From the NCBI GenBank assembly GCA_027046625.1, contig JALTXX010000003.1, positions 10,378-74,377 of the forward strand: a stretch of DNA of 64,000 bases. Direction: 5' to 3'. Positions 1 through 64,000 of the stretch are shown piece after piece. Every line of letters starts with the position of its first letter. Position 1 is the stretch's first letter. Source of the stretch: Candidatus Micrarchaeota archaeon (lineage in GTDB: Archaea; Iainarchaeota; Iainarchaeia; JAADDC01). Position numbers and translations under genes: made by a program. A model generated the notes under the pieces. That model was not told the origin of the DNA and did not search any database. It worked only from the letters and a program-made list of their open reading frames with translations.

Positions 1-303
1 AAAGATATAGCAGAAGAGGGCAAGCTGTATGCTGTAGAGGGTGTTATAGTGTCTTCTGACCCGACAAGGGGTGAAGGTGTATTAGATGATGGTACAGGAA
101 CTCTCAAATTTGTATTGGATAGTATGATATTTGCGGAAAGGATAAAGGAAGGAACGTTTGTGCGTCTTATAGGGAGGGCATATCTAACGGATGATGGTAT
201 TGTTTTAAGAGCAGAGGTAGTAAACAATCTTAACGTAGGAAGTGATATGTATAATAGGGTAAAAAGGTTAGAAAGGAGGGTTTATCATGAGGGTGGTGTT
301 TGA
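1..303 (+). CDS. Small OB-fold protein, RPA14/Rpa3-like replication protein A subunit (5'-truncated by window edge)
   Basis: Frame open from base 1. LDDGTG motif, VRLIG strand and LRAEVV fit small RPA-type OB folds. Directly upstream of PCNA. Confidence 0.6.
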   Translation, partial: KDIAEEGKLYAVEGVIVSSDPTRGEGVLDDGTGTLKFVLDSMIFAERIKEGTFVRLIGRAYLTDDGIVLRAEVVNNLNVGSDMYNRVKRLERRVYHEGGV

Positions 304-1024
304 AGGAGCGGATGTGTTCAAAAAATCCATGAAAGCCATTGGAAATATCGTGGATGAAGGGGTATTTACCTTTGATGATGAAGGTATGAAGCTCAGATCT
401 ACTGATCCATCAAAGATAGCCATGGTGGACTTCCTTTTGCCTAAGCACGCCTTTAGAGAATATGAGGTAGAGGGTGAGACAAAGGTAGGACTCAACATAG
501 ACGAGGTTATGAATGCCTTGAAGAGGGTGAAGAGTAGTGAGGAGGTACACCTCTCCCTAGAGGATGGGAGATTTATAATAGAGCTTGTGGGAAAGGCAAA
601 AAGAAGGTTTGTGCTTCCTGTACTTGACATAGGGGGGTCAGAACTCCCCACACCGAAGCTATCGTTTACAGCAAGCTCAAAGGTAATATCAGAGGTGTTA
701 CAAAACGCATTCAAAGACGCAGAGGTATTCTCTAGCCATGTTACGATAGAAATGGACTCAGAAACCTTCAAGGTGAGTGCTAGTGGTGCGAGGGGTGAGT
801 ATGTGTTGGAGCTAAAGAAGGATGTACATGATTCTTTGCTGGATCTAGCTGTTAGCGAACCTGCAAGAGCTTCCTATCCATTGGACTATCTCCAAGACAT
901 GTTAAGTGAGGTGAGTAAAACAGCAGCGGTTACCATAGCAATAAAGACAGACGCACCTCTTAAACTGGGGTATAACATAGGGGATGCAAGCTTTGTGTAC
1001 TATCTCGCTCCCCGCATTGAGTGA
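287..1024 (+). CDS. pcn: DNA sliding clamp PCNA
   Basis: 245 aa with TDPSKIAMVD motif, YPLDYL and C-terminal YYLAPRIE. GGAGG lies 7 nt before the ATG. Confidence 0.95.
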   Translation: MRVVFEGADVFKKSMKAIGNIVDEGVFTFDDEGMKLRSTDPSKIAMVDFLLPKHAFREYEVEGETKVGLNIDEVMNALKRVKSSEEVHLSLEDGRFIIELVGKAKRRFVLPVLDIGGSELPTPKLSFTASSKVISEVLQNAFKDAEVFSSHVTIEMDSETFKVSASGARGEYVLELKKDVHDSLLDLAVSEPARASYPLDYLQDMLSEVSKTAAVTIAIKTDAPLKLGYNIGDASFVYYLAPRIE

Positions 1025-1758
1025 TAGATATGTTAATATTCAGGGTGTCTCCCAGAGATACAAGGGCTTGGAAGACAACCTTTGATGTAATATCCCAATT
1101 TATTACGGAGGGTATACTTCAGTTTAGAGAAAGGGGCATCGAGTTCGAAGCTCTCGATCCTTCAATGATACTCTTTGTGAGAATGTTTTATCCAAAGGAA
1201 GGATTTTCTGTCTATGAACTGAAACACCCAATCGTGAATGTGCCCCTCCCGCTCTCGGAGCTCCAGAGAATACTCGGAAGGGTACAGCAGAGCGCAAATC
1301 TTATTTTAGAGCTGCATGGGAGTACCTTGAAAATCTATATAGAGGGAGAACGCTCAATAAAGGAGTATCTCTTGCCTGTTATAGATATGGAACCATCTCC
1401 TGTAGCCATAAATCTACCTCAGGAAGGAGCCAAGATAATTGCTTTGGCGGAGGACATAAGGGACGCCCTGAGAGATGTGGGTGTGGTATCCAAGCAGGTA
1501 ACTGTAGGAGTGAAGGATGGCAAACTATATTTTGAGAGTGTGGAGGGAAACAGCAAGGCAAAGACTGTGATAGAAAGAGCAAATGTGGACGCATCTTCTA
1601 ATGTAAAATCCGTATACCCTCTAGATTACCTTTCAAGTATTGTGAGGGGGGCGGAAGATGAGATATCTATGGTGGTGGGAGAGGATTCTCCCATAAGGAT
1701 AGATTATAGAACAGGTGACGCCAGGCTTATGTTTGTTCTTGCACCTATACTATTATGA
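1021..1758 (+). CDS. Second, divergent PCNA paralog
   Basis: 245 aa with ALDPSMILFV, YPLDYLSSI and DSPIRIDY...FVLAP, colinear with the first PCNA. Confidence 0.85.
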   Translation: MIDMLIFRVSPRDTRAWKTTFDVISQFITEGILQFRERGIEFEALDPSMILFVRMFYPKEGFSVYELKHPIVNVPLPLSELQRILGRVQQSANLILELHGSTLKIYIEGERSIKEYLLPVIDMEPSPVAINLPQEGAKIIALAEDIRDALRDVGVVSKQVTVGVKDGKLYFESVEGNSKAKTVIERANVDASSNVKSVYPLDYLSSIVRGAEDEISMVVGEDSPIRIDYRTGDARLMFVLAPILL

Positions 1759-2573
1759 TGTATAACTATGTACCCTTTCTTGCCATAAAGGAAAAGAGAA
1801 AGGACTTACTACCAGAACCATCAAAGATAGAAAAGTCAGAGGTGGAAGCGGTTGGAAATAGACTGAAAACCATTCTTTTCAGGGGAAAGACCCCTCCTTC
1901 CAATCCAAAAGTGTTTTTCATAGAGGCAAACATTGTATCTCTGTCTCCCTCGTCCTTTCTAAAGGAGCGATGGGCTAAATACTATGCAGATCTCGCTCTT
2001 CATATTTTAAGGGAAAGAGGTATCTACGATGTAGGTGATAGGATAAAGATTGGGGATTTTCTTCGCATAAGGAGGCCGTATAACGAGCTGAAGCTCTATC
2101 ACCTTGAGGTGGAGGGGGGAGAAGTAGATGTTTCGAGGGTAAGACATCTACTAGAAGCTTCCATACTGTTTACTGAAATATTGGAATGGATAGAGAAGAT
2201 TCAACCACTTGCGTCTCAGATAGAGGTATTCAGAGAGGCTACAAAGTACCTCCAACCTCCTACAAGAAAGAGGGGAAACAAGTTTATTCAGACCCTTCTT
2301 GAGGCTGTAGGCATCCCAGATGGAAGAAAGAGGATACTGTACTATTGGCTGATACCCTACTGGGTTACTATTGAGGGGAAGAGCAATGACGAGGTATTAG
2401 AGTCAGCCCTTGAGTGGTTGTCTAGGCAGGGAGGAGCCAAGGTGTACACATCCTGGATACTCTCAGAGGCAGACAATGTAAGAACAAAAGGAATAAAACC
2501 TTGGAGCTTGGGGAAAGTGGAAAAGGTAGATAAAGAGCTAGTAAATATTCTGCGGGAGATGAGAATAGTATGA
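1755..2573 (+). CDS. Non-catalytic primase subunit: PriL-like N-terminus with PriX-like C-terminal domain
   Basis: N-terminal YVPFL and LKLYHLEVEGGEV resemble the PriL N-domain. C-terminal GIPDGRKRILYYWLIPYW...KVYTSWI...KGIKPWSLGK resembles PriX. No Cys. Immediately upstream of priS. Confidence 0.7.
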   Translation: MMYNYVPFLAIKEKRKDLLPEPSKIEKSEVEAVGNRLKTILFRGKTPPSNPKVFFIEANIVSLSPSSFLKERWAKYYADLALHILRERGIYDVGDRIKIGDFLRIRRPYNELKLYHLEVEGGEVDVSRVRHLLEASILFTEILEWIEKIQPLASQIEVFREATKYLQPPTRKRGNKFIQTLLEAVGIPDGRKRILYYWLIPYWVTIEGKSNDEVLESALEWLSRQGGAKVYTSWILSEADNVRTKGIKPWSLGKVEKVDKELVNILREMRIV

Positions 2574-3772
2574 TGGAGCTACTAAGAGATGCCATAAAAA
2601 AGTACTATACCTCTACGAGGATATCAGCCCCTCCAGAGATAGAAAAGAGAGAATTTGGGTATAGTAAGGAGGTGGGCCAGAAGATTAGAACAAGACATGT
2701 ATCCTTCCAAAGTGAAGAGGAACTGAACAAATTTCTCAGAGCAGAAAGCCCCTTTTACATCTCCTACTCTGTGGGGTATTTCAAGTACCCCTCTGCCACA
2801 CCCATGGAGAACAAGGTGATGTTGGGGGCAGATATGGTGTTTGAATTTGATGCAGATGAGGTAGGCGTTTTCACGGAAAAGGATGTGTGGATATGTGACA
2901 ACTGCAATCTAAAGGGATTTGGATACAGAGAGACCTGCCCCAAATGTGGAAAACCCGTTAGAATGGAGCTGTTTCCCTCTGAAGAGCGGGAAAAGAAACT
3001 GAAGGAGATGGTACACTCTCTTATAAACGATGTACTAATAGGTGAGCTGGGATTCTCAGAGAGGGAGGTAGAGGTGAACTTTTCAGGTAATAGAGGATAC
3101 CATATACACCTTAGAAGTGATGTAGTGAGAGAGTTGGATAAGGATGCAAGGATAGAGCTAGCAGAATATATTACAGGGCAATCTATAGACCCTAGGTATC
3201 TATTTTCAGAACCTATTAGATGTGGGAAGGAGTTTTGTATAAGAGGGCCTAAACCAACAGACAAAGGCTGGCCTGGACGGATAGCTAGGGCTGTATACGA
3301 GATTATAAAGGAGGGGAGGGAGGAGCTTCTGAAGGAAGTGGGCGTAAACCCGTCGGAGATAAGAAACTACCACCTCTATATTGAAAGGGGTGAATGGCCG
3401 GCACCGCAGAGATACCCTCTTAGGGTATGGATAGAGCTTGCAAGAAGGATGGCTCCTCTGAGAGGATATACTATAGACACATCCACAACGGTTGATATAC
3501 ATAGACTGATAAGACTTCCAGATAGTATACACGGAAGTACCGGCTTATCTGCCAAAAGGGTGTCCTCATTGAGCACCTTTGACCCCTATAGAGATGCGGT
3601 GGTGCTTCCCTCTGTAGAGGTTACGGTAAAAGTAGATATATCACCATCCTTTAGGATGAAGAGGAGAGAGTTCGGACCATTTAAAAATGAGGTGGTGGAG
3701 CTACCTCTTTATGTTGCTTACTACCTAATAGGTAGGGGGGTGGCCCAATGGCGCTTGACTTCCAGCGCATAA
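2570..3772 (+). CDS. priS: DNA primase catalytic (small) subunit
   Basis: REFG, DMVFEFDAD, FSGNRGYHIH, IDTSTTVDIHRLIRLPDSIHG. Contains a CxxC...CxxC insertion. Confidence 0.95.
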   Translation: MMELLRDAIKKYYTSTRISAPPEIEKREFGYSKEVGQKIRTRHVSFQSEEELNKFLRAESPFYISYSVGYFKYPSATPMENKVMLGADMVFEFDADEVGVFTEKDVWICDNCNLKGFGYRETCPKCGKPVRMELFPSEEREKKLKEMVHSLINDVLIGELGFSEREVEVNFSGNRGYHIHLRSDVVRELDKDARIELAEYITGQSIDPRYLFSEPIRCGKEFCIRGPKPTDKGWPGRIARAVYEIIKEGREELLKEVGVNPSEIRNYHLYIERGEWPAPQRYPLRVWIELARRMAPLRGYTIDTSTTVDIHRLIRLPDSIHGSTGLSAKRVSSLSTFDPYRDAVVLPSVEVTVKVDISPSFRMKRREFGPFKNEVVELPLYVAYYLIGRGVAQWRLTSSA

Positions 3773-4281
3773 AAAACGTGCATCTTGCAGAAAAGAGCAG
3801 CGCAGACCTAAGTAAGGTAGAGCCGGACTTTTATGAGCAGCTGGCCAAGTTTTTACAGGAGGAGAGAAAGAAATTTTATGAAATGGTGGAGAAGAGCGCT
3901 GATAATCTAGATCCTGCAGATGTATACTATTATAAGAACCTTTCCACCATAGTAAGGGAGATTATTCTTATGAGATCTGAAAAGGTGGTAAGAAGGGCTG
4001 TTCAAGAAGTAAATAGTCCAGCCTCTTCTGAAAATATGGTGGATTGGGAGAAAGAACTATACTGGCATGTTAGAAAAGAGGTGGAATCTAGATTATCAAG
4101 TGTGGTGGGAGAGGGGAGTCATTTAAATCTTGTGCGTGTGAGGATTCTTACAGATATACCCATGTTTGTGGGGCCGGATCTAAAGGAGTATGGGCCCTAC
4201 AGAATGGGTGAAGAGGTCCCCCTTCCTAGGGAGGTGGCAGAACTCCTGAAAAGTAAGGGGCAGGCGGAGGTGATAGAATGA
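3748..4281 (+). CDS. GINS15 (Gins51) replication factor
   Basis: Helical A domain plus C-terminal B domain [21 protein letters not shown]...LPREVAELL. Canonical position after priS. Confidence 0.85.
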
Positions 4282-4466
4282 AACTACCCATACCAGTTCC
4301 TAGATCAAGGTTTCTTAGGGTAAAGTGCCCTTCCTGTGGTAGTGTTAACATTGTGTTTGACCGTGCATCCACTGTGGTGACGTGCCTATCCTGTGGGGAG
4401 GTGTTGGCAGAGCCTACAGGAGGAAAGGCGAAGATATTGGGCGAGGTTGTGGAGGTACTCACATGA
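4278..4466 (+). CDS. rps27e: 30S ribosomal protein S27e
   Basis: [11 protein letters not shown]...[18 protein letters not shown]. Confidence 0.97.
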
Positions 4467-5221
4467 AGGCACCGGAACAGAACGATTATGTGGTGGTAAA
4501 GGTAACGCGCATCATCCAGTACGGAGCGTATGTAGAGCTTGAAGAGTTTCCCGGCTGGACAGGGTTTATACATATATCTGAGGTAGCTCCTTACTGGGTA
4601 AAGAACATAAGAAGCCATGTTAGAGAGGGACAAACAAGGGTAGCCAAGGTATTGAAGGTATACCCAGACAAGAAGAGTACAGATCTTTCTCTGAAAAGAG
4701 TACCTCAAGCTATAGCCAAGAGAAAGATGGAAGAGCTTAGGAGATCAAAGAGGGGAAAGTTCCTTCTTGAGCTTGCCGCAAAGTCTATGGGGAGAGATCC
4801 TAAAGAGGTGGAAGAGGTATTGGAAAAGGAGTTTGGAGATGTGTTTGGAGCCTTTGAAAATGCAGCTCTCTATGGAAGGGAAGTATTAGAGAGTGTGGAT
4901 ATAGATGAGGAGTGGAAAAGGGCTATTGTAGAGATTGCAAACAAGTATATAGAGATTCCAAGGAAGAAAGTGATGAGAACCCTTGAAATAACAGTTCCTG
5001 GCCCCTATGGAGCCAAGGTAATAAGAGAATCTCTTCTATCTATTATTAAAGAGAGCAAGCCAAACACAGAGATAAGGGCATATGTGGCAGGTGTGCCAAG
5101 ATACACAGTTGAGGTAATTTCCCATGACTATAGAACGGCTGAGAAGGTAATAGATGAGATGGTGGAGCGTATAAGGGAGGGTGTGGAGAAGGAAAAGGGA
5201 AAAGTTGAGGTGGTAGAATGA
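4463..5221 (+). CDS. eif2a: Translation initiation factor 2 alpha subunit
   Basis: S1 domain GAYVELEEF...GFIHISEV...DLSLKRV. Start reassigned to ATG 4463 (GGAGG 7 nt upstream, ATGA overlap with rps27e). Confidence 0.95.
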
Positions 5222-5391
5222 GATTTCTTATGAGGAAGTGTGTAAAGTGCAAGATATACACATTCAAGGATAGGTGCCCCTCTTGTGGAGCGGAAACAGC
5301 ATCGGCCCATCCTCCGAGGTTTTCCCCTGAAGATAAGTATGGAAAGTATAGGAGACTTGCAAAAAAGAAATGGGGGTTGGTAGATGTTTGA
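5218..5391 (+). CDS. nop10: H/ACA RNP protein Nop10 (57 aa, not in ORF track)
   Basis: Manual translation: [57 protein letters not shown]. Confidence 0.95.
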
Positions 5392-6148
5392 ACTAAAAGA
5401 GATAAGGAGGGTAGAAGCTGAAGTTTTGGTAACAGGGTTGCCCGGATTTGGACGTGTGGGACACGTTGCAGCAAATTATTTGGTAGATAAGCTAAACCTA
5501 GAGCCTGTAGCAATACTACATTCACATGTGTTTCCCCATGCTGTGGTGGTGGATGAAAAAGGGGTGTTAAGATTATTGAACAACACATTTTACTATGTGG
5601 AAGCAGAAAGACCCTTCATTCTTCTTACGGGGGATGTACAACCCTCCATAGATCCCAACGCATCCCCAGAGCCCCATCATCTTTATGCAAAATTTGTACT
5701 GGATTATGCTGAAGAGAGGGGCGTAAAGGAGATATACACTATGGCAGGGATGGATATTGGCCCCTCAAGGTTTACAGAGGGAACAGGTACGGTGTGCGCA
5801 GCTACCCATGAAGATATTATAAAATCATTCACAGATATGGGCTGTGATATAGACAGGGGAGGCACCATTACGGGTATTGCAGGACTCTTGCTTGGTTATG
5901 CAAAGGAAAGGGGAATGAGAGGCGCCTGTATTATGGGCAAAACCTCTGGACAAATGACAAACCATGGGGATCCTGGTGCAGCAGCAGAGGTATTAAAACT
6001 TATGCAGAAGATTCTCGGCTTCTCAGTGGATTTAAAGGATTTAGAAGAGGCCAACAAAGAGATAGAGAAAGTAGTGAGAGGACTCATGACCGGCCCGCCA
6101 AAAGTCTCTGAAGAGAAGAAGAGAGAGAAGCTAGACTATATACAGTGA
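5384..6148 (+). CDS. PAC2-family proteasome assembly chaperone
   Basis: [35 protein letters not shown]. Usual neighbour of nop10. Confidence 0.9.
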
Positions 6149-6545
6149 TAGGTGTGAGAAAGAGTACTAATAACCTGTTTTCTAATAGAAGGAGAAGGGA
6201 AACCGCTATGGGTGTAGTAAAGATGGGAAACGAGAGAGAGGAAAGTAAAATAGCTGTGTAATTGTCTCCTCCTAGAAGTATGTGCAGGAACGATGCAGCA
6301 ATACCTTTTATAAGATGAGTTTCCAGTCTCTCTAGATCTCCCCTTCTGGCATACTCGTTATAGGCGGAGGATGTGAATACAGAGAGGGATAACACAAGAT
6401 TTGGAATGATGGTAGAGGGTGAAATAATTTTTAGGGAAGCAAAAAGCGACAAATATCCTACTACTAATAGGGAGAAGGCGTAACTTGATACTAGTACTAT
6501 CACACACTGTGATAGAACGGACGGTTTTAAATGTATGGTGCCCAT
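6084..6545 (-). CDS. Hypothetical membrane protein
   Basis: Fills the gap between PAC2 and GT2 and has several hydrophobic segments. Start uncertain. Confidence 0.45.
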   Translation of the reverse strand: MGTIHLKPSVLSQCVIVLVSSYAFSLLVVGYLSLFASLKIISPSTIIPNLVLSLSVFTSSAYNEYARRGDLERLETHLIKGIAASFLHILLGGDNYTAILLSSLSFPIFTTPIAVSLLLLLENRLLVLFLTPITVYSLASLSSSLQRLLAGRS

Positions 6546-7760
6546 TACCTTAGTGTGATAGAATTAGCGTATACCACAATATTGGGAATATTCTTGCTTA
6601 TATCCCTTTTGTACTATGTTATCACGGCTGCAAGCCTATCAATACAGAGGAAATACTATCCATCTAGTAGAAAAAAGCCCTTTGTAAGCGTCCATGTACC
6701 TGTATACAACGATATTATAGTTGGAAGGTTGTTGGATGCCCTAAAGAGGCAAAAGTATGAGCATTTTGAGGTTATCGTGGTGGATGATAGCGATGATCCT
6801 GAAACGAGACGTGTTATTGATGTATATGAAAAGGATCCAAGGATTAAGGTTATAAGAAGGGATAGGAGGGAGGGATATAAGGCAGGAGCCCTTAATGAGG
6901 CATTAAAACATTCAAAAGGAGAAATTATAGTGGTATTTGACTCAGATTTTGTACCTAGGGATAACTTCTTAGAGGAAGTAGTAAAACCCTTTGAAGACCC
7001 CTCTATTTCCTATGTTCAGGCCAGATGGGACTTTGAGAACCTTGATGAAAACCTTGTAACTGTGTTTGCAGGTGTTCCACTCCTTATGTATCACTATCTC
7101 TTCTATCCTCTTATGGACAGATTTGGAGTTCCCTATCTATCAGGTACTGCTATGGCCATAAGAAAGAAGGCACTTGAAGATGTGGGAGGTTGGAGGAACG
7201 GTACCCTAACAGAGGATGGGGACATGAGCATGAGACTTATTATGAAGGGTTACAGGGGAGCCTACCTCCATTCTCCAGAAACACCTAGCCAGCTTCCGAG
7301 GGGATTGAAAACATTTTGCGTGCAGCAGCAGCGTTGGAGTACAGGAATGTTAGAAGCGTTATACCTTAATGGGAAGGCCCTTATCTATTCTAAGAAGATA
7401 AACTTCACACAAAAGATGCTAGCCCTCGTTATACCCCTTCTAAACCTTATATTTCCTGTCGTTGCAATTATTGTGGTAGTGTCCTTGTATCTATGGGGTG
7501 TAGGAGTTTCTCCTATCACACCTGAGATGGCACCCATCTTATTGTTGTTAGGTTCTGGTTATGTGGTGGCCGGTCTTGTATCCCTTTATAAGAAGGGAAA
7601 ACTACACCTTTTCCCTCATTTTATCCTCTCTACCTACATTGTGGGACCGGTGTTAGCGTTCTACAATACCTTAGCCATGGTAAAGAGAGCAATAACCGGT
7701 CACTTACACTGGGTGGTAACTCCCAAGGAGGTTAGAGCAGCAAATCCAACATACAGGTAA
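6531..7760 (+). CDS. Processive GT2 glycosyltransferase (cellulose synthase-like)
   Basis: VDDS, GYKAGALN, FDSD, TED and QQQRW motifs, with N- and C-terminal TM helices. Confidence 0.9.
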   Translation: MYGAHYLSVIELAYTTILGIFLLISLLYYVITAASLSIQRKYYPSSRKKPFVSVHVPVYNDIIVGRLLDALKRQKYEHFEVIVVDDSDDPETRRVIDVYEKDPRIKVIRRDRREGYKAGALNEALKHSKGEIIVVFDSDFVPRDNFLEEVVKPFEDPSISYVQARWDFENLDENLVTVFAGVPLLMYHYLFYPLMDRFGVPYLSGTAMAIRKKALEDVGGWRNGTLTEDGDMSMRLIMKGYRGAYLHSPETPSQLPRGLKTFCVQQQRWSTGMLEALYLNGKALIYSKKINFTQKMLALVIPLLNLIFPVVAIIVVVSLYLWGVGVSPITPEMAPILLLLGSGYVVAGLVSLYKKGKLHLFPHFILSTYIVGPVLAFYNTLAMVKRAITGHLHWVVTPKEVRAANPTYR

Positions 7761-8670
7761 GTGCATTTGGGCATGCGCCTGTAAGGAGAAGCACTGATAA
7801 CTTTCCAAGGGTAAAGAACATGTAAGAAAGGAATAGCATAATGGGTACCAAGGACATAGCATCTACCATTTTCCCTGTTCTAATTAGAGCACCTACAGCA
7901 CCTGCTAATACTGCTTGAATGAGTACATACAAGGTTAGAATGTTATTTATAACCTCCGAGGTGGCAACCTTCTGTTTAAAAAACTCCTCTGATTGCATGC
8001 CACTTTTCACCATGTCCTCTCCAATTTTCATCATGAAGAGCTGTATACCCATGGACATACCCACTATTAGAGGTCCAAGCACAGCTGCAGACACAAATAT
8101 AAACATAAACTGCATAGAAACTCTAGCCTTTCTCTCTTTCCTGATCTGATAAGTCTTCCTAATGTCTTCTGCAATCTCATCCAGTATATCTGCTACCCTT
8201 CCACCCGTTCTTAACGAATCTGTAATAATGAGGACCGCCTTTCTCAAGAAATCGGAATCTATCCTCATGGATAAAGAGTTTAGAGCTGCAATGAAGGATT
8301 TACCAGCCTCAATCTCCTTTAGCATAAGGGAGAACTGCTTTGATAGCTCTCCATACTCAGATGCTATCACCTCTTTTATGGCTACCTCAAAGGTACCCCC
8401 AGATCTCAACACGGCTGCCATCTCCCTTAGTGCATCACCCAGATTTTCCTCGATGCTCTCCACAATCTGCTTTCCTTTTTTGTAGGGTGTAAACACAATA
8501 AACATTCCCACAATAAGTATGACAATACCGAACAGATAGTAGCCAGTGAGTATGAGAGCTATTCCTATAAGAGAGACCACACTACCAAGGGTTAGTATAA
8601 AACGGGCGTTTAGCTTGGGAAACGCTAGCTTTACCACATTCTCATAGTGTTTTATCCATTCAGCTGGCAA
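7732..8670 (-). CDS. Type IV pilus/T2SS F-family membrane platform protein (TadC-like)
   Basis: LGDALREMAAVLRSG, YGELSKQF, GGRVADIL and TM segments. Confidence 0.88.
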   Translation of the reverse strand: MPAEWIKHYENVVKLAFPKLNARFILTLGSVVSLIGIALILTGYYLFGIVILIVGMFIVFTPYKKGKQIVESIEENLGDALREMAAVLRSGGTFEVAIKEVIASEYGELSKQFSLMLKEIEAGKSFIAALNSLSMRIDSDFLRKAVLIITDSLRTGGRVADILDEIAEDIRKTYQIRKERKARVSMQFMFIFVSAAVLGPLIVGMSMGIQLFMMKIGEDMVKSGMQSEEFFKQKVATSEVINNILTLYVLIQAVLAGAVGALIRTGKMVDAMSLVPIMLFLSYMFFTLGKLSVLLLTGACPNALTCMLDLLL

Positions 8671-9808
8671 GGGGATCAGACCTCCTTACAAAGATTGCTA
8701 GCACCAACATAAAGAAAGGAATGGCAACCAGGTATATAACCCTCAATGTCTCTGGTGGCATGCCAAAAGCTTGTAGAATGTTGTTCTGCATGGGGGCGTT
8801 GCCTATACCTGCTAGCATGGATAAAATAGCTGGAAACACAATACCTGCAAACATAAATACAACTCCGATCATGTTTAGCTTTTCAGCAAATTCCCTTACT
8901 CTGTTTCTCTGTTCAAATGACAAGTCCTCTGCGATACGCTTTATAGCGTCTGAAAGGTTTCCACCAACTCGAAGTGATCTTAGGATCTGGGATATGGCCA
9001 GCCTTACCCATTTTGACCTGGATCTTAGTGCGAAACTCTCAAGAGCCTCTTCCGTTGTTTTTCCCTGGGAAATTTCTCTTAGTGTTCTTTTAAATTCCTC
9101 TGAGAGTACCTTATACCTTGCAGCTGCAATAGACTCCATGGCATTGTAGAGGCTCATACCAGAGCGGATAACAACCGCCAAATGTCTAAGGGCAAAGGGT
9201 AGCTCCTTTTCCATAACGGAGGCTCTTTCATTGGTTTTCATGCGGGGGTAGGAAAGAGCAGCCCCAAATGCTATTATAAAAACTATTAGAGGTGTTAGAA
9301 ACGTGTTTAAAGCTGCAACAATAGGGTTGGAAGCGCTAATTACCATGAGTAATCCAACCGCAACAAGGGAAAGCAATGCCATAACGCTGGCAAATACAAG
9401 GGATATGATGACGTACTGTCTTGCTGTAAGCTTTATATTAGCTGCGTAGAGCTCAAAATCCAATTTTCTTAGCAATTCATTATTTGCCAGCTTTTCTAGT
9501 AGTCTATCATAGAGATTTTTGTACTTTTCATAGATTTTTCCAAAAAATCTTATGATATCCGAGGGGTGTTCAGTGAGAGGGACCGTAATCCTTGACATAA
9601 TGGATCGTACAGTTATAATGTTGTGCACCGCAGTCTCGGCCTTTTCCTCTTTTTCCTCCATAACCTCTACATTCTGCTTCTCTCTGTATTTCTCTATAAT
9701 CTTCTCCACTACTTCCTCCGGAAGTAATTCATCTATCTGAACGCTTTTCTTTTCCTTCTTCTTTTTCCTCCTAAAAGCGTCCTTTATGCTGTCTAGGATT
9801 TTTGCCAC
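8660..9808 (-). CDS. Type IV pilus/T2SS F-family membrane platform protein (TadB/C-like)
   Basis: ELPFALRHLAVVIRSG, LSEEFKR, GGNLSDAI. Confidence 0.9.
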   Translation of the reverse strand: MAKILDSIKDAFRRKKKKEKKSVQIDELLPEEVVEKIIEKYREKQNVEVMEEKEEKAETAVHNIITVRSIMSRITVPLTEHPSDIIRFFGKIYEKYKNLYDRLLEKLANNELLRKLDFELYAANIKLTARQYVIISLVFASVMALLSLVAVGLLMVISASNPIVAALNTFLTPLIVFIIAFGAALSYPRMKTNERASVMEKELPFALRHLAVVIRSGMSLYNAMESIAAARYKVLSEEFKRTLREISQGKTTEEALESFALRSRSKWVRLAISQILRSLRVGGNLSDAIKRIAEDLSFEQRNRVREFAEKLNMIGVVFMFAGIVFPAILSMLAGIGNAPMQNNILQAFGMPPETLRVIYLVAIPFFMLVLAIFVRRSDPLAS

Positions 9809-11379
9809 CGCTTCTTCCCCTCCTCAAAGTATCTCTGAAGCTCCTTTTTCAGACTTTTCATACCCTTTATATTTCTCTTTACTAGCTCTCTAATGAAGTC
9901 TGCCCTTCTCTGTATTTCGTCCTCCAGATCAGAAATCTCGAGGGCGGTATAGTCCTTTAGAGTATTAAGATACGCTACATGAGAGTCTACCTGTATCATA
10001 GTGTCCTCTTTGGGCTCCCACACAAAAATTGTCTTTATTTTAGCCTTTTCATCCTCCTTTATTACCTCTGCAATCTCTGTAACCCTTCTTATGCTTCCCT
10101 TTCTTCTATCGTGGATCCTGTGTTGCACTATAATGAAGTCCAGCGCTCCCACCATGATCTCTGGCACGTTCATGGGAGGGGATGTGATACGTATGATGGT
10201 TTCCTTTGCAGAGTTTGCGTGTATGGTGCCCATGCTCCCATCATGACCTGTGTTCATGGCGGTAAACATGGTGGCAGCCTCTTTGTGTCTGACCTCACCT
10301 ACTATAATTCTATCCGGCCTCATTCTAAGAGCATTTTTCACCAGTACGTCCATATCAACCTCTCCAGTACCCTCTATGCTTGGTGGCCTGGTTTCTAATC
10401 TTACCCAGTGTTCTAGAGGGAGGTTAAGCTCTGCGGTATCCTCTATGCTTATAACCCTCTCGTAGGCAGGTATGAAAGCAGCCATTACGTTGAGGGTGGT
10501 GGTTTTACCGGAGCCTGTGCTACCCGCTATGAGTATATTTGCTGGTTTTGCACCCATTCCATCCACTGCCAGCCACATAAAGGCAGCAATATCAGGGTTG
10601 AACGTGCCAAACCTAATGAGATCTATGATGGTGTAAGGATCTTTTCTGAACTTTCTTATGGTAATGGTGGAACCATCTACAGAAATGGGGGGTATGGTAG
10701 CGTTAACTCTGCTTCCGTCCGGCAGTCTTGCATCAAGAAGCGGATTTTGTATATCGATTCTTCTCCCCACATCCCTTGCGATCTTGTCTATAATGTCTCT
10801 TATCTCCTTATCATCTACAAAGACGATGTTGGTAAGCATCATACCATATTTCCTGTGAAACACGTATACAGGCCTGTTAGGACCTATTACCATGATCTCT
10901 TCCAACTCGTCGTCATAGATAAGGTAATCTATGAGACCATATCCGATCATTTCTCTTACTACAATGTCTGCGTAGTATTCCTTTCTTCCTGGCGGTACAC
11001 CAAGCTCAGGGAAATTCTCTATAATCTCAATAACCTTTCTTCTGTAGAAGTTCCTTCTTGCCTCGTAATCTGTGAAGGTAGTTCCTCTAAGGGATACGAG
11101 GCGGGTTGTAGCATCCTTTAGAATGTTTATAATCTTTCTTTCGCTCTCTGTGGGCTTAGGAATAGGAACCTTGTAGATTAGAAGGGGCTCTCCTTCCCTT
11201 TTTACAATCTTTACATCACCATACTCTGCAATTACCACCTCGGGTGCTTTAGCCTCCTCTTTTTCGGGGGCAATCTCTTCATGCTCTAAGGACTGTTTTT
11301 CCTGCTTCTTCTGGGTTGACTTGGCAGCCTCTATGAGCTCCTCTAAGTATCCCATCCCTTTTAGTAGGCTATTCTGCAA
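9793..11379 (-). CDS. Type IV pilus assembly ATPase (CpaF/VirB11 family); start possibly 11355
   Basis: Walker A GSTGSGKTT, IEDTAEL, LRMRPDRIIVGEVR, GHDGSMGTIHA. Confidence 0.95.
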   Translation of the reverse strand: MQNSLLKGMGYLEELIEAAKSTQKKQEKQSLEHEEIAPEKEEAKAPEVVIAEYGDVKIVKREGEPLLIYKVPIPKPTESERKIINILKDATTRLVSLRGTTFTDYEARRNFYRRKVIEIIENFPELGVPPGRKEYYADIVVREMIGYGLIDYLIYDDELEEIMVIGPNRPVYVFHRKYGMMLTNIVFVDDKEIRDIIDKIARDVGRRIDIQNPLLDARLPDGSRVNATIPPISVDGSTITIRKFRKDPYTIIDLIRFGTFNPDIAAFMWLAVDGMGAKPANILIAGSTGSGKTTTLNVMAAFIPAYERVISIEDTAELNLPLEHWVRLETRPPSIEGTGEVDMDVLVKNALRMRPDRIIVGEVRHKEAATMFTAMNTGHDGSMGTIHANSAKETIIRITSPPMNVPEIMVGALDFIIVQHRIHDRRKGSIRRVTEIAEVIKEDEKAKIKTIFVWEPKEDTMIQVDSHVAYLNTLKDYTALEISDLEDEIQRRADFIRELVKRNIKGMKSLKKELQRYFEEGKKRWQKS

Positions 11380-11393
11380 TAAAAGGTTGACGC

Positions 11394-12566
11394 ATGGTAA
11401 GTGTGATCAGTCCTCGGTTATGTATAAGATGTAAGGGGAGGTTGTGGTGCGGACTGAGCAAATGCCCTATTCTAGAGGCAAAACGGCTGATAAAAGGGGT
11501 AAACAAAAGGGAATTGTCCGGCTATTCTCCGCCCTCCCTCCTAATAGGGTGGAGGGGATACCCAGAGGTAAACGTTACACCTATATTATCTGAGGAGCGA
11601 TCAGATATAGCAGAGAACCCTTCTTATTGGGCTGGAAAGCTCTCTATTGAGGAGATACTAGATTTGAGAATGAATATGGGTGGTGGCTCCCAGAGAAGAC
11701 ATGTTAAAAATATTCCAGAGGATACTATCTTGGATATAGCTCTTAGCAAGAAACCTATAGCTCTGGATGTAACCTTTAAACAACCACCAAAGAGTAGTGT
11801 AACATTTTCCAACCTATTTCCTCCCATTGGGTTTAGGGGAGAATTGGAACGTTTAGAAATAGCGGAGAATCCCAAAATAGACAAGAGGGCAGAAAGCCTT
11901 TACTATGACGAAGTAAAGGCTAAAGATGCAGTTATATACCTGTATGAAAAAGGAAGGGATGTGTATGAGCTCTCCCGTTATCTATCATCAGGGATTTTTG
12001 GTAAGGAGAAACGACTAGTGCCTACAAGGTGGTCCATAACAGCGGTTGACGACATAATCTCGAATTATCTCCTTGAAAAAGTATCTACATTCCCTCCTAT
12101 AGGCAGGATAGAGTTGTATACCTCTTCTCTCTATGATAACCACTTCTTTATCTTGTTTATTCCCGGTCCCTGGGCCTTTGAGCTTGTGGAGGCCTGGGCC
12201 CCAAAATCCTTCTGGAGTAGGGGAAAGGAGATTATAGTATCAGACTACGAGTTCGGAAGAAAAAGAAAGAACTACGCCTCTAATGTGGGTGGATCTTACT
12301 ACGCCTCTAAGCTTGCAGTACTGGAAAAACTCTACGAGAAGAGGAGGGTGGCATCTGTTCTTATCTTAAGAGAAGTCAGGGAAGGGTATTATGCGCCTTT
12401 AGGGGTGTGGCAGGTAAGGGAGAATGTGAGACATGCACTAAGAAGAAACCCCCTCTACTTTGACAGCCTGAGAGATGCTTACAACTATATACTTTCTCGT
12501 AGTAGGGTAAAGAAGTGGAAGGAATACAGCATTCTTCTCAAAGGTGTTCAACAAAGAATAATTTAA
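11394..12566 (+). CDS. nreA: Nre-family DNA repair protein
   Basis: N-terminal CIRCKGRLWCGLSKCPIL, SPPS..GYP, RLVPTRWSITAVD, PLGVWQVRE. Confidence 0.9.
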   Translation: MVSVISPRLCIRCKGRLWCGLSKCPILEAKRLIKGVNKRELSGYSPPSLLIGWRGYPEVNVTPILSEERSDIAENPSYWAGKLSIEEILDLRMNMGGGSQRRHVKNIPEDTILDIALSKKPIALDVTFKQPPKSSVTFSNLFPPIGFRGELERLEIAENPKIDKRAESLYYDEVKAKDAVIYLYEKGRDVYELSRYLSSGIFGKEKRLVPTRWSITAVDDIISNYLLEKVSTFPPIGRIELYTSSLYDNHFFILFIPGPWAFELVEAWAPKSFWSRGKEIIVSDYEFGRKRKNYASNVGGSYYASKLAVLEKLYEKRRVASVLILREVREGYYAPLGVWQVRENVRHALRRNPLYFDSLRDAYNYILSRSRVKKWKEYSILLKGVQQRII

Positions 12567-12800
12567 GGGCAGCGGGCCGTAGGCCGCCTTCTGTATTGAG
12601 ACGGGATTAGACTTAGCGGGCATTCGCCCTTGCACCCAACCCGGACCGTTTCAACCACACCACACATCATGGGTAGGGGTACCTCATCCCTCCGTGTGGT
12701 GGGTGTCGTTTCTGTTCCCGGGAGTCCCTCACGGGACTTGTTTTTAGCGGGTGGGCGGACCTTCCTCAGGAGACCCCCGAGACCCGTCTGCCCGCTGCCC
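12567..12800 (-). ncRNA. rnpB: RNase P RNA, compact (234 nt), type-M-like
   Basis: P1 GGGCAGCGGGC/GCCCGCUGCCC, P2 AGACGGG/CCCGUCU, CR-I GAGGAAGGUCCGCC, ACAGAAAC, UUGAAAC, GGUGCAAG, CR-V ACAGAAGGCGGCCUA. GC-rich island. Confidence 0.93.
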
Positions 12801-12801
12801 A

Positions 12802-12852
12802 TATCGGTGTAGGTGACACTCATCACCACTCAGAGGAAATATCTCCTCATCT
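12802..12852 (-). ncRNA. Box C/D guide sRNA (predicted target: 16S G at window position 27286)
   Basis: C AUGAGGA - 10 nt - D' CUGA - GUG - C' GUGAUGA - guide GUGUCACCUACA - D CCGA. The guide pairs 11 nt (one G-U) with 16S GUAGGUGACAU. Confidence 0.8.
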
Positions 12853-13284
12853 CCATATACATAGGGTGAGATTTGTTTTATTACAGTTTCTCGGATCGTT
12901 GTTGGTAATACACAGGGAGAAATCCTTCTTGAATAGTATGTCTGCATCGATGGGACAAGAAGTGGAACATCCTATGTTATTTGCTATAATACTGCCTTCT
13001 ATAGCGCAGTTAAGCGTTTCTGGCATGAAATCTTTCTTATTTGCACTAAAGAAGGATTTTATGCATCCTGGAATCCTAAAATCCCCAATTTTACACGCCC
13101 ACACTCCGTCGTCTACAGCGAGCTTAAAGATGGTGTGATAAGCAGCCAGCTCAATCCTTCTATACAGAAGATCCTCCGAAACAGCAGATGTAACACCGTA
13201 CGCTGCTGTAAGGGCAAAGTGGGAGGCTGCTATAAACAACAACAGTGCCACAAGTACATCCATGGTAAATATCTGACCTTTCAA
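12847..13284 (-). CDS. Pilin-like protein with class III signal peptide (MKG/QIFTMD)
   Basis: Start reassigned to TTG 13284 (TTGA overlap). Hydrophobic stretch followed by a Cys-rich domain. Confidence 0.7.
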   Translation of the reverse strand: MKGQIFTMDVLVALLLFIAASHFALTAAYGVTSAVSEDLLYRRIELAAYHTIFKLAVDDGVWACKIGDFRIPGCIKSFFSANKKDFMPETLNCAIEGSIIANNIGCSTSCPIDADILFKKDFSLCITNNDPRNCNKTNLTLCIWR

Positions 13285-13547
13285 CAGCTCACCTCCCTGG
13301 ATACAATCCAAATAAAGATACCTTCTCCGCTTGTATACCTAATACCTCCCTCCTGTATATTGTCTATGACGACTCCTCCCACATCTGAGGCAATGTCCAT
13401 GAAGTAGCTGTTTGCATCTGTTAGGTAGGAACATATGGCCACCCTCGTAGCATCCCTCACCTCTTCCCAGTCTGGTGCCACTGCTCCAATAAAGGTTGTG
13501 AGCAGGAAGAGGGCTAACACCATATCTACGGAGAACACACCCCTCAT
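13281..13547 (-). CDS. Pilin-like protein (MRG/VFSVD)
   Basis: K/R-G cleavage motif, acidic residue at +5, hydrophobic helix. Confidence 0.65.
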   Translation of the reverse strand: MRGVFSVDMVLALFLLTTFIGAVAPDWEEVRDATRVAICSYLTDANSYFMDIASDVGGVVIDNIQEGGIRYTSGEGIFIWIVSREVSC

Positions 13548-13825
13548 TATCCCGCCCTCACATTGATACCTCTTGCTCTTAGCCTATCAATGAGCTCATT
13601 CGGACCTCTCAATACTAATCCTCTATCATAATAGAACCTTTCTACCTCATAAATCTTCATGCTTTCCTGTTCGAGGGCTACCTCCTCCCTTATCAGTACA
13701 GGAGTAGCCTTTATGAGAGCCCCTCCACCCTCTAGCGTGTCTAGCATGATGTTTATGGATATAAGAGCTCCTAGCACTACTGCAAGCACAAGTATAAGGA
13801 ACTCTCCCCATACCTGGCCTTTCAT
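13547..13825 (-). CDS. Pilin-like protein (MKG/QVWGE)
   Basis: Class III signal with Q+1, E+5 and hydrophobic helix. Confidence 0.75.
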   Translation of the reverse strand: MKGQVWGEFLILVLAVVLGALISINIMLDTLEGGGALIKATPVLIREEVALEQESMKIYEVERFYYDRGLVLRGPNELIDRLRARGINVRAG

Positions 13826-14205
13826 GGTATCCCACTCACCTCTCCGCCACTTATTTTTATCCTTGTAAAGGTGTTTATGGTGGGTCCGGAGGTAAATACC
13901 CTGTCAAGCGTTACAATACACTCGCCCCCGCTACACAGATCCGTTGTAACCCTTGCCTCTAACCTCCTTAGGTCTATTGTGGTGTTTGGCGGTACCCACA
14001 CACCCATCTTTACCATACCATCTGATACATCCGTAAATTCCCCAGCTGCCTTTACCCTGAGTAGACTCACCCTTGCAGAGAGAACATTCCTTATATCGTC
14101 CTGCATGTTAATAACATCGTTTATATGGATGGTTGTGAGAGCTATGTACCCTCCCAGCAACACCATTACTAGGATACCATACTCTATGGCTATAATACCT
14201 TTCAC
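13822..14205 (-). CDS. Pilin-like protein (MKG/IIAIE)
   Basis: Class III signal with E+5 and hydrophobic helix. Confidence 0.7.
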   Translation of the reverse strand: MKGIIAIEYGILVMVLLGGYIALTTIHINDVINMQDDIRNVLSARVSLLRVKAAGEFTDVSDGMVKMGVWVPPNTTIDLRRLEARVTTDLCSGGECIVTLDRVFTSGPTINTFTRIKISGGEVSGIP

Positions 14206-14363
14206 TTTAGTCCCTCCAGTATGACGTCCTTCACGTCAAGCGCTTTTAGTATCTCTGTTTTCATGGCGTTGGCAAGTGTAAATAGTCCCCCGGCAGCTAT
14301 AAGAGCCAGAAGGACTCCAATACCCACCATGATAAGATACTCTATATGAACCTGAGATCTCAT
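14202..14363 (-). CDS. Small pilin-like protein, 53 aa (not in ORF track)
   Basis: Manual translation: MRSQVHIEYLIMVGIGVLLALIAAGGLFTLANAMKTEILKALDVKDVILEGLK. 4-nt overlaps at both ends. Confidence 0.8.
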   Translation of the reverse strand: MRSQVHIEYLIMVGIGVLLALIAAGGLFTLANAMKTEILKALDVKDVILEGLK

Positions 14364-14512
14364 GGCAACCCCCTAAACACAGACACTTTCACTTTATTTT
14401 CTACTGTTGCCACAATGGCCGCCATCCCCGTTATGGCACCGGCTATGATGAGCACTATCACTAACATGCCCATGGAGGACAGCATGTACTCTGTTGCGGT
14501 CTGGCTCTTCAT
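14360..14512 (-). CDS. Small pilin-like protein, 50 aa (not in ORF track)
   Basis: Manual translation: MKSQTATEYMLSSMGMLVIVLIIAGAITGMAAIVATVENKVKVSVFRGLP. ATGA overlap with the next gene. Confidence 0.75.
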   Translation of the reverse strand: MKSQTATEYMLSSMGMLVIVLIIAGAITGMAAIVATVENKVKVSVFRGLP

Positions 14513-14560
14513 CCGAACAAATAATGGCATCTAAGGTTATATAGATTAGCATGGAAGAGT

Positions 14561-15568
14561 GTGTTAGTGCTGGATGTAGAAGCCCTTATATATGTGGGTG
14601 CAATCCTCCTTTATATTCTTCTTAGGCCAGTGTATACAGGTATTGCGAAGAGGATAGTTTCCCTCACAAAGGGAGATATAGATGATAAGCTATATGATGC
14701 TTTGGAGAGGCCTATATGGTTTGCAATTTTGATATATCTAGTATTTCTTGCTCAGGAAGCTATCTTTCCCCATACCTTACTTTCCAATATCCTTCTAACG
14801 GCTGTGGTAGCTCTTATAGCTATAGCCCTCATTAGGACGGGAAATATCCTGATAAAGGACGTAATAGGGCCCACCCGTTTTGTACTCACAGATCCTAAGA
14901 TAAAGCAAACGATTCTTACCGTAATAGATAATGTAGTAAAGGCTGCCATTATATTCTTTGCTCTAATGTATACTCTTTCTATCTGGGGCGTTGACGTAAC
15001 ACCTATTCTTGCCTCTGCGGGTATAGTGGGTATTGTAGTAGGTCTTGCACTAAAGGATCCCCTGGAAAACCTTATTTCGGGCATACTTATGTTGACGGAT
15101 CCCCCCTTCAGGGTAGGAGATGTGGTAAGGATAGGGGACACCATGGGGGAGGTAAAGGAGATAGGCCTGAGAAATACCAAGATACTTACCTTTGATGGAG
15201 ATGTAGTAACCATCCCTAACAGTTCTATTATACGGATGGATGTGGAAAACTACCACATGCCTTCAGAGAAGGTAAGGGTGAGGGAAAGGATAGGAGTGTC
15301 CTACGATACGGATCCGGAGCATGCAAAGAAGGTACTTATGGATATATTAACCTCTCATCCGAAGATATTGGATGATCCAGCCCCACAGGTACTCTTCCTT
15401 GAGTTTGGGGACTCCGCCCTTATTATGGAGATTAGATTCTGGGTACATATGCCGGATAAAATGAGTACCATAGACGAGGTGAACACCACAATATGGAAGA
15501 GATTTAAGGAGGAAGGGATAGAGATACCCTTCCCCATAAGAACGGTTTATCTAAGGGATGAAAGATGA
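14561..15568 (+). CDS. mscS: Small-conductance mechanosensitive channel
   Basis: GLALKDPLENLISG, PFRVGD, IGLRNT, IPNS, GIEIPFP. Confidence 0.93.
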   Translation: MLVLDVEALIYVGAILLYILLRPVYTGIAKRIVSLTKGDIDDKLYDALERPIWFAILIYLVFLAQEAIFPHTLLSNILLTAVVALIAIALIRTGNILIKDVIGPTRFVLTDPKIKQTILTVIDNVVKAAIIFFALMYTLSIWGVDVTPILASAGIVGIVVGLALKDPLENLISGILMLTDPPFRVGDVVRIGDTMGEVKEIGLRNTKILTFDGDVVTIPNSSIIRMDVENYHMPSEKVRVRERIGVSYDTDPEHAKKVLMDILTSHPKILDDPAPQVLFLEFGDSALIMEIRFWVHMPDKMSTIDEVNTTIWKRFKEEGIEIPFPIRTVYLRDER

Positions 15569-17001
15569 TAGAGGGGCTTACAAAGAAGCGCTTTGTTGAT
15601 GGAAAGATAAGAATAGCCCTTGTGTATCCGGGTACTCTAAAAGAAGCCCTTTCCTCATTAGGATTTATGATCATTTATGACATCCTGAACAGGGATGAGG
15701 AGACGGTGGCCCATATTTTTACGGTTGAGTCGCCCCTTTCAGTAGAAGAAAACCTACCATTGAAGGCCTATGACTATATCTTATCATCTATTCACTTCGA
15801 GCCTAGAGTAACAACCCTCATGCAGTACCTTGAAAGGATGGGAATACCCCTAGAGAGAGAAAAGAGGGAAAAACCTGTATATGTGGGTGGACCGGGAGTA
15901 TGGAACCCACTGCCACTGTACAGATTTGCTGATGGGGTGTTTCTTGGAGACGGAGAAGAATCTCTCCCCTCCTTTCTTGATGTGATACACGAAAGGAAAG
16001 ATATTCATTTGCCAGGTTTTTACAACCTCTGGAGTGAGAAGCCAACATCCTTCTCCTACCATGATATGAGCTTTATGTACAGACATCTAATGTCGGATGA
16101 GACCACATATGGAAGACGACCCATCTTTATGGAGGTAAACAGGGGCTGCCACTATGCATGTAGATTTTGTCTTATTGGGTGGGCGATGAGGCCACCAAGA
16201 GAGAGACCTCTGGAGGATGTATATACCATACTTCATCATCATGTTGATAGAGGGGGGAGAAAAGTGGTATTTGTAGGCTCCGATGTACTCTCTTATCCTC
16301 ACATAGAGGAAGTGATAAGGGATATTATAGGTATGGGATTGGAGGTTTCAGTACCCTCCTCAAGGGTGGAAAGGTTGGATGACCCCTTTTTCCTGAGAGT
16401 TCTTGCAAAAGCGGGTGTGAGAACCCTTACAATTGCTCCAGAAGCTGTAGACGAAGGAAGGAAGGCCTTTATAGCAAAGCCCATATCCAATGAAAAGGTA
16501 TTAGAAATAGTGGAAAAGGCAAAGTGGGCGGGTATAAAACGTATAAAACTTTACTTTATGATAGGCTACCCCAATACAACCGAGGAGGAGGTACAGAAGA
16601 TCATTGACCTTTATAGAAGGGTGAAAAATATATTGCCAGCCGAAGGGACAGTTTCTGTCTTCATTCCAAAACCCTACACACCCTTCCAGTTTCTTCCCAT
16701 GGAGCGCATAGATAACACAGAGAAATATGTAAAACTTCTCAGAAAGGAGACAGATCTAAACGTGATGCATCCAAAGAGGGCTGTACTGCAAGCTCTACTA
16801 TCTATAGGAGATAAGAGGATAGGAGATTTGCTAATGAAGGTCTACCACAACTTTAACTACCATTTGTGGATAAGAAAGGCCAGAGATATGGGGATAGATA
16901 TAGACAGCTATCTATACCAGAGGGATACACCTTGGTTGAAGATTATTTCCACCTCTATGCCTGCCTCCTTGCAGAGGAAAGGATTTGAGGTGGCCCTATG
17001 A
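15565..17001 (+). CDS. Radical SAM protein with B12-binding-like N-domain
   Basis: EVNRGCHYACRFC (CxxxCxxC), TIAPEA, KLYFMIGYP, FIPKPYTPFQ. Confidence 0.88.
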   Translation: MIEGLTKKRFVDGKIRIALVYPGTLKEALSSLGFMIIYDILNRDEETVAHIFTVESPLSVEENLPLKAYDYILSSIHFEPRVTTLMQYLERMGIPLEREKREKPVYVGGPGVWNPLPLYRFADGVFLGDGEESLPSFLDVIHERKDIHLPGFYNLWSEKPTSFSYHDMSFMYRHLMSDETTYGRRPIFMEVNRGCHYACRFCLIGWAMRPPRERPLEDVYTILHHHVDRGGRKVVFVGSDVLSYPHIEEVIRDIIGMGLEVSVPSSRVERLDDPFFLRVLAKAGVRTLTIAPEAVDEGRKAFIAKPISNEKVLEIVEKAKWAGIKRIKLYFMIGYPNTTEEEVQKIIDLYRRVKNILPAEGTVSVFIPKPYTPFQFLPMERIDNTEKYVKLLRKETDLNVMHPKRAVLQALLSIGDKRIGDLLMKVYHNFNYHLWIRKARDMGIDIDSYLYQRDTPWLKIISTSMPASLQRKGFEVAL

Positions 17002-17711
17002 GATATGTAGTGCTGTTCAAAGGAAATGAGGAGATATTTGGAGAATTCTTTGAAGAGGAGCAGATTAGAGGCTTGGGAAGAGTATATGTGTACAGAGACG
17101 GTGTAGAGGTGGTATTTTTACCTAGTATAGAAGATATTAGATTCAGGGGAAAGGAATACGAGGAAAAAATCCTTGAATCCTTTGGAAAGGTAAGGGGGTT
17201 TATTGGCCTTGTGTATGGAGAAAGGGTTGAGATATACCCCCCTGGCAATCCTACCAACAAAAATCCTCTCCTTCATCCATCCTATACCCCTAGAACGCTG
17301 GCTCCTGCTGATGCAGATCTCTTAGGCAGTTTATTTCTTTCTATGAGAGCTGTTGGTATGGAAGTTGATATAGTGGCAGTTCACGACCCTCCCGTAACGG
17401 TAACTCAACCTTTTCACATAATATCGCTCCCACCTTCTATGATAAAAAGTGTAATACCGCCTCTTCTGGCTGGCCTAAGAAAGAAAAAGATGTTTATACC
17501 CTATATGACGGTTTCTAAGGAATATAGGGCATCATATTTCTACTCTCTTCTAAAGAAACGATTTCTCCCTCTGTATCACATACCATACTATTGGAGACAT
17601 TTTCTAGATGATTATTTGTTGGAGGAGGCTAGGAAAAAGGGAAGGGTTAGGGGTATACTATTAGAGAAGGGATTAGAGCTGCCAGGGGAACTTCCTCACA
17701 AGGAAGTGTGA
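16998..17711 (+). CDS. Hypothetical protein; possible degenerate D-aminoacyl-tRNA deacylase (DtdA/DTD2) homolog
   Basis: PPGN...PRTLAPAD...VAVHDPP...P follows the order of the DtdA motifs HxPGN...PRxLaxAd...EATHHGP, but the His/Glu ligands are altered. Confidence 0.4.
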   Translation: MRYVVLFKGNEEIFGEFFEEEQIRGLGRVYVYRDGVEVVFLPSIEDIRFRGKEYEEKILESFGKVRGFIGLVYGERVEIYPPGNPTNKNPLLHPSYTPRTLAPADADLLGSLFLSMRAVGMEVDIVAVHDPPVTVTQPFHIISLPPSMIKSVIPPLLAGLRKKKMFIPYMTVSKEYRASYFYSLLKKRFLPLYHIPYYWRHFLDDYLLEEARKKGRVRGILLEKGLELPGELPHKEV

Positions 17712-19010
17712 CAGAAATTCTCTAAAATCATCATTTTTAGTAAGTTTTAATACTTCCATCCCCTCAATAACCTCAAAACCTCTTTTTAATCCTTCCAGTA
17801 CCTCACCACCCACACTCTCATTCTCCACAATCTCCATAACAGAATCCATGACCTCCACAAGGAGAGACTTTTCTTCCTTCATGTAGAAGGAAACAAGTCT
17901 ATCCTCCTCTACAAAAGGACCAAATTCATCCTCCTTATGTATTTCTACGAATCTGTCAGCATGTTCTTTGTTATAGACTGGGGGGCCAATCCTTTTGTGT
18001 ATAAACGCTGTGTATCTACCAACTATTTCCCCTACGAATACTCCAATACCTTTTTCGTCCGTCCACACATCCCACTGTAGCATGATATTATTCTTTGCCC
18101 TCAAACTTCTATCCAATAATCTTCCAAACCTCTTTAGCTGGGCCCAAATGTTATCGGGGGGACCGTTGACCTTCATTACAACGGCTACTAGTCTGCTATT
18201 TCTTTTTAGTAGGATATTCCTTATCTCTCGTGGAGACAGGAGCAATCTATTTGGAAAGAAAAACGACAGCGACGGTTCTTTGAGAAACGACCTAGAAGCT
18301 GTTATAAATATGGCTAGAGACTTCTTTGACACAGTGTGAGCTACATTTCTATAAGGATCCACGGGATCTACTACAATGAGGGGCCTCCTTTCCCTCACTC
18401 TTCCATTTCCCTCAATGTCTATGTACTCACCGTACTTCCAATGCGATGCCGCCCTTAAAACATCAAGAAAACTTCCATACTTTACTATAAGCAGCTCACA
18501 AAGATATCCTGAGAACCCCTCCACTTTTACCTCCGCTCCATACACTCCTATACCCTTCATAAAGGCCTTTAGCAGCCTGACCTCATCCTTCTGATGGTTC
18601 TTAAGATGAGATTTTACATACTTGTTATGGAGGGGGGTTCTGTCCGTTGCTGAGATAGGTCTTTCACCCTCCTCTATTTTATAAGCAGGTACAATCTCCA
18701 CGTCTCCTATCCTAATGTAAGGATGTTGGGCATAGTTGACCTCTCCCCCCAGGAGGGAGGCTAACTTCTTGACCTCGGCCTCTATTTTTTCAAAGGGCAC
18801 ATCTTTTGGATAAAGGAGAAAGATATCTATATCGGAGCTCCCTCTGAGATGGGTATCTCTTGCAAAGCTGCCAGCAGGGTACACATCCACAAAGGAAAAC
18901 CCCTCTATTTGTTTTAGCTTTTCTTCGAAGAACCTCTGAATCTCTAATAGTTTCTTATTTTCCTCTTCGGTAGGCTTTATCCTTCTGAGAACCTCCTCAA
19001 GTATCTCCAC
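17673..19010 (-). CDS. cca: CCA-adding enzyme (class I)
   Basis: GSFARDTHLRGSSDIDIF, YAQHPY, SATDRTPLH, GFSGYLCELL, DPVDPYRNVA. Confidence 0.95.
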   Translation of the reverse strand: MEILEEVLRRIKPTEEENKKLLEIQRFFEEKLKQIEGFSFVDVYPAGSFARDTHLRGSSDIDIFLLYPKDVPFEKIEAEVKKLASLLGGEVNYAQHPYIRIGDVEIVPAYKIEEGERPISATDRTPLHNKYVKSHLKNHQKDEVRLLKAFMKGIGVYGAEVKVEGFSGYLCELLIVKYGSFLDVLRAASHWKYGEYIDIEGNGRVRERRPLIVVDPVDPYRNVAHTVSKKSLAIFITASRSFLKEPSLSFFFPNRLLLSPREIRNILLKRNSRLVAVVMKVNGPPDNIWAQLKRFGRLLDRSLRAKNNIMLQWDVWTDEKGIGVFVGEIVGRYTAFIHKRIGPPVYNKEHADRFVEIHKEDEFGPFVEEDRLVSFYMKEEKSLLVEVMDSVMEIVENESVGGEVLEGLKRGFEVIEGMEVLKLTKNDDFREFLSHFLVRKFPWQL

Positions 19011-19042
19011 GCTAATTTAAAGAGGTAACCCCATTTTAATAG

Positions 19043-20437
19043 GTGTTGGATCCCCTTCAATATCTTCGGATAGTAGGCAACGAATACCATATCCAACGTC
19101 CCCGCCTATCAGAGGAAGAACGAACATTGCTGAACATCCTATCTATGCTTATTGAGGGAAGAACGTACCTTGAGGCGGTAAAAACATTACCCATCAGCCC
19201 AAGGGATGACTTCGAAGAACTTATGAGGGATTTCTTGCGGGGAGTAGACCCTAATAAGTTATACTCTTTGGACGAGCTTTTAAGGATGGGGGAGGAGCTG
19301 TACGAAACACTCAAGGTATTGGGTGTAGACAATGAGTATATCTCCCTTTACAGTGTGTTTGACGCTATAGGTCTAGGAGAGGTAACATTCTATCTCTATG
19401 ATGAAAAGGTGGAGGAGGTGATGGTGAACGGATACAGAAATCCTGTATTTGTGTACAGGGCTGCCATGGGAAGCCTGAGAACCAATGTGGTTCCAGGAGG
19501 TAGCTTGGATAGATGGGTTAAAAGATTGAGCGGAAGAAGCAGAGAGAAGATCATAGATACCTCCCTGGATGATATGAGGATCAGTATAGTAAGGGAGCCT
19601 CTATCAGATGAGGGACCAGCCATAACTATAAGAAAGCATAGAAAGGTACTTCTAGATCTTGTAGAGCTTATGAGAAGAAACACCATAACTCCAGAGTTAG
19701 TATCCTATCTGTGGCTCCTTCTTGAAGGGTTGGAGGTGTCCCCCTTCAATATGATAGTGGCCGGCAACACAGGTGGCGGTAAAACCACTACGCTAAACGC
19801 ACTGTTATATCTTGTTCCTCTTGATGAGCGGATCGTTGTGATAGAGGACACCAGAGAAATTGTGGTACCCCACCCCAACAGGGTTTACCTTACAACAGAA
19901 GGAACAGACAATAGCTTAATGGACCTCCTTATAGCCTCTCTTCGTATGAGACCAGACAGAATTGTGGTGGGTGAGGTGAGGGGTAAGGAGGCAGTCACCC
20001 TATTGGCTGCTATGAACGTGGGCCATAGGGCCATGGGAACCATACATGCAAACTCCGCAGCTGATACACTAAACAGGCTTGAGAATCCCCCTATGAATGT
20101 CCCTGAGAGTATGTTAGGCGCTCTTAACCTCGTGGTGGTTCAGCATCGTATAAGAACTCCAAGGGGAACCATAAGAAGAGTTACAGAGGTGGCAGAGCTG
20201 TACAACATAGGAGACAGAATAAATATGGGTGTAACCTTTTCATGGAACCCGGACACTGATAAAATAGAGAGGACAACCATACCCTCTCACCTAATAGACA
20301 AGATGGCAGAATATACACACATTCCAAAGAAGCGGCTGTTGGAGGAACTAGAAAGAAGAGAATCCTTCCTTGATGGGGTTGTTAAAAGAAATGGCAAGCC
20401 TGAAGATATACTAAGGTATCAGGGTGACATTGTATGA
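19043..20437 (+). CDS. Second CpaF/VirB11-family secretion/pilus ATPase
   Basis: GNTGGGKTT, IEDTREI, LRMRPDRIVVGEVRG, GTIHANS. Confidence 0.92.
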   Translation: MLDPLQYLRIVGNEYHIQRPRLSEEERTLLNILSMLIEGRTYLEAVKTLPISPRDDFEELMRDFLRGVDPNKLYSLDELLRMGEELYETLKVLGVDNEYISLYSVFDAIGLGEVTFYLYDEKVEEVMVNGYRNPVFVYRAAMGSLRTNVVPGGSLDRWVKRLSGRSREKIIDTSLDDMRISIVREPLSDEGPAITIRKHRKVLLDLVELMRRNTITPELVSYLWLLLEGLEVSPFNMIVAGNTGGGKTTTLNALLYLVPLDERIVVIEDTREIVVPHPNRVYLTTEGTDNSLMDLLIASLRMRPDRIVVGEVRGKEAVTLLAAMNVGHRAMGTIHANSAADTLNRLENPPMNVPESMLGALNLVVVQHRIRTPRGTIRRVTEVAELYNIGDRINMGVTFSWNPDTDKIERTTIPSHLIDKMAEYTHIPKKRLLEELERRESFLDGVVKRNGKPEDILRYQGDIV

Positions 20438-20802
20438 TAAAAATAAAAGTGTATGCACGTTTGAATCCTACAGAGGACGAAGAAAAGGTAATTAATGCCA
20501 TAAAAAACATTTTTCCCACCCTAAAGGTGGAGAAAAGAGGAGATGTGATAGTAGGAGAAGGGGAAGGGGAAGAAGCTTTAAGCAGGTTTATACATATTAT
20601 TGGAAGGGAAGAGGTGGCTGCCAGAACCCTTAACCTCCTTAAGTCAAGGAGGAGGGGTAACAGGATAACCTTCCCCCTTGACAGGGAGGTGGCCCTCGTA
20701 GAGAGAATATCTTTCGGTGAGGAAAGTGAGTTGGGTCCTATCTGGGTGGAAATTGAGGGCGACGTGGATACTGTTATTGATAGGGTTGCTTCCCTTCTCT
20801 GA
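20434..20802 (+). CDS. UPF0201/DUF54 putative RNA-binding protein
   Basis: LNPTEDEEKVINAIKNIFP and C-terminal LGPIWVEIE. Confidence 0.85.
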   Translation: MIKIKVYARLNPTEDEEKVINAIKNIFPTLKVEKRGDVIVGEGEGEEALSRFIHIIGREEVAARTLNLLKSRRRGNRITFPLDREVALVERISFGEESELGPIWVEIEGDVDTVIDRVASLL

Positions 20803-21469
20803 GGCTGCTACCCAAATGTACTACCCATTAGCCCTTGTACTAAAGGACGGAGATACCATATACATTGGAAAGGTGGGACCCCAGCATGTGGTGAGGATTA
20901 TTCTAAACGGAGAAGATCCTGTTCCTATTCTTGAGGTAAACACGAACCTTCCATCCATTGTAAGTAGTTCCTCTGGCAGAATATGGATAGACTTCAATGC
21001 TCCCTCGAAAGAAGGGCCGTTTACCTTCTGTATGGATGTGAAAAAAACCAAGGGCTTGGAAACCCACTGCCTAGCCTTTGATGTGGATAAGAATGTTATT
21101 GAGGTGAGAACGTCCGACGTGAGGGGAAGGGAGTTTGAATATTCCTCCCTTAAGGCTGTGCTGCGAAACAAGGGAAATGGTATCGCGCGTGTAGATGTGT
21201 ACTGTGATTTGTGCAACAAAAGAAGTGTTACTTTGTATCCTCATGAGATAAAGGAAGTTGTTTTAGATGTAAGAATGCCAGTTGCAGGTAGTTATACTGT
21301 AAAATTATATGTAAACGATGGATTGAATGCCTCAGAAGCTTTCTTTAGGATCCTCTCCACCCCCACGGTAGAGGGACGTCTGTTTACTTCCAAATTATAC
21401 CCAGATCTTCTACACCCTCTTCTCTATCCTATAAAGGTGATGTGGAGGTTGTTGGTATGGAAGATGTGA
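20717..21469 (+). CDS. Hypothetical secreted beta-rich (Ig-like) protein; start probably slightly downstream
   Basis: Signal-like segment WILLLIGLLPFSEA and CARDB-like LRNKGN...GSYTVKLYV. Confidence 0.6.
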   Translation: MRKVSWVLSGWKLRATWILLLIGLLPFSEAATQMYYPLALVLKDGDTIYIGKVGPQHVVRIILNGEDPVPILEVNTNLPSIVSSSSGRIWIDFNAPSKEGPFTFCMDVKKTKGLETHCLAFDVDKNVIEVRTSDVRGREFEYSSLKAVLRNKGNGIARVDVYCDLCNKRSVTLYPHEIKEVVLDVRMPVAGSYTVKLYVNDGLNASEAFFRILSTPTVEGRLFTSKLYPDLLHPLLYPIKVMWRLLVWKM

Positions 21470-21744
21470 TGACATTCCTTGAGTACCCTTGGGTAAAGAA
21501 GGCAGCCCGCTCCAAGTATATGGCTGACCTGATAAAGTTTTTATCCACGGGTAGAAAGGTATCTTCTATACTTGCGAAGTTCCATGAATTGCCTGAGGAG
21601 TATGTTTTGGGGGCTCTCGAAGCCCTCGAGAGTTTAGGTGTAATAAAGAGTATTGATGTGAGAGGAGAGAAGTACTACGTTCTCACCTCAAAGGGAAGAA
21701 TTATAAACTCCTTTATACAGGAGCTCAGACGGCGTAGAATCTGA
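21442..21744 (+). CDS. Winged helix-turn-helix protein
   Basis: LEALESLGVIK...YYVLTSKGR wing motif. Confidence 0.7.
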   Translation: MEVVGMEDVMTFLEYPWVKKAARSKYMADLIKFLSTGRKVSSILAKFHELPEEYVLGALEALESLGVIKSIDVRGEKYYVLTSKGRIINSFIQELRRRRI

Positions 21745-22699
21745 TGCCTACCATTCCTCCCAACTTCTTAATGATTTCTGAGCCCTGAAAGTCATCTTTC
21801 ACAATATAAACATCTCCTCCACTATCTTTTACCTCTCTAAGTAGTGTTAGAGCGTCCTTTACCTTTTCTTCATGCACTAATAATACTTTTAGGTTTCCAA
21901 TATCCTCCGTAGGGTGGAGAGACGCCAGTCCATCCTCCTTTGAGAGGTGCATAAGGAACTCGTCTATAATGCTTTCCACCTTTTGTCTCCTCAGGGCTTC
22001 CAGTATTTTAGGGGCCCTCTTTCCTATGATATCTCTTAGCCCTTTTTCCCCTTCAAGAGGTGTAACTACAAAATAAACCTTTTTATCCTTTGGAATAAGT
22101 TGCTTTACTTCGTCCAGTATGATTTTTGGCCCGCCTACAATATTCAGCTCTCCCATTTCCTTTACAACCTCTCCAAGAAAGGGACGTAAACTATCCTCAG
22201 ACCCCCTTCTTATTCTTTTTACTGGACCAAGCCTCCTCTTGTACTCCGATACTAGGGCTTCCTCATCGCTTATAAGGATAAGAGTAACGGGAGGAAGCCT
22301 TGATTCTTCTTCATACTCCTTTGCATACTCAAGGAATGTCTCATTCCACTCATTTTTTTCTATCTCTATCTCCTGCCCTGGTAATATTGTGATAGATTGG
22401 TGTTTTCCTCTCCCCGTAACATCTTCCGGTCCCTCTAATAGTATGCCCTTTACCTTAAGATGGGAACCTCTTACTTCTGCGTCTTCCACCTCTATAGTAC
22501 CCCTGAACCTTACCACTCTTCCGCTACCTCGCTCGTCTTCCCTCTTTACTCTTCTCTCTATAACACCTCTTACCCTGTCGCCCCTCTCAAGAAAGCTACC
22601 TATGAGCCATAGGTCCTCTGGATCCTCTGGAATGATTCTGAGTTTCTTTTCCTTTCTGCTGAACCAAAGTACTTTCATGTTTTTAAACATGTTGAGCAC
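21725..22699 (-). CDS. pelA: Pelota/Dom34 mRNA surveillance protein (divergent)
   Basis: PEDPEDLWLI...GDRV, GKHQSITI..G.EIEIEK..W, C-terminal LGGMVGIRF. Confidence 0.85.
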   Translation of the reverse strand: MLNMFKNMKVLWFSRKEKKLRIIPEDPEDLWLIGSFLERGDRVRGVIERRVKREDERGSGRVVRFRGTIEVEDAEVRGSHLKVKGILLEGPEDVTGRGKHQSITILPGQEIEIEKNEWNETFLEYAKEYEEESRLPPVTLILISDEEALVSEYKRRLGPVKRIRRGSEDSLRPFLGEVVKEMGELNIVGGPKIILDEVKQLIPKDKKVYFVVTPLEGEKGLRDIIGKRAPKILEALRRQKVESIIDEFLMHLSKEDGLASLHPTEDIGNLKVLLVHEEKVKDALTLLREVKDSGGDVYIVKDDFQGSEIIKKLGGMVGIRFYAV

Positions 22700-22710
22700 A
22701 TTTTAAAGGG

Positions 22711-22902
22711 ATGGAGAAGGATGTAATACTATCCTTCCTTATAGGTGTTGTATTGGTGGCAATATCCATAGTTTGGAAGCTTTCAGAGGTGGGTAACCCT
22801 CTGACTGCGGCGGTAGAGCTGATACTGGAAGGTATACGCTCCCTATTCCTTGGAGTAGGATTGTTATTTTTGCTGGCGGCTCTTCTTATGATGAGGGAAT
22901 GA
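22711..22902 (+). CDS. Small two-TM membrane protein
   Basis: Two hydrophobic helices. Fills the gap and abuts ABCE1. Confidence 0.6.
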   Translation: MEKDVILSFLIGVVLVAISIVWKLSEVGNPLTAAVELILEGIRSLFLGVGLLFLLAALLMMRE

Positions 22903-22906
22903 TAGA

Positions 22907-24601
22907 ATGAGGGTAGCAGTAATAGACTACAAAAAGTGTAGACCAGACAAGTGCGGTTTTCTTTGTGCAAGTGTGTGTCCTGTAAACAAAACAGGGGAAG
23001 AGCCGGTAATATACATGGAAGAGGGAAGTGTAAGAATATCGGAAGAGCTTTGTATAGGGTGTGCCATATGCATTAAGAAGTGCCCCTTTGACGCCATCAC
23101 CATCATAAACCTCCCAGAGGAATACGGTACGCCAGTCCATCAATATGGGCCCAATATGTTTAGACTGTACGGACTTCCATATCCAAAGGAAGGTATTGTG
23201 GGTATTGTAGGAAGAAACGGCATAGGCAAGACCACAGCCCTAAGAATACTCTCTGGTAATCTCATTCCTAATCTTGGCAACTTTATGAAACCTCCATCGT
23301 ACGACGATGTAATAAACTTTTTCAAGGGAACAGAGTTGCAAGGGTATTTTTCCCTGCTAAAGGAGGGAAAAATACGCCTAATATACAAGATACAGGCTGT
23401 TGATGTTATAAGAAAGACTCTTAAAGGGCCTGTAAAAAACCATTTGACAGAAAGAGGGCAAATAATTCTTTCTGAGATGGGAGGGGAATACATTCTTGAA
23501 AAGGAGATATCTACCCTTTCCGGGGGAGAATTGCAGAAAGTGGCCATAGCGGCAGCTCTCTCAAGGGAGGGGGATGTATACTTCTTTGATGAACCATCCT
23601 CTTTTCTTGATATAGGGGAGAGAATACGTATAACCCGCACTATAAGAACCATTTTGGAGGGAAAGCGTGTAATGGTGGTAGAACATGATCTGGCGGTGCT
23701 GGATTACCTTAGTGATTATATTTTTGTGGTATACGGAGAGCCTGGAGTGTATGGTAGGTTTTCCGGCATAAAAGGGGTAAATGAGGGTATAAACCAGTTT
23801 CTTACAGGATTCTTAAAGGAGGAAAATATTAGAATAAGAGATAAAGAAATAATATTTGAAAAAAGGGCCCTATCTTCTAAGGAGCCGTCCAAACCTTTCC
23901 TTGATTATCCCTCCTTTTCTGCTAAAAAGGGTGATTTTTCCCTTGATGTGGAGGGAGGAACCCTCTATGAGGGGGAGGTGGTGGGTATTGTAGGAAGAAA
24001 CGGCATAGGAAAAACCACCTTCGTGGAAGAGCTTTCAAGGCGATTGGATGTGAAGGTAAGCTATAAACCCCAATATATAGAGCTTCCTTCTAAACCTGTG
24101 GCATCTCTACTTGAGATAAATGAGGATACATCTAGAGAGATTCTGAAACCCTTGGAGGTGGATAAGTTGTTGGAGGCGGATGCCTCTGTTTTATCTGGAG
24201 GAGAGATGCAGAGAGTAGCTGTGGCTGCAGCTCTCTCCCGCGAGGCGGATATATATTTGCTGGATGAGCCTAGTGCCTATCTCGATGTGGAACAAAGGGT
24301 GAGATTATCTAAGGTTATAAATAGGATTATTTCTCAGAGAAAGGCTGTTGCCATGGTGGTAGACCATGATTTGGCCTTTGTAGATTATATATCTGATAGA
24401 ATAATTGTATTTTCCGGAGAACCTGGCAAACGAGGGATTGCCTCTCCTCCTATGGATAAGAGAAGGGGTATGAACGCTTTATTGAAGGAGCTTGATATAA
24501 CCTTTAGGAGGGACCCCCAGACGGGAAGACCAAGGATAAACAAACCTGGATCCCAAAAGGATAGGGAACAGAAGAAAAGAGGGGAATACTACTATGAGTA
24601 A
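22907..24601 (+). CDS. rli: Ribosome recycling ATPase ABCE1/RLI
   Basis: N-terminal 2x[4Fe-4S] Cys motifs, two ABC domains, ITFRRDP...RPRINKPGSQKD. Confidence 0.97.
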   Translation: MRVAVIDYKKCRPDKCGFLCASVCPVNKTGEEPVIYMEEGSVRISEELCIGCAICIKKCPFDAITIINLPEEYGTPVHQYGPNMFRLYGLPYPKEGIVGIVGRNGIGKTTALRILSGNLIPNLGNFMKPPSYDDVINFFKGTELQGYFSLLKEGKIRLIYKIQAVDVIRKTLKGPVKNHLTERGQIILSEMGGEYILEKEISTLSGGELQKVAIAAALSREGDVYFFDEPSSFLDIGERIRITRTIRTILEGKRVMVVEHDLAVLDYLSDYIFVVYGEPGVYGRFSGIKGVNEGINQFLTGFLKEENIRIRDKEIIFEKRALSSKEPSKPFLDYPSFSAKKGDFSLDVEGGTLYEGEVVGIVGRNGIGKTTFVEELSRRLDVKVSYKPQYIELPSKPVASLLEINEDTSREILKPLEVDKLLEADASVLSGGEMQRVAVAAALSREADIYLLDEPSAYLDVEQRVRLSKVINRIISQRKAVAMVVDHDLAFVDYISDRIIVFSGEPGKRGIASPPMDKRRGMNALLKELDITFRRDPQTGRPRINKPGSQKDREQKKRGEYYYE

Positions 24602-25527
24602 TACACTAAAGTGGGTATAATAAGAAATCCAAACAATGCAGAGGGAGGATCCTCCTTTGATATAAGAATGGCAGCTACGGACAGTATAAGCAACAAAAGG
24701 TTAGGAATGCCGCTCCAAACCGCGTGAGCTATTAGTACTCCGATGGTAACCTCTTTTGGGAGAGAAGGGATCTCCGCGATGTTAAAGAGGGATAGCACAA
24801 GTATAAGAGCTACAATATACGACAATCCTACAAGGATAATTATCTCTGGATAGGGATAACTTATAAAGGCAGACATAGCACTTCGTGTCTTACCATATAG
24901 CAGTGCTACTAGTGAGAATATGGGAGCAACGGCAGCTCCTACCCCTATACTGCCTCCTCTAAGTAGGGAAGCCCATAACGAAGGAGGAAGAGCGGGCACG
25001 TAACCGGTTAGAAATCCTGAGAGCACACCTCTTACTGTGTCCTCTTTTCTTTCCAGAGGAAAGGGTTGAAGAATAGCCTTGGATGCAAAAAGATAGAAGA
25101 GCCCGCTTGCGAGGGGTGCATACACATCTACGGACATCCTTAGAGCTATAACACCTAGTATTCCAGACAATAAGAAGGAAGGATACTTCATAAGGGGAAG
25201 GGACATAAGGAAGAGAATAAGAAAAACCAGAGAAAATGGAATTTCAACACTGTATAGAACTAATGCAAGAGGGATAAGAAGGATAGCTAGGATAACACCC
25301 TTCAGAACCTCTACAAGAGCAACTCCTTTACCTCCTGCGGTGTCCGGGTGGTATATGTGATGTTTGGAGAGGTATATGGCGGCTCCTGTAAAGCTCCCGT
25401 ATAGCACCCCTAAAAGGAAAGGTTCCTTCCACCCCAGTAGCATAGGATGTAAGCCAGGTATGAGAGCCAGTAGAATTCCCTCTATTATACTGTTAAGCGT
25501 CTGAAAGGATAACAAGCTCTTTTTCAC
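24592..25527 (-). CDS. TctA/DUF112-like membrane protein
   Basis: LIPGLHP motif and its repeat GYVPAL. Multi-TM. Confidence 0.6.
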   Translation of the reverse strand: MKKSLLSFQTLNSIIEGILLALIPGLHPMLLGWKEPFLLGVLYGSFTGAAIYLSKHHIYHPDTAGGKGVALVEVLKGVILAILLIPLALVLYSVEIPFSLVFLILFLMSLPLMKYPSFLLSGILGVIALRMSVDVYAPLASGLFYLFASKAILQPFPLERKEDTVRGVLSGFLTGYVPALPPSLWASLLRGGSIGVGAAVAPIFSLVALLYGKTRSAMSAFISYPYPEIIILVGLSYIVALILVLSLFNIAEIPSLPKEVTIGVLIAHAVWSGIPNLLLLILSVAAILISKEDPPSALFGFLIIPTLVYYS

Positions 25528-25783
25528 CTCTGTACATCTCTAATCTACCATACACGCATCTATATCCTGATATGCATTGTCCATAGAAGGATACACCCTT
25601 TATTTCGCCACTTTCATCCAAAATCCTATATAAACACCCTTTTTCCAAAGCTTTTACAGGCAAAAAGGTGGCGCAAACCTTGTATAATCTTCCAAAATCT
25701 TTCAAATCCTCTATACTGCTTTCTACAGGTTCTATTAGTGAGAGAAGAAGTAAGGCAATGAGGAACACACCCCACCTCCACAC
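25493..25783 (-). CDS. Membrane-anchored small OB-fold-like protein
   Basis: N-terminal TM helix, ILDESGEI, VYGRLEMYRGEKEL. Confidence 0.55.
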   Translation of the reverse strand: MWRWGVFLIALLLLSLIEPVESSIEDLKDFGRLYKVCATFLPVKALEKGCLYRILDESGEIKGVSFYGQCISGYRCVYGRLEMYRGEKELVILSDA

Positions 25784-26610
25784 ACAATAAAAAGGGCCAA
25801 ACTACATATAACACCCAGTGTGATGAAGGGTATGAAAGGGATGGAAAGATGAGCCCTTATACTATTTATTCCCATCTCCTTCAACCTCTTCACATCTTCC
25901 TCTGTCAGCCCATCCGCTCCTATGTTATGGACAGGAAGGATTTCACCTTTCTGAATCTTTAATAGTGTATTAATGTTTAGATCATACCTTTTACCCTCCT
26001 TATCTATTACTTCTGCTGGTATAACCCCCTCTTTAACTGTTTCCTCGTACCTAAGAAGCTTTTTTATCCTAAGGAGATAAATAACTGCAGAAAGCAGAAC
26101 TATGGCAAGAAAGAAGTTCAGATTAAAGCTAACTACTCCAAGGGGAAGAAACAGCAAGTAATACCTCTCTGGCAGAAACACCCATGCCAGTATTCCAAGA
26201 AAAGGATGTATGGAGAAGGGAATGGCGAGAAGCACAGATTTCTTCATGTGACTTAACAGCTCATGACTTTTCTTTCTCAACACAACAAACATACCGTACA
26301 GCCCAGACAGTAATATGGCAAAAGTAAGAGAAAGAAGGGATATCGGCACTCCAAACAATGTATAGGGTATTCCAGCTCCGATAATAAGAAGTATCCATAC
26401 ATCTCCCAGCGCAAATGCGCCCATAGCATAGAGTAGTACCGCTATAGCGGCTGTAACAATCAGACTATATAGGAATGTTTCGTGGGAAACACCAAGAAGC
26501 ACAGCCACCCCATAGGAAATGTATACCAGCTCATCCGGAATTTCCCGTTTCTTTATATCCTCCAAAGAGAAATAAAAGAGAAGAGGTAACAATATCAAAA
26601 CTTCCCACAT
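25735..26610 (-). CDS. Prepilin peptidase (A24, EppA-like)
   Basis: Catalytic Asp motifs EDIKKREIPD and ALGDV. C-terminal GLTEEDV...IPFIPFITLG. Follows a pilin. Confidence 0.88.
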   Translation of the reverse strand: MWEVLILLPLLFYFSLEDIKKREIPDELVYISYGVAVLLGVSHETFLYSLIVTAAIAVLLYAMGAFALGDVWILLIIGAGIPYTLFGVPISLLSLTFAILLSGLYGMFVVLRKKSHELLSHMKKSVLLAIPFSIHPFLGILAWVFLPERYYLLFLPLGVVSFNLNFFLAIVLLSAVIYLLRIKKLLRYEETVKEGVIPAEVIDKEGKRYDLNINTLLKIQKGEILPVHNIGADGLTEEDVKRLKEMGINSIRAHLSIPFIPFITLGVICSLALFIVCGGGVCSSLPYFFSH

Positions 26611-26631
26611 ATCACTCCCCGAATAGAAAAA

Positions 26632-26820
26632 CTATCCGCCAAGTTGGTTTAGCTGCTGATTTATCTCTTTTTGTAGTGTAGATGTAGTTTGTTGAATAGA
26701 TTGACCTGCTGTGGTGGCACCCTGCTGCCCTGCCTGGAGCAGACTGTTGGCCAATATTAGTACAACTATAATTACTCCACCCAGCAGCAACATGTACTCA
26801 AATGTACCCTGGCTTCTCAT
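26632..26820 (-). CDS. Type IV pilin, candidate major pilin (MRS/QGTFEY), 62 aa
   Basis: Start reassigned to ATG 26820 (GCGGTGAT SD, AT-rich promoter-like segment upstream). Q+1/E+5 class III motif. Confidence 0.85.
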   Translation of the reverse strand: MRSQGTFEYMLLLGGVIIVVLILANSLLQAGQQGATTAGQSIQQTTSTLQKEINQQLNQLGG

Positions 26821-26893
26821 ATCTATCACCGCTCTAATAATGCATTTCCCCTTTATTAAGTTTTCTATCACCTTCGCCGCTTACCTAAGTTGG

Positions 26894-26927
26894 TGACGCG
26901 GGCAGCCATTGGAGCGACCGGAGAACC
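26894..26927 (-). other. 3' strand of the pre-16S bulge-helix-bulge processing stem
   Basis: GGUUCUCCGGUC-GCUC-CAA-UGGCUGCCCGCGUCA pairs with the leader at 28526-28559. Confidence 0.9.
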
Positions 26928-26950
26928 TCCCTCTGGTTCTGACCTCCCAG

Positions 26951-28451
<1,501 letters not shown>

Positions 28452-28485
28452 TGGCCGCAAGGCCGGCGGGGTTCCGCCGTACCTT

Positions 28486-28524
28486 GCTTCATCGGTTTCC
28501 CTCTGAGTCAAGCCAGGTGGTCAT
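28486..28524 (-). ncRNA. C/D-like K-turn module in the 16S 5' leader with a 12-nt guide-like segment
   Basis: AUGACCA - CCUGGCUUGACU - CAGA - GG(GAAA)CC G - AUGAAGC. 10-nt complementarity to 16S at 27070-27079. Confidence 0.55.
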
Positions 28525-28525
28525 C

Positions 28526-28559
28526 GGTTCTCCGGCCTTTGCTCTGGCTGCCCGCGTCA
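28526..28559 (-). other. 5' strand of the pre-16S bulge-helix-bulge processing stem
   Basis: UGACGCGGGCAGCCA-GAGC-AAA-GGCCGGAGAACC. Gives a 15-bp stem, 3-nt bulge, 4-bp helix, 3-nt bulge and 12-bp stem. Confidence 0.9.
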
Positions 28560-28590
28560 GACCCGAGAAATATGAGCTCGGATCCCCATG

Positions 28591-28665
28591 GAATGTGGCC
28601 GCAACCGGATGGGGTAGTTCATCGTGGGGTTACCCCCTCTCCCACCCTAACGCCATGCGGCCAGC
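28591..28665 (-). ncRNA. Single-hairpin H/ACA guide RNA at the 5' end of the 16S leader
   Basis: Lower stem GGCCGCA/UGCGGCC, pocket UGGCGUU/AUCCGG, upper stem GGGUGG/CUACCC, K-turn-like apex, ACA box about 15 nt from the pocket top. Confidence 0.8.
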
Positions 28666-28683
28666 ATAATGTAAATAGCGTGA

Positions 28684-28700
28684 AGATTAAAAGGGTGACG
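28684..28700 (-). promoter_or_regulatory. Putative TATA element of the rRNA promoter
   Basis: TTTTAAT (28692-28686, minus strand), about 25 nt upstream of where the GC-rich leader begins (~28665). Confidence 0.4.
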
Positions 28701-28738
28701 CTGCGCAACTCTTAAAAACCCCATTTCCTTCTTCTTCC

Positions 28739-30736
28739 GTGAAACGTGTATTAAAGGAGTTTAAGGAACTTCTGAAGGAGAAGCCAGAGGGATTTCTAGA
28801 TGCAGAAAAGTTTCTTAAAGTAGCGCTTGGCACCATTACCAGGGCTGTGCATAGAAATATAGGCAGAGGATTAGGGGAGGAGGGGAAAATAAAGTTTAAT
28901 TTGGAAGCTTATGATAAGGAAGGGTATAATCACATATCAGAGGCTAGGATACACGAGAAAATATCAGATAGGGTGGCCAGCCATCCAGAGATAAGGAAGA
29001 TTTTGTCTATTATAAAGAAACCAAGGCTGGTGTTTGCTCCGGAGAGAGAAATTGATATCTACGATATTTACAGTGATAGACTTCCGAACATAAAAAGATA
29101 TGTAGTGTTGGACAATGAAATAATAGAGCTGTTCAAAATGTATGGCACGTACAACCCTCATTTGTTAGAAAAGGATGAACATGAACTACTATCGTACTTG
29201 CTAGCAGAAAATGAAGGAGAGGAAGAGATTATCCGCCATCTTATGTATAGATTACCAAGAGAGGAGCTGTTGGAGCGATGGGAAGATATAAGGAGGAAAT
29301 TCTCTGATGAAGAGCTAAGGTCTCTCCTTGTAAGGTTTAGAGGGGACGATATACGTAACCTTCTGGATAGGAAAGAGGAGGAGCTGAGAGGTGCATTACC
29401 TTTCCTAAGGAAAGTAGGTATTTTCAACGAAAAGGTGTTGGAATTGGCCACAAGACTATCTAAACATCCGGCCTCCCATCTCCTTATACCCCACTTCAAC
29501 AAGATTATGCTATTCTCTGTAAGGGAACCAGAAGAGATGGAACGATTCTTGAAGGTTGTACGGGATAACCCAGATATTTTGACCCATGTAAGGGGTCTGG
29601 ATGATATAAAAAGAGTAGCTCAGGCGGAAAGGAAGGGCCTTGATCCCAAGAAGATAGAGCTCCTGCTAGAACATAATATGGATCTATCAGATGCGCACCT
29701 TTTAGATATAGAGTGGTTTAGGAATGGGTTGAAGAGAGGAATGAGCGTGGGTACGTTGAAGAATGTATATCTCCACCCTGTGAAAAACAAAAAAGCCCTT
29801 CTAGAGCTGATTAGAAAGGTAGGTAGAGATATTTTAGAGTATGATGTGAGCGACAGGGATGTAAGCAAGCTTCTCCAGGCAAAGATAGTAGACCTAGATG
29901 CTGCTGTAAGCTTATCAAAGCTGAATATACATCTTCACCCGGAGTTCCAACGATTATATAGGGAAGGTGTGCCCCCAGAGAGACTGAAACAGCTAGAGGA
30001 GATGGGGGTAAATCCAGATATATTAAGGGGGATACCTCCTCACAAGGTGGAGGCCATCCTATCCTATGTGGGCAATAAAATATCTGCTAAGGATGTGGAG
30101 AGCCTTCTCACCTTTAAAACGGATGTTATAAAGAGGGGTGGAAGAAAGGAAAGAACCTCCCTAAAGGATCCGGAGAAATATGCACAGAATCTGTTGAAAC
30201 ATTTAAGGGTTACAAAGGATGGATACAGGTTTAGGGGAGGCAGTGTGCCTAAGGTGTTGAGGAAGAAGGTATATAAGAGTGTAGAAGATCTCTTAAAGGA
30301 TATAAAGGCTCATCTATACCTAAAATATAGTAAAGAGGATGCAGAGGAGGTTATTTCCATCTTACAGAATAAGGTGCCGTCTCTGCTACCAAATAAGGTG
30401 GTAAAGGAAGAGCAATATGTAAGGGAAAATTATGGGGATGTGGTTCCTGTCCTAAGAAGTTTATACAGATCATTACCTCATATAAAGATAAGTAGAGAAG
30501 GGGAATACATAATCTTCAGACACACAAAAAGCTTCCACGATAGCACTGCCCTCTTCAGTCCTAAGTTTCTAAGGATACTAAGAGAGGTTGGAGGGAGTAT
30601 TAGTATTCAAAAGCCCTATGAAAAGGGAGAAAACAGGTTAAAAGTACACAGAGACGTTTTATCCTATCTTCTATCCCATGATAGTATTTCCAACGTAAGG
30701 GAGGTAAAGGAGCTAAGGAAGAGGCTCAAACTATAA
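28739..30736 (+). CDS. Hypothetical 665-aa charged helical protein
   Basis: Long ORF with genome-typical composition. No motif recognised. Confidence 0.8.
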   Translation: MKRVLKEFKELLKEKPEGFLDAEKFLKVALGTITRAVHRNIGRGLGEEGKIKFNLEAYDKEGYNHISEARIHEKISDRVASHPEIRKILSIIKKPRLVFAPEREIDIYDIYSDRLPNIKRYVVLDNEIIELFKMYGTYNPHLLEKDEHELLSYLLAENEGEEEIIRHLMYRLPREELLERWEDIRRKFSDEELRSLLVRFRGDDIRNLLDRKEEELRGALPFLRKVGIFNEKVLELATRLSKHPASHLLIPHFNKIMLFSVREPEEMERFLKVVRDNPDILTHVRGLDDIKRVAQAERKGLDPKKIELLLEHNMDLSDAHLLDIEWFRNGLKRGMSVGTLKNVYLHPVKNKKALLELIRKVGRDILEYDVSDRDVSKLLQAKIVDLDAAVSLSKLNIHLHPEFQRLYREGVPPERLKQLEEMGVNPDILRGIPPHKVEAILSYVGNKISAKDVESLLTFKTDVIKRGGRKERTSLKDPEKYAQNLLKHLRVTKDGYRFRGGSVPKVLRKKVYKSVEDLLKDIKAHLYLKYSKEDAEEVISILQNKVPSLLPNKVVKEEQYVRENYGDVVPVLRSLYRSLPHIKISREGEYIIFRHTKSFHDSTALFSPKFLRILREVGGSISIQKPYEKGENRLKVHRDVLSYLLSHDSISNVREVKELRKRLKL

Positions 30737-30761
30737 AAAGGACCACATCCTTTGAATAGGG

Positions 30762-31562
30762 ATGAGATACGTTGTGGATACTTCCCCTTCCAAGTATGAA
30801 CTACCCGAAGAAGTAATCAGAATATGGAGAGAGGAGGATGTGCCAGATGTTTATAGGGTAAATGGAATGTATGTAGTGGATCTGCAGTTTGGAGAGCGGC
30901 GTATTATGATTGTTCCCACGGAGGAAACGGTTTATATTTTCCATAGGGATGCAAAGGAATTTCTACGATGGCTAAGAAATGTTCAAAAGAAGAAGAGGAA
31001 GTTCCTTGAGGATGTGAGAGAGTTCCTTTACCATGCCATCCAGACAGAGCTTGACAACGTTAATAACATTGTCGTTGAGATACATAAGGAAGTTTCCCGT
31101 CTTGAAAGATTTATACTGAAGGATCTCGGAAAGGAGAACGAAGGAGCCGTTATTTCTATGTATAGATTGACATCTCTGCTTCTCCAAATAAAGAGAGACC
31201 TTACTTACTTTAACCTGTCTCTTTCCAAACTTAGAAAGCTCTTCCCACCAGATGAGATAAACGAGCTCCGTCTCTCTATAAAGGAAACACTTACTCTTAT
31301 TAACCTAACACTAAACACGGCTGGTTCGCTTCTTGATGTGCACGACAAAGCTCTATCCATGGAGTTAAACCTTTTAATAAAGAGGTTGACAGCAATTTCA
31401 ATAATTTTAGCTGTTATAACGATAATTACTGGAATATACGGTATGAACTTCAGGGTTATTCCGTTGGCCGATCATCCGCTAGGCTTCTGGATTATAAACG
31501 GCTTTATGGTTATGCTATTCTTCCTCATGCTATGGTGGTTCAAGCGTATAGGATGGATGTAG
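30762..31562 (+). CDS. corA: CorA-family Mg2+/Co2+ transporter
   Basis: GIYGMNF signature and two C-terminal TM helices ending FKRIGWM. Confidence 0.9.
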   Translation: MRYVVDTSPSKYELPEEVIRIWREEDVPDVYRVNGMYVVDLQFGERRIMIVPTEETVYIFHRDAKEFLRWLRNVQKKKRKFLEDVREFLYHAIQTELDNVNNIVVEIHKEVSRLERFILKDLGKENEGAVISMYRLTSLLLQIKRDLTYFNLSLSKLRKLFPPDEINELRLSIKETLTLINLTLNTAGSLLDVHDKALSMELNLLIKRLTAISIILAVITIITGIYGMNFRVIPLADHPLGFWIINGFMVMLFFLMLWWFKRIGWM

Positions 31563-31593
31563 CTTTAAAGCAGCTACAACACATTATTTTCCC

Positions 31594-31734
31594 ATGAGAG
31601 GACAGGGTACCTTCGAGTACATGCTCCTTCTACTTGCGGTAATCGTAGTGGTTGTTATCCTCTTTTCTAATATGTTCAGCGGAGCAAGGGAGGTAAAGGG
31701 TGGCATTGAGGAAGTTGCCTCCCAGCTTAGGTAA
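31594..31734 (+). CDS. Small type IV pilin, 46 aa (not in ORF track)
   Basis: Manual translation: MRGQGTFEYMLLLLAVIVVVVILFSNMFSGAREVKGGIEEVASQLR. N-terminus nearly identical to the pilin at 26820. Confidence 0.85.
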   Translation: MRGQGTFEYMLLLLAVIVVVVILFSNMFSGAREVKGGIEEVASQLR

Positions 31735-31765
31735 GCTTTAAATGGGAAAAGTATAAGAGTATAGT

Positions 31766-34282
31766 GTGAGGCTTCAAACATCCTTTGAGTATCTCCTCAC
31801 GGCGGGAGCAGCCCTACTAATTACGCTGGCTGTAGGAACCCCAGTCATCCAATCCCTCTCAAATATCCAGACCACAACAGCCCTTCCTCCCACTCCTCTC
31901 GTTGAAGGAAAAAGATATATCACCCTTGCCTATGTAGATCCACCAAAGGGAACTACAAACACATTGTTTACCTTCTACTGTGCTGCAAAGAACGCAAGAA
32001 CCATCTATTTGTATGTGGACGGAAGCTTTATTCATAGCTGTAGCGATATATCCTACTGTCAAGCAAAGAAAAGAGGATTCGCTGGCTCCGCCTCTGGAAG
32101 GGAACACCTTTTCAAGTGTAGAGTTTATACAAAGAATGGAATAGTAGAGGAGTACACCATCCCCTTCTATGTTTACAACAGGGATGTAGAGCCTCCCAGC
32201 GTAAGTGTATCGGTTAACCCCAATTCGGGAGATCCATCCACCGTGTTTAACATTCTTTGTACAGCTACCGATAACATAGGCGTTAAAACCATCAAGATAT
32301 TTGTTGACGGACTGTTAAAGCAAACATGTAACGATTCTACCACATGCCAGTACTCTGGTGCCTTTTCGGTGGGAACTCATACTGCACAATGTGAAGCCGC
32401 AGATCTATCAGATAACACAAACTCCGCCTCCGCTACCTTTACAGTAACAGAGGCTGGTTCTACCCCTGGCGGAGGGACCTCCCCAGGCGGCGGTGGAGGA
32501 GGCGGAGGAACCACCCCTAGTAATAATAACCCACCGGGAGGAACTCCCCCAGGTGGAGGCACCTCAGGTTCAAAACCTAAAATAAGTTGTAGCTTGCAGA
32601 ATGATTTTAGTGGTAAAGTAACTGTAATATGTACTGCTGTAGTTCCGGATAAAAGTAAGTTTATTGCAGATTTTGATGTAAAGGAAGCATCCCTTCTCAA
32701 TGAGGGCTATTATATCCATACGCAGTTTCCTGGAAACAACTTGGAGCTTTGTAGAGGTATACAGGGATTCCCCTCATATTGCAAGAAGTATCCAGCACCC
32801 TATACCTTTACACCATCAGATAACTTTGTAAAGCAGGCCTTTGACACAGAGAAAGGAGTTAGGGTAGAGGTAGCATACGGAAGTTATTTGGCAACAGTAA
32901 TGCTAACATATGATAGGGATGAACTTGTGTGTAGAGGATTGACCTGGCAAAATGGCAAAGGATATGTCCGCCTGACTTTAATAGCGCAGAATTCATCTGC
33001 AATAGTGTCTAATGAAAGTGTAACCAAAGAAACTATTATGCTACCCAACACGTTAGGCAATTGTCCCATAAGAACCGACGCGCAGCTTCTATATTATGTG
33101 GATGTAGACGGAGATTTCTCATCCGATGGCATATATACAGCATGTAAGGGATCCACGGATGATGGTCTGAAACAGATAGCTGTGAGCACCTTCCCTTTGT
33201 ATAGCGTTTATGATGGAGAGTACAGGGTTTGTAACACTAAAAGATCCATGACTAGAGGATGGTACAAGGATGGATTCTATGAGAGCCTTTCTGCTAAAGG
33301 GAAACAAAACGTAGATAAATCTATCCGTATAGTACCCATACCATACTTTATAGATAGTGGTAAGGTAGTGGAGGGTGCTTGTGGAAGGTTTATACCTAAG
33401 AGCATGCTGGTAACCCCTGATGGAAGACCAACCACAGGCAAGGTATTTGTAAGGTGCCAATATGAGTCCTTAACCGGTGGTAGAGTGGAAAGAACATTCA
33501 CATTCGATGGAACGTTGATATGTAAAGCCCTAGGAGGTAGCAACTGTACCTCATCGCCGAGAGGACCCACTCCTCCATCCGCACCACCTCCGGGCTCAAG
33601 CCCTACAACCGGAGGGTCTTTTAGTGTAGCCCTTGACGTATCCCCACAAACAGGCTACATGGGAGACAGATTCAGAGTAACATGTACCACCATAAAGGAT
33701 GCAACCATTACAAAGATAGAAGCTAGGGGCGCATGGGGCTACTACAGAGAAGACCTCACAAGAGGGATGGTGTGCGACATAAACCCAAACTATCCATTCC
33801 TTCAGACATGTATCGTAAACTACTACCCCCCAGACATAGGAACCTACACTTTAACCTGTGTAGCTGACTACCAAGGCCAAACAGCCTCCGACACCAAAAC
33901 CATAATCGTTCAAGAGAGGCCACCCAATGTTTCTCTGTCTGTATATCCAGAAACCGTAGAGTACCCGGGTAGTATCCGTGCAGAGTGTATAGTTTCTGCC
34001 ACACCACGTACACATGGGTATAGAGTGGATGACGTAAGGGTGTACTTTTCGATAGATAATGGTGTTGCACGCTATGCATATTGTACTAAGGAATCTCCGG
34101 ACATGAAAAGATGCAGATATTATACTACTACATTTACTACATTACTGAGTGTGGGTAGCCATACGGTTTCATGCATAGCCATTGGACCTGAAGGTGGTAG
34201 AGCAACCGACTATGCCACAGTAGTGGTGGAACCTCCTCCAGAGTATAGACGACCCTCCTATAGGAGAGTACCCTCTATATGA
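31766..34282 (+). CDS. Large pilin-anchored, Cys-rich, Ig-like-domain surface protein (putative adhesin)
   Basis: MRL/QTSFEYLL class III-like N-terminus. DVEPPSV...ATDNIGV...FVDG Ig-like repeats. Gly/Pro/Thr linkers. Confidence 0.8.
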   Translation: MRLQTSFEYLLTAGAALLITLAVGTPVIQSLSNIQTTTALPPTPLVEGKRYITLAYVDPPKGTTNTLFTFYCAAKNARTIYLYVDGSFIHSCSDISYCQAKKRGFAGSASGREHLFKCRVYTKNGIVEEYTIPFYVYNRDVEPPSVSVSVNPNSGDPSTVFNILCTATDNIGVKTIKIFVDGLLKQTCNDSTTCQYSGAFSVGTHTAQCEAADLSDNTNSASATFTVTEAGSTPGGGTSPGGGGGGGGTTPSNNNPPGGTPPGGGTSGSKPKISCSLQNDFSGKVTVICTAVVPDKSKFIADFDVKEASLLNEGYYIHTQFPGNNLELCRGIQGFPSYCKKYPAPYTFTPSDNFVKQAFDTEKGVRVEVAYGSYLATVMLTYDRDELVCRGLTWQNGKGYVRLTLIAQNSSAIVSNESVTKETIMLPNTLGNCPIRTDAQLLYYVDVDGDFSSDGIYTACKGSTDDGLKQIAVSTFPLYSVYDGEYRVCNTKRSMTRGWYKDGFYESLSAKGKQNVDKSIRIVPIPYFIDSGKVVEGACGRFIPKSMLVTPDGRPTTGKVFVRCQYESLTGGRVERTFTFDGTLICKALGGSNCTSSPRGPTPPSAPPPGSSPTTGGSFSVALDVSPQTGYMGDRFRVTCTTIKDATITKIEARGAWGYYREDLTRGMVCDINPNYPFLQTCIVNYYPPDIGTYTLTCVADYQGQTASDTKTIIVQERPPNVSLSVYPETVEYPGSIRAECIVSATPRTHGYRVDDVRVYFSIDNGVARYAYCTKESPDMKRCRYYTTTFTTLLSVGSHTVSCIAIGPEGGRATDYATVVVEPPPEYRRPSYRRVPSI

Positions 34283-34334
34283 GGGAGGGCTTGGCGGGGG
34301 ATACCAGCTTCCTCTTCCCTTCTGGGGTAGATAG

Positions 34335-35438
34335 TCACCTTGCGGAAACGATCTTTATTACATCTAGATGGTTTAGGGGTTGATCCTTGGGAATCCTAAT
34401 GAGTTTTCTGGCATCTATCGCGGCTACAAAGTGCTTCGCTAGGTCTGAATGTATCTTCTCTGCAAGGTCAAGAGGTGTAGACCCCTTCTCTAGTATAATA
34501 GCGTCTGGTAGTACTCTTCCGGCACTATCTGTCCAATTATGCTCGTTCTGAACAGGAAACACCACAATATGGTTTGATAAAACAGCCTCGTTTATAGCCC
34601 TTTGAACACCGGTGGAGCTCCATCTGGATAGCACCTCCTCTGCTATAGATAGTGCTTTCTCTTGTTGGGGTGAAAGAGGCTTCAAAACCCGGAAGGAGTC
34701 ATCCCCAGGAATATAATCTATGTAGCCTGACTTTGCAGCCCTTCTAAGTATGAGTTCTGAGAGGGAGGAGGTAGGGATTACATCACCATAACGCTTTTGT
34801 AGTTCCTTTACCCACTCCTCAGAGGAGGGGATATCCACCTTATTGGCCACAATAACCCTTTTCTTCCCCTTCAATATCCTATCTACAATCTCCTCTATCC
34901 CCATATCGTAGCTTATCTCTAATGATCCAAAGGCGCTCAGCTGTTGGATGAGCCTTTCCTCCCTTTCCTCGGGAGGATAGTTTCTCACCTTCTCCAAAGC
35001 CTTCTCCACAATACCTTTTATCCATAATCTTAGTTCCCTCTCTAGAAAGGCAACTTCCTCAACGGGATTTCCCTCTCCCTCGTTTCCTTCCATATCTGTC
35101 CTTCCAGAAGCATCCACAACGTGAATATACACTTTTTCCTGTCTTATCTGGTCTAGAAACTTGTTGCCCATCCCCCTCCCCTCATGGGCACCCGGAACCA
35201 GCCCCGCAATATCTGTAATCTTTACAGGTACAAACCGGTTACCCATAATACAAAATCCCTTAGAAGGTTCGCAAACTCTACCCTTTTCCTGATGGGGACA
35301 CGGAATCCTTATCCACGTAATCCCTATGTTTGGATCTATGGTGGTAAAGGGATAGGGAGCAGTTTTTACATTGAGCTCCGTGGCGGCATTGAAAAAGGTA
35401 CTCTTGCCTGATGAGGGCTTCCCTATGAGTCCTATCAT
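34335..35438 (-). CDS. Obg-family YchF/Ygr210-like GTPase with TGS domain
   Basis: [48 protein letters not shown]. Confidence 0.93.
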
Positions 35439-36274
35439 GTTCTCACAATCCTACAATAATCCACATACTTAGGGGTTGAGTAGTTTTTCCGCGCAAAGTA
35501 CTCTACATACGGGGCGTTTTCATCAAGGATGGTGTACCCGTCAATACTTATTCTAACCATTGCCTGATATGAGGTAACGGTATACTTTGCTAAGGTTTCC
35601 TCTTTTGTTCCAGTGTGGCACACACAGTAATAGTTTTTTGTTACCTCTTTCCAGTCCCTTGAAACGGAGAATGTAATGCTTTTATTTGTGCTTCTTGTAA
35701 TTGTGGGCGTCTCTATGGTGCAGTTATAGGAAAAGATCCATGTATCTCCAGATCCGGCAATACCGTATGAAGAGCAGGAGAGCTTTACCCCCAATACATC
35801 CAACGCATTTCTAAGATCGTTGTAGAGCGTATCCAGAGTATTCTTTACATTTACGGAACTTACGTTAGGGGTAGAAGGAAATGGAGAAAGATAGTAGCCT
35901 ACAACATTAGGGCATGGATCTATATCACTTCCTCCTGAGAGGTTCCATATGGTACATCCAATATTATTGTCAACGGATTTGCATGTTGCAGTGGTTCCAC
36001 CGGGTGGAAACTGATAGAAGGAAGGAACATTCCATTTTTCGCTGCTGTCATTGCTATAATCGCCAGGGTCGAAGTTGTTGGCAAGCACCTTGTAATACTC
36101 ATAGGCATAGGCTTCTGCGGCAGCCTTTACAAGTTGGAACTCTGCTACCGTAATGTGGAGGGCATGGTAATACCCAACCCACATAGGAGCCACAAAGCCC
36201 AGAGAGGAATAGTACAGACCCACCAAATTCATGAGGGTTAATACCCCTTCAAGGGGAGAGGCAATGGTTAACAT
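35435..36274 (-). CDS. Hypothetical exported Cys-containing protein
   Basis: Hydrophobic N-terminus and S/T/N/C-rich body. Third gene of a pilin-like operon. Confidence 0.65.
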   Translation of the reverse strand: MLTIASPLEGVLTLMNLVGLYYSSLGFVAPMWVGYYHALHITVAEFQLVKAAAEAYAYEYYKVLANNFDPGDYSNDSSEKWNVPSFYQFPPGGTTATCKSVDNNIGCTIWNLSGGSDIDPCPNVVGYYLSPFPSTPNVSSVNVKNTLDTLYNDLRNALDVLGVKLSCSSYGIAGSGDTWIFSYNCTIETPTITRSTNKSITFSVSRDWKEVTKNYYCVCHTGTKEETLAKYTVTSYQAMVRISIDGYTILDENAPYVEYFARKNYSTPKYVDYCRIVRT

Positions 36275-36504
36275 CCTATCACCTCTGGTCTGTCAAGTAC
36301 AGATAGATCTCCAAAGGTTTCTATGTTTACGGTGCATATATCGGGATTTCCTCCCTTCCCCATCTCTATGGATGCTATATCACCTACCATGGTAGGCAAA
36401 TCTTCGTGGGGCGGGATGTTTATGGATCCTATAACTTGGGAAATGCCATACATAGTTAGTATGAGGAGCACAAGGTATATGGTGGAGAAGAACAAGCCCC
36501 TCAC
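36268..36504 (-). CDS. Pilin-like protein (MRG/LFFST)
   Basis: R-G followed by a hydrophobic helix. Operonic overlaps. Confidence 0.55.
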   Translation of the reverse strand: MRGLFFSTIYLVLLILTMYGISQVIGSINIPPHEDLPTMVGDIASIEMGKGGNPDICTVNIETFGDLSVLDRPEVIGC

Positions 36505-36884
36505 CCGATCACCTCCAGAGAGGAGGGGGTTACCCTAATGGCAGAGCTACCCCTTGATAGTGTAGTAGTGGTACACCTTACGTTGAACCCTGGTAATTGG
36601 ATGAAGTATTCGTTACTACCCCACCTCATAGACACACTGCTACCATTGCATGAAAGCTCAATACCATTTACAGGTACGGTAACTACTGTATATTGAGTTC
36701 CAAGGATGGTGGATCTGTAGAGAGCCATCTTTATCTGAGAAAGGGACATCCTTACATAGGTTAGCACAACTGTTTCTTTGGAAACATTTTTCGTACTGTT
36801 TACCATGCCTTGGGCAAGAGGATAGAACATTCCTAATAGTACCAGTGCAATGAGTAATACCTCAACACTTACAAACCCACGCAT
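36501..36884 (-). CDS. Pilin-like protein (MRG/FVSVE)
   Basis: Class III motif with S+3/E+5. Confidence 0.7.
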   Translation of the reverse strand: MRGFVSVEVLLIALVLLGMFYPLAQGMVNSTKNVSKETVVLTYVRMSLSQIKMALYRSTILGTQYTVVTVPVNGIELSCNGSSVSMRWGSNEYFIQLPGFNVRCTTTTLSRGSSAIRVTPSSLEVIG

Positions 36885-36922
36885 TAATAACTTATTAACA
36901 CCTTCCTCTCAAATACCTATCG

Positions 36923-38131
36923 ATGTTATGGACAAAGAAGTATAGACCAAGAAGGGTGGAGGACTTCTTAGGAAATGACGAGGCAAAGAAGATTGTAAAG
37001 ATATGGGCAGATAGTTGGAGGGAGAATAGACCCCAGAAGCCTCTCCTGTTCTACGGTCCCCCAGGAACTGGGAAGACCTCTATGGCCTATGCGGTGGCAG
37101 AGGAGTATGGATGGGATATTATAGAAATGAACGCCTCTGACACAAGGGACAGTAGTACAGTGGAGAGGGTACTAGGATCGGCGTCCCAATCACTTTCTCT
37201 ATTTGGAACAAGAAAGCTCATTCTCATAGATGAGGTAGACGGCCTCTCTCCAAGGGAGGATGCAGGAGGCTTAAAGGTGATACGAGAGATACTTGAGAAG
37301 TCCAAGAATCCTACTATTCTTACAGCTAACGATGCGTGGAATCCTTCAGTAACACCTCTCCATCCTTATGTGAGGATGGTGGAGTTTAGGAGAGTACCTC
37401 CTTACCAGTTGGCAAAGTTCCTTATGAAGATTCTAGAAGAGGAAGGAATCCCCTATGAAAAAGAGGCCATCGAGTATCTTGCCAGGAAGGAAAGTGGAGA
37501 TGTAAGATCAGCGTTGCTTGATCTTCAAGCTGTTGCTAGATATGGGGTGAAGATAACCCTGGAGATAGTGAAGGATTTAGGTTACAGGGATAGAGAGGCC
37601 AATATCTTTGAAGTGCTTGCTCGTATCTTTAAGAGCGAACATGTTATGAGACCGTTCACCCTCCTTTCAACCCTTGATGTGGATCCTGATATTCTCCCCT
37701 TCTGGATAGCGGAAAACATACCGAGGGAGTATGAGAGACCTGAAGAGATAGGTGAGGCATTTAGATGGGTTTCTAAGGCAGATGTTTATAATGGTAGAAT
37801 ATTAAGGAGACAGTACTGGGGATTTTTGGCATACGCGCAGGAATTGCTTATAAACGGGGTTATAATAGCTAAAAAGAGACCCTACAAGAAGTTTACCAGG
37901 TACTCATACCCAGAATGGCTTAGGTTGCTGTCGAGGTATAAAGATAAACTTCAAAAGAGGAGAGAAGCTGCCAAAAAGCTGGCAAAACTGTTCCATACAT
38001 CTTCAAGGAGAGTACTTATGGATATTATGCCGTATCTACCTCTTATCATGAAGAACGAAGCGTGGAAGAGTACTATTATGAGGAAAGCAAGATTAACAGA
38101 GGAGGATTTAAAAGCGTTAGGTATATCTTAA
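36923..38131 (+). CDS. rfcL: Replication factor C large subunit
   Basis: [37 protein letters not shown]. Confidence 0.95.
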   Translation: MLWTKKYRPRRVEDFLGNDEAKKIVKIWADSWRENRPQKPLLFYGPPGTGKTSMAYAVAEEYGWDIIEMNASDTRDSSTVERVLGSASQSLSLFGTRKLILIDEVDGLSPREDAGGLKVIREILEKSKNPTILTANDAWNPSVTPLHPYVRMVEFRRVPPYQLAKFLMKILEEEGIPYEKEAIEYLARKESGDVRSALLDLQAVARYGVKITLEIVKDLGYRDREANIFEVLARIFKSEHVMRPFTLLSTLDVDPDILPFWIAENIPREYERPEEIGEAFRWVSKADVYNGRILRRQYWGFLAYAQELLINGVIIAKKRPYKKFTRYSYPEWLRLLSRYKDKLQKRREAAKKLAKLFHTSSRRVLMDIMPYLPLIMKNEAWKSTIMRKARLTEEDLKALGIS

Positions 38132-38689
38132 GAGGTGCTTCAGAAGATCCTCCTCTTCTTTTAGCTGTTTTTCTACCTTTTCAAGGAGCTTCAACTTGTT
38201 TGTTATAAGGGTACTTTTAACCCTTCTTGTTTCATCTATGAAGCTGCCAACAGAAGATTTTTTGTACACAGGGCTATTCTCTATCGCTTCTCTAAGCCTC
38301 TCCCTGTATTCTCTGTCCTTTTGTAGCTGTTCAAGGATTTTTCTGCCCCTTTTGTCATCTAATAATTTTTTCACATCCAAGGAGTCTGTAATGTCTTTGT
38401 AGTCCCGATCCACCATTCTCAGAAGTAGGTGTCTAAGGTAAAGGGTATCAAGAGATACACTTCCTTTGTTGAGGGAGGAAACCTTTTCCTTCTCCCTTTT
38501 TATACGCCTTAATTCTTCCCTTATCTCCGAAAGCCTCTCCTTTATTTGTTGCTTAGAAGGGTAGATAATCTTTACCGAATCTTTTTCTATCTTTAGCCTT
38601 AATATCCCTCCTCCCTTTACATACTTCTCTACTTTCTCGTCGTTCAGATATTTTTTCAGCTGTTGTGCGGATGCTATGAGTACCTCCAC
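38117..38689 (-). CDS. Hypothetical coiled-coil protein
   Basis: K/E-rich helical ORF filling the gap. Confidence 0.7.
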   Translation of the reverse strand: MEVLIASAQQLKKYLNDEKVEKYVKGGGILRLKIEKDSVKIIYPSKQQIKERLSEIREELRRIKREKEKVSSLNKGSVSLDTLYLRHLLLRMVDRDYKDITDSLDVKKLLDDKRGRKILEQLQKDREYRERLREAIENSPVYKKSSVGSFIDETRRVKSTLITNKLKLLEKVEKQLKEEEDLLKHLLRYT

Positions 38690-38703
38690 CCTATAATAAC
38701 ATC

Positions 38704-40176
38704 TTACTCTATTTTAACTACACCCTCTACCATCTCAAGAGCCGCCTTCAACTTTCTCTGACTGTTGGAGTACAATGTAATTATGGTGTCTCCCCTGGAA
38801 ACAACGCTTCCAACACCTCTTTCTATCCATATACCCGCTCCCTTGTCCACAGGAGCTCCCAACATCCTACTGAGGAGGGAAATTTTAGAGGGAGATATGT
38901 AGGCCACTCTTCCATCTTTCGGAGAAGAAACACTTTCCCTATACTTTCCCGGTGTTAGATCCTCCCATTTTATGTCAGGATCACCTCCCTGTGCTTCAAT
39001 TATGCTTCTAAGCTTCTTCTCAGCCTCGCCACTCTTAAACGTATCCAGGGCCAATTTTCTAGCCTTTACAATAGGAACCTTTTTCAAAAACGCCAGCATC
39101 CTGCCTGTTATCTCTATACCCTTTTCCAAAAGATCCTTTGAGCCGTTTCTTTCATATGTCTGTAGAATGTCTATCGCTTCAAGGACAGGGCCTACACCTC
39201 TCCCAATAGGTTTCACACCACTGGAAATGAACCCTATCACCTTTATACCTAGCATGTCTCCTAGCTTCTTGAAGTGTTCTTCCCATTCCTTTGCCTGGGA
39301 AAAGGATTTCACTTTGGCCTCTGGACCTACGGGAATATCAAGCACCATGTACTTAGACGATACTGCGTATTTCTTGGCCATGATAGATGCCAACACCAAC
39401 CCGAGAGGATCCAACCTCAACGGTCTTCTTATCTGGATGAGTTTATCATCTGCAGCCGCAATGTTGGCTCCCCCACCCCACGCTATTACACCACCCACAC
39501 TTTTTACAATCTCCTCTATTTCCTCTGCAGTTAGATCCACCCTTGCAAACACCTCCATAGTGTCTGCTGTCCCAGAGGGAGATGTGATGGCCCTGGAGGA
39601 TGTCTTAGGAACTAAATAGCCTAGGGATGCCATAATGGGAACATAGAAGAATGTAATCCTATTACCTGGAATGCCTCCAATGCTGTGCTTATCTACCACT
39701 TCACCCTCAAGGAACACTCTATTTCCACTCTCTGCTATGGCAACAGTAAGATCTCTTACCTCCTCTTCTGATAGACCATTAATTTGGCAGGCTGTAACAA
39801 AGGCAGATGCCTCTGCGGGGAAGAGGTATCCGTTTACAACATCCATAATGATGGCCTTTATCTCTTCAGCGGATAGGGTTTCGCCCATAATCTTCTTCCT
39901 TATATATTCCACACTGATAGGTGGTTCCTCGGGGAATACTTCTACCTCTTCCCCATTCCTAACACCTAATATCTCTGCCACATCCTTGAAGACACCCACC
40001 TCATCTTCCTCTATAAACGTGTTGGTGGTGTTGATGATGGTCACAACAGATTTATCATTCTTTGATATGAGAAGCCTTCCATCTGGCCCTTCTCCCATTT
40101 TTGACGCAGTCTTTTCATTTAGCACAGAAATATATCTATGTGCATCCATGTCAAGGATCTTTACCCTTAGCTTCAC
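38704..40176 (-). CDS. AMP phosphorylase (archaeal DeoA-like)
   Basis: N-terminal extension, DKHSIGGIPGN, PKTSSRAITSPSGTADTME, GAPVDKGAG. Confidence 0.93.
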   Translation of the reverse strand: MKLRVKILDMDAHRYISVLNEKTASKMGEGPDGRLLISKNDKSVVTIINTTNTFIEEDEVGVFKDVAEILGVRNGEEVEVFPEEPPISVEYIRKKIMGETLSAEEIKAIIMDVVNGYLFPAEASAFVTACQINGLSEEEVRDLTVAIAESGNRVFLEGEVVDKHSIGGIPGNRITFFYVPIMASLGYLVPKTSSRAITSPSGTADTMEVFARVDLTAEEIEEIVKSVGGVIAWGGGANIAAADDKLIQIRRPLRLDPLGLVLASIMAKKYAVSSKYMVLDIPVGPEAKVKSFSQAKEWEEHFKKLGDMLGIKVIGFISSGVKPIGRGVGPVLEAIDILQTYERNGSKDLLEKGIEITGRMLAFLKKVPIVKARKLALDTFKSGEAEKKLRSIIEAQGGDPDIKWEDLTPGKYRESVSSPKDGRVAYISPSKISLLSRMLGAPVDKGAGIWIERGVGSVVSRGDTIITLYSNSQRKLKAALEMVEGVVKIE

Positions 40177-40208
40177 CTTGAGAGAAAAGGTGGAAGGTTA
40201 TAAATCCC

Positions 40209-40778
40209 TTGTGGGAACATGTAGACGTGGTGGTGAAGAAGTATCTCATGGTGAAGGGAAATTTCTTAGATGCTATTCTAAAGGGAAGAAAGAGGATTAC
40301 AATTAGAAGAAGAACGCGATTAAAGGCTGGAGATAAGTTTTACATACATTCTATGGGAAAGATATGGGGAATAGGAGAGGTTACAAAGGTGGAAAAAATT
40401 ATGAAGGATGAGATCGGAGATGAGATAGCAAAAGAGGAGGGTATGACGCTGGAAGAGCTAAAAAAGTATTTGGATAGGTTTTACGGGAAGAAGAATGTGC
40501 CCCTCTATGTCATACATTTTCGTGTTGCAGAGGTGTTTCCTGAGCCCAAAGATCCAGAAAAAGATGTGTATGGAGGTATGCGACCGGGAAAGATTGCTGC
40601 TTTAGCACTAAAATACCTTCACCTTGATGAGGAAGCCATGAAGATACTGAGGAGGTTGAAGGAGACGGATAGTATAAGAGCGGTTGCCATTGAAATGGGT
40701 GGACTAAATAGGAGGAAGAAGGTGAGGGCAATCTTAAGAAAGGCAGTAGAGATGTTAAAAGAAAAAGGAGTTATTTAG
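40209..40778 (+). CDS. ASCH-domain protein
   Basis: ILKGRKRITIR (GxKxxxxR), AKEEG...LEEL. Confidence 0.85.
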   Translation: MWEHVDVVVKKYLMVKGNFLDAILKGRKRITIRRRTRLKAGDKFYIHSMGKIWGIGEVTKVEKIMKDEIGDEIAKEEGMTLEELKKYLDRFYGKKNVPLYVIHFRVAEVFPEPKDPEKDVYGGMRPGKIAALALKYLHLDEEAMKILRRLKETDSIRAVAIEMGGLNRRKKVRAILRKAVEMLKEKGVI

Positions 40779-41211
40779 ACTTTCTCTTCCTGCCCCTTCT
40801 GGTCTTCTTTTCCTCTTCTTCTTTTACCTCTATGGTTCCTGTAAACTCCAACAGCTTACCTGTCTGGTAGAGGAGGAGTGAGACAACCAGAACAAATACC
40901 CAAAATACCCACACACCAGATTTATATGCAAGTACTGCGAACTTATCAAAGTAGTCCACTCCTGTAGGGAAGGGGTACACACCGGCTGCTACCGCCTTTA
41001 CGGAGCAAAGCAGATACTCATTCGTGCTGTTATAGTTTTTCAGGCACGTTTTCACATCTTTTATCTTATCCCAAGACACTACCAAATCCATGGTGGCTCC
41101 AAGGAAGAACAGTACAGACATGAGTGCCAGTAGCAGGCCAAGGAGTTTTGGCACCACCACATACCGCTTTCCTATCCTAAGTATCATACACTGTATGAAG
41201 AACTTTCTCAT
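40771..41211 (-). CDS. Hypothetical two-TM membrane protein
   Basis: Two TM segments and a basic tail. Confidence 0.6.
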   Translation of the reverse strand: MRKFFIQCMILRIGKRYVVVPKLLGLLLALMSVLFFLGATMDLVVSWDKIKDVKTCLKNYNSTNEYLLCSVKAVAAGVYPFPTGVDYFDKFAVLAYKSGVWVFWVFVLVVSLLLYQTGKLLEFTGTIEVKEEEEKKTRRGRKRKSK

Positions 41212-41219
41212 ATTTAAAT

Positions 41220-42185
41220 GTGGCGTCCCAACATTTTCACATGATATATTTCCTATCCTTCATACTTACCTTTCTTCTTATCAAGTACTGGATAGAGCTT
41301 GCAAAACAAAGAGGACTTGTAGGAAGGGACATGAATAAGTTTGAGGAGGTATATGTAGCAGAGGGTGGGGGAGTTCCCTTTCTTATGGGGACAATACCTG
41401 TAATTATCCTATTATCTCTCTTTTACCCGGAAAAATCCCTGGAAATTCTTGCTATTTCATCCTCCATTCTTTTGCTTGGGATGATAGGTTTTGTGGATGA
41501 CGTTCTGGGATGGAAGAAGGGTCTTCCCCAATGGGTAAAGCCAGTGCTAACTATATTGGCAGCCTTACCTATCTCCGTGGTTGTGTATATGAGGGGTTTG
41601 TCCGGCCTTTCATTGGATCCTTTTATCTATGCATGGATAGCGGTACCAATAGGTATTGTGGGTGCATCCAATGGATTTAACATGCTGGCAGGCTTCAATG
41701 GGCTGGAAGGAGGGCTGGCACTAATTATATTATCAACCCTTGGTGTGAAGGCGTTTATGGAAGGAAATCTTTGGCTTTTTGATATAATTTTAGTGTTTAT
41801 TGCAGCATTGCTAGCATTCCTATACTATAACTGGTATCCCGCTCGGATATTCCCAGGAGATAGCTTTACATACGCAATAGGAGGACTTATTGCTTCCATT
41901 ACCATCTTTGGTGGAATGGAAGTAATAGGTGTTGCACTCTATACATTGTTTATCTTAAAACTCATATTATTCCTAAGAGCAAGGTTTTTGGACAAGAAGA
42001 AAAAGGTAGAAGCCTTTGGAATACCACAGAGGGATGGTACCTTGAAAAAACCTTACGACAAATGGTATGATACCACTCACATTGCTATGGACATATTAGG
42101 AAAACATTCAACGGAGCGTAATGTGGTGCTTTTGATACTAACGGCTCAGTTAATAATATCTACGCTGGTATTGTTGGTAATGTGA
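41220..42185 (+). CDS. Polyprenyl-phosphate GlcNAc-1-phosphate transferase (AglH/GPT, MraY-TagO superfamily); start probably 41241
   Basis: GRDMNK...VAEGGG, GFVDD, NGFNMLAGFNGLEGG, NWYPARIFPGDS. Confidence 0.92.
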   Translation: MASQHFHMIYFLSFILTFLLIKYWIELAKQRGLVGRDMNKFEEVYVAEGGGVPFLMGTIPVIILLSLFYPEKSLEILAISSSILLLGMIGFVDDVLGWKKGLPQWVKPVLTILAALPISVVVYMRGLSGLSLDPFIYAWIAVPIGIVGASNGFNMLAGFNGLEGGLALIILSTLGVKAFMEGNLWLFDIILVFIAALLAFLYYNWYPARIFPGDSFTYAIGGLIASITIFGGMEVIGVALYTLFILKLILFLRARFLDKKKKVEAFGIPQRDGTLKKPYDKWYDTTHIAMDILGKHSTERNVVLLILTAQLIISTLVLLVM

Positions 42186-43546
42186 GGCGCCTAGCAAGGA
42201 TTTCTGCCATATTGGTAGTTACCTTCCTCCTTTCCTACGCAGCTCTTTATATCTTTCGAATAGCAGCGGGTAGAATCCTTCAACCAGAGGATTTTGGTTA
42301 CTTTATGTTCCTCTGGGGTACATCTGGAGTATTAGCCTCCTTGTCTATTTTGGGGATGGAAACAGGGGCTGCGAGGGAAATAGCAAGAAGAATAGCAGAG
42401 GGACATACGTATAAGGACATTGTAGGAGCTGCTACATTAGCTTCTATCCTATTTTCGGTGTTTCTATCCCTGCTAACAGGTATTCAAGAGCTACTGATTA
42501 TAGTACCCTTCTACGCTCTTTTCCTCCTCTATACAGGCATACTAAGAGGATCGGGGAGATTCCGTGAAAGGGCGTTAGCAGACGTTGTAAGGGCTGCGGT
42601 TCTCCTCATTTCTTCCCTGTATGTTATCTACAATCCATCCCTTTATGTGGCTGTACTACTTTTCTCCCTCTCCTTTATCTTCCCCCTTCTTTTGGAGATT
42701 CTTGTAGAGCCCCCCGGAATCCCCTCTCTGCGAACTGTTATAGAAATTGTTAGATCTTCGATTTCCTATCTTCTCATGAGTGTTTCCTTCAGAATTATGC
42801 AGTGGACAGATCTGATATTGGTAAACGTGTTGCTTGGTAGTCTAAAGACGGCCATCTACGGAGCGGCATCCACGGTAGTAGGAATATTTGCCGTTATATA
42901 CAATGTGGCCGGTTATGTTTCCCTACAGAGGCTTACCATATACTATGAGAAGGGGATGCTAAAGGATATGTTCGAGTTCTTTAGGAGGGTAAATAAATGG
43001 GTACTTCTCGTATCCCTGCCGCTGATTCTTTTGCTACTCATATATCCTTCCACCGTTATAGAGATGTTGTTTGGGAGGTATGGAGAAGGAGGCACAGCAC
43101 TCATTATACTGTCTCTTTCTCTCCTTGTTCAACAGCTTGGAGGCATTCTGGGAACGCTTTATACTGCTGTTGGAAGGCCAGATATGTGGAACAGGGCAGC
43201 CATCATAGCGGCAATCCTAAATGTGGTTCTAAATATGGTGTTTATACCTATCTGGGGTTTGGTGGGGGCAGCCATTGCTACAGGTATAAGTATCGCTCTT
43301 AGAACGTTGCTGGCGGTGCTGGGTATATACAACATGTGGAAGGAACTTCCTCTTGATAAGGGAAGTCTTTTTGTGATAATATCCTTTATCCTTACAGTTG
43401 TGGCAGATAGAACATTTCTATCCCCCTTTCCACCTCTTCAGGAGGCTATAATATCGCTCCTCTTGTACGGAGTGTTGCTGGTTGTTTTAAGGGCTTTTGA
43501 TAGGGAAGATATTAGAATAGCGAGGGAGTTGATCCATGGAAGGTGA
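42182..43546 (+). CDS. Wzx/MOP-family oligosaccharide flippase
   Basis: RILQPEDFG, WTDLILV, NVVLNMVFIPIWGLVGAAIAT. Multi-TM. Confidence 0.9.
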   Translation: MRRLARISAILVVTFLLSYAALYIFRIAAGRILQPEDFGYFMFLWGTSGVLASLSILGMETGAAREIARRIAEGHTYKDIVGAATLASILFSVFLSLLTGIQELLIIVPFYALFLLYTGILRGSGRFRERALADVVRAAVLLISSLYVIYNPSLYVAVLLFSLSFIFPLLLEILVEPPGIPSLRTVIEIVRSSISYLLMSVSFRIMQWTDLILVNVLLGSLKTAIYGAASTVVGIFAVIYNVAGYVSLQRLTIYYEKGMLKDMFEFFRRVNKWVLLVSLPLILLLLIYPSTVIEMLFGRYGEGGTALIILSLSLLVQQLGGILGTLYTAVGRPDMWNRAAIIAAILNVVLNMVFIPIWGLVGAAIATGISIALRTLLAVLGIYNMWKELPLDKGSLFVIISFILTVVADRTFLSPFPPLQEAIISLLLYGVLLVVLRAFDREDIRIARELIHGR

Positions 43547-44270
43547 ATGTAAACTATGTGGTATAACGTTTAGAACTAGGAAGGAGGATGTAATAAGGAT
43601 CCCAAAGGACTACATCCCTCTCTATACTATAAGCCTTGATCACATGTGGTGGATTCTTAGATGGGATGTATATAAGGATGCCATTAGTAGGGGGGTATGT
43701 ACGGCAGACGGCACATGGATAAAACGGCTGATCCAGCTGAAATGTGGTAAGAGGGTTGATAGACTAGCTGGAAGCAGAATAATATATGATTTTCTCTCCC
43801 TTGCAAAGGAAAACGAACTAAGAGTAGCCTTTGTGGGCGGTACTCAAGAGGTCTTGAGAGAGGCCTCAGAGCGTATAAAGAGGGAGTATGGGCTGGAAGT
43901 ATACACAATGGATCCGGGATTGATATCATATCCGTTTCACGAAGTAACCATAGAAAATGTTTTGTCGTTTGTGGAAGATAAAGAGCCCCACTTTGTGTTC
44001 TTTGCTTTGGGAGGTGCTCCTAAACAAGAGTTATTTATGGATAGTTTAAATGATGGGTTAAAAGACAGAGGGGTACTCCTTTCTATGGGTATTGGAGGAA
44101 CATTGGATATGATTGCAGGAAGAATCAAACTTGCACCAAAATGGGTATCAGATATAGGGTTAGAGTGGTTATGGAGGGGTATGGAAGGATTTCACAGACT
44201 TACAAAGATAAGAAGGGGATATACGGCGCTATTTAGAGTATTACTAAGGCTCTTAAGGGGTAAGTGTTGA
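43536..44270 (+). CDS. WecG/TagA/CpsF-family (GT26) glycosyltransferase
   Basis: TADG, RLAGS, ALGGAPKQE, GIGGTLD..AG...APKW....GLEWLWR. Confidence 0.9.
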   Translation: MEGECKLCGITFRTRKEDVIRIPKDYIPLYTISLDHMWWILRWDVYKDAISRGVCTADGTWIKRLIQLKCGKRVDRLAGSRIIYDFLSLAKENELRVAFVGGTQEVLREASERIKREYGLEVYTMDPGLISYPFHEVTIENVLSFVEDKEPHFVFFALGGAPKQELFMDSLNDGLKDRGVLLSMGIGGTLDMIAGRIKLAPKWVSDIGLEWLWRGMEGFHRLTKIRRGYTALFRVLLRLLRGKC

Positions 44271-45293
44271 GTATATCTCTTCTAACATATCAACATGTTT
44301 TTCCCATGTTAGGGGAGTTACATCGCATAAGCAAGGGGAGGATTGAAGGATTAGGTTCGCCGCTTCCTCTATCGAATCGAACAGCTTTACACACCTACAA
44401 TATCTTTTTATAGTTCTCGGCCCGGGACTGTCCTTTACGATGGGTACAAGGCCTCTCGCAAGCGCTTCTACTACTACGATTCCAGACGCCTCATATGGGG
44501 ATGGCAGAAGCAGGAAATCGTGCTCATCCAACACCTTCCACTTTTCTTCTCCATAAACTGGTCCTCTAAAGGTTACCCGTTTTTCAACACCTAATCTTGT
44601 TGCTAACCCTCTCAAATGATCCCTATATCCAGAAATTGCCTCGGGGCCCACAATACTGAGTGTGTATTCCTTTGGAAGTAACGCAAGTATTCTAATGGTA
44701 TCGTCTACGCCCTTAAGAGGATCCAGCCTACCAAGATATAGGATTTTTGTGCCATACTTCTCCCTTTGTTTTATATTCTCAGCGCTTACGTTCGCAGTAG
44801 GCAATACAATTCCTTTGAAAAAGAAACGCTCCTCATCGTTTGTCATTATTATATAATCCATGAGCCTCCAATACCACCCCACTGATAGGTCAAATATTTT
44901 AACAAACACCCTTTCTATCCCCTTTCTAGGATGAAAGGGAGAATGAGTCGTCATTATCACCTTTCTTCCTCCTAGTTTTAGTAAAAGAGAAAGAATGGTG
45001 TGAGGGTGACGAAATCCATGCACATGGATAATATCGAAATGTTTTGCGACTTGTAGAAAACCTGGCCAAAATCTTGCAAACCTACCCATTCTTAATATTG
45101 CGGGAAATCTATACACAGGAATGCCATCTATGGTTTCTCTTTGGGGAAGAGGTTTTCCATGCGCATTCTCTGCTACTGTTAAAACTGCCACTTCATGCCC
45201 CCTTCTTTTTAGCTCTTTCACAACGTGATATACATATAGCTCCACCCCACCTGTTTGGGGCAGGAAAAATGGGGTTACATGGACAATGCGCAT
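44253..45293 (-). CDS. GT4-family glycosyltransferase
   Basis: GGVE, GHEV, LGRLDPLKG, PSPYEASGIVVVEALARG. Confidence 0.92.
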   Translation of the reverse strand: MRIVHVTPFFLPQTGGVELYVYHVVKELKRRGHEVAVLTVAENAHGKPLPQRETIDGIPVYRFPAILRMGRFARFWPGFLQVAKHFDIIHVHGFRHPHTILSLLLKLGGRKVIMTTHSPFHPRKGIERVFVKIFDLSVGWYWRLMDYIIMTNDEERFFFKGIVLPTANVSAENIKQREKYGTKILYLGRLDPLKGVDDTIRILALLPKEYTLSIVGPEAISGYRDHLRGLATRLGVEKRVTFRGPVYGEEKWKVLDEHDFLLLPSPYEASGIVVVEALARGLVPIVKDSPGPRTIKRYCRCVKLFDSIEEAANLILQSSPCLCDVTPLTWEKHVDMLEEIYSTLTP

Positions 45294-45312
45294 GTAGAAT
45301 AAAGAATATCAG

Positions 45313-46086
45313 GTGTATATAATGGGTAGGGTAGTGTTGTTTAGAGGAGCCTTTGGGTGGAACAACCTAGGAGATGATATTTATGAACAAATTATACGCT
45401 CTGATATGAAAAACAAAGCAGACCTAATATTAATAGGAAAAAAGTACTATCTAAGTCCTCGTATACTTCTCTATATATGGAAGGCCGATCTCGTGGTGTT
45501 GGGGCCTGGTGGGGTGTTTGATGGAAGACCAGAACGGTTCCTGTCGGATTTGTACATAATATTATTTACCCTGATTTCTAAGATGTTTCGGAAGAGAACT
45601 ATAGCCTATTGTGTTCAAATACCAACAAACGGGCTATACACTCGTGTTATAACAAGAATATGGTTGGGGTTACTTGATGCAGTGTATGTAAGGTTCAAGA
45701 AGAACCAGGAGGAGGCCTCTTCTGTTTACAATTATCCATTTCGTCTCTGTGTGGATATAGCGGCTATACTTATGAACAGAATAAGACAGACAGACCCAAG
45801 AATTGACACTTTCATAGAATCTGTATATGTGGTTTCTACCAAAGGGAAACCTTGGAATATTGACGAGATAAAGAATGTTATGAAAATGATTAGAATGGCA
45901 AAAGAGGTAAAGGTGGATAGATTGCATACACTCATGCTGGCGTTGCTTGCTGGGGCCAGGAAAATTAGGGTGATGCCCTATCACTGGAAAATGCTATACT
46001 TAATACACGACTATACTGAGAGGCAGGATGATTATAAACGGGTTGATGATAGATGGGTTGAAGAAATATTATCGCACCTTCCCTGA
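45313..46086 (+). CDS. Polysaccharide pyruvyl transferase (CsaB/WcaK-like), shortened
   Basis: GAFGWNNLGDD, LGPGGVF, VR...D.A, RLH..ML.A, Y..K. Confidence 0.75.
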   Translation: MYIMGRVVLFRGAFGWNNLGDDIYEQIIRSDMKNKADLILIGKKYYLSPRILLYIWKADLVVLGPGGVFDGRPERFLSDLYIILFTLISKMFRKRTIAYCVQIPTNGLYTRVITRIWLGLLDAVYVRFKKNQEEASSVYNYPFRLCVDIAAILMNRIRQTDPRIDTFIESVYVVSTKGKPWNIDEIKNVMKMIRMAKEVKVDRLHTLMLALLAGARKIRVMPYHWKMLYLIHDYTERQDDYKRVDDRWVEEILSHLP

Positions 46087-47949
46087 TATGTTTTTGTCAG
46101 CAACTACGGGGTATCCATCAACTGTGGGAATGTAGGCTGTTACCTTTGTGCCTCTAACTTCCATATTATCCACAGGTATGAATAGAACGGCCCTTCCCTT
46201 TATGTCCATACTTTTTTCTATTATACCCTTGTACCTGTTACTTCCTTCTTCTATTACGAGCAGGTATCCTCCTTCAGAGAGGGGCTCCACATGCTTTACA
46301 ACCCCGGTTCTCATGTTGGAGGATAGTACATCCTCTATGGTTACTTCCTCTTTCTTCTCTGAGAACATACCTCTCCATTTGGATGTGTCTATGCGTGTAA
46401 ATAACTTTCCTACTGGGGAGGCTGCTTCTATCCTAGGGTTATAAACCTCCTCCCAAGATAATTTTACCCCCAATGCTTGTAATACTCTTTCCATACTCCT
46501 TGGTAATATTGGAAGAAGCGACAGCGCCAGAACTTTCACATAGTACAGAGCTGTAATAAGCTCTTTTGATGGGTCCTCCTTTTTCCACGGTTCTGTTTTA
46601 TTCAGAAATGCATTTCCCTCTGAGGCTAGCCTGTTTATAAGTGATACAACCTTTGAAAAACCTATAAAGCTCATATAAGCATCCTCTATCTCCTTTACGA
46701 AGTTCCTTACCTTGTTCACCTCTTCCGGATACGGATCTTCTCCCATGTTTATAGGTTTTCTGGCAGAGAGGGACAAAACTCTATGTATAAAGTTGGATAT
46801 ATTATCTACCAGCTCCTTGTTTATCTTTTCCTCCATAACGTCCCAGGAAAACTCTGTGTCCTTCTGGGATGGATATAGAGCAGCTAGAAGATATCTCCAG
46901 TATTCTACATCCAATAGTTCCAGTGCATTCTCAAGGTTTAGGCCCACTCCTCTGCTCTTGGAGAACTTTACACCTTTAGCTGTTAGGAACTGAGAGGCAG
47001 CCACTATATCCACTAGCTTCCAGTTGTTTGAGCCTATTAGCATTGCAGGGAAGAGTATGGTGTGGAAGTAAACATTATCCTTCCCCATATACTGAATATA
47101 GAACACATCCTCCGCTTGGGGAAGCTTCCACCACGTATCCCACTCCTCTGTAAACTCCTTGGTTATACCTATATAACCAATGGGAGCGTCAAACCATACA
47201 TAGAACACCTGATCCTTATATTCTTCAAGAGGGACAGGAAAGCCAAAGTTTAGGTGTCTGGTAATAGATCTAGGCTTCAGGTTATCAAGGTACCATTTTG
47301 TGGTGTTTACAACATACTCTGGCCATTTGTCCTTTCTCTCCTCAAAGAAAGCTTCAAGTTCCTTCTTAAGTTTTGGTACATCAAAAACCAACTGTTTTAT
47401 ATGTGTAAATTCTATATCATGGGATCCGCAATATACACAGCGGGGTTTTATAAGCTGATCTGGAGTTAATACAGCACCGCAGTCGTCGCACTGGTCTCCC
47501 CTTGCCAGTCCTCCGCAGTGGGGGCACGTACCTTCTATCCATCTGTCTGCCAATACCCTTCCACAGGAGTTACATCTTGGCATTACCACTATCTCTTCTT
47601 TTATGTATCCCCTCTCCCACAGACGATGGAAGATTTCATATGTAAGTTCCCTATTGTGGGGGGAATCTGTGTGTCCCCAATAGTCCACCGATATCAACCA
47701 CTTCTCCATAAGCTCCTTTATCCTTCTATGGTTTTCGTATGCCATTTCTCTTACGTCTCTCCCCTCTCTATGTGCAGCTACCTCTAGGGGAGACCCGTGC
47801 ATGTCAGAGCCGCAGATAAAAAGCACTTTCTCTCCCTTCAAGCGCAGAAATCTTGCCATCACATCTGCAGGAAATATACTGCCCACGAAGTTACCTAGGT
47901 GTGGTATGCCATGAACGTAGGGAAGAGCTGAGGTTATGAGGTACCTCAT
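46069..47949 (-). CDS. metG: Methionyl-tRNA synthetase
   Basis: TSALPYVHGIPHLGN, Zn knuckles, YVWFDAPIGY, KFSKS. Confidence 0.97.
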   Translation of the reverse strand: MRYLITSALPYVHGIPHLGNFVGSIFPADVMARFLRLKGEKVLFICGSDMHGSPLEVAAHREGRDVREMAYENHRRIKELMEKWLISVDYWGHTDSPHNRELTYEIFHRLWERGYIKEEIVVMPRCNSCGRVLADRWIEGTCPHCGGLARGDQCDDCGAVLTPDQLIKPRCVYCGSHDIEFTHIKQLVFDVPKLKKELEAFFEERKDKWPEYVVNTTKWYLDNLKPRSITRHLNFGFPVPLEEYKDQVFYVWFDAPIGYIGITKEFTEEWDTWWKLPQAEDVFYIQYMGKDNVYFHTILFPAMLIGSNNWKLVDIVAASQFLTAKGVKFSKSRGVGLNLENALELLDVEYWRYLLAALYPSQKDTEFSWDVMEEKINKELVDNISNFIHRVLSLSARKPINMGEDPYPEEVNKVRNFVKEIEDAYMSFIGFSKVVSLINRLASEGNAFLNKTEPWKKEDPSKELITALYYVKVLALSLLPILPRSMERVLQALGVKLSWEEVYNPRIEAASPVGKLFTRIDTSKWRGMFSEKKEEVTIEDVLSSNMRTGVVKHVEPLSEGGYLLVIEEGSNRYKGIIEKSMDIKGRAVLFIPVDNMEVRGTKVTAYIPTVDGYPVVADKNISGKVR

Positions 47950-48002
47950 GTTAGGAGGATGAGGGTAGGAACCCTTAAGAAGTATGGCTACACAATGTTA
48001 AC

Positions 48003-48281
48003 ATGAAACCCTTCGAGTGTGATAAACGTATCAGAAGGGTGCTGCCCCACATAAAAAGGGCTGTCATCCAAGAGCTGTACAGGATGGGCTATAAGGTGAA
48101 GGATATAGCAAAACTTATGGGTATGACCCCGGCCGCGGTTTCTCAATACATACATGGTAAGAGAGGTAAGGATATTCCTGTGGAGGGTATCAAGGAGCTG
48201 GTAAAAAAGATGGAGGAAGGTACTATTACCCAGGAAGATGTGTGTAGGGTGTGTGATGCGTTGGCAGGTAAAGTATCCTAA
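48003..48281 (+). CDS. HTH transcriptional regulator (COG2522-like)
   Basis: KPFE...LPHIK...IAKLMGMTPAAVSQYIHGKRG...CRVC. Confidence 0.85.
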   Translation: MKPFECDKRIRRVLPHIKRAVIQELYRMGYKVKDIAKLMGMTPAAVSQYIHGKRGKDIPVEGIKELVKKMEEGTITQEDVCRVCDALAGKVS

Positions 48282-48353
48282 CATGTTATGTATCATTAAG
48301 GATGCAAAGCAAACAACACCTTCATATAGGTTGGAGGGATAATACCCCATACT

Positions 48354-50945
48354 ATGAAGGCAACCCTATCAGAGTTAGAGCATATAGCCGATGAGGCAGG
48401 CAAGCTCTATGAAAAGGGAATGGAAGCATTTAAGGAAAAGTTAATGGAGTATGGCTTCAGGGAAGAAGATGCAGAAAGATTATACTATATAGAGGATATG
48501 ATGAGGCGACCTCACAAAAAAATAGCCAGCACTTATCCAAGATCCTACCTAGAGAGGTTCAGAAGGTTATACTACTATCTAACTCTTCTGAGAAGTAGAG
48601 GAGAACTCCCAGAGGACAAGGATTATCTTGGAGGTAACGAGCTTGCCCAGACCATTCTGAAAAACGCTTACTATCTTAAAACACCAGAGGGGATATACAT
48701 AGATAGGAGACCGGAGGACCTGTTCACGCGGGTAGCTGCATTTATAGCCTCTGTTGAAGAGGATGAGGAGAAGGCACGTTATTGGGCAACGAAGTTCTAC
48801 AGACTGATGTTTGATGGGGTTTTGTCTCCGGCCGGTAGGGTACGAGCGGGTGCTGGGGATTTGTACCGACTCAAGACTTTATCTAACTGCTACTTCTTAC
48901 AGATAGAAGAGGACTCCATAGAGGGAATATGGAAAACATCCTACCAGATGGCACGCACTTATTCCTATGGAGGTGGTGTAGGAACAGATGTAACACCTCT
49001 TAGGCCTAAAAACGCAATTGTACACAACGCATCAAATACCTCAACCGGTCCCACATCCTTTATGTACCTATACTCTCTCACAACTGGTATTATAGGCCAG
49101 GAGGGTAGAAGAGGAGCCCTCATGATAACAATAGATGTAAAACACCCAGATGTTTTGCACTTTATACGTGTAAAGAGGGATCCTGATTGGTGGACCAACA
49201 TGATTATGGATGAAATGAGATACTCAGGCAAGTTTACGGAGGAGCAACTGAAGGAAATTGAGCGTATTGTGGTAAACAATATCCAAATGAGATTCACAAA
49301 TATCTCAGTGAAGTTTACGGACGAGTTCTTTATGGCGTTAGAGGAAGAGGACAAATATGGAGGGAACAAAATCCTTGTGTATGAAAAGCTTGATGGAACT
49401 GTCGTTATGGACGCCTATCAAGACAAAGACATCCACTATTCCCATGGTATTCCATCCAAGGAGCCGGAGAGATATAAGCTGGTGGGAGTCTACGATAGCG
49501 TGGAGGGCTTGAAAGAGCTGGGTATAAGTATTACAGAAGAGGATCTTAAAGATCCCTATAAAAGAGATATCTACGGAGACCTGCCCGTAAAGGTAAATAA
49601 CACCCTCTATGCTATAAGATATGCCGGTGATTTTCTGTTATATTACGGATCACCCAATGTTGGTACCATAAAACGTATAGTAAAGGCTAGAAAGATATGG
49701 AACGCCTTTGTAGAGTCTAATTGGAGATCTGCAGAGCCAGGCCTCATATTCTGGAGCCAAATGGTGAAGTATTCCCCTTCAAACTATGTAGGAGCTCCCA
49801 TAATGGGAACCAACCCCTGTGGTGAGGTTCCCCTAGAGCATGGAGGAGCCTGTGTGCTATCATCGCTAAACCTTCTATCCTTTGTGGATAACCCCCTCAC
49901 GGAGAAGGCTTCCTTTAACTGGGAGAGATTTGTGGATGCGGTACATACCATTGTAAGGTTCCTGGACGATGTTGTGCAGTGGAATGTATACATGCATCCC
50001 CTCGAGGATCAGAGAAGTGCCATGGAAAGACTAAGAAGGATAGGAGCAGGCATAATGGGATTGGCTGATATGCTTATAGCAATGGGAACGGAATACGACA
50101 GCGAAGAGGCTATATCTATGATAGAAAAGGTGATGTCTGTTTATGCCAATGAGGCCTATAGATATTCCTCCCTCCTAGCTGAAGAGAAGGGACCGTTCCC
50201 CCTGTGGAACTTCCAATCCTATTCAAGGAACCCCTTCTACAGGGAAGTGCTCTGGGATGATGTAAAGGCCTCTATAGAGGAAAGAGGGCTGAGGAATGTA
50301 ACCCTTTTGTCTGTGGCACCTACAGGCAATACATCCAATTCTACCTTAGCCCTCCGGCTAAATGGAAAAAACTATGTTGGTGTGTCTTCTGGAATAGAAC
50401 CGGTATTTGCCCTGTACTATACGAGAAGAACAGAGGCAGTAGATACCAAAGTGTATAGAGTATTCCACCCCATAGCTCAGGCGTATCTTGATATGCACGA
50501 TTTGTCAGAGGCAGCCCAAGCTGCAAAGGAGGATGAACTAAGAAACATCCTACCCCCGTACTTCTTCAGAACGGCTCACGTGATAGATCCTCTTATGAGG
50601 GTGAGAATACAGGCAACTGTTCAGAGATACGTTGATGGTTCCATCTCCTCTACTGTTAACCTACCAGAGGATATACACCCAGAAACGGTAGGAAAAATAT
50701 ACAGGGAGGCGTGGAAACAACGATTGAAAGGAATAACCGTATACAGGGAAGGCTCCAGATTTGAGATACTCAAAGCAGAGGGGCAAAGAACAGAGTTCCA
50801 GGCATACAAGGACAAAGTGTTTAAGATATATGATGGAGATAGGGTGCTTACATTAAAGGGAGGAGACGTGATAGAGCTGCCAGATGGCAGACTCTCCACC
50901 GTTTACCATGCAATAAAGGAGGGGATATTACGACCGAGGAGCTAA
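48354..50945 (+). CDS. nrdJ: Class II (adenosylcobalamin-dependent) ribonucleotide reductase, catalytic part
   Basis: LSNCY, GGGVG, RRGALM, AEPG, TNPCGE, ACVLSSLNL, VAPTG, SSGIEP, KGITVYREGSR. Confidence 0.95.
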   Translation: MKATLSELEHIADEAGKLYEKGMEAFKEKLMEYGFREEDAERLYYIEDMMRRPHKKIASTYPRSYLERFRRLYYYLTLLRSRGELPEDKDYLGGNELAQTILKNAYYLKTPEGIYIDRRPEDLFTRVAAFIASVEEDEEKARYWATKFYRLMFDGVLSPAGRVRAGAGDLYRLKTLSNCYFLQIEEDSIEGIWKTSYQMARTYSYGGGVGTDVTPLRPKNAIVHNASNTSTGPTSFMYLYSLTTGIIGQEGRRGALMITIDVKHPDVLHFIRVKRDPDWWTNMIMDEMRYSGKFTEEQLKEIERIVVNNIQMRFTNISVKFTDEFFMALEEEDKYGGNKILVYEKLDGTVVMDAYQDKDIHYSHGIPSKEPERYKLVGVYDSVEGLKELGISITEEDLKDPYKRDIYGDLPVKVNNTLYAIRYAGDFLLYYGSPNVGTIKRIVKARKIWNAFVESNWRSAEPGLIFWSQMVKYSPSNYVGAPIMGTNPCGEVPLEHGGACVLSSLNLLSFVDNPLTEKASFNWERFVDAVHTIVRFLDDVVQWNVYMHPLEDQRSAMERLRRIGAGIMGLADMLIAMGTEYDSEEAISMIEKVMSVYANEAYRYSSLLAEEKGPFPLWNFQSYSRNPFYREVLWDDVKASIEERGLRNVTLLSVAPTGNTSNSTLALRLNGKNYVGVSSGIEPVFALYYTRRTEAVDTKVYRVFHPIAQAYLDMHDLSEAAQAAKEDELRNILPPYFFRTAHVIDPLMRVRIQATVQRYVDGSISSTVNLPEDIHPETVGKIYREAWKQRLKGITVYREGSRFEILKAEGQRTEFQAYKDKVFKIYDGDRVLTLKGGDVIELPDGRLSTVYHAIKEGILRPRS

Positions 50946-51493
50946 TACCACGTCTAAGAACGAAGAATCCCTTCTTTGAGGAGGTCAGAAAGGAAACGTT
51001 CACTCCACTACTTGAGATACCCCGATCTACCGAGGCAAAATCTTACAATATAGATAACACTCACATTCTCGTACTTTATGAAGTCAAGGATAACTTCCCC
51101 ATCATATATTCCATTATCATACATGCAAAAAATCCTGAAAAATTAGGAGAACTGAATGTTGTGAGCTCCCTTCTGTCCCTCCTCCTTAGAGCCAGAGTAG
51201 ATTATGCTGTCATACTTTCTTCTTTGCGGGATACGGGAGTGGAGTTCTATAACAGACTGGCAGACGTTATACAGGAATTTCTCTCTGAGTATGGAGTAAT
51301 GGAACCCCCGAGAAGGGATGTTACCAAACAGGAAACCATACTTACCTTTACTCTCTCTGCAGAGAAAAAGGAGATAAAGGGCGATGGTGAGCTGTCTGTG
51401 TGTCCTGTGTGCGGGGAGCGCACACTTGTAGTGGAAAACGGATGTTACACTTGTATAAACCCAGAGTGTGGTTGGAGCAAATGTGAGGTTTAG
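50930..51493 (+). CDS. NrdJb-like C-terminal part of class II RNR with Cys-rich tail; probable non-canonical ACG start
   Basis: Frame open from 50843. Ends CPVCG...ENGCYTC..CGWSKC, like NrdJ C-termini. AGGAGG places ACG at the spacing seen for other genes here. The ORF track starts it at GTG 51161. Confidence 0.7.
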   Translation, partial: TTEELIPRLRTKNPFFEEVRKETFTPLLEIPRSTEAKSYNIDNTHILVLYEVKDNFPIIYSIIIHAKNPEKLGELNVVSSLLSLLLRARVDYAVILSSLRDTGVEFYNRLADVIQEFLSEYGVMEPPRRDVTKQETILTFTLSAEKKEIKGDGELSVCPVCGERTLVVENGCYTCINPECGWSKCEV

Positions 51494-52548
51494 CGGGTAA
51501 CCTGCTTTACTATATCAAGTATTTCGGGGTGTTTTTCTGTGTATTTTCTAACGGGTTCTAGCTTATCTATTAGGTATTCAGCTACAGCGTTTTTAAGATC
51601 AAGAGGATGCAGCCTACCTTCCTTGTAATCTTTTTCCAAATCCCTATATGAGTAGTATGTAACCTCTCCTCCATACTTCTTTGGCCTCTCTATGGTGAGG
51701 GTGTGCCCCTCCCTTCTAAGAATGATGTGCTTTACAATATCTATGATGGGGTTGTTTTCCGTCTTCTTTTCTGGGCAGTAAGCCCCTCTAACTTTCCTTC
51801 TTATGCTTTCAGGATCGTCTGTAACAAAGATGGCCGAGTCCGGAACACTCTTACTCATCTTAAACTCCATCATTACATCTTCAGAGCTGTAGTCCATTCT
51901 TCCATCTACCTTTAACCCCATGAGAAGATGGTGATGGATAAGTACGGGTTTCTTCCATCCAAAGGATGGGGCTATCTCTCTGTACATTACGTTCACCCTT
52001 CTCTGATCCATTCCAAGCTGGCATATATCTACATCTAGCATTTTTATGTCTGTTGCTTGCATGAGAGGATATATGAGAAAGGCAGCATGCTGCATTTCAG
52101 TCTCCTTTCTACCCATAATGGGAGCTGCACGCTTAATTCTTGATATTGTCAGCTTCTTTGAAATTTTTAGAAGTGTTTCCCAGTATTCCATATCTTCTAC
52201 TAGATCGGATGCCCACACTACTCTTGGATGCCATCCAAGAAGGTTCCATACTTTTACGAAAAACTCCCCCGCTTTCTGAATCCTTTCCATATCACCTCCA
52301 AGCTTGTTGTTTAAAAACGCATGCCAATCGGCTATCAACACTATAAAATCTATGCCAGCTTTCTCCAAATCCTTTCCATATTCAGCCCTCATCAGTCCGG
52401 TTCCTATATGTGGTATCCCGGATGGTTCAAAACCGTCATATGCCTTTACTGTTCTCTTCTCCTCTAATAGAGATGATAGTTCTTCCTTGGTTACTATCTC
52501 CTCTGCTGGGGATGATGTTATAAGAGACAGTCGCTCCTCTATATCCAT
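51490..52548 (-). CDS. tyrS: Tyrosyl-tRNA synthetase
   Basis: YDGFEPSGIPHIG, YPLMQATD, GMDQR, KMSKS, LHPLDLK. Confidence 0.97.
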   Translation of the reverse strand: MDIEERLSLITSSPAEEIVTKEELSSLLEEKRTVKAYDGFEPSGIPHIGTGLMRAEYGKDLEKAGIDFIVLIADWHAFLNNKLGGDMERIQKAGEFFVKVWNLLGWHPRVVWASDLVEDMEYWETLLKISKKLTISRIKRAAPIMGRKETEMQHAAFLIYPLMQATDIKMLDVDICQLGMDQRRVNVMYREIAPSFGWKKPVLIHHHLLMGLKVDGRMDYSSEDVMMEFKMSKSVPDSAIFVTDDPESIRRKVRGAYCPEKKTENNPIIDIVKHIILRREGHTLTIERPKKYGGEVTYYSYRDLEKDYKEGRLHPLDLKNAVAEYLIDKLEPVRKYTEKHPEILDIVKQVTR

Positions 52549-52574
52549 GGTATACTACGAAACGAAAACCCTTT

Positions 52575-53747
52575 TTATTCATACCTTAGAGCCTCTGAGG
52601 GAGGAAGGCTAGCTGCCCACTTTGCAGGTAAATAGCCAGCCACAATCCCCAATAGTACAGAAAACACCAGAGAACCAAGAATAAGATCCAAACCCATATA
52701 AACTCTAAACATAGTGGCACCGGCGCTGGCTGCTATCTTTTCTACTCCAGTTACAATAATACCTCCTAGCAGGATACCTATTATTCCCCCTATTAACCCA
52801 AGAGCAGCCGCTTCAGATAGTATTATAAGCATTATCTGGCCATCTGAGGCTCCTATGGCCTTCATAACCCCAATTTCTTTAATTCTCTCAGAAACACTCA
52901 TGTAGATCGTGTTCATAATGCCTATGGTGCCCACAAATAGGGATATGGCAGCAATAAGAAGCAAAATGGCATTTACCACGTTTGTTATGAGGGATATCCT
53001 TTCGTATAGCTGTTTGGTGGTGAGTACAGAAAAGGTGTTCTTTCCCCTAGCCTTTTCCAACGCTCTTTCCACCTTTTTAGATACCCTTTCTACATCTCCG
53101 GAGACATCTAATATTATCATATCGTAGCTGCCTTTGCTTTTACCTATAGACTCTAGGTACTCTTCTGGGATAATAACAGCGGTGTCATCCATTCTATTCC
53201 CGACACTCTTCATAATTCCGGAAACACGGAACCTTTCCCCGTTAAGTGTAATGTAATCACCCACTCCTATACCCTTTAGATGCTGGGAAGCTAGCAAGTT
53301 TCCTAGTACTACTTCCTTTCCTCTTGGAATTCTTCCTCTTTCAAGTTCAAAGGTGCCATCAAATAGGATCTTTAACTGTTTCTTTGGAATAGCCTCCAAT
53401 GTGGTTATAAGAGTATTATCCCTGTAACTGACCCTCACCGATGTGGTAGCAAGAGGTATTACGTGTTTAATACCAGAAATCCGCTCTAGTGTCTTGATAT
53501 CTTTTTCTCTGAAGTCTTCTCCTATGAATGCTCCAAAAAGGGTGGTTTCAGTGCCACCGGGGAGGATGATTATCCTGCTGTATCCGAACTTTTCAAACTG
53601 TTGCTCTATAAACTTTTGTGTACCAATAGATAGGGATACAAGAGAAAATACGGTTGCTACACCTATTACTATACCAACTACAGTAAGGAAGCTACGTATT
53701 TTCTCTCGTCTAAGGTTTCTTATCCCTATTAGAACGAGATCTAGCAC
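52575..53747 (-). CDS. ABC transporter permease (MacB/FtsX family)
   Basis: RSFLTVVGIVIG, GIMNT..SVSER.KEIGVMKAIGA, YLPA..A...P.EALRYE. Confidence 0.93.
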   Translation of the reverse strand: MLDLVLIGIRNLRREKIRSFLTVVGIVIGVATVFSLVSLSIGTQKFIEQQFEKFGYSRIIILPGGTETTLFGAFIGEDFREKDIKTLERISGIKHVIPLATTSVRVSYRDNTLITTLEAIPKKQLKILFDGTFELERGRIPRGKEVVLGNLLASQHLKGIGVGDYITLNGERFRVSGIMKSVGNRMDDTAVIIPEEYLESIGKSKGSYDMIILDVSGDVERVSKKVERALEKARGKNTFSVLTTKQLYERISLITNVVNAILLLIAAISLFVGTIGIMNTIYMSVSERIKEIGVMKAIGASDGQIMLIILSEAAALGLIGGIIGILLGGIIVTGVEKIAASAGATMFRVYMGLDLILGSLVFSVLLGIVAGYLPAKWAASLPPSEALRYE

Positions 53748-54903
53748 GTTTCCACCACCAGAGGCCCGCCAAAAGCAGTATGAATACCAACCAAGGCGTT
53801 AAGGAAATAGGGATGCTCACCTCCCTTTCTACAAACCTATCCCCGTACTCCACTCTTATGATGTTTTTTCCGCTGAGTGGGATAAAAACGCTCTCTCCAA
53901 CTCCTATAACATCAACTACCCTAAATAGTTTCCCGTTAACATAGATTTTTACATTCTGGGTATCCATACTCCCAACGTTTACTATCTCTACCCCACCCTC
54001 TCTTTCTATAATGGATATCTCGGGCTCCTTTCTCACAAGGAACGAAAATCTCCACGAGCTATTTACATCCCCCTCTGTACGGAGAGAGAACTCCGCACTA
54101 TCCTCGTCTGTAACCATAAACTTTAGTGGAAGAGTGATGGATCCTCTAGGATCCAAAGTTACCAGTAACTCCTTCCTTCCTTCCATGGGAAGATCAGACC
54201 TTATGGTTAGAAGGAAAGTTAGGGGAATATCTAGCGAGTTTTCCAACCTTAGATTTACCTCAAGGGCGGAGAATGGTACAGGATTGTTGGCCGATGCAGA
54301 AACCCTTAATGAGGTGGTATCTTTACATAAGATAAGGAAATTCTTTTCATAGTCGTCTATTCTTACCCTGAATAGTTCTAATCCATTTTCACATATAGGA
54401 ACAGCCTTTACTTTTACCTTTACATTATCAAGCTTTCCAGAGTACACAGGTGTTTCCAGGGAGGGATTTACGTAGACCGTCCCTTCTTTGCCGGGCCATT
54501 TGACGTGTAGCTCAAGGGTAGAAATCCTCCCCCTGTAGATATCCCCAGAAAGGGATATGTAGGGATTGGTATCCACCTTTAGCTCTATAATGAGGGGTTC
54601 CTTATAGTAGGATCCGTTCTCATCGTATGAGATGTATGTCTGGATTCGGTAGATACCAGGTTTTGTATCATTGGACAGTCTAAGCGGTATTCTATAAGAT
54701 GCGGTGCCCATTACATCCCCTATTTCAATTCTCCTTTCTTCCAACAAACCGGGTGGTATTTTTATTTCTACGTTTGAGGCATTTCCTGAGAGAGATAAGA
54801 TGATATCAAACCTATCTCCAGGACTTATGATGGCCGGAACGGTGAATACGTTTACCTCTAGCGCCATTGCTAGGGGAATCAAGAGCAATGCGATCCACCT
54901 CAT
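53710..54903 (-). CDS. Secreted S-layer-domain-like (COG1361-type) protein with C-terminal TM anchor
   Basis: Signal peptide, PGD..PGIY beta repeats and C-terminal TM. Lies between the ABC ATPase and the permease. Confidence 0.7.
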   Translation of the reverse strand: MRWIALLLIPLAMALEVNVFTVPAIISPGDRFDIILSLSGNASNVEIKIPPGLLEERRIEIGDVMGTASYRIPLRLSNDTKPGIYRIQTYISYDENGSYYKEPLIIELKVDTNPYISLSGDIYRGRISTLELHVKWPGKEGTVYVNPSLETPVYSGKLDNVKVKVKAVPICENGLELFRVRIDDYEKNFLILCKDTTSLRVSASANNPVPFSALEVNLRLENSLDIPLTFLLTIRSDLPMEGRKELLVTLDPRGSITLPLKFMVTDEDSAEFSLRTEGDVNSSWRFSFLVRKEPEISIIEREGGVEIVNVGSMDTQNVKIYVNGKLFRVVDVIGVGESVFIPLSGKNIIRVEYGDRFVEREVSIPISLTPWLVFILLLAGLWWWKRARSRSNRDKKP

Positions 54904-55550
54904 ACAATTTCACCATCCTTTATGTGTACTATTCTCTCCGCCATGGAAGCAACCTCTGGATCATGGGTTACTACAATAAGTGTAACACCCTTCCTATTAA
55001 ACGACTTTAGTAGCTCCATGACCATCTTTCCATTTTTGCTGTCAAGGTTGCCTGTGGGTTCATCTGCAAGGATTAGCTTTGGATTATTTGCTAGAGCCCT
55101 AGCGATTGCTACCCTTTGTTTTTCTCCCCCTGATAGCTTTGTGGGAAGGGAGAAGAGTTTATCCTCCAGACCTACCTCTTTTAGTAGTGATACTGCCCTT
55201 TCTTCCCTTTCTTTAGAAGGTATACCATCAAACACCATGGGTAGCTCCACATTTTCTCTGACTGTTAGGGAAGGTATGAGGTGGAAGGCCTGAAAAACGA
55301 ATCCTATTAACCTCCTCCTTAGTATTGTTCTGTCCTTTTCCTCCAACTCCTCCACATTATAACCCCCAATGTTAACTCTTCCCCTATCTGGTGTATCCAA
55401 CAGTCCTATGATATTTAGGAGGGTGGACTTGCCCGATCCCGACGGACCCATAATGGCTACAAACTCCCCCTCTTCAACGGATAGTGTTACCCCTCTGAGG
55501 GCTGGTTCCCTCCCATAGAACTTCCAAACATCCTCCAACTCTACCATCAT
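54900..55550 (-). CDS. ABC transporter ATP-binding protein (LolD/MacB-type)
   Basis: [33 protein letters not shown]. Confidence 0.95.
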
Positions 55551-56518
55551 AGCTCTTTCCCCAGTGATAATAGTTGGGCCAGAAGCGACTCCAGCTGAAT
55601 CCTCTCGTTGGCTCCCTCTACTAGCCTAAATTCATATTCTCCTATAATGTCAACCAGCTTTACCTTCTGCCTATCTGAAATATCCAAAGAAAACACCTCC
55701 CTGTGCATCTGTCTTATAATATCCTCCCCGCTCATCCCATAATCTATCATAAGCTTGTTAAGCATCTCTCTAGCCTTGAAGAAATCCCCTTTTATAGCGT
55801 AGGACATCATGTCCCTCATCTCCTTTGGTTTCGCCCTAGCTGCCACCTTGTATACCAACTCCTCATCTATGGTATCGGATATGGCAGCCGTTGCCTGGAG
55901 GGTGTTTATAGCCCTTCTCATATCTCCTTCTGAAATGTAGACAAGTGCGTTGAGTGCTTCCTCAGTTATTTTTAGCCCCTCGTTATCGGCAATATATTTT
56001 AACCTCTCCTTTATCTGATCCTCTGATAGAGGTTTAAACCTGAAAAGAGCACACCTTGATTGGATGGGCTCTATGATTTTTGAGGAGTAGTTACAAGAGA
56101 GTATGAATCTTGCCGTTGATGCATACTTTTCCATAGTTCTTCTCAATGCGTTCTGGGCATCTGCTGTGAGGGCATCTGCCTCGTCAAGGAATATAATCTT
56201 AAACCTAGCCCCTCCCATGGGAAGGGTACGAGCAAACTCCTTTATAGTCTCTCTAACCACGTTTATACCTCTATCATCAGAAGCATTCAATTCCAAGAAA
56301 TTTTGTTGAAACGAATCTCCAAATATCTCTCTTGCTAGGGCTATAGCAGCTGTGGTCTTTCCTGTACCTGGGGGACCGGCAAATAGCAGGTTGGGCATCT
56401 CCTTCTTTTCAGCATAGGCTTTCAGCCTTTCTACTATCTCCTCTTGTCCTATCATCTCATCCAAGGATTTTGGCCTGTATTTTTCCACCCATGGGAGGTG
56501 TTCCTCCATGACCCTCAC
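55547..56518 (-). CDS. rfcS: Replication factor C small subunit
   Basis: [34 protein letters not shown]. No intein. Confidence 0.97.
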
Positions 56519-56550
56519 CCTTTTATTGCCATCGTTTCCATCCTTTATGG

Positions 56551-57012
56551 ATGGACAGAAGGATAGTTAAAGGGATACTCTACTATGGAGGCGCGGTGGT
56601 ATTATCCCTCCTTTTTGCTTACGTTACATACTATATACTTTCTTTTATATGGCCCCTAGTATACCCTGAAAGTGCAAAGTACCTCCCCTACACCAGCCCC
56701 TTTGAAACACCTGTGCACTGGGTAGTTCCACCTGCCGTGGCCCTCTTCATTCTCTATATGTTTCCCTACATAGAGGGCTCCTTGAGACCAGAGTCTATTA
56801 CAACACTGATATTCCTGCTATTTCTTGTATTTTTCTCCTACTATGTTGGTGTTATAGGCTTTTACTTTTATGCATACGGAAATATTACCCTAGTAAACAT
56901 GATTTTCCAGTATTTTCTTTATGTGCCCTACTGGGGTGCCGTTGGAGGTGTATTGGGTGCGTGGGTTGCAGCAAGGTTTTTAAAGAGATGGCAGCACCCA
57001 ATTCATTCATGA
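56551..57012 (+). CDS. Hypothetical four-TM membrane protein
   Basis: Hydrophobic ORF upstream of ileS. Confidence 0.65.
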
Positions 57013-57018
57013 GGAGGG

Positions 57019-59901
57019 ATGGACAAATACACTGATTTTTCCTCTCAGAACGAAGAAAAGGTTCAATCCTTTTGGGAAGAAAATAAAGTTTATGAGGAGT
57101 TAAAGCGCAGGAGGAGAGGTTCCAAACCCTTCTTCTTTATGGATGGCCCTCCCTATGCTACAGGAAGCATCCATCTGGGAACGGCCTGGAACAAGATCCT
57201 GAAGGATGCATACATTCGTTTCTACCGCATGGAGGGTTACGACGTATATGACAGGCCAGGCTATGATGTGCATGGCGTTCCTATAGAGAACAAAGTGGAA
57301 AAGGAGCTGAACATTTCAGGAAAGAAAGATATAGAGGAAAAGATAGGTATCCAGAGATTTGTGGAGCTGTGTAAAGCCTATGCTACCGAACACATTGACC
57401 TCATGAATAGGCAGTTCAAAAATTTGGGAGTGTGGATGGATTGGGACAACTACTATGTAACTATGGACAGAGAGTATATAAATGCTGCTTGGTGGACCTT
57501 CAAGGCAGCAGAGAGGAAAGGCCTCCTCTATAGAGGGAAATATCCTGTTCATGTATGCCCCCACTGTGGTACTGTTGTCTCGTTTGCAGAAATAGAGTAT
57601 AAAGAGCTAGAAGATCCATCCATTTATGTAGCTTTTCCTACAAAGGAAGGTTTTCATCTTCTGATTTGGACTACAACACCATGGACACTCCCTGCAAATG
57701 TAGCGGTGATGGTACATCCGAAGGAAACGTATGTAAGGGTGGAAGTGGATGGAAAGGTTTATGTTCTTGCGGAGAAAAGGCTAGAAGATGTGGCCAAGGA
57801 GTTAGGATGGAAGGATTACAAGGTAATAGAATCCTTCCCTGGAAGCAAGCTAGAAGGATTGGAGTATGAGAGCCCATTGAAGGAGGAAGTACCCATCCAG
57901 AACTTTCCACACAGAGTAGTACTATCAGAAAGGTTTGTTACCATGGAAGAGGGTACAGGCCTTGTACATACTGCTCCTGGACACGGAAGAGAAGATTTTA
58001 TAGTGGGAACTGAGTACAATCTACCTGTTTTATCTCCTGTGGGAATTGACGGAGTATATACCGAGGAGGCTGGTAAGTATAGGGGTATGTATGTGAAGGA
58101 AGCAGACAAGGTTATTATTGAGGATTTGAAAAAGAAAGGATTCCTTGTGGGAGAAGGTAGGATAAAACACCAGTATCCTGTGTGCTGGCGCTGCAAAACA
58201 CCCCTCCTATTTATCTCTGTAGACGAGTGGTTCTACGCAGTAGAACGTATAAGAGACAAGATATACGAAGAAAATGAAAAGGTGTACTGGTATCCTCCGT
58301 GGGCAAAGGATAGATTTGCAGATTGGATAAAGAATCTTAGAGACTGGCCTGTTTCCAGACAGCGATACTGGGGTACACCTGTACCTATCTGGATATGTGA
58401 AAAGTGTGGATATAGAGAGGTGTTATCCTCCCTTGAGGAATTGGAAGAAAAGAGCGGAAAGAAGGTAGAAGACCCCCATAGGCCGTGGATAGATAAGATT
58501 ACATACAGCTGTCCGAAGTGTGGGGGTGTGATGAGAAGAGTAGAGGATGTATTGGACGTATGGTTTGACTCAGGCATTACAACATGGGCAGCACTAGGGT
58601 ATCCCAAGAACAAGGAACTTTTTGAACGATACTGGCCTGCAGATTTAGAAATCGAAGGTGTTGATCAGATAAGGGGCTGGTGGAATTCCCAGATGATAAC
58701 GAGTGTGATTGTGTTTGATAGAGCCCCCTACAAGAGAGTGACTATGCATGGATTTGTGCTAGATGTGCATGGCATAAAGATGAGTAAGAGTCTAGGTAAC
58801 GTAGTAACACCAGAGGAGGTTATCCAAAGATATTCAAGGGACGTGCTAAGATTTTACCTGCTTCTACAGCCTCTAGGAGAGGATATGAATTTTGATTGGG
58901 AGAAGGTCAAGGATGCTTATAGGGATCTAAACATTATATGGAACCTTCACAACCTTTTGAAACGCTTCATAGAGCAGGAAAGACCCCATCTGGAGGAAGG
59001 CCTCACATCCTATAGAGCAATAGAAGATAAATGGATACTATCGAGGTTACATTCTGTTTTGAAGGAGGGGAGGGAGCTTATAGAAAAGTTACAGCACTTC
59101 AAAGCCTTGAAGTTGTATAGGGACTTCCTCGTAGAGGAGGTTAGCAAGACATACGTAAAGATGGTGAGAGACAGGATGAAAGGAGGAAAGAATGATCCTA
59201 ATAGATATGGGGCTTATGAAACACTCTATGAGATTATGAAGCACATGATACCAGCTCTGGCACCCTTTATCCCCCACATCTCTGAGATGATGTACCAAAA
59301 CATCTTACGTCCCTACTTAAAGGAAGTTAGTGTTCACCTGTTGTCTTATCCCAAACCTAAGGAACATCTCATGGACAAGTCTCTTGAAGAGAAGATGGAA
59401 AGGATGCTTTCTGCCGCAGAGGCAGTGTTTGCACTACGTCATGAGGTAGGTATTAGACTAAGATGGCCGGTTAGGTATGTATATGTGGAAGGTGTGGAGA
59501 TGGAAGACCTGAAAGATGTATTTTTGCGCTATGTGAATGCTAAGGAGTTAGGAGTGCCTGAAGATGAGGCCGTGTGCAAATCCTTTAACGGTGGGAAGGT
59601 ATGTATACCCAGGGAACTTGACAAGGAACTATTCCGAGAAGCCCTTGCAAGGGAGGTATTGAGAAGGATTCAACAAATGAGAAAAGAGCTATCCCTTCTT
59701 GAAAAGGATAGGATTGTATTGGAATTGTGGGGAGATAAAGAAATTGTAGAAGCTGTGGAATCTAATAGGGATCTCATTATGCAAAGAGGTGGAGTGAAGG
59801 ACCTAATCATTACGAATACCAGAACAGTAGAGGGACTAGAGAAGGAATTTGTAATAGAGGGTTACTATGTAAGAATAGTTATCACTCCCCTTTCCTCATA
59901 A
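57019..59901 (+). CDS. ileS: Isoleucyl-tRNA synthetase
   Basis: DGPPYATG..HLGT, WTTTPWTLPAN, GTGLVHTAPGHG, SRQRYWG, DQIRGW, KMSKS. Confidence 0.97.
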   Translation: MDKYTDFSSQNEEKVQSFWEENKVYEELKRRRRGSKPFFFMDGPPYATGSIHLGTAWNKILKDAYIRFYRMEGYDVYDRPGYDVHGVPIENKVEKELNISGKKDIEEKIGIQRFVELCKAYATEHIDLMNRQFKNLGVWMDWDNYYVTMDREYINAAWWTFKAAERKGLLYRGKYPVHVCPHCGTVVSFAEIEYKELEDPSIYVAFPTKEGFHLLIWTTTPWTLPANVAVMVHPKETYVRVEVDGKVYVLAEKRLEDVAKELGWKDYKVIESFPGSKLEGLEYESPLKEEVPIQNFPHRVVLSERFVTMEEGTGLVHTAPGHGREDFIVGTEYNLPVLSPVGIDGVYTEEAGKYRGMYVKEADKVIIEDLKKKGFLVGEGRIKHQYPVCWRCKTPLLFISVDEWFYAVERIRDKIYEENEKVYWYPPWAKDRFADWIKNLRDWPVSRQRYWGTPVPIWICEKCGYREVLSSLEELEEKSGKKVEDPHRPWIDKITYSCPKCGGVMRRVEDVLDVWFDSGITTWAALGYPKNKELFERYWPADLEIEGVDQIRGWWNSQMITSVIVFDRAPYKRVTMHGFVLDVHGIKMSKSLGNVVTPEEVIQRYSRDVLRFYLLLQPLGEDMNFDWEKVKDAYRDLNIIWNLHNLLKRFIEQERPHLEEGLTSYRAIEDKWILSRLHSVLKEGRELIEKLQHFKALKLYRDFLVEEVSKTYVKMVRDRMKGGKNDPNRYGAYETLYEIMKHMIPALAPFIPHISEMMYQNILRPYLKEVSVHLLSYPKPKEHLMDKSLEEKMERMLSAAEAVFALRHEVGIRLRWPVRYVYVEGVEMEDLKDVFLRYVNAKELGVPEDEAVCKSFNGGKVCIPRELDKELFREALAREVLRRIQQMRKELSLLEKDRIVLELWGDKEIVEAVESNRDLIMQRGGVKDLIITNTRTVEGLEKEFVIEGYYVRIVITPLSS

Positions 59902-61201
59902 GGGCGTAGAAGAATCCTATGGTTTTATGTCTGTGGGGCCACGCCCGCCTTGTACCCTTTAAGAAACCTTGTGAGTAAGGCTTTTCCAACTGTATAAGCT
60001 CTGCTTCTGTTTCTTTTAAGAACCATTCAACATTGTCCTCATTCTCCTCCTTGAATATAGAACATGTAGCATACAGAATTTTACCTCCCTCCTTTAGAAG
60101 CTTCCACCCAGCTATCAGAAGTTCTCTTTGAAGTTCAATAAATTCCTTTATATCACTCTCCTCCCTTATTCTCCATCTAAGCTCCGGATTCCTTTGCACG
60201 GTTCCAGAGGAGGTACAAGGAGCATCCAGCATAACCCTGTCTGCAATTCCTTCCCCTAGTGTTTTTGGCGCCTCTCTACCGTCCTCTATGATAATATCCA
60301 CTATATTAACTCCAGCCCTTTTGAGCAACTCCTTCATTCTTTCTACTCTTTTCTCGTTTATATCTATTGCATATATTTTCCCTCTGTTTTTCATAAGTTC
60401 AGCCATATGTTCTGTTTTACCTCCAGGAGCTGCTGCAAGATCTACAACAGTTTCTCCTGGCTGTGGATCGAGTATCAAAGATGCTGCCGCTGCTGCTTCC
60501 TCCTGCACGATGACCTTCCCCTCCTTAAAAGGCTTGAACCTCTCCAGGTCTAGGGAAGAGAATATTTTTACTACTGTGGGAACAACATCGCTCCACTCAT
60601 ATTTCACTCCCTTAAGAAAACGCTCAATCTCCTCCCTTGAGGATTTTAGAATATTTATTCTTAGTGTGAGAGGAGGAGGTGTATTAATATACTTCAAGAA
60701 TGCCTCAGTCTCCTCTCCCAGTAATTCCTTTACCTTCCTTGCGTAGAGAGGAGACACCTTGTAGGTTAGCATAAGTTGTTCCTCTTCACTTCCCGGCTTT
60801 AACTCTGTAGCTGCTAAGTTATCCCACTGCTCCCAGAAAAAGGTAGATGCATAGGGATGGGACCGTCTTCTGATTTCACCTGCCAGAACGCTTCTTGCTA
60901 GCTTTAGTTGCTTCTTTGATAAATCTCTTTCTCTAAGCAACTCTATAGCCAACCTTGTGGCATTTCTCAGGGTTTCATCTAGAAGGTATACATTTCTTAC
61001 CCCAGTAACACGTTCTATCATTCTATCGTATATACCAAGATTTCGCAAAATAGAATAGAAAACAGCTGTAGCAAACCTTTCTTCACCTTCTCTCATTTTG
61101 TATTTCCTAAAAGCCCGTCTCTTTGCATCTTGGCTAGGCTTTATTCTCTCTGCTAGTATAAGCGCATCTAACACTCCCTTTATGCTCTCTCTCAGAGACA
61201 T
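59882..61201 (-). CDS. RsmB/Fmu/NOP2-family RNA m5C methyltransferase
   Basis: DLAAAPGGKT, LDAPCTSSG, YATCS...ENE, GFFYA. Confidence 0.93.
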   Translation of the reverse strand: MSLRESIKGVLDALILAERIKPSQDAKRRAFRKYKMREGEERFATAVFYSILRNLGIYDRMIERVTGVRNVYLLDETLRNATRLAIELLRERDLSKKQLKLARSVLAGEIRRRSHPYASTFFWEQWDNLAATELKPGSEEEQLMLTYKVSPLYARKVKELLGEETEAFLKYINTPPPLTLRINILKSSREEIERFLKGVKYEWSDVVPTVVKIFSSLDLERFKPFKEGKVIVQEEAAAAASLILDPQPGETVVDLAAAPGGKTEHMAELMKNRGKIYAIDINEKRVERMKELLKRAGVNIVDIIIEDGREAPKTLGEGIADRVMLDAPCTSSGTVQRNPELRWRIREESDIKEFIELQRELLIAGWKLLKEGGKILYATCSIFKEENEDNVEWFLKETEAELIQLEKPYSQGFLKGTRRAWPHRHKTIGFFYALMRKGE

Positions 61202-62183
61202 ACTTCATCAACCTGTATAGACGTTTAAGGAGAAATCTTTTCTCTCTATCCTCTAGTCTTGCCCTATCTAGGAAGTTGCTCACCTCTTCCATAGCCCATG
61301 TGTCTACGAGATACGGGATTCCAACCTTTGTTCCAAAACCATAAGTATACAAAACAGGATCTTCCCACGATATGGGCACTCCATATATAATGTTTGCAAT
61401 GTATGCCAGTCCCCTAAGGGTGTTTGCTCCTATTCCATCTACCATTAGAAGCTGCTGAAAGTTTTCTACTTCCTTTGCAATGTAAAGAGCTCTCTCGTTT
61501 ATTTTCCTAGGTATTTTTAAATAGTAGGGCAGCTCTATCCTCTCTCCAAAAAGGGTTGTTTGCCCGGGAGCCATCTTTGAAAGGGTTATGACGGTGTAAG
61601 ATATCTTATTTGGAGGCATATCTTGGACGATGTCCACTATGGCTTCCTTTAACTCCTCATTCTTGTGGTTGAACACCAGAGCAGCTCTTCCCCTCCTCCC
61701 CTGAACTCTTTCATCCTCAAGCCAGTGATACCTTCTTGCCATTCTCTCTTCTATGTTCATACCTTGATTTATGATGGTTGCAAGATCCTCCGTATATACA
61801 ATACCATGGAAGTATATGCTGTATCCATCCTGAAAGGCTACACTATCAAACTTTAATGCTCTCTTCGAACGCTCTCTCCACTCAGAAGGCACTTCCACCT
61901 TTCCCTTACCTGCAACCACTTTAATAGGAGAGTCTCTGGGCAATCCTTCCATAAGTGCTTTCAGAGTTACGGTTGTGGCTCCTGAGAACTGCCACTCAAA
62001 CCCCATAAGAGAGGAGAATGTCTGAAACCATAGAGGATCACCAAAGCGTCTAACCGTCTCCTCTGCTCCGATTTCCTCGGCCATATAAAGTATTACTGCA
62101 GGTGCAAGTCTCCTGATGTACCTGTAGTGCCACACTGGTCCGCTGGCTAGCCTAAGTTCAGCCTCCCCCACCCTCACAACCAA
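61134..62183 (-). CDS. DUF763-family protein
   Basis: DPLWFQ...GFEW..SGATT, QDGY.IY.H, QGMN...ARRYHW, WEDP. Confidence 0.85.
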   Translation of the reverse strand: MVVRVGEAELRLASGPVWHYRYIRRLAPAVILYMAEEIGAEETVRRFGDPLWFQTFSSLMGFEWQFSGATTVTLKALMEGLPRDSPIKVVAGKGKVEVPSEWRERSKRALKFDSVAFQDGYSIYFHGIVYTEDLATIINQGMNIEERMARRYHWLEDERVQGRRGRAALVFNHKNEELKEAIVDIVQDMPPNKISYTVITLSKMAPGQTTLFGERIELPYYLKIPRKINERALYIAKEVENFQQLLMVDGIGANTLRGLAYIANIIYGVPISWEDPVLYTYGFGTKVGIPYLVDTWAMEEVSNFLDRARLEDREKRFLLKRLYRLMKYVSEREHKGSVRCAYTSRENKA

Positions 62184-62392
62184 TATTTTAGAGAACCTTC
62201 TTTTAACCTTGGCACAGCAACCTTCCTCTAATTCCCATGAAAATTTAACCCGTCTTTTAAAATAAGGATAAATCCTTTATTTTTGCTATTAGTGCAAATA
62301 ACCCTTTGTTTTGAGTCTATAACACTCCTTCAAGCTTAACTTCGTTTCTCTAACAAATCCGCCTCTATAACCACATTTTGAACACCCACATC
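62184..62392. promoter_or_regulatory. AT-rich non-coding region: candidate CRISPR leader and/or DUF763 promoter
   Basis: About 209 bp of AT-rich sequence, unusually long for this compact genome, abutting repeat 1. Confidence 0.5.
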
Positions 62393-64000
62393 ATTTCAAC
62401 CCCAGATTAGTCTGATTTGAACACGTAGACGAACCGATTTCTATAACGCTCGAAACAAAGTTTCAACCCCAGATTAGTCTGATTTGAACTAGCGGTCTAC
62501 CGGGCTCTCTATCTCATCGAGAAGCTCAATTTCAACCCCAAATTAGTCTGATTTGAACATAGACCTTGGGGTTCCCGTGGTGGTTTGAGTAGTTTCAACC
62601 CCAAATTAGTCTGATTTGAACGCGTTACAACGACGCTTATGGTGTTGGTGTCGGTCGTGTTTCAACCCCAAATTAGTCTGATTTGAACGGTAAGGGAGGT
62701 GGAGAACGATGAACCCGAAACTGTGTTTCAACCCCAAATTAGTCTGATTTGAACTTCTGAAATGAACAGAAATGAGTAATCCTGTTCAAAGTTTCAACCC
62801 CAAATTAGTCTGATTTGAACAAAGCCCCCAAACCCGCGCTCTTCTTTCAAAAATGAGTTTCAACCCCAAATTAGTCTGATTTGAACAAGGAGATACTCCT
62901 TGCTAGCTTGTTTAAAAAGCCCATCGTTTCAACCCCAAATTAGTCTGATTTGAACGGAAACGGAATTGGCTGGTTCCACTCGATTGTTAGACTCTGGTTT
63001 CAACCCCAAATTAGTCTGATTTGAACGGTGCAACAGCGCTCCACAGCAGGCTCGCACCTATACTGTTTCAACCCCAAATTAGTCTGATTTGAACTATGTG
63101 TTTCTTGCCTTAATGTACCCTTCCCTTTCAATTTCAACCCCAAATTAGTCTGATTTGAACAAGCAGTGTCGTATTCGTCTATGGGTTCTCTGACAAATTT
63201 CAACCCCAAATTAGTCTGATTTGAACACGGCCCTAGAAGAAAAGGGATACGTAGAAGTCAAGAATTTCAACCCCAAATTAGTCTGATTTGAACTGGAAAA
63301 GGCTGGATTCTTTGGCGAAAAGAGAAAGAATTTCAACCCCAAATTAGTCTGATTTGAACTTCGCTTTCTCCCCATGTTCCGCACCCCCACCTATCATTTC
63401 AACCCCAAATTAGTCTGATTTGAACTAGGTATGGGCTGTTCTACAGTCACGGGTTGTATTCCCATCGATTTCAACCCCAAATTAGTCTGATTTGAACGCT
63501 CGTTGTGTCCTCCTTTGGTACGTTCGCGTGGTATGTAATTTCAACCCCAAATTAGTCTGATTTGAACATGAGGCGATAAAGGAGTATTTGAAGAGGGAGT
63601 ATGAGACTATTTCAACCCCAAATTAGTCTGATTTGAACACGGCCGATGCTGGCCCCGTGTCAGGGGCCACTATCGATTTCAACCCCAAATTAGTCTGATT
63701 TGAACGGTTGGGGGAGGAAAACCAGAGGGTGGAAATCCCACCATCATTTCAACCCCAAATTAGTCTGATTTGAACCATGTTTTCTATTCCTTCATTGTAC
63801 TTTGTATATAGTATTTCAACCCCAAATTAGTCTGATTTGAACACCCGCGCGGGCGAAATAGAGCTTGAGGGGGGCGCTAATTTCAACCCCAAATTAGTCT
63901 GATTTGAACTATACCCTACAACATACAGGTAGGTTCCATCCGAACAATTTCAACCCCAAATTAGTCTGATTTGAACTAAAAAAACGTCTAGCTCTACAAC
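62393..64000. CRISPR. CRISPR array: 24 repeats of 30 bp (RTTTCAACCCCAAATTAGTCTGATTTGAAC), 23 complete spacers of 33-42 bp; runs off the window edge
   Basis: Repeats counted from 62393 to 63947-63976, with unique spacers. No cas gene in the window. Confidence 0.99.

Follow-up and report, generated by a model that had tools for sequence, protein, structure and literature searches.

A predicted box H/ACA guide hairpin at the 5' end of a 16S rRNA leader in a DPANN-type archaeon, with its target in helix 31 of the same rRNA

Guides for the helix-31 uridine and guides carried in precursors

Nep1 from M. jannaschii methylates the helix-31 sequence GAU-Psi-CAACGCC only where the pseudouridine is present (PMC2853112), and in yeast the same site is processed in the order snR35, Nep1, Tsr3, an order given in an earlier note on the DNA studied here and in agreement with published work (PMC2853112, PMC11077068). 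In S. islandicus, the classic H/ACA RNA sR435 modifies 16S-U930, the equivalent of yeast U1191, in vitro (PMC11077068). The helix-31 residue 938 of P. abyssi, an archaeon with Nep1 present and Tsr3 absent, has been modelled as m1-pseudouridine (PMC7005279). Pab160/Pf9 was considered as a guide for this same site and rejected: its Psi922 is another position, because the helix-31 U of P. abyssi is residue 938 and S. islandicus 16S position 1009 corresponds to P. abyssi 1017 (PMC11077068). Table 1 of a Pyrococcus H/ACA study does not have 938 among its listed 16S target positions.

Archaeal H/ACA guides located in rRNA leaders have a single precedent in the literature found, a preprint on the Thermococcales. 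It describes the H/ACA RNA Tba19/Pab19, placed in the 5' ETS ~200 nt upstream of 16S in 34 of 34 Thermococcales genomes and predicted to modify helix 34 (U1002/U1017) of the same 16S; the reason for this placement is, according to its authors, not understood (10.64898/2026.03.23.713588). Two further systems are of interest for comparison, namely the 159-nt H/ACA sRNA of Nanoarchaeum equitans, reported as the only one found there (PMC3491384), and the C/D guide carried by the archaeal pre-tRNA-Trp intron (PMC2584109).

The hairpin considered here belongs to a DPANN-type archaeon with a reduced genome, assembled as 652 kb in 18 contigs and ~94% complete. The window, by which is meant the whole 64-kb stretch of DNA that was analysed, supplies all positions given below. 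Fold, conservation, covariation within the stems, covariation between guide and target, and the encoded machinery all agree with the proposal of the earlier note that the 16S leader opens with an H/ACA guide. Judged on sequence, the hairpin is very probably a functional single-hairpin archaeal box H/ACA guide that occupies the 16S pre-rRNA from its 5' end to nucleotide ~70 and targets U27516. The kind of RNA, a guide for the helix-31 site and a location in an rRNA leader are each already precedented, and the arrangement is rare. What appears to be new is a hairpin family that matches nothing in Rfam, the lineage in which it occurs, the placement in a leader of a guide for the Nep1 site, and the evidence drawn from comparison of relatives. 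Such a guide would provide a sequence-defined answer to the origin of the pseudouridine substrate of Nep1 in helix 31 of a 0.65-Mb DPANN-type archaeon, and would be a second, apparently independent, H/ACA guide built into a 16S leader.

The closest functional counterpart is sR435, which is likewise a single-hairpin archaeal H/ACA RNA with a K-turn, pocket, lower stem and ACA box, directed to the same 16S site with Nep1 acting afterwards. It is a promiscuous guide with 8 targets and weak pairing at U930, whereas the source hairpin has one strong rRNA target with 14 pairs. S. islandicus also encodes Tsr3, unlike the source lineage (0 of 61 genomes). The passages that describe sR435 are silent on any location in an rRNA leader (PMC11077068). 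Tba19/Pab19, encoded inside the 16S precursor as the source hairpin probably is too, shares with it a position ~200 nt upstream of 16S and a predicted target on the same 16S, but that target is helix 34 rather than helix 31, and the Thermococcales operon runs 16S-tRNA-23S, whereas the source 16S gene stands alone. Homology to Pab19 was not detected because no Rfam H/ACA family matches the source leader at E <= 10, and an independent origin of the two RNAs is likely.

Yeast snR35, like the source hairpin, guides the first step, from U to pseudouridine, at the homologous small-subunit site before Nep1/Emg1 acts; it differs in being a separately expressed, two-hairpin eukaryotic snoRNA that works in trans, within a pathway that continues via Tsr3 to m1acp3-pseudouridine. 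The human counterpart of snR35 is SNORA13/ACA13. The N. equitans sRNA resembles the source hairpin as a K-turn-bearing H/ACA guide in a very small archaeal genome, and is unlike it in having two hairpins, an intergenic position between protein genes, and a promoter and terminator of its own. The guide of the pre-tRNA-Trp intron is similarly embedded in the precursor of its target and removed at a bulge-helix-bulge, but it directs C/D methylation of a tRNA from within an intron, in contrast to an H/ACA guide with an rRNA target in a leader.

Anatomy of the hairpin and its predicted helix-31 target

The 16S rRNA gene occupies 26951-28451 on the minus strand (Rfam RF01959, 1456 bits), and the candidate box H/ACA guide hairpin, delimited by sequence, RNAfold, alignment and a covariance model termed R1 (81 bits, E = 2e-16), lies upstream of it at 28594-28662 on the same strand. 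Read 5' to 3' along the minus strand from 28662 to 28591, the sequence begins with the 5' strand of a 7-bp lower stem (GGCCGCA, 28662-28656), followed by the 5' guide strand UGGCGUU (28655-28649), a single A, and the 5' strand of the upper stem (GGGUGG, 28647-28642). The K-turn then opens with G28641 and A28640 and is capped by an apical stem (GAGGGG, 28639-28634, against CCCCAC, 28629-28624) closed by a GUAA loop (28633-28630). On its 3' side, the K-turn presents the bulge GAU (28623-28621), G28620 and A28619, and an extra unpaired A28618. The 3' strand of the upper stem (CUACCC, 28617-28612), a single C, the 3' guide strand AUCCGGU (28610-28604) and the 3' strand of the lower stem (UGCGGCC, 28603-28597) complete the hairpin, and the ACA box (28596-28594) follows directly 3' of the lower stem, with UUC next.

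The lower stem, the upper stem, ACA-UUC and both pocket pairings that the earlier note had described are thus all present in the sequence, and the hairpin folds as it had been drawn, RNAfold returning the three-helix architecture both as minimum free energy structure (-33.6 kcal/mol) and as centroid (-32.1 kcal/mol). The folding energy itself is unexceptional (z = -1.75; 11 of 200 shuffles equally stable). The K-turn that had been claimed is likewise there, but not with the 5-nt bulge first assigned to it: comparison with 9 relatives gives a canonical 3-nt bulge, GAU, and an apical stem of 6 bp in which an A.A mismatch occurs in the source genome only. The distance of 14-15 nt to the ACA box, counted from the pocket-closing pair, also stands, its exact value varying with the C of CCCC that is taken to close the upper stem; 13 nt lie between guide residue A28610 and the ACA.

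Archaeal H/ACA guides share a consensus lower stem of 7-9 bp and a spacing of 14-16 nt from the pocket-closing pair to the ACA, and between the pocket and the second G.A pair natural guides have 8-11 layers and productive ones 10 (PMC4652768). The anatomy of the predicted hairpin fits this consensus in its stem, its ACA, their spacing and a K-turn with tandem GA on both strands. Between pocket and K-turn lie 6 bp, two G.A pairs and 1-2 unpaired nucleotides, a stem that would fall within the natural range but may not have the 10 layers of productive guides. The K-turn is a putative L7Ae site, the motif of GA, 6-bp covarying apical stem, 3-nt bulge and GA being kept in 10 of 10 aligned hairpins. 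No Rfam H/ACA family, those from Pyrococcus and Pyrobaculum among them, matches the hairpin at its gathering score, and on the minus strand none does so at E <= 10. Matches on the plus strand, to a Drosophila scaRNA (20 bits) and to PyrR204 (14.5 bits), lie far under the gathering score and were set aside as noise.

A 9-nt direct repeat, UUGCGGCCA, is found on the minus strand at 28596-28604 and again at 28452-28460. The former copy consists of the 3' strand of the lower stem together with the first A of the ACA, and the latter adjoins the 5' end of 16S and is invariant among the aligned relatives; pairing of the lower-stem strand GGCCGCA is possible with either copy.

The predicted target lies in the loop of helix 31 (27508-27523, minus strand), where a pairing scan aligned the pocket with AUUGGAU-U-C-AACGCCA. 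The 5' guide UGGCGUU pairs with AACGCCA (27514-27508) at 7 of 7 positions and the 3' guide AUCCGG with UUGGAU (27522-27517) at 6 of 6, two of them G.U, with U28604-A27523 as a possible seventh pair that would bring the total to 7+7; U27516 and C27515 are left unpaired. The target U at window position 27516, which is 16S position 936 in the source organism, is the U that the earlier note had identified, a helix-31 loop residue at the P site that corresponds to E. coli 966 and yeast 1191 by the equivalences given in papers. The surrounding sequence, GAUUCAACGCC, matches exactly the substrate of M. jannaschii Nep1, the source 16S carrying the same 11 bases as GAU-Psi-CAACGCC (PMC2853112).

A scan of the rRNAs for an unpaired U-N flanked by both pocket strands, with a threshold of >= 9 pairs, passed U27516 as the only rRNA site. 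Extended to both strands of the 652-kb genome, it returned the 7+7 site at U27516 as the sole site of its kind, and ten sites with >= 11 pairs, none of them in rRNA sense apart from 16S U27516. That a chance match was unlikely, as the earlier note had argued, is supported by dinucleotide shuffles of 16S+23S, of which just 7 in 2000 reach 14 pairs anywhere. A structural descriptor that combined lower stem, ACA, 14-16 nt spacing, upper stem and K-turn had the hairpin as its sole match in the genome and a mean of 0.2 matches in 20 shuffled genomes, a result that shows motif rarity only, the descriptor having been composed with the hairpin already in view. A looser descriptor yielded 13 candidates, 12 of them AT-rich with <= 9 rRNA pairs, and thus no further canonical guide with an rRNA target in the genome.

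Conservation and covariation of guide and target

The hairpin stands upstream of 16S in all 8 genomes of the family whose assemblies include the 16S 5' end, and occurs at a contig end in a ninth. Three congeneric genomes match the leader from end to end, a second genus of the family matches it in part, and alignment of eight leaders places the hairpin in all eight. Public contigs with a 16S 5' end contributed the hairpin from two metagenome contigs (L040, and L042 with its 5' end cut); a third, L039, has the same 16S 5' end with an AT-rich, unrelated leader that lacks the hairpin, and seven matches among public genome contigs were repeats of loci already in the set.

Among the ten distinct hairpins that were aligned, the ACA and the 5' guide GGCGUU are invariant (10/10), as are UCC of the 3' guide and GA/AUGA of the K-turn. 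These sequences stem from two or three genera only, with an effective sequence number of 2.44. Under the specified structure, 87.6% of cells are paired, against 37-55% when partners are displaced by 1-3 columns; changes on both sides are seen at 10 of 19 pairs, and the covariation score is matched by none of 500 shuffles. The upper stem (helix 2) is the weak part, with 71.7% of cells paired and an irregular form in 4 of the 10 sequences, which belong to the second genus. Without a supplied structure, RNAalifold recovers the same three helices and adds two covarying pairs that extend the lower stem to 9 bp in relatives, as compared with 7 bp in the source genome.

Covariation extends to the target. 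The rRNA base immediately 5' of the target U varies among U, G and C in the compared genomes, with the following U-C-AACGCC constant, and in 7 of the 8 genomes for which both the guide and the helix-31 sequence are available, the homologous guide base, 13 nt before the ACA, pairs with it. The guide-rRNA pair is A-U in the source genome and L014, U.G in L010, G-C in L012, L013 and L015, and G.U in L040; the second genus by itself shows G-C as well as A-U. The L042 hairpin would have a U.C mismatch at this guide base, and a register shift of one base gives G-C with 4 contiguous pairs, leaving the predicted pairing of this guide with its target ambiguous. The contigs of G001 and G002 end before helix 31 and so fall outside the comparison; their guide base is U, and a G or A is therefore predicted at their 16S position 965. 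This concerted change of guide base and rRNA partner through four pair types supports the claim that the helix-31 U of the same 16S is the target of the guide.

The same data bear on the alternative that the hairpin has only a structural or protein-binding role in the leader, for instance as an L7Ae-bound K-turn or as a processing or antitermination signal, and that its complementarity to helix 31 is coincidental. The unexceptional fold energy, the many stems typical of GC-rich leaders, a descriptor match expected 0.2 times per genome by chance and the lack of a match to an Rfam family would all suit such an element. A coincidental complementarity, however, sits poorly with a 14-pair bipartite match seen in just 7 of 2000 rRNA shuffles, with an invariant ACA and 5' guide between covarying stems, and with a guide base that follows the rRNA base in 7 of 8 genomes through four pair types, and this explanation is accorded hardly any weight beside that of a modification guide.

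The phyletic distribution was followed with model R1, which matches 9 of the 14 family genomes at E <= 1e-13, the five without a match being exactly those without an assembled 16S 5' end. Outside the family, nothing better than E = 0.5 was found in the 47 other genomes of the order and class, no match in the sequences that flank 16S in 22 further members of the class, and none in 145 more genomes sampled from the phylum. Weak matches in G053 (E = 0.59), G041 (E = 0.98) and G006:C7 (E = 0.05), with many unpaired positions, were left uncounted, as was one in G002:C86 (E = 0.06).

Machinery, precursor and proposed pathway

The source genome encodes the proteins expected of an H/ACA system. Cbf5, for which the earlier note had asked that the genome be checked, scores 423 bits against a cut-off of 238, and Nop10 lies within the window itself, at 5218-5370 on the plus strand (PF04135, 91.5 bits; G000:C3:15595-15747 minus 10377). 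Gar1 and two L7Ae-family proteins also exceed their curated cut-offs. Nep1/Emg1, likewise anticipated, is present at 107.7 bits against a cut-off of 28.2. Tsr3, in contrast to the other two enzymes sought, was found in none of 61 genomes, the 94% complete source genome included, in a search whose control was positive in 4 named archaea. The m1acp3-pseudouridine that had been assumed at the target is consequently not sustained: no Tsr3 was found, and therefore m1-pseudouridine, not m1acp3-pseudouridine, is the expected end product.

Nep1 occurs in 14 of 14 family genomes and in 0 of 47 others of the order and class, and Nop10 in 13 of 14 and 3 of 47, the latter three being both genomes of the sister family and one genome of another family. 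Of the non-family 16S genes (loci L016-L037), 17 could be read at the position equivalent to E. coli 966, where 11 have A, 5 have U and 1 has G; Nep1 is absent from these genomes, and Nop10 from almost all of them. The distribution of genes and hairpin fits a pathway from guide through pseudouridine to Nep1 that was retained in the family, the co-occurrence of Nep1 and hairpin being one phylogenetic event and not many. The family has kept all of the H/ACA machinery and Nep1, where most sampled relatives are without Nop10 and Nep1, and often without the U.

The 16S gene stands alone because the 23S gene sits on another contig, the two being unlinked. From the start of the hairpin it is 211 nt to the 16S gene, and the target lies ~1.1 kb downstream of the hairpin. 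The gene upstream of the hairpin is divergent, across a gap of 73 nt in which a TATA-like box A, TTTTAAT (28686-28692, minus strand), is the likely 16S promoter on the grounds of its sequence and conserved spacing: it is centred ~26-27 nt upstream of the first base of the hairpin, G28662, and both genera have kept a box of the form YTTTTAAWC at a similar distance. The stretch from the ACA to the 16S gene holds neither an AT-rich box nor an oligo-T tract. From this arrangement we infer that the hairpin forms the 5' end of the 16S primary transcript and would be co-transcribed with 16S. Among public sequencing data, the sequence was located in DNA contigs of a single study and in no RNA run.

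Downstream of the hairpin, cofolding of leader and trailer reveals a 16S processing stem, formed by a leader strand at 28526-28558 and a trailer strand at 26895-26927 (both minus strand). On the leader side, helix A spans 28558-28545, helix B 28544-28541, a 3-nt bulge 28540-28538 and helix C 28537-28526; on the trailer side, helix A spans 26895-26908, a 3-nt bulge 26909-26911, helix B 26912-26915 and helix C 26916-26927. This is a canonical bulge-helix-bulge, comprising 14 bp, the trailer bulge of 3 nt, 4 bp, the leader bulge of 3 nt and 12 bp, and its layout recurs in 5 of the 5 relatives with enough trailer, where the sequence differs by compensatory changes. Both the H/ACA hairpin and a second leader hairpin of 9 bp (28559-28585, minus strand), found by cofolding and kept in sequence in 8 of 8 aligned leaders, are situated 5' of this stem.

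An RNA gene independent of 16S, with its own terminator and upstream of a separate 16S promoter, would place the hairpin outside the 16S precursor altogether, and has a model in the H/ACA RNA of N. equitans with its own promoter and terminator (PMC3491384). This organization is scarcely credible here, as it would need signals in an ACA-to-16S stretch that shows no oligo-T tract or AT-rich box and that is occupied instead by the conserved 5' strand of the processing stem, the only TATA-like boxes lying upstream of the hairpin in the 73-nt divergent gap.

As part of the precursor, the guide would assemble with L7Ae on its K-turn and with Cbf5-Nop10-Gar1 on its lower stem and ACA box. Both strands of its pocket would then pair with 16S 27523-27517 and 27514-27508 and offer U27516 to Cbf5 for conversion to pseudouridine, which Nep1 would next methylate at N1; with Tsr3 not being encoded, m1-pseudouridine would be the end product. 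Located 5' of the bulge-helix-bulge stem, the guide would stay tethered to its target until the cut by splicing endonuclease, after which it would leave with the leader, with leader-trailer ligation a possibility; ligation products of this kind have been proposed for other archaea (PMC10351888).

A different role for an H/ACA-type RNP at this position would be that of an snR30-like chaperone, which pairs with helix 31 to assist the nascent 16S 3' major domain and for which pseudouridylation is absent or incidental. The cis tether at the very start of the precursor, ahead of the processing stem, and the presence of more conserved K-turn-like motifs in the leader could both serve such a function, and non-modifying and bifunctional H/ACA snoRNPs exist in eukaryotes. 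It is nevertheless very improbable: the geometry is that of a catalytic guide, with an unpaired U-N, 14-15 nt to the ACA and a covarying base adjacent to the target; Nep1 requires pseudouridine here and co-occurs with the hairpin; and the loose descriptor gave no other canonical rRNA-targeting guide in the genome.

If the hairpin is taken as a pseudouridylation guide, a bolder proposal is that it serves as the only canonical H/ACA guide of the genome and as a stoichiometric self-guide in cis, acting co-transcriptionally and coupled to release at the bulge-helix-bulge; this is offered tentatively and is on balance doubtful. Should it be true, the restriction of hairpin and Nep1 alike to one family, and the existence of an unrelated leader guide in the Thermococcales, would point to a convergent and repeated capture of guides by rRNA leaders. 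With one hairpin and a target that lies 1.1 kb downstream on the same transcript and would pair with it over 14 bp, the locus would make a simple system for comparing guiding in cis and in trans.

Several minor features of the precursors and their surroundings deserve mention. The second leader hairpin (28559-28585) has a near-invariant stem sequence and is flanked in the second genus by AUGAGGA ... CUGA, reminiscent of the K-turn boxes of C/D RNAs; the source genus has AUGGGGA as its first box, and there the trailer is the pairing partner of the GA of CUGA. A K-turn-like GAUGA is possible atop helix C, between leader GAACC-GAU-GA-CC (28513-28531) and trailer GG-GA-GGUUC (26928-26932), and a K-turn-like hairpin, CUUGACUCAGAGG-GAAA-CCGAUGAAGCAAGG, lies at 28470-28500 (minus strand); both of these motifs are conserved in the aligned relatives. 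The 23S leader contains CUGA...GGGGAUGA. By their sequence, the K-turn-like motifs of the leaders may represent multiple L7Ae sites in the precursors.

The 23S gene itself (L062; G000:C11:18340-22052) spans 3713 nt as compared with a model of 2987 positions, probably because insertions or introns add ~0.7 kb to it, and carries a TTTAAAA box of its own, similar to the TTTTAAT box of the 16S leader. Elsewhere in the 64-kb window, ARAGORN detected no tRNA genes, and Rfam placed an RNase P RNA at 12568-12799 on the minus strand, a feature that sets the source organism apart from N. equitans, for which no detectable RNase P RNA is reported (PMC3491384). Immediately 3' of the 16S trailer, a small ORF (26632-26820, minus strand) has a start that reads MRSQGTFEYMLLLGGVIIVV, with a Shine-Dalgarno-like GGTGAT and a TTAATAAA box ahead of it, and its predicted N-terminus resembles the class III (type IV pilin-like) signal peptides of archaea.
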